A DNA stretch of 64,000 nucleotides from Escherichia coli (GCF_029227855.1 NZ_CP074356.1); one strand, 5' to 3'; shown: positions 1 to 64,000, counted from the stretch's first letter. The notes: generated from the sequence alone by a model not told the origin. A program made the numbers and translations.

Positions 1-300
1 ACGGAGCCGGTGGTGGTGATGGATACCATTCTGGTAGTACGACCACGTCAGGTTCAGTTTAAATGGTCCTTCGACCAGGTGACAGGAACGGTAAGTAACA
101 CTGGCAACACATGGTTTAAGCTACTGATTAAGCCAGGATGTGATTCGACCGAAGAGGAAGGCGATGCCTGGTATCTACGTCCGGGAGAGGTGGTTCATCA
201 GCCTGAGTTACGTCAGCCGGGGAATCATTATCTGGTCTATAACGACAAATTCATTAAGATTAGCGATTCCTGTCCGGCTAAGCCCCCTTCGGCGGACTAA
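1..300 (+). CDS. ecpE: C-terminal part of the last gene of the E. coli common pilus (ecp) operon, EcpE-like; 5' end lies outside the window
   Basis: ORF open to the window edge; assignment rests on the conserved neighbourhood ecp-ykgJ-yagU-pao, not on a recognised motif. Confidence 0.4.
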
Positions 301-612
301 GACTTATCCATCGGTCAAGGGAAGAACTCCACCTCAGAGACTCAAAAATCGTTTAAATAATGTGGAAGCGATCGTCAATGTCACCTGTAACGATGGGCTT
401 TCTCATATGTACACCATAGTGTTCAGGAGACGCGGAAAGGTACCAGGCAGCCTGCTAACGAGTGGTTTATTCACGAATTAGTACGTAAAATCGGTAACGG
501 CTGGAAATCATTCAATACTCACACTATCGAAAGTTCCCCAGCCAACCGCGGTACGTTCTTACATACGATGTACCGCTGTTCTCTTTACGATTTATAGCTG
601 TACTGGTGAATT

Positions 613-942
613 ATGAGCAATCTGAATCCATGCATGACGTGTGGTGCCTGTTGTGCATTTTTCCGCGTCTCTTTTTACTGGGCCGAAGCCGACGATGCTG
701 GCGGTACCATTCCCGCCAGGCTCACTGAACAAATATCCCCTTTTCACCGATGCATGAGCGGTACCAATCAGAAAAACCCCCGATGTATTGCCCTTGCAGG
801 AACACCGGGCAAAAATGCCTGCTGCACGATATATAAAAATCGATCGTCCACGTGCAGAGAATTCGCCATGTCTGGTGAGAACGGAGTCGTCAATGAGGCT
901 TGCAATCGTGCAAGAGCTAAATACGGGCTGACACCGTTATAA
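613..942 (+). CDS. ykgJ: Cys-rich zinc/iron-chelating domain protein YkgJ (UPF0153 family)
   Basis: 109 aa; cysteine cluster [10 protein letters not shown] plus downstream Cys pairs; position between ecp and yagU. Confidence 0.75.
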
Positions 943-1146
943 ATATGCAATAATTAATTGCACTGCCCCGCCAGCTATAATCGCGGGGCTTCGTTTTTCA
1001 GGGATAACAAAACCCGAAACTTCTTCCATCTGCCAGCAACAATGCCTCTTCCTCTATAGTGTTCTCCGGATCTACAGCATCCTGAAGTAGCGCGATGTAC
1101 TCACGGGCTATCTGCTTCAGAAAGTAAAAAGCAATGTTTTTAACCT

Positions 1147-1180
1147 ATAAAAATGGCGCTGCATTTGCGCCATTTTTATT
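1147..1180. terminator. Bidirectional intrinsic terminator between convergent ykgJ and yagU
   Basis: Hairpin AAATGGCGC-loop-GCGCCATTT flanked by A-run and T-run. Confidence 0.5.
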
Positions 1181-1190
1181 ATTCAATGCA

Positions 1191-1805
1191 TTATCTGTTT
1201 GAGCCTAAAGGGATCTCAGGGTCTGGCTCATGAGTAATTCTGTTTCGTAAATCTCTGCGAATAATTTCAATGGACCAGAACCAGACTAAATGTCCAAAAA
1301 TTTCAGAAACATTCTCATACCACGGGAGATCAAACAGAGGTGGCGTCAGTCCCATGAGAGGGAATGAAATCATATGAACAAAAAGTTGGGCTAAAGCACC
1401 TGCCAGTAAGCCCTGCCAGAGTTTAATTTTTGGAAATACTTCAGCGACCACACAATAACCGACAGCAAACACTATCGAAAAGATAATGTGCGTAACACCA
1501 ACCCAGTTAAAGACATGCCCGGCAAAGGTATAAACAGCCGCATTGGGATCTGTCAGCCCCAACCAGTCTCGAAGAAAAATATACGGAGGATTGAGAAAAT
1601 TACGGGAGCAATCAATTTGCCCAGCAGCCCTGATTAATGATTCCGGGCCACACGCTGCATTAAACATATCCACCGGGCTACGTGGCGGCAATGGAACTTC
1701 AGCCCCCCACTTCACAAATGCGGAAACAACGCCAGCAATCAGCCCAATGAATGCAGCAAGACCATAACGTCTGCGGTTCGGTGGAGTTTGTTCAAATATA
1801 TTCAT
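1191..1805 (-). CDS. yagU: Inner membrane protein YagU (DUF1440 family)
   Basis: 204 aa hydrophobic protein; conserved position next to paoA. Confidence 0.75.
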
Positions 1806-2210
1806 ATCTACCCTGCTTGTACCATTATGTTATACACCTCTTCAGGAGTATTCATAAAATAAGACAAATGTAAAGAACTGTATTGTTTTGTATAATGCAA
1901 TGGTGACTAATCGCCAATGAATATAAGCACCATCATTTCTCCCTATTTTTATATTAAAAGTGACAACGATTTACAGGGTGATGCTGAGCTGACAATCACA
2001 GGTTTCCTTATCGGTTTTTGCATCGCACAACTAAAGCAATAAACTAGCTCCCGTCATCGGCGAATATGAATTAATTAGCCGGGCTCATAGCTGCATTCGC
2101 GTTTTAAGAATAATCCTCCTGCTCTCACCGACTATGCTTAACGTTTAAAAAAGCATCAGCACTCTCGCAACGCACTCTTATTTTCCCCTTTAGAATACCG
2201 GAGGCCTGGT

Positions 2211-2900
2211 ATGAGCAACCAAGGCGAATACCCCGAAGATAATCGGGTTGGGAAGCACGAGCCGCACGATTTTAGTTTGACCCGTCGCGATCTGATTAAA
2301 GTCAGCGCCGCAACGGCGGCGACCGCCGTGGTTTATCCTCATTCTACGCTTGCGGCAAGCGTTCCGGCAGCTACACCCGCGCCAGAGATAATGCCCCTGA
2401 CACTTAAGGTGAACGGCAAAACCGAGCAGTTGGACGTTGATACCCGAACCACGCTACTGGACGCTTTGCGTGAAAATCTGCATCTGATCGGTACCAAGAA
2501 AGGTTGCGATCACGGACAGTGCGGAGCCTGTACCGTGCTGGTCAATGGTCGAAGGCTTAATGCCTGCCTGACGCTTGCAGTCATGCATCAGGGGGCCGAG
2601 ATCACCACCATTGAAGGCCTGGGTTCACCAGACCATCTTCATCCTATGCAGGCGGCCTTTATCAGACATGATGGCTTCCAGTGCGGCTACTGCACCTCCG
2701 GGCAAATTTGCTCATCAGTAGCGGTGCTAAAAGAGATTCAGGACGGCATTCCCAGTCACGTCACGGTCGATTTGGTTTCCCCTCCAGAAAGAACTGCCGA
2801 TGAGATCCGTGAACGTATGAGCGGCAACATCTGTCGCTGTGGTGCATACGCTAACATCCTTGCCGCCATTGAAGACGCTGCGGGGGAGATAAAATCATGA
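2211..2900 (+). CDS. paoA: Periplasmic aldehyde oxidoreductase, 2Fe-2S ferredoxin subunit PaoA
   Basis: 229 aa; twin-arginine signal LTRRDLIK; two 2Fe-2S Cys clusters ([16 protein letters not shown]...CRCG). Confidence 0.9.
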
Positions 2901-3853
2901 AGGCGTTTACCTATGAACGTGTGAACACCCCTGCCGAGGCGGCACTTAGTGCTCAGCGCGTACCCGGCGCAAAATTTATCGCGGGCGGGACCAATCTGCT
3001 GGACCTGATGAAGCTGGAAATTGAAACGCCCACCCACCTTATCGATGTGAACGGGCTCGGGCTCGATAAGATTGAAGTGACCGACGCGGGTGGGCTGCGC
3101 ATCGGCGCACTGGTACGGAACACCGACCTGGCGGCTCACGAGCGCGTGCGTCGTGATTATGCGGTACTCTCCCGCGCCCTGCTCGCTGGCGCGTCTGGTC
3201 AGTTACGTAATCAGGCAACCACCGCAGGTAATCTGCTCCAGCGCACGCGCTGCCCCTATTTTTACGACACCAATCAGCCCTGCAATAAGCGCCTGCCCGG
3301 GAGCGGCTGCGCGGCACTTGAAGGCTTTAGCCGTCAGCACGCGGTGGTAGGCGTAAGCGAAGCCTGCATTGCCACCCATCCGAGCGATATGGCGGTCGCA
3401 ATGCGGTTGCTGGATGCGGTAGTGGAAACCATCACGCCGGAGGGAAAGACTCGCAGTATCACACTGGCTGATTTTTATCACCCTCCGGGAAAAACGCCGC
3501 ACATTGAAACCGCCCTGCTTCCCGGTGAGCTTATCGTTGCGGTGGCATTACCTCCGCCGCTCGGCGGAAAACATATCTACCGCAAGGTGCGCGATCGCGC
3601 CTCCTACGCCTTTGCCCTGGTATCGGTCGCGGCGATTATTCAGCCTGACGGCAGCGGGCGCGTCGCGCTGGGCGGAGTAGCACATAAGCCCTGGCGCATT
3701 GAGGCTGCGGATGCTCAGCTATCCCAGGGGGCGCAGGCCGTGTATGACGCGCTGTTCGCCAGCGCCCATCCCACCGCTGAAAACACCTTTAAACTCCTGT
3801 TGGCGAAGCGAACGCTTGCCTCCGTACTGGCTGAAGCGAGGGCACTGGCATGA
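2897..3853 (+). CDS. paoB: Periplasmic aldehyde oxidoreductase, FAD-binding subunit PaoB
   Basis: 318 aa; FAD-binding fold motif [11 protein letters not shown]; 4-nt overlap with paoA. Confidence 0.9.
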
Positions 3854-6048
3854 AATTTGATAAACCCGCAGGGGAAAACCCGATCGATCAGCTGAAGGTT
3901 GTCGGTCGTCCCCATGACCGCATCGACGGACCGCTGAAAACTACCGGCACGGCACGCTACGCCTACGAATGGCATGAAGAAGCCCCCAACGCCGCCTATG
4001 GTTATATCGTCAGTTCCGCCATTGCCAAAGGACGCCTCACCGCCCTTGATACGGACGCCGCGCAAAAAGCGCCGGGCGTACTGGCTGTCATTACCGCCAG
4101 TAACGCTGGGGCACTCGGCAAAGGCGACAAAAACACCGCCAGGCTGTTAGGCGGCCCCACTATTGAGCACTATCATCAGGCCATTGCGCTGGTAGTGGCT
4201 GAGACCTTCGAACAGGCGCGAGCGGCGGCCTCGCTGGTGCAGGCGCACTATCGCCGTAATAAAGGAGCTTACTCCCTGGCGGACGAGAAACAGGCCGTCA
4301 GTCAGCCGCCGGAAGACACGCCCGATAAAAATGTTGGTGACTTTGACGGGGCTTTCACCTCCGCTGCGGTAAAGATTGATGCTACCTACACGACCCCGGA
4401 CCAGAGCCATATGGCGATGGAGCCGCATGCCTCGATGGCCGTCTGGGATGGGAATAAGCTTACCCTCTGGACCTCAAATCAGATGATTGACTGGTGCCGC
4501 ACCGATCTGGCAAAAACGCTGAAAGTGCCCGTGGAGAATGTGCGTATTATCTCCCCGTATATCGGCGGAGGGTTTGGCGGCAAGCTGTTCCTGAGAAGCG
4601 ATGCGCTGCTGGCGGCCCTCGCCGCCCGTGCGGTGAAACGTCCGGTTAAAGTGATGCTCCCCCGCCCCACTATTCCCAATAACACCACGCACCGCCCCGC
4701 CACCCTTCAGCACCTGCGTATCGGTGCCGACCAGAGCGGGAAAATCACCGCTATCTCACATGAAAGCTGGTCCGGAAACCTGCCCGGCGGCACGCCGGAA
4801 ACGGCGGTACAGCAAAGCGAATTACTCTACGCAGGGGCAAACCGTCATACAGGCCTGCGGCTCGCCACGCTTGATTTGCCGGAAGGGAACGCCATGCGTG
4901 CGCCCGGCGAAGCCCCCGGTCTGATGGCGCTCGAAATCGCGATCGATGAACTGGCGGAAAAAGCGGGCATCGATCCCGTCGAGTTTCGCATCCTGAATGA
5001 CACTCAGGTTGACCCCGCCGATCCGACGCGCCGCTTCTCTCGCCGTCAGCTTATCGAGTGCTTGCGCACCGGAGCGGATAAATTTGGCTGGAAGCAGCGC
5101 AACGCCACACCCGGACAGGTGCGCGACGGGGAGTGGCTAGTCGGCCACGGCGTCGCAGCGGGCTTTCGCAATAATCTGCTGGAAAAATCGGGTGCGCGGG
5201 TTCATCTCGAACAAAACAGCACCGTTACCGTGGAAACGGACATGACCGATATTGGCACTGGCAGCTACACCATTCTGGCCCAGACGGCAGCGGAAATGCT
5301 TGGCGTACCGCTGGAGCAGGTTGCGGTTCACCTCGGCGATTCCAGTTTCCCGGTTTCTGCGGGGTCTGGTGGACAATGGGGCGCGAATACCTCCACCTCC
5401 GGCGTTTACGCCGCCTGTGTGAAGCTTCGCGAAATGATTGCCTCGGCAGTCGGGTTTGATCCTGAGCAGTCGCAGTTTGCCGACGGCAAGATTACCAACG
5501 GTACCCGAAGCGCCACGCTACGTGAGGCCACCGCAGGCGGTAGACTGACAGCGGAAGAGAGCATTGAATTCGGAACACTGAGCAAGGAGTACCAGCAATC
5601 GACCTTTGCCGGGCATTTTGTGGAGGTCAGCGTGCATAGCGCGACGGGAGAAGTTCGGGTCCGACGTATGCTCGCCGTGTGCGCAGCGGGGCGCATTCTG
5701 AATCCGAAAACCGCACGCAGCCAGGTCATTGGCGCAATGACTATGGGCATGGGCGCGGCACTGATGGAGGAGCTGGCGGTAGATGACCGTTTGGGCTACT
5801 TCGTTAATCACGATATGGCGGGGTATGAGGTGCCGATTCATGCGGATATCCCAAAACAGGAGGTGATTTTCCTGGATGATACCGACCCCATCTCCTCCCC
5901 GATGAAGGCCAAAGGTGTCGGTGAGCTGGGCCTGTGCGGCGTGAGCGCGGCTATCGCCAACGCGGTGTATAACGCCACCGGTATTCGGGTACGGGATTAT
6001 CCCATCACTCTGGATAAGCTGCTCGATAAACTGCCGGATGTGGTTTAA
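3850..6048 (+). CDS. paoC: Periplasmic aldehyde oxidoreductase, molybdopterin-binding subunit PaoC
   Basis: 732 aa xanthine dehydrogenase-family Mo subunit; coupled to paoB. Confidence 0.9.
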
Positions 6049-6057
6049 GGAGGAACA

Positions 6058-7014
6058 ATGTCATACTCGCTTTTTGACAAAGACGAGCACTGGCATAAGC
6101 CAGAGCAGGCGTTTCTCACCGATGACCACCGGACCATTCTGCGCTTCGCCGTAGAGGCGCTAATGTCCGGTAAAGGAGCGGTGCTGGTGACGCTGGTGGA
6201 GATACGCGGCGGCGCGGCGCGCCCGCTCGGGGCGCAGATGGTGGTGCGCGAAGATGGTCGTTACTGCGGTTTTGTCTCTGGCGGCTGCGTGGAGGCCGCT
6301 GCCGCTTTTGAAGCGCTGGAGATGATGGGCTCAGGCCGCGATCGCGAAATTCGCTATGGTGAAGGTTCGCCGTGGTTTGACATCGTTCTGCCCTGCGGCG
6401 GTGGGATCACGCTGACGCTCCATAAACTACGCTCGGCACAGCCTCTGCTCGCCGTGCTGAACCGCCTGGAACAGAGAAAACCGGCGGGTCTGCGCTACGA
6501 TCCGCAAGCTCAATCGCTGGTGTGCCTGCCCACGCAAACCCGGACGGGCTGGAATCTCAATGGCTTTGAGGTGGGGTTCAGACCATGCGTCAGTCTGATG
6601 ATTTACGGACGTTCTCTTGAGGCGCAGGCAACCGCGAGTCTTGCAGCAGCCACAGGCTATGACAGCCATATCTTCGATCTTTTTCCGGCCTCAGCCAGCG
6701 CTCAGATCGATACCGATACGGCGGTCATTTTGCTGTGCCATGATCTCAACCGGGAGCTGCCAGTGTTGCAGGCCGCGCGAGAGGCAAAACCCTTTTATCT
6801 CGGCGCATTGGGCAGCTATCGAACCCACACTTTACGTCTGCAAAAGCTCCACGAGCTGGGATGGTCCAGGGAGGAGACAGCGCAAATCCGGGCACCCGTC
6901 GGGATATTCCCCAAAGCCCGGGATGCGCATACTCTGGCACTCTCCGTGCTGGCAGAAGTCGCCTCTGTACGTCTCCATCAGGAGGAGGATTCATGCCTGC
7001 CCCCGTCGTCCTGA
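6058..7014 (+). CDS. paoD: Molybdenum cofactor insertion chaperone PaoD (XdhC family)
   Basis: 318 aa XdhC/CoxI-like protein directly after paoC. Confidence 0.85.
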   Translation: MSYSLFDKDEHWHKPEQAFLTDDHRTILRFAVEALMSGKGAVLVTLVEIRGGAARPLGAQMVVREDGRYCGFVSGGCVEAAAAFEALEMMGSGRDREIRYGEGSPWFDIVLPCGGGITLTLHKLRSAQPLLAVLNRLEQRKPAGLRYDPQAQSLVCLPTQTRTGWNLNGFEVGFRPCVSLMIYGRSLEAQATASLAAATGYDSHIFDLFPASASAQIDTDTAVILLCHDLNRELPVLQAAREAKPFYLGALGSYRTHTLRLQKLHELGWSREETAQIRAPVGIFPKARDAHTLALSVLAEVASVRLHQEEDSCLPPSS

Positions 7015-7094
7015 TCCTTGCGGCCGGGCGTGGAGAGCGCTTTCTCGCCTCCGGGGGAAATACCCATAAATTAAGAGAAAAATCTGCAGTAGCC
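7005..7094 (+). pseudogene. 5' remnant of a MobA/MocA-like nucleotidyltransferase gene (about 28 codons), coupled to the paoD stop
   Basis: ATG overlapping the paoD end encodes MPAPVVLILAAGRGERFLASGGNTHKL (ILAAGxGxR NTP-transferase motif); similarity then stops and the frame runs into the 3' end of the opposite-strand transporter gene. Confidence 0.4.
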
Positions 7095-7193
7095 GTTTTA
7101 GAAAATCACCTAAATCGTTTAAAAGAGCACCCAACCCATAGTGGGCGCTCATCGCCTTGTGTAACTTATTCAGCAACGCGCGCCCTCGCCGGA

Positions 7194-8387
7194 CTAAAGC
7201 GCACCGGCCTTCTGGCGTGCGGTAACAAAGGTCAGTACGCCAGCGCAAAGGAGCAGCACGCTACTCATAGCAAACGTGCTCTGCCAGCCAAGGCGGTCAA
7301 ATACGATGCCTCCTGCTGTTGATCCAAGGGCGATGGAGAGCTGAATCACCGCGACCATGAGCCCGCCTCCGGCTTCGGCGTTGTCAGGCAACGTACGCGC
7401 AATCCATGTCCACCATCCGGTTGGCGCGGCGGTGGCCAGCATGCCCCAGAGTCCTAACAGCAGCGAGACCGTCCAGACGTGATGCCCGGTCAGCATCAGA
7501 CCGATAGCAATGACGGCCATCAGTCCGGGTATGGCCATCAGCGTGGGGTAGAATTTTCTGTTGAGAAATGCCGAAACAACCAGCGTGCCAATAAAACCGG
7601 CCACGCCGATAATCAGCAAAATCAACGACAAGCCTAAGGAATTAACCCGTGTCACCGACTCCAGAAACGGGCGCACATAGGTGAATAGTGCAAACTGCCC
7701 CATGAAAAACAGGCAGCAGGCTATCATGCCGACCACAACCATGCGGCGGCTAAATAAGCGGAATACCGCGCCACATGAAGTGTGGCTTTTATTCGCATCC
7801 ATGCTTGGCAGGCTGATGCACTGCCAGATAAAGGCGACAACCGCGATGGGCACCAGGCACAAGAAAGCGCCTCGCCATCCGACCGTAGCCCCCAGATAGC
7901 TTCCCAGCGGTGCGGCCACGACCGTCGCCAGCGCATTACCGGCGTTGAAAATTGCCAGCGCACGCGTGACCTGATGCTGCGGCACCAGACGAATCGCCGT
8001 TGCCGCTGACATCGACCAGAATCCGCCAATAGCCACACCAATCATCGCACGACCGACCATATACATCAGATAACTGGAAGCCAGCGCAATAATAAGCCCC
8101 GATACGGCCATCAGAACCGTCATCCCCAGCAGCAGGAACTTACGATTCATCTTTCCAGCTAGCGTTGAAAGCGTCAGGCTGGTCAGAACCGCCAGCGCGC
8201 CGGAGATAGCAATCCCCTGCCCTGCCAGCCCCTCCGTCACGCCTAAATCGCGGGTAATCGGCGTGAGCAGGCTGACGGGCATAAATTCAGAAGCAATCAG
8301 CACAAACACGCACAGGGTCATGGCAAAAATACCGCCCCAGTATGCGCGCTGATGATGAGGTGATAGTGTTTGGCTTAGTGTCGACAT
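7194..8387 (-). CDS. Major facilitator superfamily transporter (12 predicted TM helices)
   Basis: 397 aa, hydrophobic throughout with MFS-like glycine-rich loops. Confidence 0.7.
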   Translation of the reverse strand: MSTLSQTLSPHHQRAYWGGIFAMTLCVFVLIASEFMPVSLLTPITRDLGVTEGLAGQGIAISGALAVLTSLTLSTLAGKMNRKFLLLGMTVLMAVSGLIIALASSYLMYMVGRAMIGVAIGGFWSMSAATAIRLVPQHQVTRALAIFNAGNALATVVAAPLGSYLGATVGWRGAFLCLVPIAVVAFIWQCISLPSMDANKSHTSCGAVFRLFSRRMVVVGMIACCLFFMGQFALFTYVRPFLESVTRVNSLGLSLILLIIGVAGFIGTLVVSAFLNRKFYPTLMAIPGLMAVIAIGLMLTGHHVWTVSLLLGLWGMLATAAPTGWWTWIARTLPDNAEAGGGLMVAVIQLSIALGSTAGGIVFDRLGWQSTFAMSSVLLLCAGVLTFVTARQKAGAL

Positions 8388-8462
8388 AGTGAAATTTCAC
8401 AAAGATCAGGATAAAAGCCACCAGCCTATGGCCGGTGGCTTTGCATCAATTCAGGAGAGGTT

Positions 8463-9620
8463 TTATTTCAGTTTGGTCTGGAAAAATTGTTCGAACTTCG
8501 CGAAAGGTATTTTTCCGGCCACGTTATCGTACAGGTCCACGTGATTTGCCCCTGGTACCACCACCAACTCTTTGTCTTTACTGCCAACCGCCTTGTAAGC
8601 ATCTTCAGCAAAATAGCGTGAATGTGCTTTCTCACCGGTCACAATCAGCGTCGGAATGGTGATTTCACTGGCGTAGCTCAACAGCGGCATATTCATAAAT
8701 GACAGCGGCATCGTTGCCGTCCACGCCCCGGTAGAGTTAACGGAACGTTCGTGGAAGCCGCGCGGCATGCGATAGTAGTCAAAGAACTCTTTCAGTACCG
8801 GATGAGGATTTGCCGGCAGCGTTTCTGGCAGAATGCGCTCGCCCGCACTGACCTTGCCGTTGCTGTCGACATTAATATCATGACCACCGTGAGCGAACGT
8901 TCCGCTCTGCGCATCCTTCCAGCGCTGTTCATTCAGATATTGCAGAACAGCACGACGGTCGGCGGTAGAATAACGGTCTTTGCCATCCCCCACACCATGG
9001 CCCATCGCCCGGCTCATGTCATACATCACGCTGGTAGCTACCGCTTTAACGCGGGTATCCATCGCCGCGTCGTTCAGCGCCATGCCGCCCCAGCCACAAA
9101 TACCGAGCAGCCCGATACGGTTGCGATCTACCTCTTTTTGCAGCCCTAAGAAATCCACTGCCGCGCTGAAATCTTCAGTGTTGATATCCGGTGAGGCGAC
9201 GTTTCGCGGATAGCCGCCGCTTTCCCCGGTGTAAGAAGGATCGAACGCCAGGGTAACAAACCCTCGTTCCGCCAGCGTCTGCGCATACAGGCCGCTGGAT
9301 TGCTCTTTCACCGCGCCAAATGACCCACTGACCGCAATCGCCGCCAGCTTGCGATCGCCACGGTCTTTAGGCAGGTAAAGATCGCCCACTAAGGTGATGC
9401 CATATCGGTTCGGGAACGAGACTTTACGGTGATCGACTTTCTGGCTCTCGGCGAACGTTTTATCCCATTTATCTGTCATGGACACAGGGGCATTAGGATT
9501 GGTTGAATCAGCATAACTCATTGTCGTGACTCCACTTAATGATGCGAAAAGCAGCATGGTCGGCATCGCGGTTTTTAGCGTGCGGGTGAAGGCTTTCATA
9601 AAAATCCCCATAAAAAACAA
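8463..9620 (-). CDS. Secreted alpha/beta-fold hydrolase; alternative start at 9599 (MKAF...)
   Basis: 385 aa; N-terminal signal peptide; nucleophile-elbow-like motif GICGWGG; upstream of the MFS gene on the same strand. Confidence 0.55.
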   Translation of the reverse strand: MFFMGIFMKAFTRTLKTAMPTMLLFASLSGVTTMSYADSTNPNAPVSMTDKWDKTFAESQKVDHRKVSFPNRYGITLVGDLYLPKDRGDRKLAAIAVSGSFGAVKEQSSGLYAQTLAERGFVTLAFDPSYTGESGGYPRNVASPDINTEDFSAAVDFLGLQKEVDRNRIGLLGICGWGGMALNDAAMDTRVKAVATSVMYDMSRAMGHGVGDGKDRYSTADRRAVLQYLNEQRWKDAQSGTFAHGGHDINVDSNGKVSAGERILPETLPANPHPVLKEFFDYYRMPRGFHERSVNSTGAWTATMPLSFMNMPLLSYASEITIPTLIVTGEKAHSRYFAEDAYKAVGSKDKELVVVPGANHVDLYDNVAGKIPFAKFEQFFQTKLK

Positions 9621-9785
9621 CAGAGAGATACAGGTTTCCGACGGACAACGCTGCGGTGCTTTACTTTGATGGGGTCATTATAGTGAGCAGAATTAGTGCT
9701 GATTAGGGGGCGATTAATGCTAAGATTAATACCATATTGTTATAAATTAATGTGGAGATTGCCGGCATGAAGGGGGGATGTTTCA

Positions 9786-10670
9786 ATGGCGAAAAGGGAG
9801 AACTACAACGAGCTGTACCTGTTTATGCAGGTGGTGCGGGAAGGCAGCTTTACCGCAGCGGCTCAGCGGCTGGGTCTTGCTCAGTCAGGAGTCAGCCGTT
9901 CTGTTCGCGAGCTTGAAGAAAGGCTGGGTGTCCAGCTGCTAGTGCGCACCACGCGTAAACTGTCGCTGACACAAGCAGGCGAGCAGCTCTACCAGAAGAC
10001 GGCATCTGGATTTGAAATGTTAGATCTTGGGCTTGCCACGCTGGCGCATTATCGAGAGACGCCCTCCGGCACGGTGCGTATCAATGCCAGCCAGCACGCG
10101 ATTGATAAATGCCTGCTGCCAAAGCTGGCGGTATTTAAACAGAGATATCCTGATATCCGGCTTGAACTGATAAATGAGAGCCGGTTCGTCGATATCATCG
10201 AGGAAAGATTCGATGCAGGTGTCCGCCTGGGGCCTGAAGTCGGCCAGGGTATGGTCGCGGTACGCATCACGCCCGATATGGAGATGGCAATTGTGGGGAC
10301 TCCGGAACATTTTCGTCGCTATGGTTTTCCGCAAACCCCGGCGGATTTAAAGGCGCATCCCTGTATCGCCTATCAGTTTGCCGACGGCAGCGTATACCAG
10401 TGGGAACTCAATCAGGATGATAAAAAAATCACTCATCGCCCTGAAGGGCAATGGGCCCTATCCGACAGCTATATGGAAGCAGAAGCCGCCCGGCTGGGCC
10501 TCGGATTGGCCTATGTTCCTGTTGAACTGGTCGCGGATGATTTAGAACACGGTAAGCTTATCAGGGTGTTGCAGCGTTACAGCCTGCGAATGGAGGGATT
10601 GTTTCTCTATTACCCTCATCGCAACGTCTCCCCCGCCCTGCGGATGGTCATTGATACATTGAAAATCTGA
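9786..10670 (+). CDS. LysR-family transcriptional regulator
   Basis: 294 aa; N-terminal HTH (FTAAAQRLGLAQSGVSRSVRELEERLGVQLL); divergent from the hydrolase-MFS pair. Confidence 0.85.
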   Translation: MAKRENYNELYLFMQVVREGSFTAAAQRLGLAQSGVSRSVRELEERLGVQLLVRTTRKLSLTQAGEQLYQKTASGFEMLDLGLATLAHYRETPSGTVRINASQHAIDKCLLPKLAVFKQRYPDIRLELINESRFVDIIEERFDAGVRLGPEVGQGMVAVRITPDMEMAIVGTPEHFRRYGFPQTPADLKAHPCIAYQFADGSVYQWELNQDDKKITHRPEGQWALSDSYMEAEAARLGLGLAYVPVELVADDLEHGKLIRVLQRYSLRMEGLFLYYPHRNVSPALRMVIDTLKI

Positions 10671-11103
10671 ACGTTAACAACGACCGACTCTTCACTGTGC
10701 AAAATTGTGTCAGGTAGTCCCTCTGCGTTCAATTCCAGGGTCTGCTTTGAGCGAGAAAGAGGGGACTATCCAGCAATGGAGATCACCCAAAAGAAAAAAC
10801 CACCTGGCTCCCTCGACAACCTTCATCCGGGCATTTAGCCTCAATCAACATTTTTATATCTGTCAGGTTACTTCATTATGAAAACTGATCATCATCGTTG
10901 TTTTTGTTGCAATAGTAGAATACGCGTATTTATTCCTCCATCTCTATTAATAACGGCAATAAACTGTTCACTTCACTGATATTTAAAATATGTATCCTTT
11001 TCAAGCTGTTCAGCGGCGTAAGAAAAAGTATTAATTATGAATTCGATGATTTAACCATATCTGTCTGATTGGTAATCATCCGTGATTAATGCTGGTCTAT
11101 TGA

Positions 11104-12024
11104 TTACGCCAGAACCCTCTCTAGCTTATTCACCGCCGCCACATACTTCGCCGGATTTTTATCTTTAAGCACCGCCAGATTGCGTTGCTTCCAGCGAATA
11201 GCCGGAAGATGCTGAATTTCAGGATAGCGATACCGCGACCAGTCAGGGCTGTTTTGCTTAAAACTGAGCAAGAACTCGCGATCCAGATCCGTAAGATGTG
11301 ACTTCAACGCCTGCGGCAGCAAAGTCGTTACTGACAGAAGCGATTCCAGCGACGTTTCCTGTTGCGTCATCCCTGAAAATTCCTGCGCGTACAACGTGGC
11401 GATCCGCTCTGTATCCCAGTTTGGAGCCAGCAACTCGGCGATGGGGCGGGGATGGCCTGCCAGATAACAAAGAAAACCGTCAAAGATCTCCCGCATCAGT
11501 CCCGGTTTCTCCAGCATATTCAGCACATCAAACAGATCGCGCGGGTGCTGACGATCAAGCGCAGCGCAGATTTTACCGCCATAAAGATCCGCCAGCGAGA
11601 CGACACTCATGGTGGTGAAGCCATACTCCATTTCCACACGTTCGCACACAGGCATTTCTGCCGGAGGCAACAACAGCCCGCGCCAGACCGGGCTAACCTC
11701 GATCTTAATCTTTGCATCAGCGGTATTCACAATGATGCGCTTTTCATCCGCTTTATTTTCCTGCCGAATCGCGGTGATCCCCGGTCTGCCGTTCAGCGAT
11801 GCAGTAATCCTCTTCAAAGCGTCGTTGATAGCCGCCAAATCAGTATCGCGATCCGCAAAGCTCTTGTACGCCAGATCAATATCCACCGACAGACGGGGAA
11901 AATCCTGCACAAACAAATTGATTGCGGTGCCGCCTTTCAACGCGAAACAGGACTCCTTCGCCACATACGGCAGAGCGGCCATCAACAGTTTGACCTGCCG
12001 GGCATAGCTATCACGCAGATCCAT
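11104..12024 (-). CDS. abiEii: AbiEii-type nucleotidyltransferase toxin (DUF1814 family)
   Basis: 306 aa; NTase motif GGTAINLF...RLSVDIDL; 14-nt overlap with upstream partner. Confidence 0.7.
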   Translation of the reverse strand: MDLRDSYARQVKLLMAALPYVAKESCFALKGGTAINLFVQDFPRLSVDIDLAYKSFADRDTDLAAINDALKRITASLNGRPGITAIRQENKADEKRIIVNTADAKIKIEVSPVWRGLLLPPAEMPVCERVEMEYGFTTMSVVSLADLYGGKICAALDRQHPRDLFDVLNMLEKPGLMREIFDGFLCYLAGHPRPIAELLAPNWDTERIATLYAQEFSGMTQQETSLESLLSVTTLLPQALKSHLTDLDREFLLSFKQNSPDWSRYRYPEIQHLPAIRWKQRNLAVLKDKNPAKYVAAVNKLERVLA

Positions 12025-12814
12025 CTTCGACTCCTTCCGGTTTAAATGCGCGTGGAACAGTAATTTGATAATCCGGCTCCAGCCAGCCGCCGGGTATGAT
12101 TTGCCGCTTTCCCGTACCTGTTTCTATACCGCTTTGATCAATATACTGAAAATAAGGGTGTCCATTACGCCGGGCAAGGTAAAGCATCACCCGGTTGGTT
12201 TTAACCGAATGGCTGGCGCGAAGCAGTGCCTGCAATTTGCGTGGGCTGAGAAGATTCAACCCCTGAAACAGAGCATCGGCATGTTCGAACGAGATTAACG
12301 AAGGAACGCCGCAGGCGATCTCATACGCGGCCAGTTCCGGAACACTGCCTGCTAACTGGCGGTCGCCAATTTTCAGTTCCGTAGTAAATGGCGTTACATC
12401 AGCGGTAAGGCCTGACGTATACAGCGTGACAAACGTTGCGGATTGTTCAAAGGCAGAAAACCATCCCGGCAGTTTGACGTAAGCCGGAAGCGCGAGCCAG
12501 ACCTGCGGCTTACCCTGTTCGGTATAGTGCGCATGACCCTGAAGCGCAAGGCTGGTTAGCCCCGCCACCCGAACAGGCTTTTCCCACTGCGATTGCAGGC
12601 AGTAAACCGCATCCACCCAATCCGGTTCACGACCCGTCCGGCAGTATACGCCGTGAGCGATCCGCCTGAGCCAGCCATTCTTCACATAGAGATAAGAGAG
12701 CTTACGATCTATGCCGTTGCGGGTAAGCCATGACTGGAGCAGCACCTGGCCGGGTAGCGTGTGCTGCATCAGCCAGTTTAGATAGTTTGGCAACTGTCGC
12801 CTCTGAATAGACAT
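12011..12814 (-). CDS. abiEi: AbiEi-type antitoxin / transcriptional regulator
   Basis: 267 aa; sits immediately upstream of and overlapping the NTase gene, the usual AbiE arrangement. Confidence 0.6.
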   Translation of the reverse strand: MSIQRRQLPNYLNWLMQHTLPGQVLLQSWLTRNGIDRKLSYLYVKNGWLRRIAHGVYCRTGREPDWVDAVYCLQSQWEKPVRVAGLTSLALQGHAHYTEQGKPQVWLALPAYVKLPGWFSAFEQSATFVTLYTSGLTADVTPFTTELKIGDRQLAGSVPELAAYEIACGVPSLISFEHADALFQGLNLLSPRKLQALLRASHSVKTNRVMLYLARRNGHPYFQYIDQSGIETGTGKRQIIPGGWLEPDYQITVPRAFKPEGVEDGSA

Positions 12815-13108
12815 TAGTACAAATATTTAAACCAGTGTAGATTCAGGGATACGCCACAGCAAGAAATAGTTTACTTATTCCTCATTTTGTCGACTAAAAA
12901 TCGACATTAAACAAAAAATTCAAACTTAATCACTTTCGGGAAAAATGTGACAAATATATGCTCGGACTGGTTGCGGGGAGCGTGTAACATGGATACAAAT
13001 CAAAATTATTGCCAGCCTCACTGATGGATTACTGGTGTCAAGAGCCCCCCTTCGGGCATGAAACGGCTGGCTAATTCTGTACAGACTGTAATCTAAGGAC
13101 GATAACGC

Positions 13109-14884
13109 ATGACATATCAGGCAATTTTCACTGGCTGGGATGATCTGACGATTGAAGACCTTCTGGTCGCTTACCGGAAAGCAAAAGCCGATAGCTTCTT
13201 TGAGAATACATTTCCTGTTGCTATCAAATTTGCCGAGTATGAGCAGGAATTACTTGAAAACCTGCAAAAACTCTTAGATCTTTTGCAGAGCGAAGATGGA
13301 TTCAGTAGCAATAAGAAGTTGATTGGCAAATTTCGTTTGTTACCGAAAAAATTAACCACAAAGAAAAAACATGAATCCCAAAATGGACACGTCCACTTTT
13401 CTAATCCTAAACGAGCAGCCGACCATTTATTTAATAATTTTGATCTGATACCAGAGTTTCGTATTATTGGTGACTTCCCGGTTGATAGTCACATTATCTC
13501 TGCACTATGGATTAACATGGTCGGGCATAAATTTGATGCCAGCTTAGATAACTGTTGCTATGGCGCGCGGCTAAAGCGTATTCGTAATGATGAATTATTT
13601 AGCGATGAGCAGGATAATCCATTCCATATCAGTGCCGTGGGTTCTTTTAGCCCCTACTTCCAGCCCTACCAAAAATGGCGTGGTGATGGCTTAAAAGCTA
13701 TACGTGACGAGTTGGAAAAAGATCGTGACATTATCGCCGCCTCACTGGATTTAAAAAGTTACTATCATTTTATTGATCCACTGGCTATAACCTCTGATGA
13801 TCTCTATAACACACTAAACATAAAACTGACTGAGGATGAAAAAGCGTTTACTGCACAGTTAGCAGTATTCTTAAAGCACTGGTCTGACGGCGCAGCGGCA
13901 TTTGGAAAGAAAATAGCGTACAAAACACCTGTTATTAATGGTGGTCTGGTCATTGGATTAACAGCCAGTCGGATCATTTCAAATATATTGCTACACCATT
14001 GGGATAAATTAGTCATTGAAAAACTATCACCAATTCACTACGGTCGTTATGTCGATGATATGTTCCTTGTAATACGCGATACAGGGACAATTACTAATAA
14101 TCACGAATTTATGTTATTGCTGCAAGATAGGCTTGGCAATGATTGCGTTTATTTGAAAAACGAGCAAAAACAAATATGGCAAATACAGCAGGGCGAGCAT
14201 TTCCAGGGTAAGACCACCATCCAGTTACAATCCGATAAGCAAAAACTTTTCGTGCTTCAAGGGAGGGCTGGAATAGACCTGCTCGACAGTATCGAAAAGG
14301 AGATCTACGAGCTTTCTAGTGAACACCGCTTGATGCCTTCACCGGATCAACTGGAACACTCCACCGCAGCTAAAGTCCTTTCCGCTGCCGGTAGTGTAGG
14401 TGAAAATGCCGATACTCTGCGCCGTGCGGATGGATTAACCATTCGTCGTTTGGGCTGGTCACTGCAATTACGCTACGTTGAAACACTGGCACGAGATCTG
14501 CCTCCAAGTGAATGGAAAGAACAGCGGGAAGAGTTTTATCAGTTTGCCTACAACCATATTCTTAGGGCTGATAATCTATTTGCACATTTTAGTTATCTGC
14601 CAAGGCTGCTTGGCTTTGCTATCAGTATGAATGAATGGCAGCACGCGGAAAAAATTGTACTTAAAGCTTACGAATCCATCAACCTGTTGGCATCGGTGAT
14701 TACTTCAGGTAAGGAAGTGAATATAAATGGTTGCAAAACTCGAGCAGTAAATGATCTTTGGCGCTGTATAAAAGGCACATTAAGCTGGCTATTTGTTGAT
14801 GCAGCGACACGATATTACAGTCCTGACAGATTATTTCTTGATAAACGTTCAAAGAAAGAAGAGTGCCTTGCGGATACATTTTAA
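13109..14884 (+). CDS. Reverse transcriptase (UG/Abi-type defence RT); likely the N-terminal part of an RT-nitrilase fusion interrupted at a T4 tract
   Basis: 591 aa; RT motifs in order: FRLLPKK (motif 1), LDLKSYYHFID (A), GGLVIGLTASRIISNIL (B'), YGRYVDDMFLV (C, YxDD); stop codon TAA begins inside TTTT at 14879-14882. Confidence 0.8.
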   Translation: MTYQAIFTGWDDLTIEDLLVAYRKAKADSFFENTFPVAIKFAEYEQELLENLQKLLDLLQSEDGFSSNKKLIGKFRLLPKKLTTKKKHESQNGHVHFSNPKRAADHLFNNFDLIPEFRIIGDFPVDSHIISALWINMVGHKFDASLDNCCYGARLKRIRNDELFSDEQDNPFHISAVGSFSPYFQPYQKWRGDGLKAIRDELEKDRDIIAASLDLKSYYHFIDPLAITSDDLYNTLNIKLTEDEKAFTAQLAVFLKHWSDGAAAFGKKIAYKTPVINGGLVIGLTASRIISNILLHHWDKLVIEKLSPIHYGRYVDDMFLVIRDTGTITNNHEFMLLLQDRLGNDCVYLKNEQKQIWQIQQGEHFQGKTTIQLQSDKQKLFVLQGRAGIDLLDSIEKEIYELSSEHRLMPSPDQLEHSTAAKVLSAAGSVGENADTLRRADGLTIRRLGWSLQLRYVETLARDLPPSEWKEQREEFYQFAYNHILRADNLFAHFSYLPRLLGFAISMNEWQHAEKIVLKAYESINLLASVITSGKEVNINGCKTRAVNDLWRCIKGTLSWLFVDAATRYYSPDRLFLDKRSKKEECLADTF

Positions 14885-16316
14885 TCATATTTCACAAAGT
14901 CTGACGAATCTAAAGGATTTACTGGATCTTCGCTTTGATTCAGCAGATTTTTATTTAAAAGCGCCATTGGTAGCTCGAGCTGATTTAGCAAAGGAACCTT
15001 ATAAACAGATCGTAAAGAGTCAGTCGGCAGAAAAACTTGTTAATCAGCGTGATAGTAAAAAAGAAGTTAAAATACTGAAATTAATGAGCGACTCATCGCT
15101 TATTGATATTGACGTTATTAAGCTATTTTTGAAATCAACCAAGAATACCCGACTGGAAAAAGTGGCTAAAGGAAATCGTAAGAACGAAAGTTACCTACCT
15201 TACATTTTCCCTACACGTCCTTTAACACCCGCTGAAATATCAGAACTGGCCCCCGAATGTGTTGGATTACCCTCCACATCCGACAAAAAACCAGATGAGA
15301 GACCGTCCACCATTTGGGCAAAATATACTCAAGCATTACGCGGAGTATGGATCAAACCGACGTTGCTAGCATCGGAGCAGGACTCAGATGAAGCGACAAA
15401 AAAAGCTCGGCCTAAGAAATTCATTCATATTGGCACAGACAGGAAACATAAAGTTGTCGTTGCGCTAACCAGCATTAAAACAGAGGAGGACGACTGGGCT
15501 AAAATGGCCTGCAATAAATCTAACTTGTCCCGTTCAAGGTACCAGCGGATTTCTGAACTGGTTAATGCAACATTGAAACTATCTCCTAAACCTGATTATG
15601 TTTTATTCCCTGAGCTTTCAATCCCGTTACGCTGGGTTAACAGTATTGCTGATCGTTTGAGTTCGGCGGGTATCAGTCTAATTGCGGGAACAGAATACCG
15701 CCACTTAGACGATAATCAACTGAAGAGTGAGGCCGTACTTGTCCTTTCAGATAACAGACTCGGCTATCCAGCGAGTGTCAAAATATGGCAACCCAAGCTG
15801 GAACCCGCCGTAGGTGAAGATGAGGCATTATTTTCAACTTATGGTAAGTCTTGGGATTCGACACTTAATGTTAAACAACGTAAGCCGGTATATATTCATC
15901 ACGGCGTCAATTTTGGCGTTATGATTTGCTCTGAACTCCAGAATAGTAAAGCGAGGATCCGTTTTCAGGGCGCACTCGATGCATTAATGGTATTGAGCTG
16001 GAATAAAGATCTAGATACGTTTGCATCGTTGATTGAATCAGCAGCGCTGGATATTCATGCCTATACTATTTTAGTGAATAACCGAAAATACGGCGATAGT
16101 CGCGTACGTTCCCCGGCAAAAGAACCCTTTATGCGTGATATTGCTCGTGTGAAGGGCGGTGATAATGACTTTGTGGTCGCTGCAACGCTGGATATCGACT
16201 CGTTAAGGGCATTTCAGAGCAGGGCAAAACGCTGGCCTAAAGGCGGCGATAAATTCAAACCGTTACCTGAAGGATTCCAGTTGGCAAAGAACCGCAAAAA
16301 GCTACCGCCAAAATAA
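14793..16316 (+). CDS. Nitrilase / CN-hydrolase domain protein; probable C-terminal part of the RT-nitrilase protein (frame +1 relative to the RT ORF)
   Basis: 507 aa as called (TTG start, no convincing RBS); nitrilase-like triad context YVLFPELSIP (Glu), VKIWQPK (Lys), GVMICSELQN (Cys); overlaps RT ORF by 92 nt. Confidence 0.75.
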   Translation: MLMQRHDITVLTDYFLINVQRKKSALRIHFNHISQSLTNLKDLLDLRFDSADFYLKAPLVARADLAKEPYKQIVKSQSAEKLVNQRDSKKEVKILKLMSDSSLIDIDVIKLFLKSTKNTRLEKVAKGNRKNESYLPYIFPTRPLTPAEISELAPECVGLPSTSDKKPDERPSTIWAKYTQALRGVWIKPTLLASEQDSDEATKKARPKKFIHIGTDRKHKVVVALTSIKTEEDDWAKMACNKSNLSRSRYQRISELVNATLKLSPKPDYVLFPELSIPLRWVNSIADRLSSAGISLIAGTEYRHLDDNQLKSEAVLVLSDNRLGYPASVKIWQPKLEPAVGEDEALFSTYGKSWDSTLNVKQRKPVYIHHGVNFGVMICSELQNSKARIRFQGALDALMVLSWNKDLDTFASLIESAALDIHAYTILVNNRKYGDSRVRSPAKEPFMRDIARVKGGDNDFVVAATLDIDSLRAFQSRAKRWPKGGDKFKPLPEGFQLAKNRKKLPPK

Positions 16317-16478
16317 GAAACTGATTTTCGCTATTAATAATCAGGGTATTTTTGCGTGAGATGTCGGTAAACATGATGTAGCCCTTGCCACTCATGACCA
16401 ATCGCAGTATCTTTCTCCCGCGCCTGCAAAATCAGGCGTCGGGATTAGCCTCCTGAAGAAATCTTATCGGCGACACAT

Positions 16479-16500
16479 GACGCGCCAGCGTCTTTTTTTG
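16479..16500 (+). terminator. Possible intrinsic terminator downstream of the nitrilase ORF
   Basis: Short GC hairpin GACGC-GCCA-GCGTC followed by T7. Confidence 0.3.
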
Positions 16501-16662
16501 TGTTGTTCGCACGGTTACATCTCAATGGTGGGCCGGGCGGGGGCGTCGCAAGACGCGCCAGTGTCCGATAAGGCTGGTAAGGCTAACCCTGCCCGGTTCC
16601 ACCACCCGCGAGATTAGCCTCTCCGGTGGTGGCTTGAACACCCACTTATCGGAGGTTGCCCT

Positions 16663-17133
16663 ATGGCTACAATCCTCACCACTGACAGCGATTTACTCGA
16701 TCTATTGACCGTCCCCTTCAATGCCACCACGGATTTCACTGTCCTTGCTGACTACTGCGCCCGCTTTGCCGAAACCCTGATTGAAACCGACGATCCAGCG
16801 CTACGACTGGCGCTCTGCGGGCGGCTTCACGCGGCTCTTGCGCTACTGCAACCCACACTACACGACCCCATCCCACCGCATCTTACCGAAAGCCTGACCG
16901 TGGATACCCTTCCCGCCACACCAGAGCACTTTATTTCCGAACCTGATTCCTTGTGCGAATACTGCCTCGCACTACTCCAGCTTCTGCTGGAACGTCCGGC
17001 GGAACCAAAAATGGAGCAAACCCTGACCGGGCTGCTGTGTGAGCTGGTCTGGTATTTCACGGAAGGACTCAAAGCCCCACGCTGGCTGCGTACCGCCGAC
17101 GGCGTAAAATTTATCAGCGAGGTGGCCGCATGA
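16663..17133 (+). CDS. Hypothetical protein, no recognisable domain
   Basis: 156 aa ORF with a good RBS (GGAGG); stop overlaps the start of the Ner-like fragment. Confidence 0.5.
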
Positions 17134-17270
17134 TGCAACAGGACTGGCATTCCGCCGACATTATTGCGGTGCTGAAAAAGCGGGGAACGCCTCTGGCGGC
17201 ACAGAGAAAAACTCATTGCGGAAGCGCTGTAAATATCGCCAGAAATCATCTGGCCTTCAAGGTACTTTGA
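17130..17270 (+). pseudogene. Ner/Nlp-like DNA-binding protein gene, internally deleted and frameshifted
   Basis: N-terminus [24 protein letters not shown] is Ner/Nlp-like; similarity then breaks, and a second Ner-like stretch (REKLIAEAL) appears in another frame. Confidence 0.5.
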
Positions 17271-17311
17271 TAGCAAAGGCAAGCAGGCTGGTTCAGTCCA
17301 GTGTTTCTCTT

Positions 17312-17410
17312 CTTGCATTTTCAGAAATGGGAGGCTGGGAGTCTATCGAAATGGTTCGTCGATATGCTCACCTCGCGCCTAATCACCTTACCGAACACGC
17401 ACGGCAAATA
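17312..17410 (+). pseudogene. C-terminal remnant of a tyrosine integrase gene
   Basis: Peptide [30 protein letters not shown] matches the conserved C-terminal region around the catalytic Tyr (RYAHL) of phage integrases; no upstream integrase sequence present. Confidence 0.55.
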
Positions 17411-17496
17411 GACTCAGTCCTGAACCCATCGGTCCCAAATTTGTCCCAGTCAAAAAATAAGGAAGGTACTAATGATGTGTAACTTATTGATTTTAA

Positions 17497-17572
17497 TGGT
17501 GCCGATAAGAGGAGTCGAACCTCCGACCTTCGCATTACGAATGCGCTGCTCTACCAACTGAGCTATATCGGC
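17497..17572 (-). tRNA. thrW: tRNA-Thr, anticodon CGU
   Basis: 76-nt cloverleaf GCCGATATAGCTCAGTTGGTAGAGCAGCGCATTCGTAATGCGAAGGTCGGAGGTTCGACTCCTCTTATCGGCACCA with encoded CCA; anticodon loop CATTCGTAATG. Confidence 0.9.
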
Positions 17573-17686
17573 CCTGAAAGGACATGTTCACGAACGTGAA
17601 TCACGGTGGACAAGGTTAAAACTAACCGGGCGATGCGTCAATGGCCTTGTGAATCAAATGGCTACTTTTGCATCACCCGGTTTTAT

Positions 17687-18940
17687 TTACGCACGAATGG
17701 TGTAATCACCAATGCCGATCCACTTGTAAGTGGTCAGTGCTTCCAGCCCCATTGGGCCACGCGCGTGGAGTTTTTGTGTGCTTACCGCCACTTCCGCACC
17801 CAGTCCAAACTGGCCGCCGTCGGTAAAACGCGTAGAGGCGTTAACGTAAACAGCGGACGAATCCACTTCGTTAACAAAACGCTGGGCGTTGCGCATATCG
17901 CGGGTCAGGATCGCATCGGAGTGTTGTGTGCCGTGTTCACGAATATGGGCGATGGCATCGTCAAGATCGCTGACGATTTTGACGTTCAAATCTAATGACA
18001 GAAACTCATCGTCATACTCTTCGGCTTTAACAGCCACCACCTTCGCGGGGCCTGCCTGCAACTGCGCCAGCGCAGCTACATCTGCGTGTAATGTCACGCC
18101 GCTTTCCGCCATTTGCTTGCTTAATGCGGGCAGGAAGCTATCGGCGATGTTTTTATTTACCAGCAACGTTTCTACCGTATTACATGTGCTCGGACGCTGA
18201 GTTTTCGCGTTGACAATTACTTTCAGGGCTTCAGCGATCTCTGCACTTTCATCAACGTAAATATGGCATACGCCTATACCGCCTGTGATCACCGGGATTG
18301 TCGACTGTTCGCGGCACAGCTTATGCAGGCCAGCGCCACCACGCGGGATCAGCATGTCGATGTATTTATCCATACGCAGCATTTCACTGACCAGCGCGCG
18401 GTCAGGATTATCAATCGCCTGTACTGCGCCTGCCGGTAAATCGCAGGATTTCAGGGCGTCCTGAATCACCGCCACCGTTGCAGCGTTAGTGCGACAGGTT
18501 TCTTTGCCACCACGCAGGATCACTGCGTTACCGGTTTTCAGGCACAGCGAAGCGACATCAACCGTCACGTTCGGGCGAGCTTCATAAATCACGCCAATCA
18601 CCCCCAGCGGTACGCGACGACGCTCCAGACGCAGACCGCTGTCCAGCACACCACCATCAATCACCTGCCCCACCGGATCGGCGAGGTTGCACACCTGGCG
18701 CACATCATCGGCAATGCCTTTCAGCCGTGCGGGCGTCAGTGCCAGACGGTCAAGCATCGCTTCGCTAAGGCCATTGGCACGCGCGTCAGCAACATCCTGG
18801 GCGTTAGCGTTGAGGATGATTTCGCTTTGTGCTTCCAGTTCATCGGCGATTTTTTCCAGCACGCGATTTTTTTCGCGACTGGAGAGTTGCGCTAATTTAT
18901 ACGAGGCTTGCTTCGCGGCAATGCCCATTTGTTCCAGCAT
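17687..18940 (-). CDS. proA: Gamma-glutamyl phosphate reductase
   Basis: 417 aa; aldehyde dehydrogenase-family catalytic Cys region; conserved proBA operon. Confidence 0.9.
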
Positions 18941-18951
18941 CGGCCAGCTCC

Positions 18952-20055
18952 TTAACGGGTAATCATGTCATCACGGTGAACGGCAACCGGGCCGTATTCA
19001 TATCCCAGTATTGCATCTATTTCTTGCGAGTGGTGTCCGGCAATACGGCGTAATGCATCGCTGTTGTAACGACTGACGCCGTGGGCGATATCGCGACCTT
19101 CGAGGTTACAAATGCGGATCACTTCACCACGCGAGAAGTTGCCAGTCACGCTTTTAATACCTTTCGGCAACAGGGAGCTGCCGCGTTCAAGAATGGCGGC
19201 GGTTGCCCCTTCATCTACCGTGATTTCACCCGCAGGTGGTGCACCGAAAATCCAGCGTTTACGGTTTTCAAGCGGGGTCGCCTGGGCATGGAACAGCGTA
19301 CCGACGGAAATGCCTTCCATCACGTCACCAATAACGCCCGGCTTGCTGCCCGCGGCAATAATGGTGTCGATACCCGCACGGCAAGCCACGTCCGCGGCCT
19401 GCAATTTGGTACTCATGCCGCCAGTTCCGAGGCCTGAAACGCTGTCGCCAGCAATCGCGCGCAGTGCGTCATCAATGCCGTAAACATCTTTAATCAGTTC
19501 TGCCTGCGGATTGCTGCGCGGGTCAGCGGTATACAAACCTTTTTGATCGGTCAGCAGCAACAGTTTATCGGCACCCGCCAGAATCGCCGCCAGCGCAGAA
19601 AGGTTATCGTTATCGCCGACCTTAATCTCTGCAGTCGCGACAGCATCGTTCTCATTGATTACCGGAACGATATTGTTATCGAGCAACGCACGCAGGGTGT
19701 CGCGGGCGTTCAGGAAGCGTTCACGGTCTTCCATATCAGCACGGGTCAGCAGCATTTGCCCGACGTGAATGCCATAAATAGAAAACAGCTGTTCCCACAG
19801 TTGAATCAGTCGACTCTGCCCTACCGCCGCCAGCAGTTGTTTCGAGGCGATAGTCGCTGGTAGTTCTGGGTAACCCAGGTGCTCACGTCCGGCGGCAATC
19901 GCGCCCGACGTCACAATAACAATCCGATGCCCGGCGGCATGTAACTGCGCGCACTGGCGAACGAGTTCAACAATATGGGCACGGTTCAGGCGGCGCGATC
20001 CGCCTGTTAGCACACTGGTGCCGAGTTTTACCACCAGCGTCTGGCTGTCACTCAT
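18952..20055 (-). CDS. proB: Glutamate 5-kinase
   Basis: 367 aa from [16 protein letters not shown]; the track ORF carries a 29-codon upstream extension that is probably not translated. Confidence 0.9.
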
Positions 20056-20243
20056 GATTCTCTGCCATTCAATTTTAGGAAAAATGATATCAAACGAACG
20101 TTTTAGCAGGACTGTCGTCGGTTGCCAACCATCTGCGAGCAAAGCATGGTGTTTTGTTGCGCGGGATCAGCAAGCGTAGCGGCAGTTGTTTACGCTTTTA
20201 TTACAGATTTAATAAATTACCACATTTTAAGAATATTATTAAT

Positions 20244-20267
20244 CTGTAATATATCTTTAACAATCTC
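20244..20267 (+). promoter_or_regulatory. Pho box (PhoB binding site) of the phoE promoter
   Basis: CTGTAATATATCTTTAACAATCTC about 80 nt upstream of the phoE start, resembling the CTGTCAT-type tandem Pho box. Confidence 0.5.
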
Positions 20268-20342
20268 AGGTTAAAAACTTTCCTGTTTTCAACGGGACTC
20301 TCCCGCTGAATATTCGCGCGTTAATTAAAATCAGGAATGAAA

Positions 20343-21398
20343 ATGAAAAAGAGCACTCTGGCATTAGTGGTGATGGGCATTGTGGCATCTGCATCCGTAC
20401 AGGCCGCAGAAATATATAACAAAGACGGTAATAAACTGGATGTCTATGGCAAAGTTAAAGCCATGCATTATATGAGTGATAACGACAGTAAAGATGGCGA
20501 CCAGAGTTATATCCGTTTTGGTTTTAAAGGCGAAACACAAATTAACGATCAACTGACGGGTTATGGTCGGTGGGAAGCGGAGTTTGCCGGTAATAAAGCG
20601 GAGAGTGATACTGCACAGCAAAAAACGCGTCTCGCTTTTGCCGGGTTGAAATATAAAGATTTGGGTTCTTTCGATTATGGTCGTAACCTGGGCGCGCTGT
20701 ATGACGTGGAAGCCTGGACCGATATGTTCCCGGAATTTGGTGGCGACTCCTCGGCGCAGACCGACAACTTTATGACCAAACGCGCCAGCGGTCTGGCTAC
20801 TTACCGTAACACCGACTTCTTCGGCGTTATCGATGGCCTGAACTTAACCCTGCAATATCAAGGGAAAAACGAAAACCGCGACGTTAAAAAGCAAAACGGC
20901 GATGGCTTCGGTACGTCATTGACATATGACTTTGGTGGCAGCGATTTCGCCATCAGTGGGGCCTATACCAACTCCGATCGCACTAACGAGCAGAACCTGC
21001 AAAGCCGTGGCACAGGCAAGCGTGCAGAAGCATGGGCAACAGGTCTGAAATACGATGCCAATAATATTTATCTGGCAACTTTCTATTCTGAAACACGCAA
21101 AATGACGCCAATAACTGGCGGCTTTGCCAATAAGACACAGAACTTTGAAGCGGTCGCTCAATACCAGTTTGACTTTGGTCTGCGTCCATCCCTGGGTTAT
21201 GTCTTATCGAAAGGGAAAGATATTGAAGGTATCGGTGATGAAGATCTGGTCAATTATATCGACGTCGGTGCTACATATTATTTCAACAAAAATATGTCAG
21301 CGTTTGTTGATTATAAAATCAACCAACTGGATAGCGATAATAAGCTGAACATCAATAATGATGATATTGTCGCGGTTGGCATGACCTATCAGTTTTAA
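20343..21398 (+). CDS. phoE: Phosphate-starvation outer membrane porin PhoE
   Basis: 351 aa from [21 protein letters not shown] (signal peptide); C-terminal porin Phe; the track ORF starts 2 codons earlier. Confidence 0.9.
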
Positions 21399-21405
21399 TG
21401 GATAT

Positions 21406-21428
21406 TGCCGGATGTGATGCATCCGGCA
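21406..21428. terminator. Bidirectional terminator hairpin between convergent phoE and crl
   Basis: Hairpin TGCCGGATG-loop-CATCCGGCA in a 38-nt intergenic gap. Confidence 0.5.
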
Positions 21429-21436
21429 CATTTCAC

Positions 21437-21895
<459 letters not shown>

Positions 21896-23140
21896 TTAAC
21901 ACAATCGTTTTTCAATCCAGTCGGTGATTTCCTGAAGACCTTTGTCAAAATTCCGATACACCGGGTTAAATGGGATCTCTAACAATTTACCGTCAGCAGA
22001 TGATGAGGTGATTAAGCGTGAGTCCTCTTCCGGGCTGAACGGATCGTTCTTCCAGTAGCCTGATAACATTGGCGTTGGGCAGCGACGTCCCAGCAATCCT
22101 TGCACTTTTAATGAATAGCGATTCAGCTCCACGCGCAACGCTTCGTCGGAAGCATCATGCATCCCCAAACGGCTCGCCAGAACGTCAAGATACATTTCCG
22201 GCACCTGTTGCTGGCACTTAAAATCACTCAACAGGGTATGAACTACCGGACCAAGACAGGCAACCGCTTTCAGACGCGGCGATTCAAGGTATGCCAGACG
22301 CACGGCAACGTTAGCGCCGAAACGGAAACCAAAGGCCGCGACGCGAGTGTGATCTACCCACGGTACGTTAGGCAGCGCCTTTAAGACGTGCTGATGCAAC
22401 AGGCTGGAGTCCTGGGTGAGCTTCCATTTTGAAGAAAAGCCCACCGACGGCATATCAATAGTCAGCATCGCAATGCCGCGCGGCGCAAAATAACGTTCAT
22501 ACAGGCTGTAATAGTCCGTCTGCATCGCATCCAGACCACCACACATTAATACTGTCGGGAACGGGCCATCGCCTTTCGGCATATGCAAAAAGCCGGTGAT
22601 GGGCGCACCGCCGGGTACGGTAAACTCCATCTGCCGCATGGTGCCCGGCAGACGCTGAGCGGCCTCTTCATAGGCGCGGTTTGACAAAGCCTGCGCTTGC
22701 TCGGCCAGGTCATCTCCTTTCAGATGAGGATAGGCGGCAATGTTGTACAACGTAGCCGCATGCAGCCAGTGACGACCACTGAGTTGCGGATCTTCTTCCG
22801 CACAGGCTTTTTGTTGCCACACCATCGCCTGGGTGGCCCACTCATAAATCCAGTTGCCACCACGGTAGCCAATCACCGTATCGTATAAATCATCGTCGGT
22901 ACGTTCGGCATCGCTCATCACAATACGTGCCTGGACGTCGAGGATTTCACGTGGGTCAATGCCGCGCCAGATCCACATCAGACGGTTAATCATGCGATAC
23001 CAGTGAGGGATGGTTTTACCATCAAGGGCCGACTGCACAGGCGGTTGTGCGCCGTGATTAAAGCGGCGGACTAGCGTCGAGGTTTCAGGATGTTTAAAGC
23101 GGGGTTTGAACAGGGTTTCGCTCAGGTTTGCCTGTGTCAT
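21896..23140 (-). CDS. frsA: Esterase FrsA
   Basis: 414 aa alpha/beta hydrolase; conserved synteny. Confidence 0.85.
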
Positions 23141-23231
23141 GGATGCAGCCTCCAGAATACTTACTGGAAACTATTGTAACCCGCCTGAAGTTAAAAAGAA
23201 CAACGCCCGGCAGTGCCAGGCGTTGAAAAGA

Positions 23232-23690
23232 TTAGCGACCGGAGATTGGCGGGACGAATACGACGCCCATATCCCACGGCTGTTCGATCCAGGTATCTTG
23301 CGGGATATCAACAACATAATCATCAACCAGCGGGCGACCAGCCGGTTTTGCGAAGATGGTGACAAAGTGCGCTTTTGGATACATTTCACGAATCGCAACC
23401 GCAGTACCACCGGTATCCACCAGGTCATCAATAACGATGAAGCCTTCGCCATCGCCTTCTGCGCGTTTCAGCACTTTAAGCTCGCGCTGGTTGTCGTGAT
23501 CGTAGCTGGAAATACAAACGGTATCGACATGACGAATACCCAGCTCACGCGCCAGTAACGCACCCGGTACCAGACCGCCACGGCTTACGGCAATAATGCC
23601 TTTCCATTGTTCAGAAGGCATCAGTCGGCTTGCGAGTTTACGTGCATGGATCTGCAACATGTCCCAGGTGACGATGTATTTTTCGCTCAT
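23232..23690 (-). CDS. gpt: Xanthine-guanine phosphoribosyltransferase
   Basis: 152 aa; PRPP-binding motif [11 protein letters not shown]. Confidence 0.9.
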
Positions 23691-23950
23691 GTGAAGTGTC
23701 CCAGCCTGTTTATCTACGGCTTAAAAAGTGTTCGAGGGGAAAATAGGTTGCGCGAGATTATAGAGATCTGGCGCACTAAAAACCAGTATTTCACATGAGT
23801 CCGCGTCTTTTTACGCACTGCCTCTCCCTGACGCGGGATAAAGTGGTATTCTCAAACATATCTCGCAAGCCTGTCTTGTGTTGACAACATTTTCTGCTAA
23901 CCCTGTGACCTGCAATACTGTTTTGCGGGTGATCGACAAGGAGACTTAAC

Positions 23951-25408
23951 GTGTCTGAACTGTCTCAATTATCTCCACAGCCGCTGTGGGATATTTTTGC
24001 CAAAATCTGTTCTATTCCTCACCCGTCCTATCATGAAGAGCAACTCGCTGAATACATTGTTGGTTGGGCAAAAGAGAAAGGTTTCCATGTCGAACGCGAT
24101 CAGGTAGGTAATATCCTGATTCGTAAACCTGCTACCGCAGGTATGGAAAATCGTAAACCAGTCGTCTTGCAGGCCCACCTCGATATGGTGCCGCAGAAAA
24201 ATAACGACACCGTGCATGACTTCACTAAAGATCCTATCCAGCCTTATATTGATGGCGAATGGGTTAAAGCGCGCGGCACCACGCTGGGTGCGGATAACGG
24301 CATTGGTATGGCGTCTGCGCTGGCGGTTCTGGCTGACGAAAACGTGGTTCACGGCCCGCTGGAAGTGCTGCTGACCATGACCGAAGAAGCCGGTATGGAT
24401 GGTGCTTTTGGCTTACAGAGCAACTGGTTGCAGGCTGATATTCTGATTAACACCGACTCCGAAGAGGAAGGTGAAATCTACATGGGTTGCGCGGGGGGTA
24501 TCGACTTCACCTCCAACCTGCATTTAGATCGTGAAGCGGTTCCAGCTGGTTTTGAAACCTTCAAGTTAACCTTAAAAGGCCTGAAAGGCGGTCACTCCGG
24601 CGGTGAAATCCACGTTGGCCTGGGTAATGCCAACAAACTGCTGGTGCGCTTCCTGGCGGGTCATGCAGAAGAGCTGGACCTGCGCCTTATCGATTTCAAC
24701 GGTGGCACACTGCGTAACGCCATCCCGCGTGAAGCCTTTGCGACCATTGCTGTCGCAGCTGATAAAGTCGACGCCCTGAAATCTCTGGTGAATACCTATC
24801 AGGAGATCCTGAAAAACGAGCTGGCAGAGAAAGAGAAAAATCTGGCATTGCTGCTGGACTCTGTTGCGAACGATAAAGCTGCCCTGATTGCGAAATCTCG
24901 CGATACCTTTATTCGTCTGCTGAACGCCACCCCGAACGGTGTGATCCGCAATTCCGATGTGGCAAAAGGTGTGGTGGAAACCTCCCTGAACGTCGGTGTG
25001 GTGACCATGACTGACAATAACGTAGAAATTCACTGCCTGATCCGTTCTCTGATCGACAGCGGTAAAGACTACGTGGTGAGCATGCTGGATTCGCTGGGTA
25101 AACTGGCTGGCGCGAAAACCGAAGCGAAAGGCGCATATCCTGGCTGGCAGCCGGACGCTAATTCTCCGGTGATGCATCTGGTACGTGAAACTTATCAGCG
25201 TCTGTTCAACAAGACGCCGAACATCCAGATTATCCACGCGGGCCTGGAATGTGGTCTGTTCAAAAAACCGTATCCGGAAATGGACATGGTTTCTATCGGG
25301 CCAACAATCACCGGTCCACACTCTCCGGATGAGCAAGTTCACATCGAAAGCGTAGGTCATTACTGGACACTGCTGACTGAGCTGCTGAAAGAAATTCCGG
25401 CGAAGTAA
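23951..25408 (+). CDS. pepD: Cytosol non-specific dipeptidase (aminoacyl-histidine dipeptidase)
   Basis: 485 aa M20-family peptidase; GTG start. Confidence 0.9.
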   Translation: MSELSQLSPQPLWDIFAKICSIPHPSYHEEQLAEYIVGWAKEKGFHVERDQVGNILIRKPATAGMENRKPVVLQAHLDMVPQKNNDTVHDFTKDPIQPYIDGEWVKARGTTLGADNGIGMASALAVLADENVVHGPLEVLLTMTEEAGMDGAFGLQSNWLQADILINTDSEEEGEIYMGCAGGIDFTSNLHLDREAVPAGFETFKLTLKGLKGGHSGGEIHVGLGNANKLLVRFLAGHAEELDLRLIDFNGGTLRNAIPREAFATIAVAADKVDALKSLVNTYQEILKNELAEKEKNLALLLDSVANDKAALIAKSRDTFIRLLNATPNGVIRNSDVAKGVVETSLNVGVVTMTDNNVEIHCLIRSLIDSGKDYVVSMLDSLGKLAGAKTEAKGAYPGWQPDANSPVMHLVRETYQRLFNKTPNIQIIHAGLECGLFKKPYPEMDMVSIGPTITGPHSPDEQVHIESVGHYWTLLTELLKEIPAK

Positions 25409-25420
25409 TTATTTGATTTG

Positions 25421-25452
25421 CTGCCGGATGGCGTTTAATCGCCTTCCGGCAG
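25421..25452. terminator. REP-like hairpin, probable pepD terminator
   Basis: CTGCCGGATGGCG...CGCCTTCCGGCAG palindrome immediately after the pepD stop. Confidence 0.45.
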
Positions 25453-25464
25453 TTTCATCCTTCA

Positions 25465-25853
25465 TTATCCTTCGATAAAAGCCATCCCTGTAAATGTCCG
25501 TCTCGGGTTGCCACGTTCAATCTGGTGATGGAACATTCGCCGCCGCGATTTCAGCACCGCGCTATTTTCCTGTTGCTGTTGTTCCAGCGTCCAGGCAATC
25601 AGCAATCGCGCCAGCCGCTTGTTAGCATGCCCAGAAACAAGTTTTTGCGCCCATGATGAGGCCGATACGGACTCGGACAAATCCACTGAATAGTGCCGCA
25701 CCAACTTTCGCTTAATGCCCATGCGTTATCGCCATCCAGAGAAATCAGCGCCGAACGCAGCGTGTCAGAGTAGCGGCCCGTTTCTGTTTCCAGCACCGTT
25801 ACCGCGACGTCTTGCCGGGTAAAAACGACCAACAGAGAATAACGCTGCGCCAA
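25465..25853 (-). pseudogene. prfH: Release-factor-homologue gene prfH, 5'-truncated and frameshifted
   Basis: Two overlapping ORF fragments in different frames, the downstream one ending in a release-factor-like C-terminus; no continuous frame; same location as K-12 prfH. Confidence 0.5.
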
Positions 25854-26019
25854 TCGGGTAGCCGCGTCCGGGGTGTAAATCTGGCATCCCTACTACGCGC
25901 TGCATGTTGGGTAAATTTGCCGTGGTGTGTAATTGTTGAATCGCTAAACTCTCGATCCACAGGTCATCAGATGCGATGGTAAATACCGCATCGGATAAGG
26001 GACGAATATATTTGCCCAT
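25813..26019 (-). pseudogene. ykfJ: RtcB-like RNA ligase gene remnant (N-terminal ~70 codons only)
   Basis: Fragment ...[19 protein letters not shown] resembles the RtcB N-terminal metal-binding region; frame then diverges. Confidence 0.5.
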
Positions 26020-26263
26020 GTATCATTCCATTTATACTCGTCATACTTCAAGTTGCATGTACTGCGACTCGAATTATTTAGAGTATATAAATATAAAAAT
26101 CAGGAAATGGCAGACGAATCCAGGGCAAGAAAAAAGAATTAATCCTGGAAAGGTCTGCAAAGAGTCATTGATAAAGGATTTGTCATGATTTACCTCCTTG
26201 CAGTTTGTGGAATAAGAAAACGCGCACATACCAGGCGGGCGTTATTTTCATTGCAAGCTGGAT

Positions 26264-26716
26264 TTAATGTTGCGGTTTATATCGCATAGAAAAATTAGTA
26301 AACCACGCTCCCCTGCATTCAACGCGCTGCTGCTTAACTGTCTGAAAACCATAACGTTCAAAAAAGGGTTTTGCGGTTATGCTGGCGTCCACTGTAAGTT
26401 CGGATTCAGACTTAATCAAAGGTTTTAACAAAGCGCTGGCAACCCCACGGCGGGTGTATTCAGGGTCAACAAATAACATATCGATATAGTGTTCAACGCA
26501 GGTAATAAAGCCGACCAGTTTTGCATTAATGACTGCAACCCGCACTTGTGATTTCGCGAGTTTCTCCTTCCAGCGAGATTCGTCAATCTGCGCCCAGGCG
26601 GCAATTTGTTGTGGTGAATAATGCTGACTGGCGGTCATCGTAACCGCTCTAATGAAAATAGCGCATAGTTGCTGAAAATCGCAAGGCTGATAATCTCTTA
26701 TTTGTATGTTATTCAT
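26264..26716 (-). CDS. yafP: GNAT-family N-acetyltransferase YafP
   Basis: 150 aa; last gene of the dinB-yafNOP operon. Confidence 0.8.
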   Translation of the reverse strand: MNNIQIRDYQPCDFQQLCAIFIRAVTMTASQHYSPQQIAAWAQIDESRWKEKLAKSQVRVAVINAKLVGFITCVEHYIDMLFVDPEYTRRGVASALLKPLIKSESELTVDASITAKPFFERYGFQTVKQQRVECRGAWFTNFSMRYKPQH

Positions 26717-26725
26717 AATATAAAT

Positions 26726-27124
26726 TCAAAAACGCATGCGAAACGCTTCTGCCATTTTTCCAATTTTATGCATTTGGTTGTTATCTCGAGCCAGTTTATG
26801 AGGTTCAGGCTTCAGAATGGCAATGAGCAACCATGCTTGCTCATCAAACGCCCCCTGACAATATACCAAATGCGCTTCGTCATTCGTTCTGCTGAATTGG
26901 CGCAACTGTGGCGGAAATGGATTATTCACATTTGCCAGATGAATATGAGCAACTCGCTCAAATTTGATTAATGGCCAGGTAAACAAGTCGTCGTAGAGTG
27001 CATCGCGACCAAATATATCTGGCAAAATACCGTCACGCTTATAGGAAATAAAATCCGCCGTTAACGCATCAAGTTCCTCTGCTGTAAGTTGCAGGCGAAT
27101 AAGTTTTGTTTTGAATACCCGCAT
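26726..27124 (-). CDS. yafO: Ribosome-dependent mRNA interferase toxin YafO
   Basis: 132 aa; follows yafN in the dinB operon. Confidence 0.8.
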   Translation of the reverse strand: MRVFKTKLIRLQLTAEELDALTADFISYKRDGILPDIFGRDALYDDLFTWPLIKFERVAHIHLANVNNPFPPQLRQFSRTNDEAHLVYCQGAFDEQAWLLIAILKPEPHKLARDNNQMHKIGKMAEAFRMRF

Positions 27125-27126
27125 CC

Positions 27127-27420
27127 TTATTCCTTAAAGTCATTGAAATCATCATCCGTCATATCATTAAGATATTGTTCAGCGCGGCGTGTAATTTCCT
27201 CTAATCTTGCAGCACTCGGACGGAAGCGCGCCTTTATGGGCTTTTTCTCCTCTTGTTCAGCAAGCATGTCCATTAACGCTTCGAATGCGCTGGCACTTAA
27301 GAGATATCCTGCGGGGCGATTATTAGAAAGAACCGCAACCGGTTGATCAATAAAGTATTTAGCTGGGTTTTTACGTAACTCAGTGATATTGACCGATTTT
27401 TCAGCGAGAATTCGATGCAT
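27127..27420 (-). CDS. yafN: Antitoxin YafN (Phd/YefM-like)
   Basis: 97 aa; immediately upstream of yafO. Confidence 0.8.
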   Translation of the reverse strand: MHRILAEKSVNITELRKNPAKYFIDQPVAVLSNNRPAGYLLSASAFEALMDMLAEQEEKKPIKARFRPSAARLEEITRRAEQYLNDMTDDDFNDFKE

Positions 27421-27471
27421 ACAGTGATCCCCTCATAATAATGCACACCAGAATAGACATAATAGTATACA

Positions 27472-28527
27472 TCATAATCCCAGCACCAGTTGTCTTTCCA
27501 TTTGAGGGTCAAGCAACGTCACATGCAGCCCCACCAGTCGCACACCGCGCCCGCCGCGGCGTTCATCCCAGGTTTTACGCGCGGTGGCGATTAGATCAGC
27601 TTTATTCAGCCGCGGCCAGACGTGCTCCTGAGTAGTTTGCTGAAAATCGTCGAACTTTAATTTCACCCCCTGGCGAGCAATCAGTAAATCAGGTTTTACT
27701 TTTGCCAGACGACGTTCAAGTTCCGGATACAGCCGCTCGATAATCGCTTCACATTCAGACCAGTGATGAATATCTTCCGCCATCGTGCGTTCCACGCCGA
27801 CAGATTTTCGCAACCGTTCGCTGTTAACGTCGCGCTCGTCAATCCCCTGACTACGCTCCCACAAAATGCGGCCAAATTTGCCAAAACGTTTGAGCAGAGT
27901 CACCAGATCACACTTTTGCACATCACCGCAGGTCCGCAGCCCCATCGCTTCCAGTTTTGCCGCCGAGACTTTGCCGACGCCGGGGATTTTTGCCAGCGGT
28001 AAGGTTTGTAAAAATGTCGGAACTTCTGCCGGCGTAATCACAAACTGGCCGTTGGGTTTATTCATGTCGGAGGCGATTTTGGCGAGAAACTTTACTGGTG
28101 CCACGCCCGCAGACGCCGTCAGTTGCAGCTCGTTGAAGATTGTCTGGCGGATTTCCTGGGCGATGAGGGTCGCAGAACCGTGGCAATGGACGCTATCAGT
28201 GACATCGAGATAGGCTTCATCCAGTGACAACGGTTCAATACGCGAGGTGTAGCGCGAGAAGATTTCACGGATATGATTTGAGGCTTCTTTGTAGGCGTCA
28301 AAGCGCCCCGGAAGCAAGGTGAGATGTGGGCATAATTTGAGCGCCATCCCTGTCGGCATAGCGCTACGTACGCCAAATTTACGCGCGGGATAATTGGCGG
28401 TGCTGATCACCCCCCGACGTTCGCGGCTGCCGCCAATAGCAATAGGGATATCGCGCAGGGCGGGATTGTCGCGCATCTCCACCGCTGCGAAAAAGCAGTC
28501 CATATCCACATGAATGATTTTACGCAT
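27472..28527 (-). CDS. dinB: DNA polymerase IV (Y-family translesion polymerase)
   Basis: 351 aa; N-terminal catalytic motif [17 protein letters not shown]. Confidence 0.95.
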
Positions 28528-28541
28528 TGCTCACCTCTCAA

Positions 28542-28561
28542 CACTGGTAAAGTATACAGTG
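28542..28561 (-). promoter_or_regulatory. LexA (SOS) box of the dinB promoter
   Basis: CACTGTATACTTTACCAGTG on the dinB strand (CTG-N10-CAG), 15-35 nt upstream of the dinB ATG. Confidence 0.7.
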
Positions 28562-28597
28562 ATTTCAGGGTTTGAGAAATGCGTAAAGATTCAGCAT

Positions 28598-29521
28598 CTA
28601 GCGCGTTCGCTGTGAAAGCACCTGCTGCTTATCCAGCTTTTGCACCAGCGGCTGCACCACTTTATCCCCATGCTGACCAAAGTATTGATACAGCGTATCG
28701 GACGCACTTTTGGTCAGCACCATAATCTCAATGCGTCGGTTGCCCGCGCTTTGCGGATTTTTCGCGTCCAGCAGCATCTGGTCCGCCATCGCGCTCACCT
28801 GCATCACTTTATCTTCCGGCATTCCGGCCTCTTCCAGCACCCGACGAGCCGAAAGCGCGCGATCGCCCGAAAGGTTCCAGTTGTTGTAGATATTGTTTTT
28901 GTAGGCCATCGCATCGGTATGCCCTGTAATAATAATTTTGTTATCGAGCGAGTCGAACACTGGCGCGAGCTCCACCAGCAAAGTTTTAAAGAACGGCATA
29001 ATCTGTGCGCTGCCGCGTTCAAACATATTGCGGTTCTGGTCATCTTTAATCAGCACGCGCAATCCCTGGGGAACAATCTCCATCTCCAGATTCGCTTCCA
29101 TATGTGCATCACGGGCAATGGTGTTGATACTGGTCGCCAGCTCGCCAAGCTCAGTAGCGGATTTCTTCTTCAGCAGCGCCGTTTTCTCATTGACGTCACG
29201 CGCTTTTTTCTCCGTCTCTTCCGGCACCGCCACGGTGGCAGGTTTTGGCGGATGAGACGGGCTGATTTTATTTAACGGCGACAACCCGCCGCCATTGAAA
29301 ATCGACTGCCCGTGCAGCGCGGCGATAATGCTTTCACGCTCGGATTTACTGACGCTGTTGACAATCCACAGCGTCATAAACAGCGCCATCATTGCCAAAG
29401 TAAAGTCGGCGAACGCCACCTTCCACGCCCCGCCGTGGTGCCCGGCATGATTCTTTTTGATCTGCCGCCGGACGATGGTGGTTTTTGCCCCACGCTCGCG
29501 GCGGTTGCCCGTCTTTCTCAT
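28598..29521 (-). CDS. lafU: Lateral flagellar motor stator protein LafU (MotB-like, OmpA-type C-terminal domain); upstream GTG at 29554 is an alternative start
   Basis: TM helix followed by a peptidoglycan-binding OmpA-like domain; directly downstream of the MotA-like gene. Confidence 0.8.
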   Translation of the reverse strand: MRKTGNRRERGAKTTIVRRQIKKNHAGHHGGAWKVAFADFTLAMMALFMTLWIVNSVSKSERESIIAALHGQSIFNGGGLSPLNKISPSHPPKPATVAVPEETEKKARDVNEKTALLKKKSATELGELATSINTIARDAHMEANLEMEIVPQGLRVLIKDDQNRNMFERGSAQIMPFFKTLLVELAPVFDSLDNKIIITGHTDAMAYKNNIYNNWNLSGDRALSARRVLEEAGMPEDKVMQVSAMADQMLLDAKNPQSAGNRRIEIMVLTKSASDTLYQYFGQHGDKVVQPLVQKLDKQQVLSQRTR

Positions 29522-29523
29522 GC

Positions 29524-30387
29524 TTATTCTTGCTCCAGCATCGCATTCACCCACGCGTCGAGGTTGGCGAAGGTCGGTTTAGATGCCAGATGCAGCAGCT
29601 TACGCCCGGCGTCCACCGCCAGCAGGGTCGGTTTGCCGCCTGCCTGCGCCACCAGCACGGTGCGCACGCATTCCAGCAAAGAATGTTCCGCCCGTGCCTG
29701 TTGTTCCATGGCGTTGGCAAGCGGGTCCATCAGGCAGTAGCAGATAAAGACGCCTAAAAACGTCCCCACCAGAGCCGCCGCCACTTTCAGGCCAATCAGG
29801 GCGATAGATCCATCAATCGACTGCATGGTGATGATGATGCCCAGCACCGCCGCGCAAATACCAAATCCCGGCATCGCTTCGGCAGTACGTTGCAGCGAGC
29901 GCGACGGCGTTAACAGGGACTCTTCCGCGGTGTCCAGTTCCTGATCGAGAGTGCCTTCCAGTTCATGGGCGTCAATCTTGCCCATCGCCATCAGGCGAAA
30001 GTTATCGGCAATAAAGGTCACCAGCCGCTTCTGGGTTAACACCAGCGGGTATTTCTGGAAAACGGTGCTCTCTTCCGGCTGCTCAATATGCTGATCCAGC
30101 ATGCGCAGGCCGCCGTTTTGTACCATTTCAAGCAACTCATACAGGCACATTAATAGCTGACGCTGAAACTCCGGCCCGAGCTGTTTTTTACTGATCACGC
30201 CTTTAATTTGATGGGCAATCTCTTTCAGCACATGTTTCGGGTTACCAATAATCATCGCCCCAAAACCGGCACCCAAAATAATGATCATCTCCGCCGGTTG
30301 CCAGATAGCCACTAATTGCCCGCCCGCTTCAAAATAACCGCCAAATACGCAGCCGAGCACCACCAGTAAACCTAATATTTTTTGCAT
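29524..30387 (-). CDS. lafT: Lateral flagellar motor stator protein LafT (MotA/PomA-like)
   Basis: 287 aa, four TM segments, MotA-like. Confidence 0.85.
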   Translation of the reverse strand: MQKILGLLVVLGCVFGGYFEAGGQLVAIWQPAEMIIILGAGFGAMIIGNPKHVLKEIAHQIKGVISKKQLGPEFQRQLLMCLYELLEMVQNGGLRMLDQHIEQPEESTVFQKYPLVLTQKRLVTFIADNFRLMAMGKIDAHELEGTLDQELDTAEESLLTPSRSLQRTAEAMPGFGICAAVLGIIITMQSIDGSIALIGLKVAAALVGTFLGVFICYCLMDPLANAMEQQARAEHSLLECVRTVLVAQAGGKPTLLAVDAGRKLLHLASKPTFANLDAWVNAMLEQE

Positions 30388-30399
30388 GATTTCTTCACT

Positions 30400-31116
30400 T
30401 TAATTCGGATAGACAAAATCACGAATTTTCTGCGCGATCTGTTTATTCAGTTGACAAATTCGGGCCTCGGTTAGCCCTAATACCAGCGCAATCTCTTTGA
30501 GATTCATCTCATGCTGGTAATACATGGAGAGGATCAGTTGCTCTTTTTCGCTTAATAGTGAAAGCGCGTGTTGCAGCATTTGCTGGGTGACAAACTGATC
30601 TTCCAGTTCCCTGCCAGCAAGTGGAATGCCTGGCCCTTCACCGTTCAGCAGTTCGTCCAGGCTGGCGAGCGTTTCCGCCCCTTCCAGTTGCTGATATTCG
30701 AGATAATCTTCATGCGAAATCCCTTCCACGGCCAGTTCTGACCACTCCGGTTCGTGCCCCAGTTTTTTGCGCGTCTCACGAATCAGATCTTTCATCTGAT
30801 GATATTTCTGTCGCAGCTGGCGCGGTCGCCAGTCGAGAGCGCGCAGCTCATCCAGGATCGCGCCGCGAATCCGGTGCACGGCATAGCCGGCAAAACCTTC
30901 GTCCGGCAGCCCATAGCGACGAATGGCATTAAGCAGCCCCATTAACGCCGTTTGTTCCATATCCTGACGATCAATAATGCAATTACACTGCGGGGCAAGT
31001 TGCCGCACCACTTTACGCACCAGTGGTAAATAGGCCTGCAAGTAGTGGCTCTCCTGCTGCGGGGTTAATACCGGCGTGGCAGCAAATTCTTCTGACTCGA
31101 ATACATCCTGTAGCAT
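30400..31116 (-). CDS. lafS: Lateral flagellar sigma-28-type sigma factor (FliA-like)
   Basis: 238 aa; sigma-70 family regions 2 and 4. Confidence 0.8.
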   Translation of the reverse strand: MLQDVFESEEFAATPVLTPQQESHYLQAYLPLVRKVVRQLAPQCNCIIDRQDMEQTALMGLLNAIRRYGLPDEGFAGYAVHRIRGAILDELRALDWRPRQLRQKYHQMKDLIRETRKKLGHEPEWSELAVEGISHEDYLEYQQLEGAETLASLDELLNGEGPGIPLAGRELEDQFVTQQMLQHALSLLSEKEQLILSMYYQHEMNLKEIALVLGLTEARICQLNKQIAQKIRDFVYPN

Positions 31117-31135
31117 GTTTATATCCGCCTGGTGA

Positions 31136-31603
31136 TTACTGGAAGACCACTTTTTTCACCAGCAAATCCTTATACGGTGCGCTCATTTTGCGACGTTGAA
31201 GATCTTTCTTTAACGCATCCGAAATCAGTTTGCGGATGGCGGATATTTTCATGCCGCGCAAATCTTCAAATTTCATTTCCGTCAGGCATTCAACTGCAAT
31301 ACTTTGATACAGCGGCTCCTGATGTTTTATTTTTTCCGCTTCTTTGTCACTGGCAACCACCATCACTAATTCCGCCGACAAATAATGGTCCGCGCCGTTG
31401 TTGTCATGCAAAGTGACAATGGTTTCCGGCAACGTCACAAACACGCTTTTGCTTTCATCCAGGGTTTCCACCGTTTCCGTCTGCGCGGCGGCAGTCGGTT
31501 TTCCTTTTCCGGCATAATGATGCCAGACACCCCATCCAGCTCCGGCCCCCACCACCAACGCCAGAACGGCGCTGACCACGCCCGCCACCACGATTTTCTT
31601 CAT
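31136..31603 (-). CDS. lafF: FliL-like flagellar basal-body-associated protein
   Basis: 155 aa; N-terminal TM helix plus FliL-like periplasmic domain. Confidence 0.7.
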   Translation of the reverse strand: MKKIVVAGVVSAVLALVVGAGAGWGVWHHYAGKGKPTAAAQTETVETLDESKSVFVTLPETIVTLHDNNGADHYLSAELVMVVASDKEAEKIKHQEPLYQSIAVECLTEMKFEDLRGMKISAIRKLISDALKKDLQRRKMSAPYKDLLVKKVVFQ

Positions 31604-31610
31604 ATTGCCT

Positions 31611-32672
31611 TTACACTTTGATCAAAACGGATTCGTTCTGTTGAAATTGAGGCGCATCATCAAGCTGTAAGGCGGCACTCACCTCTTCCTGCTGATGGCC
31701 CGACTGTTGTTGTTGCTGCGACTGCCCTTCGGAGGAAACCTGTACGTTCACCTCCATAAAATTTTGCGCCGTCAGATGCTGGCGGAGATCGTCGCTAAAC
31801 TGTTGTAACGCGCGGCAAACTTCACTTTGGTTCGCGCCGATGTGCACCATCAGTTTGCCGTTGTCGAGTTGTACGGCGATCTCGAGCTTGCCAAGCGACG
31901 GTGGATCGAGACGGATGGTGGAGATCTGCTGTTGTTTGTTGAGCTGAAAGTGGATCTGATCTTTCAAAAGCGTCGTTAGTTTCTCGCCCAGTTCGTCCAT
32001 CGAAAGCGTGGCTGGTTTGGCGACAATCTCCTGATGTTCGCTGACCAGATCCGGCGTCTTAACCTGCAACACCGCACGCGCAATAACCGGTTCGCTGTCC
32101 GGCACTTTTTCCGTTTTACGCTCGACCTGCGGGCGCGCGTTCACACGGGTTAGTTCAGGTTTCGGGCGAGCTGGCTGTGTTGAGACGCGCGGCTGCGTCG
32201 GTGCAATGGCATGTAAATCTTCACTGGCGTAAGTCGCCAGTCTGGCCTGCTGTTCAGGTTTCGCCTGCGGCAACTGACTGATCAGCTCCTGCAACTGCGG
32301 CGGCAACGGCGTGAGTTCCTGCTGCTGCGTCGGGCGTTGCGCCGCGTTTTGCACCACCGCTTTCGTCAATTGCTGGATAACCGGCGATGTTGCGACGTTT
32401 CGCGGCTGCGGCGTGTCCTGATGCGGCGCGGCAGGTTGCGGAAGTAACAGCGCCATTAGCGCCTGCATCGCCACCGGATCGTTCTCCTGCGGGCGCGTCG
32501 CCTGTTGCTGACTGGTTTTTGCGCTATGAACGCGCTCCGCCACCGCCGCGACCGCCATTTTCGGCAGGGTAAACGCGGGCGCGTTTTCACCGCTCACCGG
32601 CGGTAAAATATCCGCTTTCAGCGACGCTGTTTCCGCAAGCGTTCCGAGCGTGGCAAGCAATGCCGGATTCAT
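31611..32672 (-). CDS. lafE: Flagellar hook-length control protein (FliK-like)
   Basis: 353 aa; Pro/Gln-rich central region and FliK C-terminal domain (IRLDPPSLGKLEIAV...). Confidence 0.75.
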   Translation of the reverse strand: MNPALLATLGTLAETASLKADILPPVSGENAPAFTLPKMAVAAVAERVHSAKTSQQQATRPQENDPVAMQALMALLLPQPAAPHQDTPQPRNVATSPVIQQLTKAVVQNAAQRPTQQQELTPLPPQLQELISQLPQAKPEQQARLATYASEDLHAIAPTQPRVSTQPARPKPELTRVNARPQVERKTEKVPDSEPVIARAVLQVKTPDLVSEHQEIVAKPATLSMDELGEKLTTLLKDQIHFQLNKQQQISTIRLDPPSLGKLEIAVQLDNGKLMVHIGANQSEVCRALQQFSDDLRQHLTAQNFMEVNVQVSSEGQSQQQQQSGHQQEEVSAALQLDDAPQFQQNESVLIKV

Positions 32673-32980
32673 GACTTCTCCGAAAGTAAATTAACAATTG
32701 AGTAGGCGAGCACACCTTCCTGATGCCGCTGATGCTGTTCCATACGCGCTTTCAACACTTCTGCGCGCTGCTCGCGCCGTTTAATCAGGGCATTAAACGC
32801 GCCGTACAGCTGTGCCTTCACCGCATCCAACTGCGCCGCGTCGGTTTCCGCCGCCGCGTAATCGTGAAACTGGCGCATCAACTGCTGATGCAGTGCCGGA
32901 AGGCGTCGCCAGCGTTGCTTGTCGAGGGCTTCATTCATCGCCTCGACCAATGCGAAAAGTTGCCTGCGTTGTTTTTCCAT
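32669..32980 (-). CDS. lafD: FliT-like flagellar export chaperone (small helical protein)
   Basis: 103 aa helical protein between the FliS-like and FliK-like genes. Confidence 0.5.
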   Translation of the reverse strand: MEKQRRQLFALVEAMNEALDKQRWRRLPALHQQLMRQFHDYAAAETDAAQLDAVKAQLYGAFNALIKRREQRAEVLKARMEQHQRHQEGVLAYSIVNLLSEKS

Positions 32981-32984
32981 CGTC

Positions 32985-33377
32985 TTAACCCAGCTTGCCC
33001 GAAAGCCCTTCCCAGCCTTCGCGCAGGTTGCTTAAGATCAGCATCACTTCATCGATTTTCTCTGCCGACAATTCGCCGCTGGCTTCATACAATCGGTAAA
33101 CGCAGTGGTCATAGAGTCGCGAAAGGTTCACCACCAGCTCGCCGCCAGTTTCAAACTCCAGCGAACTGGTGAGCGCATTGAGAATGTCGATGCATTTATT
33201 GATGCTCTGGGCTTTCTTCTCGAAACGCCGCCCTTCAATATGGCTTTTGGCGCGTTCCAGCTCGTCCATCAGGCCAGAAAACAGCACCAGCACCAGTTCC
33301 AGAGGCGATGCCGCCGCAGTACGCGCCGCGAGATCGATCTCTTTATATTGCGAATAGCCGTCCTGTACTTGGTACAT
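32985..33377 (-). CDS. lafC: Flagellin-specific chaperone (FliS-like)
   Basis: 130 aa; FliS-like helical bundle. Confidence 0.75.
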   Translation of the reverse strand: MYQVQDGYSQYKEIDLAARTAAASPLELVLVLFSGLMDELERAKSHIEGRRFEKKAQSINKCIDILNALTSSLEFETGGELVVNLSRLYDHCVYRLYEASGELSAEKIDEVMLILSNLREGWEGLSGKLG

Positions 33378-33399
33378 CTTTAGGGATATTCCTTCTGAG

Positions 33400-34716
33400 T
33401 TACGCGAATGCCGCCATGCTGGCTTTCATGGTGTACACCTCGACCAGCGTGTTGGTGTACTCCTCGAGATAACGGTCGTAGTTGGCGTTATAGGTATCAG
33501 TAAGCTGATCGCCTTCGTCCTGAATTTTGCTCATCTGATCGTCAATGTTCTGCTGGCGCAGGGTGATGATGCCGTTGCTGGAGTCCGTGTAGGTGTTAAT
33601 CAGGTCGTCCATCTGCGCTACCATGCTGTTGTCGCCAACGAAAATAGAGGTCAGACCGTCAGGATTTTTCGCCATTTCGTCGTTGAACTGGTCGGAGTCA
33701 ATCTGTAAGTGGCCGTGAGAATCGAGGGTGATGCCATAGTCAACAATCGACACGCCGTTGTAGCTGACATGGGCGATGTCATCGAGCTGGTTCGCCAGTG
33801 AACTGAGTCCGGCGTCGCCTGCAAATACCCCGGCGCTGGTACTGTCATCACCGTGAGTGGTTAGCGAATCAACCGTATCGATCAGGGTGTTATAGGCATC
33901 GACAAAGGTCTGCACTTTCTCCTGGCTGGCGCTGGAATCTTCGCTAATGTTAAAGGTAGTGAGGTCGCTGTCAGAATCGCTGACTTCGGTGAAAGTCATG
34001 GTGACGCCGGGGATCACATCATCAAACGTATTGCTGCTGTTTGTGATCTCAGGCCCCGTGGCGCTGCCAAGATGAATAATCGCGTCCTGAGCGGAGGAAA
34101 CATCCGTGGCAACGGGCGCGCTGGTGCTATCGTTGCTGCCGTCATGCCCCGTTACGCTCACCGAAAATGCGCTCTGCGCCCCGGTGCTATCGGAGGTGAG
34201 CATAATCGTGGTGGTGCCGTCGGTTTTTACCAGTGCCGCCGACACGCCCGGATTGTCATCAGAGTCGTTAATCGCATTCACCAGCTCGCTGGCGTCGATA
34301 AAACCGTCGCCGTCACCGTTCTGATCTGCCGCCGACAGATCAATATCCATGGTGCTGTCGCCCATCGTCAGTTCAAAAGTGCCGGTGGCGGAAAAGGTGT
34401 CGTCGCCCATACTGAACGTGGTTTGCTGCCCCTGCGCCAGTTGCTCAACGAAAAACGAGTAGCTTCCCGCCTGTGCCTGCGAGTTAGCGGAAACGGTCGC
34501 CGAGTCATTATTGCTGGTGGCGGCAAACGTCACCGGGCCGTCAGTATCGCTGTTCAGCGCGTCAACGGCGCTCTGAAAATCGCTCAACGCTGAGCTGAGC
34601 GAGTCCAGGCCGCTGCTTTCAGCGTCCAGCTCGGTCTGCTTCTCCTGCAAATTTGCCGCCTGGGTGGCGACATCCGCATAAGCAATTTCTTGCGCAATGG
34701 TTCTTGGGTTAATCAT
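33400..34716 (-). CDS. lafB: Flagellar filament cap protein (FliD-like)
   Basis: 438 aa; position between flagellin and the FliS-like gene. Confidence 0.75.
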   Translation of the reverse strand: MINPRTIAQEIAYADVATQAANLQEKQTELDAESSGLDSLSSALSDFQSAVDALNSDTDGPVTFAATSNNDSATVSANSQAQAGSYSFFVEQLAQGQQTTFSMGDDTFSATGTFELTMGDSTMDIDLSAADQNGDGDGFIDASELVNAINDSDDNPGVSAALVKTDGTTTIMLTSDSTGAQSAFSVSVTGHDGSNDSTSAPVATDVSSAQDAIIHLGSATGPEITNSSNTFDDVIPGVTMTFTEVSDSDSDLTTFNISEDSSASQEKVQTFVDAYNTLIDTVDSLTTHGDDSTSAGVFAGDAGLSSLANQLDDIAHVSYNGVSIVDYGITLDSHGHLQIDSDQFNDEMAKNPDGLTSIFVGDNSMVAQMDDLINTYTDSSNGIITLRQQNIDDQMSKIQDEGDQLTDTYNANYDRYLEEYTNTLVEVYTMKASMAAFA

Positions 34717-34851
34717 TGATGACTCCGGGTAACGATGTCAGGTTAATGGCAAAAGGCGTGCCAATATTTTTTATGTGAATAATCAATAGATTGAAAAACA
34801 GGCGGAAATGACGTTTCCGGTCTGGCGGAAAAAAGCCTGCCGCAGAAAGCA

Positions 34852-34875
34852 CAACACCGCCTGCAGGCGGTGTTG
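34852..34875 (-). terminator. Intrinsic terminator downstream of lafA
   Basis: Perfect 10-bp stem CAACACCGCC-TGCA-GGCGGTGTTG, with a T-run on the lafA strand shortly after. Confidence 0.5.
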
Positions 34876-34920
34876 TTCGTGGCCGGGTAAGGCGTTTACG
34901 CCGCATCGGCAAGTCCGCCA

Positions 34921-35835
34921 TTACTGCAGCAGGCTGGAAACCATGCTGGACATGCTGTTGGACTGTTTCAGCATGGTGATGCCGGTCTGCATCAGCACCT
35001 GTTGTTTGGTCATGTTGGACGCTTCCGTCGCGTAGTCGGTATCCATGATGTTACCGATAGCAACTTCGGTGTTGTCCTGCATGCTGGTCAGGTTATTAGC
35101 CGTGTCGTTCAGACGGTTGATAGACGCACCCAGTTTGGACTGGATCTGAGACACGTCATCCATCGCGGTAGAGATGCTGGTGATCATCTGGTTAGCCGAG
35201 CCAGACGCAGTCAGCTCAGTACCGCCAGAAACGCCTGCGGTGCCCGTGGTGTCAGCCTGATCCGCACTAAAGGAGCTGCTGATAGCAGAAAGATCAGTCA
35301 CCAGGGTATTCAGCTGGCTTGAAATATTCACGGTCATGGTGTCGGAAGATTCCGCGCCCACCTGGAAAGTTACCGCGCTCTGGAACAGACCGTCAGTACC
35401 GGTGTTGCTGGTGCCGGAAACACCGAACAGGTTGGTGCCGCCGTAAGTGGTGTTTTGCAGCATGTCAGACATCTGCTGGCCCAGTTCGTCGTATTCGTCC
35501 TGCATCGCCTGCAGGTCGTCGTCGCTGTAGGTGCCGTTCGCTGCCTGAGTTGACAGGTCTTTCATACGACCCAGCACGTCAGACATTTCGTCGAACATGC
35601 TGTCAGCGGTTTGCAGCATCGCGGTGGCATCATTGATGTTGCTCAGCGCCACCCCCATACCGCTGGACTGTGCTGTCAGACGGTTAGCAATTTGTTTGCC
35701 TGCGGCGTCATCGGCAGAAGAGTTAATCCGGTTACCTGTCGCCAGGCGTTCCATAGATGTAGACAGAGAAGAGCTGCTTTTGCTGATTGCATTAACGGCG
35801 GCCATTGAGGCGTTATTGGTGTTAATAGATAACAT
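34921..35835 (-). CDS. lafA: Lateral flagellin
   Basis: Flagellin N-terminus MLSINTNNASMAAVNAI and C-terminal ...SLLQ; RBS AAGGAG; the track ORF has a 22-codon upstream extension. Confidence 0.9.
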   Translation of the reverse strand: MLSINTNNASMAAVNAISKSSSSLSTSMERLATGNRINSSADDAAGKQIANRLTAQSSGMGVALSNINDATAMLQTADSMFDEMSDVLGRMKDLSTQAANGTYSDDDLQAMQDEYDELGQQMSDMLQNTTYGGTNLFGVSGTSNTGTDGLFQSAVTFQVGAESSDTMTVNISSQLNTLVTDLSAISSSFSADQADTTGTAGVSGGTELTASGSANQMITSISTAMDDVSQIQSKLGASINRLNDTANNLTSMQDNTEVAIGNIMDTDYATEASNMTKQQVLMQTGITMLKQSNSMSSMVSSLLQ

Positions 35836-36271
35836 GATACTGCTCCTTGGGATTAATCGTTTTCGTTTCGATACCCTGTAAAAACGACACCTCGGGAGCA
35901 AACTTAAAACCGCCGTTAAAATTTTTTCGCCACGTATTATCCGATGCCACTTTTAGCTAAAAAAAAACAGAGTTTAAATTCAGATAAAAAGATTATTAGC
36001 AATATCTGCCACATGGCCAGGTATCAAAATATGTCTTTATCAATTGCTTGATATAGTTAAGATTATCATCAATTACCGCGTTTTCTTATCAATGTACTGA
36101 TGCCAAAATTTACATTGCGTTGCAAATAGTACACATTTGGCTATTGTACCTGTCCTGTCATTTCGTTACATTTCCACGCTATATAGTGATTAAGAATAAT
36201 CTTATCACCATAAAATTATTAATTATCACGCAGAAAAATCATCTTCTCAGGGACGTATAAGACTGTGCTTT

Positions 36272-37165
36272 ATGCAAAGCACTATCAGGAAACATTTATC
36301 CCTTGCTAAGGTAAACTCAACTATGAGTATTATTATCAACAACTGGCGGATGGACCCGTCGCTTAATGCCTTAATACATTGCGAAACGGGTGAAACACGT
36401 CGTCTCGGCGAATACCATTTTATTTTGCTGGAAACATTAGCAAAAAATGCCGATGTGGTTTTATCGCGATCTTATTTATGTGCCGAAGTATGGAAGAACC
36501 GCATTGTCGGCGGTAACAGCCTGCCGACGGCGATCCACGCTCTGCGCGTTGCCATTGATGATGACGGCAAGCAACAGAACATTATTAAAACTATCCCGAA
36601 AAAAGGGTACCTGTGCAATAAAGAGTATGTGTCTTTGCCGGAGTCATCGCCTGCGGAAGCGCTGATTATTACCGACCAGATACAGGAAACAGTACCAGAA
36701 GAGATATCTTCTACAACACCGCCTGTGCCTGTTAGAAAAAAACATAAAGGACTGATGGGGTTAGCGTTGACCGCGGCTGTTATATTTATTGGCTCGACCG
36801 TGGGGTATTCACACTTGAAAAGTACACCTGACGCCCCGCAACTGGTAAAAGAGTCAATTAACAGTCCAAGAATAAAAATATTTCATCTTAGTTCTGGAAA
36901 AGAAAATAATTCCGCACCGTTACTGTCACAAACCCTCGCACCAGGAAAAGACAAACTCGATAATTTATTGTCAGCGCATAATATGACAATGACAACCTAT
37001 TATAAATATGTTCGTAACCGACTGGAGAGTGATATTGTTCTGCGCAACCAGTGCAATGGTAGCTGGCAATTAACCTTTAATGTGGATGAGTGGCAGAATA
37101 GCGATATTAATAGCGCGATGTATCAGAATTTAGAGAAGTTGTTAAATACTGTGCAGAAATGCTGA
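36272..37165 (+). CDS. lafZ: Membrane-anchored transcriptional regulator with ToxR/CadC-type winged-helix DNA-binding domain; alternative start at 36323
   Basis: N-terminal OmpR/PhoB-type DNA-binding domain, one TM segment, C-terminal periplasmic domain. Confidence 0.65.
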   Translation: MQSTIRKHLSLAKVNSTMSIIINNWRMDPSLNALIHCETGETRRLGEYHFILLETLAKNADVVLSRSYLCAEVWKNRIVGGNSLPTAIHALRVAIDDDGKQQNIIKTIPKKGYLCNKEYVSLPESSPAEALIITDQIQETVPEEISSTTPPVPVRKKHKGLMGLALTAAVIFIGSTVGYSHLKSTPDAPQLVKESINSPRIKIFHLSSGKENNSAPLLSQTLAPGKDKLDNLLSAHNMTMTTYYKYVRNRLESDIVLRNQCNGSWQLTFNVDEWQNSDINSAMYQNLEKLLNTVQKC

Positions 37166-37178
37166 CGAGTGCCAATAT

Positions 37179-37215
37179 CAGCCGGATGCGACGCTAAAGG
37201 CGTCTTATCCGGCTG
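37179..37215. repeat. REP (repetitive extragenic palindrome) element between convergent lafZ and lafW
   Basis: CAGCCGGATGCGACGCTAAAGGCGTCTTATCCGGCTG matches the enterobacterial REP pattern. Confidence 0.6.
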
Positions 37216-37219
37216 ATAA

Positions 37220-38197
37220 TTACCCCAATAAATTCCTCACCGTCTGACTGGAAATTCGCGCCTGACCATTCACCGCCTGCAATAAAACTTGATAGTTATG
37301 ATTGGCGCTATCCAGCACGCCGCCGAGATTTTCCGACGCCTGCACGGCGCTTTCCGTTTGCGGGAAGCGCGACATGCCGTCGATCAACTGCCGCGCCTTT
37401 TCCTGCTGTACCGCCATCTGCACACGCTGCTGATTAATGCTTTCTAACGTCTGAGAAATCCCCGCTCCGCCCTGTTGCAGGCTTTGCACTAAGCGGTCCG
37501 CCTGCGACGGTTCGGCAAAGGTTTTTAGTGGCATAAACGCTGATTTATCACCATCGGTGCGCACGCTTAGGGTGCTTTCAATGTTGGGCCACTGTTTTTC
37601 AGTGGTGGAGAAACTTATACCATCGGCGTTTTGATGCATCTGCACGCCCACGCGGCGCAGGGCGTTGGTCAGCCGCGTCTGGTACTGCCCAGCGCTGTCA
37701 TCCTCAGACAGCATCACCGCCGAAAGCTGAGTCTGCCGCCCGTCAGAGACGCTGAACATGCGCGTTCCCGGCGTGGGATTGTGTACGAGATTCGCCAGAT
37801 CCGGCGAGTGAAAAGTCACCCGCGCTTCCCCCTGCAACACTGGCTGCAACTGGCGGTCCACCGCACCGCCGGAAAGCGCGGTGCGTTTGTCCAGCATCTG
37901 CATCAGCGCCGAACTCTGCGCCTGCCCGCCCTTACGCTGGCTATGACGATAATCGAGCAACTGCTGCTCCAGTTGCCCGAGATAGTGATCCGCCTGCTGC
38001 AACGTGGTGAGCTGGTCGTTAAGCTGCACGCTGTAACGCTGCGGGCGAGTGGTAATCAGCGGCGAGGCCGGATATTCACTCGCCGTCGCCGGGAGTTTTT
38101 GCCGCACCTCCTGAGTGGGCGCAACGGTTGACGACGATACCGCAACGCTATGCGCGCCGCCGGTGGCGAGTGACGAAGATGTAAATCCGACCTGCAT
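37220..38197 (-). CDS. lafW: Flag-2 lateral flagellar protein LafW (function unclear)
   Basis: 325 aa Gln/Ser-rich protein immediately downstream of lfgL on the same strand. Confidence 0.5.
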   Translation of the reverse strand: MQVGFTSSSLATGGAHSVAVSSSTVAPTQEVRQKLPATASEYPASPLITTRPQRYSVQLNDQLTTLQQADHYLGQLEQQLLDYRHSQRKGGQAQSSALMQMLDKRTALSGGAVDRQLQPVLQGEARVTFHSPDLANLVHNPTPGTRMFSVSDGRQTQLSAVMLSEDDSAGQYQTRLTNALRRVGVQMHQNADGISFSTTEKQWPNIESTLSVRTDGDKSAFMPLKTFAEPSQADRLVQSLQQGGAGISQTLESINQQRVQMAVQQEKARQLIDGMSRFPQTESAVQASENLGGVLDSANHNYQVLLQAVNGQARISSQTVRNLLG

Positions 38198-38213
38198 ACT
38201 GTTCCTGAAAGAG

Positions 38214-39167
38214 TTAGAGAACGCTGAACAAATTCAACTCACTCACTTTCGAGTAAGTCTTGAGGGTAGCTTCCATTGCTACTTCCAGTCCGGTAAAGGT
38301 GATCGACGCCGGGCCGTAATCGAGATCCTGTAATGAACCAATCAGCTCATCATTAGAGGTAGAGATATCGGTCTGCGCATCGCTCAACATCGACATGGTG
38401 TTCTGCGTCTCGCCGAGCGACGCAATCGAGGCGTTGAGGTTATCCGAGGCGGTGTCCACCACATCAACGGCGTTCTGAATATCGCTCTGCACCTGCGGAT
38501 CGGCCGGGTCAACGTTTGGGTCTTGCAACTCCTGGGAGAGCGAATTGAGCGTGTTGAGCACATCTAAATTGCTGCCGAAGAAATCGCTCGCCGCCACGTT
38601 GGTATCCACTTCCACGCCGTTCGACACCGTGGTCTGGCGGTGGTCGCTGTTGCCCTGATAGCTGTAGCTATCGGTCACGCCGTCGCCGTCATCGTCCACC
38701 GCCACAATCGGCGGCTGATCGTTGATAGTGCCGCCAAACACGTAGTGCCCGTCTTCGTCCTGATAGTTCAGCGCCGCGACCATTGATTCGGTGAGCGACT
38801 CAATATCCTGCCCGAGACTTGCGAGCGAATCGGCGGTATTGGTGCCATTCGCCGCTTCCAGCAGGTCGTCGCGCACCGCCAGCAGGCTGTTGTTGACGCC
38901 ATCAAGGATTGATTCCTGCTGACTTAACCCCGCCGACGCGGAGTCGATATTGCTCTGATACTGCTCAATCGCCGACTGTTGGCGGTTCAACTGGGTGATG
39001 CGCGTGGCGGCGATCGGGTCATCCGACGGCTGCAAAATCTGCTTGCCGGTTGCCATCTGCTCGACCACATGCGCCAGATCGCCGGAGAGATTATTAAAAC
39101 TTTGCGTCATCGAGACGTAGGTTTGTTGGGTGGTTACTTGCATTTTCGCGCTCCCGCTTAGCTGCAC
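38214..39167 (-). CDS. lfgL: Flagellar hook-associated protein 3 (FlgL-like)
   Basis: 317 aa; flagellin-like terminal helices; follows the FlgK-like gene. Confidence 0.75.
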   Translation of the reverse strand: MQLSGSAKMQVTTQQTYVSMTQSFNNLSGDLAHVVEQMATGKQILQPSDDPIAATRITQLNRQQSAIEQYQSNIDSASAGLSQQESILDGVNNSLLAVRDDLLEAANGTNTADSLASLGQDIESLTESMVAALNYQDEDGHYVFGGTINDQPPIVAVDDDGDGVTDSYSYQGNSDHRQTTVSNGVEVDTNVAASDFFGSNLDVLNTLNSLSQELQDPNVDPADPQVQSDIQNAVDVVDTASDNLNASIASLGETQNTMSMLSDAQTDISTSNDELIGSLQDLDYGPASITFTGLEVAMEATLKTYSKVSELNLFSVL

Positions 39168-40534
39168 ATTTCCAGCACCGAATCGAAAATCTCGGCCCCG
39201 GCGGAAATGACTTTCAGATTGGCTTCATAAATTTGTTGATAGGTGATCAGGTTAACCGCCTCTTCGTCCATGCTGACGCCGCTGACGCTGCTCTGCTGGT
39301 TTTGCGCTGCGGAATAGACATTGGACGCGGCATCGACTTCCGTCTGGTTTTGCTGGCTGTAAATGCCGATATTGCTGATGATTGACGAGCACGCCTGCCC
39401 GACCGTCACGCTGCCGAGGTTGGCTATTTCCAGCGGTTCGGTGGAGATATTGATCAGCGCCTGGAGGTTGTCGCTGTTGCCGCTTTCGTCCGGCGAACTG
39501 GAGAACGCCAGCTCATCGGCGGTGATATCCGGGTTAACGGTCAGCGGGCCATCGGCGTTGCTGGCGTCATAAATAAACAGCGGCTCGCCGGGGTTACCGT
39601 TGAGATCGTAGCCCTGCGCCAGCTGGTTGTTAACCGCATCGGCGAACTGCGACGCCATACTGTTGATGGTGTCGGTCAGCGGCGTCAGCACGTCGTTTTG
39701 ATAATCAAACAGTGCGCCTAATGAACCGCCGGTGTCGGTAGTCATCGTCGAGGTGGTGCCAGCGAAAGTCAGCGACATGGTCGGCGTGCCGTCGGCGTTG
39801 GTTTCCAGCTCGATGGTCGAGCTTTGCTGCCCGCTCACCAGCGGTTGACCGTTTTTCAGGGTAACGTTGTAGTTGCCCTGGTCGTCGATATTGACCTGCA
39901 CATCCATCATGCCGCTCAGTTCTTCCACCATCTGATCGCGGGCGTCGTACAGCGCGGAGGCGTTATCGCCGTTGGCTTCGGCCTGAGCGATTTGCTGGTT
40001 ATAGCTGGCGATGCCGCTGGTGAGCGTGTTGATTTGCGACACCATTGCCTGCTGCTGGCTGATGAGTTCCGTGCTTTGCGAGTCGATGTAATCCAGCGTG
40101 TTGTCGATACGCAGCGACAGCGCCCCGGCTTCGCTGATCACCTGCTCGCGCAGGGCGGAATCATCGGGGCTGGTGGTCGCTTCGTTAAGGGCGGCGAAGA
40201 AGTTATCGAACCCGCCGCTCAGGCTGCTGTTATCGTCGTTCAGTACCGCTTCCAGTTGCGTGAGATACCCCTGCTGGGTGCTGTAATAGCCGTAATCACT
40301 GGCGGCATACCACACCTGATTCACCTGATACTGGTTAGAGACGCGGCGAATGCTGTCGACCTGCACGCCGTTACCGGCGCTGTTCGGCGAACCACCGCTG
40401 GCGCCGATGGTGCTGATCTCCGCCACCTGGCGGGTGTAGCCCGTGGTCATGGCGTTGGCGGTGTTTTGCGCCGTGACGTTCAGCTCCACCTGCGCGGTTG
40501 ATGCGCCGCTGTAGCCGATGTTAATCATATCCAT
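39158..40534 (-). CDS. lfgK: Flagellar hook-associated protein 1 (FlgK-like)
   Basis: 458 aa; conserved N-terminal rod/hook-family motif. Confidence 0.8.
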   Translation of the reverse strand: MDMINIGYSGASTAQVELNVTAQNTANAMTTGYTRQVAEISTIGASGGSPNSAGNGVQVDSIRRVSNQYQVNQVWYAASDYGYYSTQQGYLTQLEAVLNDDNSSLSGGFDNFFAALNEATTSPDDSALREQVISEAGALSLRIDNTLDYIDSQSTELISQQQAMVSQINTLTSGIASYNQQIAQAEANGDNASALYDARDQMVEELSGMMDVQVNIDDQGNYNVTLKNGQPLVSGQQSSTIELETNADGTPTMSLTFAGTTSTMTTDTGGSLGALFDYQNDVLTPLTDTINSMASQFADAVNNQLAQGYDLNGNPGEPLFIYDASNADGPLTVNPDITADELAFSSSPDESGNSDNLQALINISTEPLEIANLGSVTVGQACSSIISNIGIYSQQNQTEVDAASNVYSAAQNQQSSVSGVSMDEEAVNLITYQQIYEANLKVISAGAEIFDSVLEMCS

Positions 40535-40610
40535 GTTGGATCCTTACCGGTAAATCGTGCCGGTTAAAAGCGGCGTTAGGTTGGGGATTCTTAAGTGGGA
40601 GGTGGTGCCC

Positions 40611-40910
40611 TCATTTATGCTTCGGCGACAACTGCTTCACAATCATCGCCGCGATCCCAATCCCGTGCTGCTGCGCCAGGGTGTTACACAACTCATCGTC
40701 ATAAAACCCCTGCATCATGCGCGCCGAATCGCTGTTAAACGGGTTATCTTTTGAATCAAACAACTCGTTGGTTTTACGCATCTCTTTGAGCATATTGCGT
40801 AAAAAAATCGCCTCAAACTGTTCGGCGGCCTGCCTGATATCATTGGCCTGAACCTTCGGCCCCATTAACGCATCGCTGCCGTCAATCCCGCCGCTGCCGT
40901 TAACTTTCAT
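40611..40910 (-). CDS. lfgJ: FlgJ-like rod-binding protein (rod-cap domain only, no muramidase domain)
   Basis: 99 aa; FlgJ N-terminal-like motif EAIFLRNMLKEMR. Confidence 0.65.
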   Translation of the reverse strand: MKVNGSGGIDGSDALMGPKVQANDIRQAAEQFEAIFLRNMLKEMRKTNELFDSKDNPFNSDSARMMQGFYDDELCNTLAQQHGIGIAAMIVKQLSPKHK

Positions 40911-42025
40911 CAGATCACCTCCAGGTCGGCATCCAGCGCGCCCGCCTCATGCAGCGCCTGCAAAATCGACATAATGTCATCCGGCGTCGCGCCTAAACTG
41001 TTCAGCGCATTGACCAGCGTTTTCAGGCTGCTCGACTCCGGCAAACTCACCACGCCCGGACGGGCATGATTCACCGCGATATTGCTCTGCGGCGTTACCG
41101 CCGTGCGCCCGCCCGCAAACGCATTCGGCTGGCTGACGTTGCTGGTTTCGTTAATCGAGACGGTCAAACTGCCGTGCGACACCGCCGCCGCGTGCAGCGC
41201 GACGCCATCGCCCATCACCACCGTGCCGGTACGCGAGTTAAACACCACGCGGGCGTGGATTTTCTCCGCCTGCACCTGTACGTCATCCAGTTGCGACATA
41301 AACGCCACCCGCGCGCCGGGGCTGGTCGGCGCACGCACAGTAACGTTGGTGGAACTCTGCGCCGTGGCAATGCCGCCAAACGAGGCGTTGATCGCCGCCG
41401 CAATGTTGTTGGCGTCTTTAAACGACGGGCGTTTCAGGTTGAGGGTGATGGTATCGCCCATCTGAAAATCGCTGGGGATCTCGCGCTCCACCGTTGCGCC
41501 GTTAGGAATTAACCCGGCGGTTGGTGTATTAACCGTTACGCTCGAGCCGCTTGCCCCGGTGGCATTCATCCCACCCACCACCACGCTGCCCTGCGCCAGG
41601 GCATATACTTCGCCATCCGCGCCGTGCAACTGCGTAAGCAATAAAGTGCCGCCGCGAATACTTTTGGCATCTCCAATCGACGAAACGGTGACATCAATAG
41701 TCTGCCCGCGCGAGTACATCGGCGGCAATGTGGCGCTCACCGCCACTGCGGCGACGTTTTTCACCTTCGGGTCGATTTTATTCGGCAACTGCACGCCAAA
41801 CTGGCGCAGCATATTGGTGATGGTCTGGTTGGTGAATTTGACCTGGTTTTTATCACCGGTACCGTCGAGGCCGACCACCAGGCTGTAGCCGACCAGTTGG
41901 TTTTCACGCACGCCCTGTACGTTAACCAGCGACTCCAGCGATTGCGCCAGCGCCACGCCGGGCAGCGTCAGACTTACGGCGATCGCTGCGGCCTTTATCC
42001 AGTTTTGCATTGCACTCTCCGGCAT
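40910..42025 (-). CDS. lfgI: Flagellar P-ring protein (FlgI-like)
   Basis: 371 aa with signal peptide. Confidence 0.85.
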
Positions 42026-42690
42026 TAAATCGGGAACAGAGGATGGTTAAACAACCGCGTCAGCCAGCCTGCGGCGTTGGCGTCGCTTAACGCGCCGCGT
42101 CCGGCATAGGAGATGCGGGCGTCGGCGATCCGCTGGGAGGAAACCGAGTTATCGTTCTGGATATCATCGGCGCGCACAAGGCCGCTTAAACGGATGTACT
42201 CATCGCCCTGGTTGAGGGTGAGCCATTTTTCGCCGCGAATTTCCAGGATGCCGTTGGGCTGCACCGCATGGACGGAAACAGTGATCTCCCCGCGCAGGCT
42301 GTTCTGCTGCTGGGAAGTGGCGCTGCCGTCAAAGTCGCGGTTCGCGTCGATGGAGCCGGAAAGCTTATCTTTGGTGTGACCAAAAATCGTCGGCGCGCCG
42401 ATGTTGACGGTGTTGTTTTTGCCGAAGTTGGTTTTCGCCTGTTTGCTCGACTGGGTGGATTCTTCGAGGATCACCGTCAGGATATCGCCCACGCGGTAAG
42501 CTCGCCGGTCGGCGGTGAGCGACCAGTTGTAGCCGGTTTCAAACACGCCCCCGGCACGCCCGTCTGCCGGAGGCGGCTCTTCGGTTTTCGGTGGCGCAAA
42601 GTATGCGTCGTCTTTTTTGACCAGAATGGCCTGCGATTCACACCCGCTAAGCAGGGGAAACAGCGCCACCAGCCAGAGATAATTTTTCAC
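42025..42690 (-). CDS. lfgH: Flagellar L-ring lipoprotein (FlgH-like)
   Basis: 221 aa; lipobox LLSGC. Confidence 0.85.
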
Positions 42691-42728
42691 GTTCTGCCTG
42701 TTTTAAATACAGTGAGTTATGCGCTTTT

Positions 42729-42766
42729 GTAGGTCGGATAAGACGCGTCAGCGTCGCATCCGACAT
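42729..42766. repeat. REP element inside the flagellar operon, between lfgG and lfgH
   Basis: GTAGGTCGGATAAGACGCGTCAGCGTCGCATCCGACAT, REP-type palindrome. Confidence 0.6.
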
Positions 42767-42772
42767 TTCGCC

Positions 42773-43558
42773 TTACAGCGTCTGGCTGATGTACTGCAAC
42801 ATATCGTCCGCCGCCGACACCATTTTGGCGTTCATCTCGTACGCGCGTTGCACCGTAATCATCGCCACCATTTCGTTGACGATATCCACGTTCGATCCTT
42901 CCAGCGCGTTGTCCTGCAAGGTGCCAAGCCCATCTTCACCCGGCACCCCTTCGGTCGGCTGGCCGCTGGCGGCGGTTTCCAGATAGAGGTTGTCACCCTC
43001 GGCAGAAAGCCCCGCCGGGTTAGCGAAGTTAACCAGCGTCAGTTGCCCTAACTCGGTCACGTCGCTGTCGCCAGGTAAGATCGCCGTCACCGTGCCGTCC
43101 TCACCAAAAGCAACATTAGTCGCCCCCGCCGGAACGTCGATTTCCGGCTGTAACGGCAAGCCTTGCGAGTTGGTCAGCACGCCGTCGGCGTTCACCTGCA
43201 AGTTGCCGTCGCGGGTATAGGCGATATCGCCGTTGGCCTTTTGCACCTGCAAAAACCCCTGCCCCATAATGGCGACATTCATCGCGTTGTCGGTGGTTTC
43301 AACGTTGCCTTCGGTGAAGGTTTTCTGAGTGCCGACAATGCGCACGCCGCTACCGAATTGCAGCCCGGTCGGCATGATGTTGTTCTGGTCGAGCATCGCG
43401 CCCGGCGCTTCCTGGGTCTGGTAGAACAGATCCTGAAACATCACCCGGTCGCGCTTGAAGCCGGTGGTGTTAACGTTGGCGATGTTGTTGGCAATCGCGC
43501 TCATTTCAGCATCCTGCGCCGAGAGGCCGGTTTTGCTGATCCATAATGCTGCGTTCAT
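42773..43558 (-). CDS. lfgG: Flagellar distal rod protein (FlgG-like)
   Basis: 261 aa; rod-family N-terminal motif and C-terminal ...AYEMNAKM. Confidence 0.85.
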   Translation of the reverse strand: MNAALWISKTGLSAQDAEMSAIANNIANVNTTGFKRDRVMFQDLFYQTQEAPGAMLDQNNIMPTGLQFGSGVRIVGTQKTFTEGNVETTDNAMNVAIMGQGFLQVQKANGDIAYTRDGNLQVNADGVLTNSQGLPLQPEIDVPAGATNVAFGEDGTVTAILPGDSDVTELGQLTLVNFANPAGLSAEGDNLYLETAASGQPTEGVPGEDGLGTLQDNALEGSNVDIVNEMVAMITVQRAYEMNAKMVSAADDMLQYISQTL

Positions 43559-43584
43559 GGTGGTTTATTCCCTGGTGTCTGTTA

Positions 43585-44322
43585 TCACGAGCCGCGCAAT
43601 AAGCGGTTGCCCGCGTCGCTGATATCTTCGGCGGTTTTCATCATCTTGATCTGCGCCTCAAACTGGCGGTTCATGGCGATGGACGACATCATTTCGCTCA
43701 CCGCCGAGACGTTGCTGCCTTCGAGAAAACCGCCACTGACTTTGATATTTTCATCGCGCTGGGCCGGAACGCCGTCGGCAGTTATCAGCATCCCTTCAGG
43801 ATTTTTCGCCAGGTTAGCAACCGGAATATCCACCAGCTTCAGGCGGTCGATATCCATCGTCGCGGTCACGTCGCCGTCATCGGGCGTCACCGACAGCGTG
43901 CCGTCGCTGCCAAACGAGGCGATGGCGTTCGGCGGCAGAATGATCGGCCCGTTATCCCCCAGCACCAGATTGCCGTCGATGGTCAGTTGCCCCTGGTCAT
44001 CCTGCTGAATGTTGCCGTTGCGGGTGTAGACTTCGTTGCCGTTTTTATCCTGCACCGCAATGTAACCCGCGCCCTGAATCGCCACGTCCAGCGGGCGTTC
44101 GGTTTTCTCCGCAACACCGGTGCTGTCGTTCACGCCGCTGGCCCCTTCCTGCGCCATATAGCGCGTGTCGAAGCCGCCGCCTTTCACCTTGTCGTTGGTC
44201 GCCATCGCCATATCGGCACGAAAACCATTGGTGTTGACGTTCGCCAGGTTATTGGCGCTAATTTGCTGCTCGTACAGAGTCTGAGAAGCCCCACTCAGGG
44301 CGGTATAAATCAGGCGATCCAT
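43585..44322 (-). CDS. lfgF: Flagellar proximal rod protein (FlgF-like)
   Basis: 245 aa rod-family protein. Confidence 0.8.
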   Translation of the reverse strand: MDRLIYTALSGASQTLYEQQISANNLANVNTNGFRADMAMATNDKVKGGGFDTRYMAQEGASGVNDSTGVAEKTERPLDVAIQGAGYIAVQDKNGNEVYTRNGNIQQDDQGQLTIDGNLVLGDNGPIILPPNAIASFGSDGTLSVTPDDGDVTATMDIDRLKLVDIPVANLAKNPEGMLITADGVPAQRDENIKVSGGFLEGSNVSAVSEMMSSIAMNRQFEAQIKMMKTAEDISDAGNRLLRGS

Positions 44323-45524
44323 TACATTGCCTGGAACAGCGCGTCATCGAGCTGCGTGCTGGTAGCGATAACTTTGGTGTTGGCCTGATAGTTACGCTGG
44401 GCGGTCATCAGGTTGACCAGTTCGCTGGTGATATCGACGTTAGAGCTTTCGAGCACGCCGGACGACAGCGTGCCGCAGGTGCCGGAGCCGGGAACGCCAA
44501 TCAGCGGGGTGCCGGACTCGCCCGTTTGTACCCACGCGGTGCCGCTCACTGCCTCCAGGCCGTTTTCATTCGGGAAAGTCGCCAGCACCACCTGCCCCTG
44601 CAACATGCGCTCGCCGTTGCTGTAGGTGGCGTAAACTTTGCCATCGTCATCAACCTGCACACCGTTTTGCGTTGCGGAGGCGTAGCCGTTGGCAGCGTTG
44701 GTGGTGACCGAGAAGTCCGAGCCGTATTGCGTACAAGTGGTGTAATCGACGGTTAAGTCGATGGGTGCGGCGGCGTCGGTCTGAAACTCAATGGTCTGTG
44801 GCGTGGTTGGCGAGGTCAGCTTCCCGGTATTCGGGTCGAAAGTTAAGGTCGTCGCCGGAACGCCAGTCTGCTGCTGACCGTCGAAGGTGTACTGCACTTC
44901 CCAGGTGTTTTCGCTGGTTTTGGTGAAATACTGGCATACCGAGTGTTCGTTACCTAATGAGTCATACACCGTGGTGGTGTAGCTGTCGGTGTACGAGCTG
45001 CTGTTGGTGGCGTCGAACGGTACGGTTGTACGGTCGATAGCTTCATCGCTGGCGTTGAAGTTAGCGGTAAAGGTCAGGCTGCTGCTGGCCTGCGCCGGGA
45101 TATTGCCGGTTTTGATCTGGATATCGGTGACCGTACCGGTTTGCAAAGTGCCGCTGTCATCGACCGGATACCCCTGCAAATAAGCGCCCGAGGCGTTGAC
45201 GATATAGCCGTTTTTGTCGGTTTCAAACGATCCGGCGCGGGTATAAGAAATGTTGCCCGCGCTGTCGCAGGTAACAAAAAAGCCATCGTTGTTAATCGCT
45301 AAATCGAGCGCGTTACCGGTGGAGACCAGCGAACCGCCACGCGAAATGCTCTGCGCGGTGCCTGCCACGCTGACGCCCATCGCCTGACTTCCGGCATACA
45401 TGGCGGAAAACTGGGTGGTCATCGACTTATAGCCCACCGTTCCGGCGTTGGCGATGTTGTTACTGATCCCGTCCAGCTGTTCGTTAACGGCATTCAGCCC
45501 CGTTGCGGCAATTTCATAACTCAT
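44322..45524 (-). CDS. lfgE: Flagellar hook protein (FlgE-like)
   Basis: 400 aa; conserved termini. Confidence 0.85.
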   Translation of the reverse strand: MSYEIAATGLNAVNEQLDGISNNIANAGTVGYKSMTTQFSAMYAGSQAMGVSVAGTAQSISRGGSLVSTGNALDLAINNDGFFVTCDSAGNISYTRAGSFETDKNGYIVNASGAYLQGYPVDDSGTLQTGTVTDIQIKTGNIPAQASSSLTFTANFNASDEAIDRTTVPFDATNSSSYTDSYTTTVYDSLGNEHSVCQYFTKTSENTWEVQYTFDGQQQTGVPATTLTFDPNTGKLTSPTTPQTIEFQTDAAAPIDLTVDYTTCTQYGSDFSVTTNAANGYASATQNGVQVDDDGKVYATYSNGERMLQGQVVLATFPNENGLEAVSGTAWVQTGESGTPLIGVPGSGTCGTLSSGVLESSNVDITSELVNLMTAQRNYQANTKVIATSTQLDDALFQAM

Positions 45525-45547
45525 TGTTTCGTCCTGTTAATTGATTC

Positions 45548-46261
45548 TTACGCCACATCACTGTCGGCATCGGGTACGCCAAACTGGCTAATCATGGTGA
45601 ACGGCACTTCGCCCACGCCTGCAACATTGAGCACCGGAGAGCTGCCGTCGAGCGGGATGCGTACATCTTCCACTTCGCCGGAAACTTCAATCGGCACCTC
45701 TTCTTCCCCGGTGTTGGTCACCACCGAGACGTCGTAATCACCCGGCGGGATACCGTAATCCGCCGGATTAATCGAGAAATCCACCTGGCCTGGCCCGACG
45801 GACGAACTGCCTTCCGGGATCAGCGACACCGTATAGTCATCGCCTGCGGCATCGGTAAAGTGGAGATCGGCGGTGGTACAGGCGTCGTCAAGCGTGGCGC
45901 GACCATTAATGGTCTGGTCGCTCACCTGCAAGGCGGTGGTCTGCACCATAATGTCGTCACCCACCAGGTTGCCGAGCGCCATTACCTGAATGTTGCTCAT
46001 CAGCACCGCGTTGGTGTTGGCCTGCACGCTCATCTCTTCCATCATCGCCACCTGCGCCATCGACGAAAGCTGGTCGATGTATTCGGTGGCGTCAGTCGGG
46101 TCGGTCGGGTCCTGGTTTTGGATCTCGGCGACAAACAGCGTCAGGAAGGTATCGACGGGCGAGCTATCGCTGCTGCTTGTCGTGTCGCTGGCCGCCACGT
46201 TGTTGCTTTCCGCCGTGGCGGTCGGCTGCGGCGATTGCGCATTCAGCGCCAGGGTATTCAT
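45548..46261 (-). CDS. lfgD: Flagellar hook-capping / assembly protein (FlgD-like)
   Basis: 237 aa; FlgD N-terminal motif FLTLFVAEIQNQDP. Confidence 0.8.
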   Translation of the reverse strand: MNTLALNAQSPQPTATAESNNVAASDTTSSSDSSPVDTFLTLFVAEIQNQDPTDPTDATEYIDQLSSMAQVAMMEEMSVQANTNAVLMSNIQVMALGNLVGDDIMVQTTALQVSDQTINGRATLDDACTTADLHFTDAAGDDYTVSLIPEGSSSVGPGQVDFSINPADYGIPPGDYDVSVVTNTGEEEVPIEVSGEVEDVRIPLDGSSPVLNVAGVGEVPFTMISQFGVPDADSDVA

Positions 46262-46692
46262 CAGGCTTCTCCCAGTTTCAGCAGGCTTTGCTGCATACTT
46301 TTCACGTTGTTGAGCACATCGACGTTGGTTTCAAAATCGCGCGAGGCCGACATCATGTCCGCCATCTGTTCCACCACGTTGACGTCGGGATACCAGACAT
46401 CTCCGTTAGCATCCGCCAGCGGCGAATGCGGTTCATAGCGTTTCACCGCCCCGCCGGTTTGCAGCACGTCCTGCACCTGCACGCTGGCACCGTCAATGGC
46501 ATGGCGATGTGTACCCGCCAGCAAGCTGTGGTGATACACCGCCGCAAACACCGGGCTGCGCGCTTTATACGCCTGCGCCTCGCTGCTGGCGGGTGCATTG
46601 GCATTCGCCAGGTTACTGGCAACGGTATTCAGACGTAGCGTTTGCGCTGTCATCGCCGAACCGGAAATCTGATAGATATCAGTAAATGACAT
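46261..46692 (-). CDS. lfgC: Flagellar proximal rod protein (FlgC-like)
   Basis: 143 aa rod protein. Confidence 0.85.
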   Translation of the reverse strand: MSFTDIYQISGSAMTAQTLRLNTVASNLANANAPASSEAQAYKARSPVFAAVYHHSLLAGTHRHAIDGASVQVQDVLQTGGAVKRYEPHSPLADANGDVWYPDVNVVEQMADMMSASRDFETNVDVLNNVKSMQQSLLKLGEA

Positions 46693-46694
46693 GC

Positions 46695-47030
46695 TTATTT
46701 CCCTTCAATGGCCTCTCTGATGCCGCTGATTTGCAGATTCAGGAAGGTCAGACTGCTTTGATAATCCATACTATTTTGTGAAAACCGCGCCTGTTCGCTG
46801 TTCAGCTCCACGGTGTTGCCATCTTCCGACGGCTGCATCGGCACGCGGTACTGGACATCCACCGCCGCGTTATTTGCCCGTTGCATCTCCCTGGCAAAAT
46901 CAATATCTTTAGCCTTGAAATTTGGCGTATCGACGTTCGCCAGATTCGCAGTCAGTAGCTCGGTCCTCTCAAGACGTAACTTCACTGCCTGCGGATGTAC
47001 TCCCAATGCCTGTTGAAAACTGATCCCCAT
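46695..47030 (-). CDS. lfgB: Flagellar proximal rod protein (FlgB-like); upstream in-frame ATG at 47060 is probably not used
   Basis: Rod motif LTANLANVDTPNFKAKDIDFA; start at 47030 has an RBS and lies downstream of the sigma-54-type promoter. Confidence 0.8.
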   Translation of the reverse strand: MGISFQQALGVHPQAVKLRLERTELLTANLANVDTPNFKAKDIDFAREMQRANNAAVDVQYRVPMQPSEDGNTVELNSEQARFSQNSMDYQSSLTFLNLQISGIREAIEGK

Positions 47031-47066
47031 TTCCTGCGTCACTCCTGCTTCAATCCGCATACGCTA

Positions 47067-47082
47067 GGCAATTACCGTGCCA
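47067..47082 (-). promoter_or_regulatory. Sigma-54 (-24/-12) promoter of the lfgB rod/hook operon
   Basis: Minus strand reads TGGCACGGTAATTGCC, a near-perfect match to TGGCACG-N4-TTGC, about 35 nt upstream of the proposed lfgB start. Confidence 0.55.
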
Positions 47083-47090
47083 TTTTTTAA

Positions 47091-47849
47091 GTGACTGATG
47101 AGAAAGGGTTTATGAGTTTTCAATTTTGCAGGCGGAAGTTTTATTTCCTCCTGGCGCTGGCCTTACCGGGCTACGCCGCCGTCTACCCCGTGCAACACAG
47201 CGCGCGGGAACAAGTCAACGCCCAGGTGCTGAATGCCGCGAGCCAGCAGATTGAATCGCTGGCGCAGCAGCGGCAGTGGCATGACTATCGCTACACCTTT
47301 AAGGTCTACATTCCCTCGCAGATTGCGACCGCTGCGCCCTGTGCTGCGGCACCCGGCGTCACGCTGACGTCGCCTGTGGACATCGCCCTCAACCGCATGA
47401 ACTTCACCGTCAGTTGCCCGCAAAGCTGGCAGATGAACGTGGCGGTGCGCCCGGATGTGCTGGTGCCGGTGGTGATGACAAAGTCACTGGTTGCCCGCGA
47501 TACGCCGCTCACGGCGAATGATGTGGAGCTGAAGCCCTACAACGTCAGCGCCCAGCGTCGCGATGTGTTGATGGAGCTTGATGACGCAATTGGTTTAAGC
47601 AGTAAGCACGCGCTGCAGCCGGGCAGGCCAATCACCAAAGAAGAGCTGGTCTCTCCGGTACTGATCGAGCGCGATCAGCCGGTGATGATTGTTTACCAGA
47701 ACGCGGGGATCACCGCCTCGATGCCCGGCGTGGCGCTGAAAAATGGCCGCAAAGGCGAGATGGTGAAAGTACGTAACGCAAGCAGCCAGCGGGTCATCAG
47801 CGCGATGGTGGCGGAAAGCGGCGTGGTGACAACGGTAAGCGCGGAGTAA
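47091..47849 (+). CDS. lfgA: Flagellar P-ring assembly chaperone (FlgA-like); alternative start at 47112
   Basis: 252 aa with signal peptide; divergent from lfgB. Confidence 0.75.
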   Translation: MTDEKGFMSFQFCRRKFYFLLALALPGYAAVYPVQHSAREQVNAQVLNAASQQIESLAQQRQWHDYRYTFKVYIPSQIATAAPCAAAPGVTLTSPVDIALNRMNFTVSCPQSWQMNVAVRPDVLVPVVMTKSLVARDTPLTANDVELKPYNVSAQRRDVLMELDDAIGLSSKHALQPGRPITKEELVSPVLIERDQPVMIVYQNAGITASMPGVALKNGRKGEMVKVRNASSQRVISAMVAESGVVTTVSAE

Positions 47850-47863
47850 TTTGCGCAGGCGAT

Positions 47864-47871
47864 TAAAGTTT
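47864..47871 (+). promoter_or_regulatory. Candidate sigma-28-type -35 element upstream of lfgM
   Basis: Exact TAAAGTTT about 60 nt upstream of the lfgM start; no matching GCCGATAA-type -10 found at the standard spacing. Confidence 0.25.
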
Positions 47872-47929
47872 TGCCGCCTGTTAACCGCTTTACCGGAGTA
47901 ACACACCTTCAAACAGAGACGAGGTTGCG

Positions 47930-48205
47930 ATGAAAATCACCCCGACTATGCCAGGCAATCGCCCGACAGCCACAACGGCAGGCTCCAGCCAGCCGAGCAA
48001 AACTACGGCGACCACCACGACGCTGAGCGCCGACGACATTACCCAGGCGGGATTGCAGTCTGCCCAGCAAACGCTGAACGACCAGCAAGAGAGCGATATC
48101 GACAGCGATAAAGTGGCGCAAATGCAGGCGATGCTGGCCTCCGGCAGCCTGCAAGTGGACACCGAACAGTTAGCCAGCGACATGCTGAGTTTTTTCCAGA
48201 ACTAA
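47930..48205 (+). CDS. lfgM: Anti-sigma-28 factor (FlgM-like)
   Basis: 91 aa Ser/Thr/Gln-rich protein immediately before the FlgN-like gene. Confidence 0.7.
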   Translation: MKITPTMPGNRPTATTAGSSQPSKTTATTTTLSADDITQAGLQSAQQTLNDQQESDIDSDKVAQMQAMLASGSLQVDTEQLASDMLSFFQN

Positions 48206-48217
48206 GAGGCCGATGAA

Positions 48218-48646
48218 GTGAGTATCCGGTTACAACAGGTGAAGGCGTTGTTGCAGGGAATTCGTGACGATGACGCGCTGTATGATTCCCTGCGCGAACT
48301 TCTCCAGCGTCAGCGGATCTGCATGATTCGCCGCGCCAGCGAAGAGCTGCTGGCGGTAAACGAGGAGATAACCCATCACTATGAGCAGTTGCATGGGCAT
48401 AGCCATCAGCGGCACAGCCTGCTGAAAATGCTTAATGTCAGTGTAAATCGTGACGGTCTGGCGCAGGTTTTTGCCTGGCTTCCGGCGGTACAAAAAGCGG
48501 CAGCACAACAGTTGTGGCAACGCCTTGAGCAAAAAGCGGAACGCTGCAAAGCCTACAACGACAAAAACGGCGAGCTGTTGATTCGCCAGTATGAATTTAT
48601 TCAGTCTTTTTTAGGTAGCGAAGCTGATTTTCTCTATCAGGAATAA
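48218..48646 (+). CDS. lfgN: Flagellar export chaperone (FlgN-like)
   Basis: 142 aa helical protein after the FlgM-like gene. Confidence 0.65.
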   Translation: MSIRLQQVKALLQGIRDDDALYDSLRELLQRQRICMIRRASEELLAVNEEITHHYEQLHGHSHQRHSLLKMLNVSVNRDGLAQVFAWLPAVQKAAAQQLWQRLEQKAERCKAYNDKNGELLIRQYEFIQSFLGSEADFLYQE

Positions 48647-48773
48647 CGCGAATACCTTCCCCCATCGCGGAAATGGATTTTCCGCCTGATTCACAATCCT
48701 TTGTTTTTGATTATAAAAATTCCCGGCACGCTTATTGCACATTCCGCAAAGTAATAAAGACTGGAAGCCACCT

Positions 48774-49703
48774 ATGAGTTTTATTGAATGTTACGAACCG
48801 GAATACGTGCGCAATTTTATGACGCAATATCCCGATTCGCCTTTGTACATCCGCAAGGTGTGGAAAAACGAGATTCGCCAGAGCCTGATGCTGACAGAGC
48901 CAGAAAGCTGCGAAGCGGTGCTCAACGATGCCAGGGCCTTTGATTTACAGCTCACCTACCGCCCGGCGGAAGATAATGCCGCAGAACTCTCCGCGCGCGA
49001 TGCGATAGTAAACCAGGTCATTTTGAGCACCCTTACGCTCCCCGATTTACCCCCGGAGCTTTCACTGTACGCCGTCGGGATTTTGCTCTCCCGCGCCAGC
49101 AAAATGCCGGGCAGAGACGGAGATATTCTTGCCCGCTTGACGACGCTGCCACAGGCGCTGGCCGCTCATGCACAAAAAGGCACGCTACAGGCACAGTTCG
49201 CCCAGTTGCCGCCTGTACCACAGCTGGCGCGCCAACTGGTGACGCTGCTCGGCAGTTGTGCGTTTGACTGGTCGATTCTGCCGGAAAGCCCGCGCAAAAC
49301 TTCCCTGCCGTTGCAGATGCCTTTGCTGGCGCTACATGACGCCAACAGCGAAGCCCTGTTGCAACAGCAGCTTCAGGCACAGTGGCAAACCACCTGGCAA
49401 CAGCATTTTGCCACCGCGCCCTGGATGATGTGTAACTGGCTGATTTACCGCGTTTACCATGAGGTGATTGGACAGGCAGACGGAGCAGATTATTGCCCGC
49501 TGGTGTGCGATTTTTATTTTATCCGCACGTTAATCAGTTTATGGACGCTGGATGGTTCTCCGCTGCGGAAGGAGGATATTTTCGCCCTTTTTGCGGTGTT
49601 TGAACGCTGGCGAGAGAGTGAAAATGCGCTGTTTATTCGCCAGCAAATTCAGTCGTTATGTGCCGCCGACCCGCTGCTTTCAGCGTTTTCGCTGCTGACG
49701 TGA
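48774..49703 (+). CDS. Flag-2-associated hypothetical protein
   Basis: 309 aa from MSFIECYEPE with RBS GGAAG; no recognisable domain; track ORF starts at 48735. Confidence 0.5.
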   Translation: MSFIECYEPEYVRNFMTQYPDSPLYIRKVWKNEIRQSLMLTEPESCEAVLNDARAFDLQLTYRPAEDNAAELSARDAIVNQVILSTLTLPDLPPELSLYAVGILLSRASKMPGRDGDILARLTTLPQALAAHAQKGTLQAQFAQLPPVPQLARQLVTLLGSCAFDWSILPESPRKTSLPLQMPLLALHDANSEALLQQQLQAQWQTTWQQHFATAPWMMCNWLIYRVYHEVIGQADGADYCPLVCDFYFIRTLISLWTLDGSPLRKEDIFALFAVFERWRESENALFIRQQIQSLCAADPLLSAFSLLT

Positions 49704-49720
49704 AGCCGCTCTCGATCGGT

Positions 49721-49751
49721 CCCCTCGCCCCTTCGGGGAGAGGGTGAGGGG
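49721..49751. repeat. GC-rich imperfect palindrome (CCCCTCGCCCC..GGGGAGAGGGTGAGGGG)
   Basis: Shares the GGGGAGAGGGT..GAGGGG motif, in inverted orientation, with the element at 59434-59472. Confidence 0.4.
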
Positions 49752-49809
49752 CAAAGCACGCACAGCCCTCCTTACCCATCAAATTAACCCCTTAACTCAC
49801 CTAAACACC

Positions 49810-52281
49810 ATGCCAACACCAACCCTCATCAAAACACTCGCCACTCACCGCGAAAAACCGTTCGTCAGCGTCGTCACGCCCACATGGAACCGTAGCGCAT
49901 TCCTGCCGTACCTGCTCTATATGTACCGCTATCAGGATTACCCGGCAGACCGCCGCGAACTGGTCATCCTCGACGACTCGCCGCAAAGCCATCAACACAT
50001 CATCGACCGCCTGACCAATGGCACACCGGAAGCCTTTAACATCCGCTATATTCATCACCCGGAAAAACTGCCACTGGGCAAAAAACGCAACATGCTCAAC
50101 GAACTGGCGAGCGGCGAATACATCCTCTGCATGGACGATGACGACTACTACCCGGCAGATAAAATCTCTTACGCCATCGCCATGATGCAAAAACACCGGG
50201 CGCTCATCTCCGGTTCCGACCAGATCCCCATCTGGTACAGCCACATCAATCGCATCTTCCAAAGCCGCAGCTTTGGCTCACATAACATCCTCAACGGCAC
50301 CTTTTGCTATCACCGTAACTACCTGAAAAAGCACCGTTACGACGATGATTGTAATTTAGGCGAAGAGAAAAGTTTCACCAACAATTTCAGCGTTAACCCG
50401 CTACAACTGCCCGGCGAGCGCACGATTCTGTGTATCTCGCACAGTCACAACACCTTTGATAAAGATTTTATTCTCGGGGCTAGCACGCCAGTAAACGCGG
50501 CGCTTACGGATATCGTCCGCGATCCGCTGCTGCGCAATGCTTATCTGAGTCTGCATAACGCCACTCATCACCAGGCGATCGATCAGGTCGTACTGATCAA
50601 TCTGGATAAACGCCCGGATCGCTTACAGCAGATCCGTGAAGAACTCACATTGCTGTATATTCCGCCTGAGAAGATCACCCGCCTTGCCGCCAGTGAAAAT
50701 GAAAACGGTCAACGGGGTCGCCGCCAGTCACACTTGCAGGCGCTGCGCCTGGCGCAACAGCACGGCTGGCAAAACTACCTGCTGCTGGAAGATGACGCAG
50801 TTATTCTCAAGCAGGAGAAACATATTCAGGTACTGAACACGCTGCTCGCGAGCCTGGCGAAAATTCCCTGGCAGGTGATGATCCTTGGCGGCGAAATTTC
50901 GCAGGGAACGATGCTAAAAAGTTTGCCGGGGCTGGTGCACGCGCGGGACTGCCGCAAAGTGTGCGCTTATCTGGTGAACAGTCGCTACTACCCGCAACTG
51001 GCGCAGCAGATGAGCCACAATGAACACTCGCTGGAAGACGGCTGGCAGCCGCTGCTACGCGCCGACAAATGGCTGGCCTGTTACCCGAGCCTTAGTTATC
51101 AGCGACCGGGCTTTAGTGATATCGAGAAAAAAGTGACCGACAACATTGCTCACTATTTCAATAAGTTACCCGTTATCACAAAGCCATCCGCATTACCCAT
51201 CGCCGACACCATCGGCTTTTTTATGGAAACCTCCTTCCACTACGCGCTCTACCGCCCAATCATCACTGCTCTACAGGTGCAGGGGCAGAGCTGCACGCTG
51301 GTGATCAATGACCGCGTGTTTAAACCGTTTCTTGATGAGATGCTGGAAACACTGAAAAACATCGACGATCCGCAGCTTAAAGGAATGCGCTTATCTGAAA
51401 TGCAGGCACACGGTCAGCGGGTGAAATGCCTGGTCAGCCCCTACCACACGCCCGCGCTCAATGGCCTGGCAGCGGTGAACGTTCGCGCCATGTACGGCTT
51501 AGCCAAAGAGACGTGGAACCACGCCGACTGGAACCGTTTTTATCAACGCATTTTGTGTTACAGCCACTACAGCCAGCGGGCGCTGGCGCATTTCGGCAAT
51601 GCAAAAGCAGTCGGCAACCCGCGCTTCGACGCCTGGCATAACGGCACGTTTGCCCGCACTCTGCCGGAAAATATTCAACCCGATTCCCGTAAACCTACGG
51701 TGCTCTATGCCCCCACGTTTGGCGCATTAAGCTCCCTGCCCCACTGGGCAGAAAAATTAGGCCGCTTAAGTGGCAATGTGAATCTGATTTGCAAACTGCA
51801 CCACGGCACCTGCTCGCGCCCGGAAGAAGCGGCATCGCTGGCCCTGGCGCGCAGGCATTTAAAACAGCGCACCGACTCCGCCCGCCACACGCTGGCGCTG
51901 CTGGCAAAGGCCGATTACGTGCTGACCGATAACAGCGGCTTTATTTTCGATGCTATTCACGTTGATAAGCGGGTGATCCTGCTCGACTTTCCGGGCATGG
52001 CAGCGTTGCTCGACGGTGAGAAAAGTTACTCCACGCCGGAGAGCGCCGATCAGCAAATCCGCGAAATATTGCCGGTGGCTCATGATATGGCAGAGTTGCG
52101 TTACTTGTTGTCAGAGGCGTTTGACTGGGGGGCGGTGCAGGCGCGGCTTACGAAGATTCGCCATCACTATTGCGATGCGTTTATGGATGGCAAAGCGGGA
52201 GAACGGGCGGCGATGGTGATTGTGGAGGCGCTGGCGGACAAGGAATCGTCAGGGATATGTCGATATAATTCGATTTTTTAA
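49810..52281 (+). CDS. Multidomain glycosyltransferase: GT2 domain, GT25-like domain, and C-terminal CDP-glycerol glycerophosphotransferase (TagB/TagF-like) domain
   Basis: GT-A signature VSVVTPTWNR...ILDDSP with a DDDDYY acidic motif; middle LINLDKRPDRL; C-terminal VLYAPTFG (TagF-type YAPT motif); track ORF starts at 49744 inside the GC-rich repeat. Confidence 0.65.
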   Translation: MPTPTLIKTLATHREKPFVSVVTPTWNRSAFLPYLLYMYRYQDYPADRRELVILDDSPQSHQHIIDRLTNGTPEAFNIRYIHHPEKLPLGKKRNMLNELASGEYILCMDDDDYYPADKISYAIAMMQKHRALISGSDQIPIWYSHINRIFQSRSFGSHNILNGTFCYHRNYLKKHRYDDDCNLGEEKSFTNNFSVNPLQLPGERTILCISHSHNTFDKDFILGASTPVNAALTDIVRDPLLRNAYLSLHNATHHQAIDQVVLINLDKRPDRLQQIREELTLLYIPPEKITRLAASENENGQRGRRQSHLQALRLAQQHGWQNYLLLEDDAVILKQEKHIQVLNTLLASLAKIPWQVMILGGEISQGTMLKSLPGLVHARDCRKVCAYLVNSRYYPQLAQQMSHNEHSLEDGWQPLLRADKWLACYPSLSYQRPGFSDIEKKVTDNIAHYFNKLPVITKPSALPIADTIGFFMETSFHYALYRPIITALQVQGQSCTLVINDRVFKPFLDEMLETLKNIDDPQLKGMRLSEMQAHGQRVKCLVSPYHTPALNGLAAVNVRAMYGLAKETWNHADWNRFYQRILCYSHYSQRALAHFGNAKAVGNPRFDAWHNGTFARTLPENIQPDSRKPTVLYAPTFGALSSLPHWAEKLGRLSGNVNLICKLHHGTCSRPEEAASLALARRHLKQRTDSARHTLALLAKADYVLTDNSGFIFDAIHVDKRVILLDFPGMAALLDGEKSYSTPESADQQIREILPVAHDMAELRYLLSEAFDWGAVQARLTKIRHHYCDAFMDGKAGERAAMVIVEALADKESSGICRYNSIF

Positions 52282-52355
52282 ACATGTCGTTGGAATACGT
52301 TTATGCCATCGACATGTTTTAGGGATATGTCGAAAAAACGCGATTTTTTAAACAT
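52251..52355. repeat. Two 35-nt direct repeats flanking a hairpin at the 3' end of the glycosyltransferase gene
   Basis: AGGGATATGTCGA...CGATTTTTTAAACAT at 52251-52285 and 52321-52355; between them the inverted repeat AAACATGTCG...CGACATGTTT. Confidence 0.5.
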
Positions 52356-52410
52356 ATTTAACATAGCCAAACGGCAGACGGCATCATCTTCTCTCACCGC
52401 GGGAATTAAA

Positions 52411-52815
52411 TCAGTAGGTGGCTGATTTACCCCTAATCACCTCAATGATCCCCGTCGTCGATACCGATGGCGTACGGGGAAAATAGACCACCTCACAGAC
52501 ACACGAGAAATCGTCAAACTTCCCCGCCCAGTCATCGCCCATCACCAAAATATCCGCACCGTACCCCCGCAAATACTCCGCTTTCTGCTCCAGCGATTCC
52601 TCCAGAAATACGCCCTCCACGCACGCCAGCCCGGCGATAATCGCCATGCGGTCATCCTGATGGTAAACCGGTGCCCTGCCCTTTTTGGCGATGTTCAAGG
52701 CATCGGACGATACGCCGACCAGCAACCGTTCGCCCAGCGTGCGGGCGCGTTGTAAAAGGCGCAGATGACCGACGTGAAACACATCAAAGGTGCCGAAGGT
52801 GATGACCGTTTTCAT
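52411..52815 (-). CDS. Glycerol-3-phosphate cytidylyltransferase-like protein (TagD family)
   Basis: 134 aa; HxGH nucleotidyltransferase motif FGTFDVFHVGH; directly downstream of lfiJ on the same strand. Confidence 0.7.
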   Translation of the reverse strand: MKTVITFGTFDVFHVGHLRLLQRARTLGERLLVGVSSDALNIAKKGRAPVYHQDDRMAIIAGLACVEGVFLEESLEQKAEYLRGYGADILVMGDDWAGKFDDFSCVCEVVYFPRTPSVSTTGIIEVIRGKSATY

Positions 52816-52817
52816 CG

Positions 52818-53252
52818 CTACTCCGCTAATTTATGCCGTAGCCAGCACTGAACGGCAATGTCATCCACCGCTTTTTGCGCTTTCGCCGTGGCGCTTTCCT
52901 GCTGCTCGCGGCGTTTGTCGTCCAGCGTCAGGACCACCACTTTCTCTTCGCACGCCGCCGCCGTCAGGTTTTTCTGCATTCGCGTGGCTTTGATGTTAGC
53001 CAGCGTTTTTTCCTGTTCCTGCCAGGCGATCACCTTGCGCAGGGTGCCTTTGTAGCCGCTGACGTTTTTCAGTGATTCCACCGACGCCGCCGCGCCCGCA
53101 GACGTTTTCTCTACCAGGTAGCCTAACGCCTTGATATTGTTGTCATAGCCCGCGCAGATCTGTTTTTGCTTTGCCAGCTCGACAGTTTTGTCTTTGACCG
53201 ATTTATCCCGCAGGCGCTGCAACTGCGCCAGGGTGTCGATGATTTGTCGCAT
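52818..53252 (-). CDS. lfiJ: Flagellar export protein (FliJ-like)
   Basis: 144 aa coiled-coil protein after the FliI-like ATPase. Confidence 0.7.
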   Translation of the reverse strand: MRQIIDTLAQLQRLRDKSVKDKTVELAKQKQICAGYDNNIKALGYLVEKTSAGAAASVESLKNVSGYKGTLRKVIAWQEQEKTLANIKATRMQKNLTAAACEEKVVVLTLDDKRREQQESATAKAQKAVDDIAVQCWLRHKLAE

Positions 53253-53254
53253 GG

Positions 53255-54592
53255 TTACTGTTCTGCCTTTTTGGCACCAGGAAAGAGGATTTGCAGGCGG
53301 CTTTGCACCAGTTCCAGGGAGGCGGGTTCGCGCATCTCCTGGCGCAAAAATCGCTCGATAGCCGGGAACATTTTTACCGCTTTGTCGACGCTGGCGTCGG
53401 CACCTGCCACGTAGCCGCCGAGCGGGATCAGCGGTTTGATCTCCATATACGCGGCGTAGTTTTGCTTTAACGCACGGGCGGATTGCTGATGTTCCAGGCT
53501 GGTCACCTGATTCATGCAGCGGCTGATCGACTGGCCGATATCAATGGCCGGATAGTGCCCCGCTTCCGCCAGTTTGCGGGTTAATACGATATGCCCGTCC
53601 AGCACCGCACGGGCGCAGTCGACAATCGGATCTTGCTGGTCGTCGCCTTCCGCCAGCACGGTGTAGATTGCGGTCATCGATCCCGTGCTTTCGTTGTTGC
53701 CTGCGCTTTCGACCAGCTTGGGGATCATGCCGAATGCCGATGGCGGATAACCTTTGGTGGCGGGCGGTTCGCCGAGCGAGAGGGCAATTTCCCGCTGCGC
53801 CATCGCGTAGCGGGTCAGGGAATCCACCAGCAGTAAAACGTGATGCCCACGGTCGCGAAACCAGGCGGCGATGGAGTGGCACAGTTCGGTGGCTTTCAGG
53901 CGCATCAGCGGCGATTCATCGGCGGGCGCGACAACAACGATAGACTTTGCCAGCCCGTCCGCGCCCAGCGAGTGGTCGATAAACTCTTTCACTTCGCGCC
54001 CGCGTTCGCCAATCAGCCCGACCACCACAATGCCGGCTTTGGTCTGGCGGGTGATCATCCCCAGCAGCACGCTTTTCCCGACGCCACTGCCCGCCATCAG
54101 CCCGACGCGCTGGCCTTTGCCGATGGTCAGTAGGCCGTTGATCGCTTTCACGCCCACGTCCAGCGGTTCGTCCACTGAACGGCGGGTTAAGGGATTAACC
54201 GAGGGCGGTAGCGGCGGCAGAAGGTCGTTGCCGTTCAGGCGGCCTTTGCCATCCAGCGGTTCGCCGAGGCCATTCACCACGCGGCCTAACCAGCTTTCGC
54301 CAATCAGGATGTCGTGGGCTTTTTCTTCCGGGAAGACGCGCGCCCCCGCCATCAGGCCGACCGGCTGTTTAAAGGGCATTAAGTAGGTGATATCGCGATT
54401 AAAGCCCACGGCCTGCGCGTCGATAAGCGTGTGATTGGCGCTTTCGATGCGGCACAGCTGCCCGGTCATTAGCGGGCAGCCGACACTCTCCAGCAGGATG
54501 CCGTTTAGGCGCACCAGCCGCCCGGCGACGCGGGCCAGCGGGATCGACTCCAGCGAGCGCAGCGCGTTATCGAAAGCGGAAAAATCACTCAC
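53255..54592 (-). CDS. lfiI: Flagellum-specific ATPase (FliI-like)
   Basis: 445 aa; Walker A GSGVGKS; F1-ATPase-like fold. Confidence 0.9.
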   Translation of the reverse strand: MSDFSAFDNALRSLESIPLARVAGRLVRLNGILLESVGCPLMTGQLCRIESANHTLIDAQAVGFNRDITYLMPFKQPVGLMAGARVFPEEKAHDILIGESWLGRVVNGLGEPLDGKGRLNGNDLLPPLPPSVNPLTRRSVDEPLDVGVKAINGLLTIGKGQRVGLMAGSGVGKSVLLGMITRQTKAGIVVVGLIGERGREVKEFIDHSLGADGLAKSIVVVAPADESPLMRLKATELCHSIAAWFRDRGHHVLLLVDSLTRYAMAQREIALSLGEPPATKGYPPSAFGMIPKLVESAGNNESTGSMTAIYTVLAEGDDQQDPIVDCARAVLDGHIVLTRKLAEAGHYPAIDIGQSISRCMNQVTSLEHQQSARALKQNYAAYMEIKPLIPLGGYVAGADASVDKAVKMFPAIERFLRQEMREPASLELVQSRLQILFPGAKKAEQ

Positions 54593-55295
54593 CCTGAGAC
54601 TCCGGCGTTAGGGTTTCTTTCAGTGCGGTCATGCACTGTTCCAGGCGATGCTCGCAGCCGATATCCAGTTCTGATTTATCAGTGATCACCCGGCATTCCC
54701 CCGGCGGCAGATCCGGCGAAGGCGTCAGCCCCCATTCACTGACCTTTTCCGGCACCGCGTCGCGCAGGCGGTTAAATTCTTCCGTGCTCAGCATTACTTG
54801 CAGGGTCTCCGGCATCGCCGGGAAGGCCGCCAGTGCCTCTTCCACCAGCGCCAGCAACTGCGTCGGTTGCAGCGCCAGTTCGCAGCGGATCACCTGGCGG
54901 GTGACTTTTTCCACCAGTTGCAACAAATCTTCCCGCTGTTTACGTTCGATATGGGCGAGGAAGTCGTTCACTTTTCCGGTGATGGCTTCCAGCGGCTGCG
55001 CCGCCTCAACAAACTGTTTGCGCCCTTCATGCTGCCCGGCGAGGCTGCCTTCGGTGTAACCCTGGCGTCGCCCCTCGGCAAAACCTTGCTGATGACCTTC
55101 GCTAAAGCCCTGCTCCTGACCTTCGGTCATTCCCTGAGCAAAGCCTTTTTGCAGCCCTTCCTGAAAACCGTCCATCAACTGGCGCTGGTAATCGGCGGCG
55201 CTGATGCTGGCGGTGAGCGGTTCTCCGGTCACCGCACGCTGGCGCGGCGGGAAACGATGCAGGCGATAGCGCCCGCGCAGTGTTTCAATGGTCAT
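54585..55295 (-). CDS. lfiH: Flagellar assembly protein (FliH-like)
   Basis: 236 aa; overlaps the lfiI start. Confidence 0.7.
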   Translation of the reverse strand: MTIETLRGRYRLHRFPPRQRAVTGEPLTASISAADYQRQLMDGFQEGLQKGFAQGMTEGQEQGFSEGHQQGFAEGRRQGYTEGSLAGQHEGRKQFVEAAQPLEAITGKVNDFLAHIERKQREDLLQLVEKVTRQVIRCELALQPTQLLALVEEALAAFPAMPETLQVMLSTEEFNRLRDAVPEKVSEWGLTPSPDLPPGECRVITDKSELDIGCEHRLEQCMTALKETLTPESQGE

Positions 55296-55298
55296 GGG

Positions 55299-56309
55299 TT
55301 ACTCCGCCGTCTGTTCCGCAAAGAGCTGTAGCTGAATTTCGCCCGCCTCTTCCAGTTCACGGGCGATGCCCATGATTTCGCGGCGGATCTGTTCGATACG
55401 GCTGACCGGTACCGGCCCCAGACGCGCGGTAATGGCTTCCAGTTGCTGCGCCTGACGTTTTGGCATTACCGCGTAAATCGAGCGGCGCAGCAGGGCTTCG
55501 GTGCCTTTCAGCGCCACCGCCCAGTCTTCCATCGGCACTTCGTCAAGCAGACGTCGACGCACCTCTTCGTTCTGGCGGCTGAGGATAAAGAAGTCGTACA
55601 TCTCATCCTGAAGCTGCTCCAGCACCTCTTCGTCGCGCTCGCGCATCTGGTCGAGGATCACCTGCTGGTTGCCCTGGAAGCGGTTGACGATATCCGCCGC
55701 CTGTTTGATGCCTTTCACCTTCGAGCCGTGTTCCGAAAGCACCGACAGGCCGCGTTCGATCAGCCTGTCCAGTTCATCCACCACGTCGCGGTTGACGTCG
55801 TTGAGTTTCGCCACCCGATAGAGAATTTCGTTTTGCACCGATTCATTGAGATACGAGAGCACCGCCGCCGAGATTTCCGGCGTCAGAAACGCGAGGAACA
55901 CCGCCTGCAATTGCAGATGCTCTTCGGAAATCAGCATCGCTAACTGGCGCGGTTCCACCCATTGCAGGCGCGCCATCCGCGAGCGGATCTCATCGCCGTA
56001 GATGCCATTGATCACGCTGCTGGCGATCTCGGTGCCGAGGGCTTTGTTAAGAATGCCCTGCAACATGGATCGCGATGCGCCGTTGATCCCGCTCTGTTCG
56101 CGGAACTCGTCAAAGAAGTTATTGATCACTTTGCGCGCCATGCTGGTTTTAACGCCGGAAAGCCGCGCCATGTTTTCGCTCAGGCGCACCACTTCTTCGC
56201 GGCTGAGTTTTTGCATCACCGTCGCCGCCGCTTCTTCGCCAAGGCACAGCAGCAGGATCGCCGCCTGTTCCAGGTAGCTGTTGCTCTTATTTGTTGTCAA
56301 TTCGCTCAT
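55299..56309 (-). CDS. lfiG: Flagellar motor switch protein (FliG-like)
   Basis: 336 aa; FliG middle and C-terminal domains. Confidence 0.85.
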   Translation of the reverse strand: MSELTTNKSNSYLEQAAILLLCLGEEAAATVMQKLSREEVVRLSENMARLSGVKTSMARKVINNFFDEFREQSGINGASRSMLQGILNKALGTEIASSVINGIYGDEIRSRMARLQWVEPRQLAMLISEEHLQLQAVFLAFLTPEISAAVLSYLNESVQNEILYRVAKLNDVNRDVVDELDRLIERGLSVLSEHGSKVKGIKQAADIVNRFQGNQQVILDQMRERDEEVLEQLQDEMYDFFILSRQNEEVRRRLLDEVPMEDWAVALKGTEALLRRSIYAVMPKRQAQQLEAITARLGPVPVSRIEQIRREIMGIARELEEAGEIQLQLFAEQTAE

Positions 56310-57933
56310 TGCTGGTGATCCATTGTCTGAGAACTTCGGCTACGCGATCGGTGTCGCTCATGGCCAGTTTTTGCAGGAACTCGAGTTTCACTTCGAGGCC
56401 GGAACTCTGGGACGGCAGGCTGTCATCGCCGGGCAGCGACGGCAGGTCGACGTTTTTGCGCTCCTCTTCCGGCATGGCAATCCACGGTTCGCTGACAGCT
56501 TCCGGTTCTGGTGTGATAACCGGCGCACGCACCGCCGTCAGGCGTTTCATTACCGGGCGCACCACAAAGAACAGCAACAACAGCGCCAGCAGGCCGCAGC
56601 CAATCAGGCGTACCCAGGCCAGCACGCTGTCATCTTTCCACAGCGGAATAATTGGTTCGACCGGCACCGCCTGCGGGACAAAGTTAAGCAGCGATAAGGT
56701 GAGATTGTCACCGCGCTGGACGTCGATCCCGGCGGCATTGTTCAGCAACGCGGTCAGTTGCGCAGTCTGCTCCGGCTTCCAGTTTTTCAGCGCCGGGGCG
56801 TTTTGATTGAGCACCACCGCCACGTTGAGGCGTTTCACCGCAAAACCAGGATGCTGAATATGCTGGACGCTGCGGTCGTAAGAGTAATCGCGCTTGCTTT
56901 CGCTGTGTTTGGATAACGCTTCCGGTGAGCGGTTTTCTTCCGTACCGTTGGTCATCTGATTCGCCGCAACTGGCGGACGGTTGCTGAGTGAACCGGGCAC
57001 GCCCATCGCCACCTGATTGGTGTCGCTGTCCAGCACGCTCTCTTCGCGGTTGATTTTCGGCGCGTCGCCGTAGTGTTCCTGGGTTTCGTCGATGGTACTG
57101 AGGTCGAGATCCGGCATCACGCTGACGCGGTAATTCCCCGTACCAACCAGCGAATCCAGCACGTTCGCCACGCTGGCGCGGGTTTTGTCCTGAATATCTT
57201 TGAGGATCTGATCGCGTTTACGGGTTGCGGCAGAAACCGCCTCGCCTGCGCCAATGCCGTCGGTCAGCAGATTTCCCGCCTGATCGACGACGCTGACTTT
57301 GCTGGCCTGTAGCCCCGGAATACTGCCGGACACCAGATGCATAATGGCGTTGACCTGGTCCATATTCAGCTTCGCGCCATAGTGCAGGCGCACCACTACC
57401 GAGGCGCTGTTTTGTGGCTCATCGCTGACCACAAACGAGCTTTCTTCGTTGAGCGCCAGATGCACCCGTGCGCTCTCCACCGCGTCCAGCGACATAATGC
57501 TCTGCGCCAGCTCCCCTTCGAGGCTGCGTTTGTAGCGCACGTTCTGCACGAACTGGCTGCTGCCGAGCACTTCGTCTTTGTCCATCAGCTCGTAGCCGCT
57601 GGGCAATATCGCCTGCACACCTTTGGCGGCAAGGGTCATGCGCGTTTTCGACAGTTCACCTTCCGGCACCAGTATCTGCCCGCTCTGCGGGTCGATGCGA
57701 TAGCTGAGCTTTTCGCCGTCCAGCACGGTGACAATCTGCGACACGGGCAGATTTTCCTGGCGTCCGTAGAGCGAGACGTAGCCGCGATTACCGGTCCACA
57801 GCACACTAACGATAATCGCCGTTGCCGCCACGGCAAGCCCCACTCCCGCCATCAACGCCCAGCGTTTGTTATCTGCGAGGCGCAGTCGAAACGCCGGAAA
57901 CGCCTGGGTTAACTTCTTTATTTGTGCATTCAT
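56287..57933 (-). CDS. lfiF: Flagellar MS-ring protein (FliF-like)
   Basis: 548 aa; two TM segments flanking a large periplasmic region. Confidence 0.85.
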   Translation of the reverse strand: MNAQIKKLTQAFPAFRLRLADNKRWALMAGVGLAVAATAIIVSVLWTGNRGYVSLYGRQENLPVSQIVTVLDGEKLSYRIDPQSGQILVPEGELSKTRMTLAAKGVQAILPSGYELMDKDEVLGSSQFVQNVRYKRSLEGELAQSIMSLDAVESARVHLALNEESSFVVSDEPQNSASVVVRLHYGAKLNMDQVNAIMHLVSGSIPGLQASKVSVVDQAGNLLTDGIGAGEAVSAATRKRDQILKDIQDKTRASVANVLDSLVGTGNYRVSVMPDLDLSTIDETQEHYGDAPKINREESVLDSDTNQVAMGVPGSLSNRPPVAANQMTNGTEENRSPEALSKHSESKRDYSYDRSVQHIQHPGFAVKRLNVAVVLNQNAPALKNWKPEQTAQLTALLNNAAGIDVQRGDNLTLSLLNFVPQAVPVEPIIPLWKDDSVLAWVRLIGCGLLALLLLFFVVRPVMKRLTAVRAPVITPEPEAVSEPWIAMPEEERKNVDLPSLPGDDSLPSQSSGLEVKLEFLQKLAMSDTDRVAEVLRQWITSNERIDNK

Positions 57934-57937
57934 AGGG

Positions 57938-58279
57938 TTAGATCGACATACTCATCAGATCGTTAAATCCGGTGGCGATTTTGTTGCGCACCTGCACCAG
58001 CGCGGAGAACGAGAGCGACGCCTGCTGGCTGGCGATCATCGCACCTGCCAGGTCATCACTTTTGCCCGTGTCGACAGCCGTTTGCTGCTGCTCTGCCACC
58101 TGCTGGAACTGGTCTACGTGACCGAGCGCGCCACTCATAATGCGGTTAAACGAAACGTCAGGATTGGTGGAACTGAAGGTCATGGCGGGCAGCACCGGCG
58201 CCTGGGCGTTGGCCTGCATCCGCTGCACGTCCTGCATGATTTGCGCCTGCATGGTGCTGTTGATTGTGGTAATGCTCAT
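57938..58279 (-). CDS. lfiE: Flagellar hook-basal body protein (FliE-like)
   Basis: 113 aa; first gene after the regulator. Confidence 0.75.
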   Translation of the reverse strand: MSITTINSTMQAQIMQDVQRMQANAQAPVLPAMTFSSTNPDVSFNRIMSGALGHVDQFQQVAEQQQTAVDTGKSDDLAGAMIASQQASLSFSALVQVRNKIATGFNDLMSMSI

Positions 58280-58293
58280 TTTTAACTTCCGGG

Positions 58294-59280
58294 TCAGGAG
58301 AAAACTTCGATACCTTGCTTGCGCATGGAGGCCAGTCGATAGCGCAGTGCGCGCGGGGTAATGCCTAACAGGTTGGCGATTTTGCTGCGGTTGCCCTGAT
58401 ATTTACGCATCAGGTCGGCGATATATTGATATTGCGCGCTTCGTCCGTGCTGGCCTAAATCGCAGGTTTCAGCAATGTGGACGGCGGGCTGAACAGGCCA
58501 TTGCAGTTCGCTGCGGTCGGCAACGTCCGTTTCCGGCAGGCCTAAGGCGTCCGGGTAAATTACGCCGTCGCGGTTTAAAATCATTCCCCGCTGAATGGCG
58601 TTCTCCAGCTGGCGCACGTTGCCGGGCCAGCGGTAATTGAGCAGCGCCCGGCGGGTAGATTCTGAAAGGGTGATATTTTTCACCAGCACCGTGGAGTATT
58701 TTTTAATAAATGACTCTGCCAGCGGAATAATATCGTTCAGACGTTCACGCAGCGGCGGCATGGTAATAGGGATTACCGCAAGACGATAATAGAGATCTTC
58801 ACGAAAACGCCCTTCGGCGACTTCCTGCTCAAGGTTTTTATTGGTACAGGCAATCAGGCGAAAATTGAGTTTAATTTGTCGGTTGCTGCCTAATCGCTCA
58901 ACCTGCTGTTCCTGCAATACGCGTAATATTTTGACCTGTAGCGCCAGCGGCATATCGCCAATTTCATCGAGCAATAAGGAGCCGTTATTCGCCAGTTCCA
59001 TTTTTCCTGGCACGCTGGCAATTGCGCCGGTAAATGCACCTTTGTCGTAGCCAAATAAGGTAGATTCCAGCATATTTTCCGGGATCGCCGCGCAGTTCAC
59101 GCCGACATAGGGTGCGCTTTCATTTTCACCAAAGGCTACGGTGTGAATATATTTTGCCACGCACTCTTTGCCCGCGCCGGTTTCGCCCTGAATGAGCACC
59201 GGCACGTTAAAGGCGGCGACACGCTTTGCCAGAGTAAAAGCGTTAATGCTGGAAGCGGCAGTTGCAATAAGTTCAGACAT
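58294..59280 (-). CDS. lafK: Sigma-54-dependent transcriptional activator (AAA+ domain plus C-terminal HTH; no receiver domain in the called ORF)
   Basis: Walker A GETGAGKE, GAFTGA motif, C-terminal Fis-type HTH; the ORF starts directly at the AAA+ domain. Confidence 0.8.
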   Translation of the reverse strand: MSELIATAASSINAFTLAKRVAAFNVPVLIQGETGAGKECVAKYIHTVAFGENESAPYVGVNCAAIPENMLESTLFGYDKGAFTGAIASVPGKMELANNGSLLLDEIGDMPLALQVKILRVLQEQQVERLGSNRQIKLNFRLIACTNKNLEQEVAEGRFREDLYYRLAVIPITMPPLRERLNDIIPLAESFIKKYSTVLVKNITLSESTRRALLNYRWPGNVRQLENAIQRGMILNRDGVIYPDALGLPETDVADRSELQWPVQPAVHIAETCDLGQHGRSAQYQYIADLMRKYQGNRSKIANLLGITPRALRYRLASMRKQGIEVFS

Positions 59281-59433
59281 AGGGTGAACGATATAAGTAG
59301 CGACAGAAAACAGGATGTTCTGAAGCGTATCACCGGCGGGATTAACAAGTTCGAATTAAACGATAATAAAAATATTATTTGATGGTAAACAATGAGTTAG
59401 ATATTAATACTGTTAATTGCGACATCTGTGATG

Positions 59434-59472
59434 CCCCCTCACCCTAACCCTCTCCCCGGATGGGGCTAGGGG
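59434..59472. repeat. GC-rich imperfect palindrome (CCCCCTCACCCTAACCCTCTCCCC..GGGGCTAGGGG)
   Basis: Inverted copy of the motif at 49721-49751, in the lafK-lfiM divergent intergenic region. Confidence 0.4.
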
Positions 59473-59652
59473 ACAGACCGCAGACTGATTGGCGAAAATC
59501 ACTCCCATTAAGCAATTAATCGATTAATTATTTTTTCATCCTATTAATAATTTGCCCCTTTCACTCCCCCTCTATTTAATACCTCACCTTGTGTCACTGC
59601 CGGATTTGCGTGCACAAAATCGCCCATACCATTACAGCAGAGAAAGTAAGCC

Positions 59653-60504
59653 ATGCTGAAGTACAGTAAAACGCCAGGCATCTTTAAATTAGAAGGTAAT
59701 CGGCTCGGACGCCCCTACCATCGCCTGCCGACCCTGTTTACGGGGAATTTTGACGTGATTGATTCGCATCTGGGCAGCTACTTTCTCAAAAAGCATCGCA
59801 GCAATATCACCTTAAAAAAGATTGGCTGCGAAATGGATATTATTAATAAAAACGCCGAACTGATGGTTTCCCAGGTCGGGCATCTGGCGTTTGATATTGA
59901 TCGCTCCTTGCTGTTAATGCTGCTGGGCAATTTTTATGGTCTGGAGTCGTCTCTTGAAGAGGCGAAAGCCCATAACGGGTTGCCGACCAAAACCGAAACG
60001 CGTTTAAAAAACCGTCTGGCGCTGGATATCTGCACGCTGATATTTAATCTGCAAACCTCCGGTATTGCGCTGAAATTAAAACTGGACAGCAGCACGGTGA
60101 TTACCCACTGGGCGTATCAATTAACCTTTACCCTTGCGGACGATGAAGAGAGCAGTTTTCGTATTTTGCTCGACGACGCCCACACCGATTTTATTTTGAA
60201 TCTGATCCGCCACAGCGAGCACAGTAAACCGCAGCAGGTGGCGAAATCCGTTAATAAACCGGCCCTGATTAAAGAAATCATCCGCTCCCTGCCGCTGACC
60301 CTGAACGTCAAAATCGCCGAACTGTCGCTGAATGTCGCGGATCTCACGCAGATAAAAGCCGGGGATATTTTACCCATCTCGCTGGGAGAAACGTTCCCGG
60401 TGGCGATTGGGCAATCTGAATTATTTAGCGCCCTGATTGTGGAAGACAAAGACAAACTGTTTTTGTCGGAGCTGGCGGGCAAAAATGAGAATAGCCATGA
60501 GTAA
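59653..60504 (+). CDS. lfiM: Flagellar motor switch protein (FliM-like, short form)
   Basis: 283 aa; first gene of the fliMNPQR-flhBA-type operon. Confidence 0.75.
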   Translation: MLKYSKTPGIFKLEGNRLGRPYHRLPTLFTGNFDVIDSHLGSYFLKKHRSNITLKKIGCEMDIINKNAELMVSQVGHLAFDIDRSLLLMLLGNFYGLESSLEEAKAHNGLPTKTETRLKNRLALDICTLIFNLQTSGIALKLKLDSSTVITHWAYQLTFTLADDEESSFRILLDDAHTDFILNLIRHSEHSKPQQVAKSVNKPALIKEIIRSLPLTLNVKIAELSLNVADLTQIKAGDILPISLGETFPVAIGQSELFSALIVEDKDKLFLSELAGKNENSHE

Positions 60505-60868
60505 GCAAGAAGATATTTTAGCCGGGGATTTTGGCCTCACCGATGAAGTTGCGCCTGTCGCGAAATCCGCCGACGCTGAAACGCTGGTCACCCGCCTGGA
60601 AGACCGCTTTTCCGACTCGATGACGCTGTTGAAACGCATTCCGGTGACCTTAACGCTGGAAGTGTCGTCGGTGGAAATTATGTTAGCCGACCTGCTAAAC
60701 ATCGACGACGACACGGTGATTGAGCTGGATAAACTCGCCGGGGAGCCGCTGGATATTAAAGTGAACAATATCCTGCTGGGCAAAGCAGAAGTGGTGGTGG
60801 TCAACGAGAAGTACGGCCTGCGCGTGCTGGAGTTTAACACCCGCGATATCAACGACCTGGCACCATGA
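60497..60868 (+). CDS. lfiN: Flagellar motor switch protein (FliN-like)
   Basis: 123 aa from MSKQEDIL; SpoA-type C-terminal domain; start overlaps the lfiM stop; track ORF starts at 60437. Confidence 0.75.
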   Translation: MSKQEDILAGDFGLTDEVAPVAKSADAETLVTRLEDRFSDSMTLLKRIPVTLTLEVSSVEIMLADLLNIDDDTVIELDKLAGEPLDIKVNNILLGKAEVVVVNEKYGLRVLEFNTRDINDLAP

Positions 60869-61617
60869 AACGCCGCACTCAACTGACGCTCGGCCTTGGG
60901 CTGCTGGCGCTTGCGCCGCTGGCGTTAGCCCAGGGTGGCGATATTGCGCTGCTTAACGTGGTCACCCACGGCAACACTCAGGAGTACAGCGTCAAAATCC
61001 AGGTGCTGATTCTGATGACCCTCGTCGGTTTGCTGCCGACGATGGTGCTGATGATGACCTGCTTTACGCGCTTTATTATCGTGCTGTCGCTGCTGCGCCA
61101 GGCGCTGGGGCTGCAACAAACGCCGCCAAACCGCATTCTGATTGGTATTGCGCTCTCCCTCACCATGCTGGTGATGCGCCCTATTTGGCTCAATATTTAC
61201 GACCACGCGGTGGTGCCGTTTGAAAACGATCAGATTACCCTAACCGATGCGTTAAACACCGCCGCGACGCCGCTGAAACGCTTTATGCTGGCGCAGACCG
61301 ACAAAAAAGCGATGGCGCAAATCATGACCATCGGCGGCGCGAAGGGCAATGCCGCCGACCAGGATCTCACGATTGTGGTGCCTGCCTATGTGTTGAGCGA
61401 ACTGAAAACCGCTTTCCAGATTGGCTTTATGATTTACATCCCGTTTCTGGTTATCGACCTGATTGTCGCCAGCGTACTGATGGCGATGGGGATGATGATG
61501 CTGTCGCCGCTGATTGTTTCGCTGCCCTTTAAACTGATGCTGTTTGTGCTGATCGACGGCTGGTCGCTGACCATCGGCACGCTCACCACCAGCATTCGCG
61601 GGCTGGGGCTGGGCTGA
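60865..61617 (+). CDS. lfiP: Flagellar export apparatus protein (FliP-like)
   Basis: 250 aa membrane protein with signal sequence. Confidence 0.9.
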   Translation: MKRRTQLTLGLGLLALAPLALAQGGDIALLNVVTHGNTQEYSVKIQVLILMTLVGLLPTMVLMMTCFTRFIIVLSLLRQALGLQQTPPNRILIGIALSLTMLVMRPIWLNIYDHAVVPFENDQITLTDALNTAATPLKRFMLAQTDKKAMAQIMTIGGAKGNAADQDLTIVVPAYVLSELKTAFQIGFMIYIPFLVIDLIVASVLMAMGMMMLSPLIVSLPFKLMLFVLIDGWSLTIGTLTTSIRGLGLG

Positions 61618-61619
61618 TT

Positions 61620-61892
61620 ATGTTGACCGTAGACGTAGCCGCCGACATTGTCGCCAGCGGCATTAAAGTAGTGATTTTGCTGGTTTCGGTACTGGTAGTG
61701 CCAAGCTTGCTGGTTGGCCTGCTGGTGAGCGTGTTCCAGGCGGTGACGCAGATTAACGAACAGACCCTGAGTTTTTTGCCGAGGCTGATTGTCACGCTGG
61801 TGGTGCTGGGCGTGTGCGGTAAATGGATGATTATCCAGTTGCATGATCTGTGCATTCATCTGTTTACCCAGGCCGCCCTGCTGGTGCATTAA
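61620..61892 (+). CDS. lfiQ: Flagellar export apparatus protein (FliQ-like)
   Basis: 90 aa, two TM helices. Confidence 0.85.
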   Translation: MLTVDVAADIVASGIKVVILLVSVLVVPSLLVGLLVSVFQAVTQINEQTLSFLPRLIVTLVVLGVCGKWMIIQLHDLCIHLFTQAALLVH

Positions 61893-61893
61893 G

Positions 61894-62676
61894 ATGCGCA
61901 CAAGCGACGTTACGCAACTGATGGATCTGGCGCTGGGGCTGTGGTTTCCCTTCGTGCGCATTATGGCGTTTCTGCGCTATGTGCCGGTGCTGGATAACAG
62001 CGCCCTGACCGTGCGCGTGCGGATTATTTTGTCGCTGGCGCTGGCAATCATCATCACGCCGTTGATCCCCCATCCCATTCCCCACGATCTGCTTTCACTC
62101 AACAGCCTGATCCTGACGGTGGAGCAAATTTTATGGGGCATGTTGTTCGGGCTGATGTTTCAGTTTCTGTTTCTCGCGCTACAACTGGCCGGACAAATTC
62201 TCTCGTTCAATATGGGGATGAGCATGGCGGTGATGAACGACCCGAGCAGCGGCGCATCGACCACCGTGCTGGCGGAGTTAATCAACGTCTATGCGATCCT
62301 GCTGTTTTTTGCCATGGACGGGCATCTGCTGCTGGTAAGCGTGCTGTATAAGGGCTTCACCTACTGGCCGATTGGTAACGCGCTGCATCCGCAAACCCTG
62401 CGCACCATCGCGCTGGCCTTTAGCTGGGTGCTGGCGTCCGCATCACTGCTGGCGCTGCCGACCACCTTCATCATGCTGATTGTGCAGGGCTGCTTTGGCC
62501 TGCTCAACCGCATCGCGCCGCCGCTGAACCTCTTTTCGCTCGGCTTTCCCATCAACATGCTGGCGGGGCTGGTTTGCTTTGCCACCCTGCTCTACAACCT
62601 GCCGGATCACTATCTGCATCTGGCGAATTTTGTGTTGCAGCAACTCGACGCGCTGAAAGGTCACTATGGCGGATAG
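61894..62676 (+). CDS. lfiR: Flagellar export apparatus protein (FliR-like)
   Basis: 260 aa multi-TM protein from MRTSDVTQL; track ORF starts at 61843. Confidence 0.8.
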   Translation: MRTSDVTQLMDLALGLWFPFVRIMAFLRYVPVLDNSALTVRVRIILSLALAIIITPLIPHPIPHDLLSLNSLILTVEQILWGMLFGLMFQFLFLALQLAGQILSFNMGMSMAVMNDPSSGASTTVLAELINVYAILLFFAMDGHLLLVSVLYKGFTYWPIGNALHPQTLRTIALAFSWVLASASLLALPTTFIMLIVQGCFGLLNRIAPPLNLFSLGFPINMLAGLVCFATLLYNLPDHYLHLANFVLQQLDALKGHYGG

Positions 62677-63805
62677 CAGCAGCGAAGAAAAAACAGAGAA
62701 ACCCTCGGCGCAAAAGCTGCGTAAAGCGCGTGAAGAGGGGCAACTGCCGCGCTCGAAGGATATGGGGCTGGCAGCGAGCCTGTTTGCAGCGTTTGTGGTG
62801 ATCTCCAGCAGTTTTCCGTGGTATGCCGATTTTGTGCGCGAGAGTTTTATCAGCGTGCATCAGTACGCGCAGGAGATTAATAACCCGCAGGTGATCGGTC
62901 AGTTTCTGCGCCACCACCTGTTAATTCTCGGCAAGTTTATCCTTACGTTGCTGCCGATGCCCGCCGCCGCGCTGCTCTCTTCGCTGGTGCCGGGCGGCTG
63001 GCTGTTTCTGCCGAAAAAAATCCTCCCGGATTTCAGCAAAATTAGCCCGTTAAAAGGCATTGGGCGTCTGTTTTCCAGTGAACATCTGGCGGAAACGGGA
63101 AAGATGACGGTGAAGTCTGCCGTGGTGCTGGTGATGCTGTGGGTAAGCCTGCGCAATAACTTTGCCGCCTTTCTCGGCCTGCAGGCGCTGCCGTTCAAAC
63201 TGGCGATGAATGACGGTTTGTCGCTCTACGCCAGCGTGATGCGCAACTTTGTCATCCTGTTTATTTTCTTTGCGCTTCTCGACGTGCCGCTGGCGAAAGC
63301 CCTGTTCACCAAAGGGCTGAAGATGACCAAACAAGAACTGAAAGAAGAGTACAAAAATCAGGAAGGCAAGCCGGAAGTGAAGGCGCGCGTGCGGCGGCTG
63401 CAACGGCAGCTGGCGATGGGGCAAATTCGCAAAGTGGTGCCAAAGGCCAACGTGGTGATCACCAACCCGACCCACTACGCCGTGGCGTTGCAGTATGACC
63501 AGTCGCGTGCCGCCGCGCCGTTTGTGGTGGCGAAAGGCACCGATGAAATCGCCCTCTATATTCGCCAGGTCGCTGCTGAAAGTCAGGTGGAAGTGGTCGA
63601 GTTCCCGCGGCTGGCGCGCTCGGTTTACTATACCACTCAGGTGAATCAGCAAATTCCTTTTCAGCTTTACCGGGCTATCGCCCACGTTCTGACCTACGTC
63701 CTGCAAATGAAACACTGGCGCGAGGGCGCACAGCCGCGCCCGGCCCTGAACAGACATATTTCCATTCCCAAAGAGGTGCTTAAACTGGATGGCGAAAACA
63801 ACTAA
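62666..63805 (+). CDS. lfhB: Flagellar export apparatus switch protein (FlhB-like)
   Basis: 379 aa; NPTH autocleavage motif (VVITNPTHYAVAL). Confidence 0.9.
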   Translation: MADSSSEEKTEKPSAQKLRKAREEGQLPRSKDMGLAASLFAAFVVISSSFPWYADFVRESFISVHQYAQEINNPQVIGQFLRHHLLILGKFILTLLPMPAAALLSSLVPGGWLFLPKKILPDFSKISPLKGIGRLFSSEHLAETGKMTVKSAVVLVMLWVSLRNNFAAFLGLQALPFKLAMNDGLSLYASVMRNFVILFIFFALLDVPLAKALFTKGLKMTKQELKEEYKNQEGKPEVKARVRRLQRQLAMGQIRKVVPKANVVITNPTHYAVALQYDQSRAAAPFVVAKGTDEIALYIRQVAAESQVEVVEFPRLARSVYYTTQVNQQIPFQLYRAIAHVLTYVLQMKHWREGAQPRPALNRHISIPKEVLKLDGENN

Positions 63806-64000
63806 ATCGTTCCTCGCGCTGCTGCGCGGCGGCAATCTCGGCGTGCCGCTGGTCATTCTATGCATTCTGGCAATGGTTATTCTGCCGCTGCCGCCTGCGC
63901 TGCTGGATATTCTGTTCACCTTCAACATTGTGCTGGCGGTGATGGTGCTGCTGGTGGCGGTGTCAGCGAAAAGGCCGCTGGAATTCAGCCTGTTCCCGAC
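63789..64000 (+). CDS. lfhA: Flagellar export gate protein (FlhA-like), N-terminal part; 3' end outside window
   Basis: MAKTTKSFLALLRGGNLGVPLVILCILAMVILPLPP..., FlhA-like N-terminal TM region; start overlaps the lfhB end. Confidence 0.85.
   Translation, partial: MAKTTKSFLALLRGGNLGVPLVILCILAMVILPLPPALLDILFTFNIVLAVMVLLVAVSAKRPLEFSLFP

Follow-up and report, generated by a model that had tools for sequence, protein, structure and literature searches.

The lafK gene of Escherichia coli raises the question of how a sigma-54-dependent flagellar activator is controlled when its product appears to have no N-terminal receiver or sensor domain. The first-pass annotation had proposed this architecture, and had suggested that activity is then set by expression level or by a partner protein rather than by phosphorylation. 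Here, the whole stretch of 64,000 nucleotides that we analysed (the window) is the E. coli Flag-2 (second, lateral-type) flagellar locus. We identify the gene as lafK because the gene order, both in the window and in RefSeq, matches the published Flag-2 order lfhAB-lfiRQPNM-lafK-lfiEFGHIJ (De Maayer et al. 2020, PMC6993521), with lafK lying between the divergent lfiM and lfiEFGHIJ. The lafK coding sequence (58294..59280, minus strand) has an ATG start and encodes 328 residues. Only 14 nt downstream is lfiE (57938..58279, minus strand), the fliE homologue, and from this short gap the two genes are probably co-transcribed; lfiF (56287-57933) comes after lfiE. On the other side, lfiM of the FliM/FliN family (59653..60504, plus strand) is the first gene of the divergent lfiMNPQR-lfhBA operon.

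The 1.8 kb around lafK is 100% identical in strain JNEC-KY178, and the whole 45-kb overlap with that strain has 99.94-99.99% identity. The RefSeq annotation of JNEC-KY178 has an identical 328-aa CDS (WP_021516940.1) with matching coordinates, under the product name 'sigma-54 interaction domain-containing protein', between a FliM/FliN-family gene and fliE-fliF-fliG-fliH-fliI-fliJ. Moreover, LafK is 95-97% identical to common E. coli protein clusters, and the 1.8-kb region is shared by 1284 of the 5426 complete E. coli genomes, making Flag-2 a widespread (about a quarter of such genomes) though largely unstudied system. The other Flag-2-specific regulator beside lafK is lafZ (36272-37165, plus strand), for which the annotation says only 'transcriptional regulator'; published work describes it as a putative transmembrane regulator. 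As a further observation on the locus, the variable region between lfgN and lfiJ (48735-52815) holds a fliB-like lysine-N-methylase gene, one for an 845-aa glycosyltransferase, and a cytidylyltransferase-like gene.

The reading frame had been described as opening at the AAA+ sigma-54 domain and closing with a helix-turn-helix (HTH), and both the Pfam boundaries and an alignment with PspF agree with this. The AAA+ sigma-54 interaction domain (PF00158, Sigma54_activat) spans residues 6-172 (58765..59265, minus strand; E 6.9e-64, 215 bits against a cut-off of 20.2), and is followed by the AAA+ lid domain (PF25601, AAA_lid_14; residues 178-246, 58543..58749, minus strand; E 5.9e-20) and by a Fis-type HTH_8 DNA-binding domain (PF02954; residues 284-317, 58330..58431, minus strand; E 9.5e-9). 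The AAA+ domain carries the Walker A motif GETGAGKE (residues 32-39; 59164-59187, minus strand), the Walker B motif LLLDEIG, and the GAFTGA loop (residues 81-86; 59023-59040, minus strand), which together mark LafK as a bacterial enhancer-binding protein (EBP), and the arginine-finger region FREDLYYRL and PGNVRQLEN are both intact. From these motifs, LafK is predicted to be an ATP-dependent activator of the sigma-54 holoenzyme. No domain was found ahead of the AAA+ in a Pfam search of the 328-aa protein. Lack of any match to the receiver (PF00072) in this search sets LafK apart from the NtrC-type response regulators (FlrC/FleR/FlbD), as does lack of the FleQ N-terminal domain (PF06490) from FleQ/FlrA. 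The FlbD model matches LafK only from profile position 120 onward, with 308 bits against a cut-off of 750. In the PspF alignment, LafK residues 4-234 correspond to PspF residues 8-238, which puts the AAA+ core 4 residues nearer the N-terminus in LafK, and the suggested PspF/HrpS-like layout of AAA+ followed by HTH holds. With nothing N-terminal to the AAA+ and the C-terminal HTH kept, LafK is thus a type Ic EBP.

We then considered the DNA upstream of the gene for a longer N-terminus. The divergent lafK-lfiM intergenic region (59281..59652) measures 372 bp with 41.7% GC, close to the 370 bp given in the first-pass annotation, and is non-coding as was said there: each of the six frames is broken by stops, and any ORF lying wholly inside the region is at most 45 aa long. 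An unannotated upstream start was looked for as well: the first in-frame stop, a TAA (59356-59358, minus strand), lies 25 codons before the ATG, and none of the 25 in-frame codons between them is ATG, GTG or TTG. In Citrobacter, Hafnia, Budvicia, and Atlantibacter, the order is lfiM, a gap of 434-641 bp without a called gene, lafK, and fliE, and in these four genera the DNA upstream of lafK has 24-33% GC, with in-frame stops 2-23 codons ahead of the start. Moreover, a tblastn search of the window and of the lafK upstream DNA of these four other genera, for which the receiver domains of nine close receiver-bearing relatives were the queries, gave no receiver remnant, the best match (E=0.07, 20 bits) being noise. 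A longer LafK N-terminus is ruled out by the all-frame stops, by the missing start codon, and by the lack of a receiver remnant in the five genera.

As to what the intergenic region does contain, it carries a GC-rich element (CCCCTCACCCTAACCCTCTCCCCGGATGGGGCTAGGGGACAG, 59430..59480) that is one copy of a repeat dispersed through E. coli intergenic DNA. A 76-bp query covering this repeat (59425-59500) has matches in 5388 of 5426 E. coli genomes, with a median of 11 sites per genome, yet at least 80% of the query was matched in only 57 genomes, and the copy upstream of lafK may be lineage-specific. Within 15 nt of the lafK ATG there is no Shine-Dalgarno sequence (59281-59300, ctacttatatcgttcaccctATG), so that translation initiation may be inefficient or leader-dependent. 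A search for riboswitches and small RNAs gave no Rfam family in the lafK-lfiM region, only a single chance sub-threshold match, and a scan for strict sigma-70 consensus sequences and terminators returned nothing. Nor does the region hold a sigma-54 -24/-12 site (the best GG-N10-GC scores 7/11) or the palindrome described below, and neither of these was found within 10 kb of lafK in the four other genera. The non-sigma-54 promoters of the lafK and lfiM operons presumably lie in 59281-59652.

The short form is also the conserved one. LafK orthologues from 17 enterobacterial lineages are 326-348 aa long and begin in the same start region. When the 17 orthologues were aligned, the short form was found throughout, the N-termini differed by at most 17 residues, and Walker A and B, GAFTGA, the arginine-finger region, and the HTH were invariant, including LGITPRALRYRLASMR in HTH_8. 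Almost all of the best 120 homologues are likewise 324-348 aa, these without an N-terminal Pfam domain, and they come from Escherichia, Citrobacter, Leminorella, Atlantibacter, Pseudescherichia, Scandinavium, Siccibacter, Budvicia, Pantoea, Regiella, Paramixta, Pluralibacter, Pragia, Hafnia, and others. The gene evolves under purifying selection, as the lafK dN/dS of 0.18 relative to E. coli PCN033 and of 0.03-0.04 relative to Citrobacter shows. Longer database proteins were considered and set aside. Four homologues (P0052, P0068, P0102, and P0078), 462-521 aa long and carrying receiver or ACT domains, might have passed for full-length ancestors but are chimeric metagenome assemblies, in which the N-terminus of an E. 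coli NtrC, TyrR or other EBP is joined to the LafK C-terminus at FREDLYYRL or PPLRER. Two others (P0009 and P0010) are frameshift read-throughs into lfiE or lfiG. Separately, we note that LafK assembly chimeras of this kind could mislead surveys of domain architecture.

Where LafK would act was approached through the sigma-54 promoters of the window, of which three near-consensus examples lie just upstream of Flag-2 genes. These are TGGCACGGTAATTGCC (47067..47082, minus strand) upstream of lfgB (lfgBCDEFGHIJKL), whose GGCAC and TTGC elements are invariant in six genera, TGGCACGCCTTTTGCC (34748..34763, minus strand) upstream of lafB, the fliD homologue, and CGGCACGCTTATTGCA (48724..48739, plus strand) upstream of the fliB-like lysine-N-methylase and glycosyltransferase genes. 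When the three upstream regions were compared, they proved to have an inverted repeat in common, CGGAAA-N5-TTTCCG(CCTG), lying 45 bp from the -24 GG at lafB and the methylase gene and 56 bp from it at lfgB, a difference of one helical turn. At lfgB, this candidate LafK enhancer is AGGAAATAAAACTTCCGCCTG (47129..47149, minus strand), whose GGAAA and TTCCG half-sites do not vary in Enterobacter, Serratia, Budvicia, and Erwinia, although the DNA on either side has diverged. Upstream of lafB are two adjacent candidate boxes (34799..34842, minus strand), namely CGGAAACGTCATTTCCGCCTG (34799-34819), from which the 45 bp is counted, and the degenerate CGGCAGGCTTTTTTCCGCCAG (34822-34842). The candidate box of the methylase gene, CGGAAATGGATTTTCCGCCTG (48668..48688, plus strand), is conserved in C. 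amalonaticus, even though the methylase protein there is only 55% identical. In alignments of diverged intergenic DNA, the invariant islands are GGAAA, TTCCG, GGCAC, TTGC, and an A-rich tract before the -24 element.

Within the 64-kb window, the 21-nt pattern with up to 3 mismatches occurs 8 times, all within Flag-2, against 0.79 expected, a count that is circular on its own since the pattern was derived from three of those sites. An independent scan used one genome per species from 100,044 species and exact matches to GGAAA-N5-TTTCCG-N35-60-GGCAC-N5-TTGC. This gave 63 matches, 15 of them in Enterobacterales, and all 15 fall in flag-2 loci at lfgB, lafB or the methylase gene. Those upstream of lfgB are from two Enterobacter species, Serratia, Budvicia, and Erwinia, those upstream of lafB from Pseudocitrobacter, Citrobacter, and E. 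whittamii, and those upstream of the methylase gene from seven genomes, C. amalonaticus among them. Because the matches at lafB and the methylase gene in Escherichia, Citrobacter, and Pseudocitrobacter come from close orthologues, they do not count as independent evidence; most of the independent support for the palindrome is supplied by C. amalonaticus and by the lfgB sites of five genomes that are more distantly related. Outside Enterobacterales, 46 of the 48 matches are in unrelated taxa and show no adjoining similarity to the Flag-2 proteins of the window; of the remaining two, one precedes flgB/flgC-like genes in a deltaproteobacterial MAG and the other adjoins an EBP gene. As a separate observation, a fifth copy of the palindrome, with 2-3 mismatches, lies inside lfgG (43126-43150) and has a poor GG-N10-GC site 38 bp downstream. 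No convincing promoter was found at the right spacing from this copy, which could mark an internal promoter or have arisen by chance.

NtrC-type sites have a 6-N5-6 geometry, and CGGAAA-N5-TTTCCG has the same. Here, the invariant LafK HTH (LGITPRALRYRLASMR) is paired with an invariant DNA motif, and we think it rather probable, judging from these sequence patterns, that the palindrome serves enterobacterial Flag-2 loci as a LafK enhancer that is new to the literature; no description of it was found in the literature searched, the original LafK papers lying outside that search. In the mechanism that we propose, LafK dimers would bind CGGAAA-N5-TTTCCG at the lfgB operon, the lafB operon, and the fliB-like methylase/glycosyltransferase genes, where the palindrome has its midpoint roughly 74 or 86 bp ahead of the start site. 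Bound LafK would then assemble into an ATPase ring and remodel the sigma-54 holoenzyme through its GAFTGA loop. Neither lafK nor the lfiM export-gate operon has a sigma-54 promoter or a box of this kind, which would place both a tier higher than the LafK targets. The sigma-54 promoters with their conserved palindrome at lfgB, lafB, and the methylase gene are indirect support for a LafK that would be needed to express the class II genes of the lateral flagellum. If true, this makes for a compact LafK regulon of hook-basal body rods, filament cap, and flagellin modification genes, beneath a sigma-54-independent top tier of lafK and the export-gate operon that is unlike the V. parahaemolyticus hierarchy. 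Flagellin modification also seems to belong to the regulon, as the methylase gene has its own sigma-54 promoter with a candidate LafK box upstream.

That the short LafK might instead be a mis-called start, or a recently 5'-truncated pseudogene that lost its receiver, could be argued from the missing Shine-Dalgarno sequence, from the dispersed repeat inserted upstream, and from the few database proteins of 462-521 aa that have a receiver or other N-terminus ahead of a LafK-like C-terminus. These proteins being assembly chimeras, and the in-frame stops, the same short form in 17 lineages, the lack of a receiver remnant, and the dN/dS of 0.04-0.18 all speaking against it, this reading is already refuted, and we regard it as scarcely credible. 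A different possibility is that lafK is intact yet idle in a cryptic, decaying locus and is never usefully expressed in E. coli. Flag-2 is reported to be non-functional in E. coli 042 and in Yersinia (PMC4481668), the nearly identical JNEC-KY178 carries an lfhB annotated as frameshifted, and some E. albertii have lost lafK-lfiEFGHIJ by deletion. Against this, lfhB (the flhB homologue, 62666-63805) is intact in the window with 379 codons, all other Flag-2 genes are annotated as intact in JNEC-KY178, lafK is under purifying selection within E. coli, and its target promoters and boxes are conserved, and we therefore hold an idle lafK to be decidedly improbable. As a side observation, lfhB differs between the window and the 99.99%-identical JNEC-KY178 by a single 1-nt indel.

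Control by phosphorylation of a receiver domain is excluded because LafK has no receiver, in line with what had been suggested from the first reading, and the lack of a cognate kinase gene leads to the same conclusion. Without a receiver or sensor to restrain the AAA+, LafK would be active whenever it is made, and its output would follow its concentration. This level would depend on how strongly the AT-rich, non-sigma-54 lafK-lfiM region drives transcription and perhaps also on inefficient translation, given the missing Shine-Dalgarno sequence. We infer such constitutive activity by analogy with PspF and HrpS, and on this footing LafK output is probably set by its amount. PspF and HrpS, the analogues of LafK, are themselves restrained by partners, PspA and HrpV, which together with FleN/FleQ form the known anti-activator pairs (PspA/PspF and HrpV/HrpS), and a comparable partner might hold the LafK AAA+ in check, in which case activity would track the partner rather than the level. 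The literature on V. parahaemolyticus, where LafV acts on the surface regulon only when LafK is present, also points this way. Yet no candidate partner gene adjoins lafK in the five genera, and the Vibrio literature places control at the level of the lafK transcript, with lafK mRNA repressed 50-100-fold by OpaR in V. parahaemolyticus (PMC4406679). In the same organism, ExsA reportedly inhibits LafK, and the laf genes are targets of CalR and further regulators (PMC9029033). We consider a controlling partner unlikely, and it would in any case be compatible with level control rather than opposed to it; expression-level control of LafK is consistent with this Vibrio literature, and no experiment on E. 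coli LafK was found in the literature searched. Overall, we regard it as likely that LafK is the Flag-2 sigma-54 activator, of FlrC/FleR type, reduced to AAA+ and HTH, with an output that would be set by its level and exerted by binding to the palindrome.

The absence of an N-terminal receiver or sensor domain from LafK, on which Pfam, the upstream stops, tblastn, and the orthologues agree, is no new property. LafK, PspF, and HrpR/S have been classed as activators without a signal-recognition domain (Francke et al. 2011, PMC3162934), and because LafK is listed there its architecture was already known; the receiver-less form is thus normal, conserved, and published. The present result restates this property, with the candidate LafK box as a modest by-product, though one that offers a cheap test of whether lafK expression alone switches on Flag-2. 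Its practical value is in annotation: several pipelines automatically name LafK orthologues FlrC, in some cases 'response regulator FlrC', which is wrong for LafK because it has no receiver.

The closest solved structure to LafK is the AAA+ domain of V. cholerae FlrC (4qhs, E 7e-73). FlrC of V. cholerae and FleR of P. aeruginosa are like LafK in the C-terminal HTH_8, in the GYxKGAFTGA loop (FlrC), and in a gene directly upstream of fliE, the place that flrC/fleR occupy in polar flagellar systems. They differ in being class III polar-flagellar response regulators, whereas LafK has neither a receiver nor a cognate kinase gene. In an exhaustive search among 1.84 billion representatives, most near relatives of LafK are 430-480 aa long and match from about residue 125-150, that is, they are receiver-bearing, and a minority are 332-368 aa long and match from residue ~3-57, commonly ~12-33. 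Four short relatives from outside Enterobacterales were looked up, and all four lie directly upstream of fliE-fliF-fliG-fliH-fliI; one is from Steroidobacteraceae, one from Pseudomonadales, and one is on a metagenome contig. Another has the order flhB-flhA-ompA-like-EBP-fliE, which we take to be that of the V. parahaemolyticus lateral system. From these sequence comparisons, we infer that LafK is an activator of the FlrC/FleR lineage that lost its receiver. One Pseudomonadales MAG (L004, 2772-6400) has, in order, a FleQ-like EBP, a 251-aa HisKA/HATPase kinase, a receiver-less 350-aa FlrC-like EBP, and fliE, and here a flagellar kinase adjoins a receiver-less activator, the EBP starting 5 nt after the kinase gene.

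Among the other known systems, E. coli PspF is like LafK in having the AAA+ followed by HTH_8, with the AAA+ core within ~10 residues of the N-terminus. The two are not orthologous, LafK scoring 235.1 against a cut-off of 443.55 for TIGR02974 and 203.2 against 529 for PRK11608, and unlike PspF, LafK has no pspA-like inhibitor gene nearby and a flagellar regulon. HrpR/HrpS of Pseudomonas syringae, also sigma-54 activators, likewise lack a receiver and stand at the head of a regulon related to type III secretion. They act as a heteromeric pair with a HrpV/HrpG partner switch, as against the single lafK gene here. FleQ/FlrA resemble LafK as top-tier sigma-54 flagellar activators with a similar AAA+ (PDB 5exx, E 3.9e-65), but have the PF06490 N-terminal domain that LafK lacks. 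Closest in setting is the LafK of V. parahaemolyticus, A. hydrophila, and E. coli 042 Flag-2, which heads fliE-F-G-H-I-J from the same place and is sigma-54 dependent, the likeness of Vibrio LafK to the E. coli protein being drawn from gene position and published description. In V. parahaemolyticus, lafK is listed among the RpoN-controlled promoters and follows motY_L in an operon (PMC4406679), while in the E. coli window lafK has no such operon arrangement and, like the lfiM operon, is without a recognisable sigma-54 promoter.
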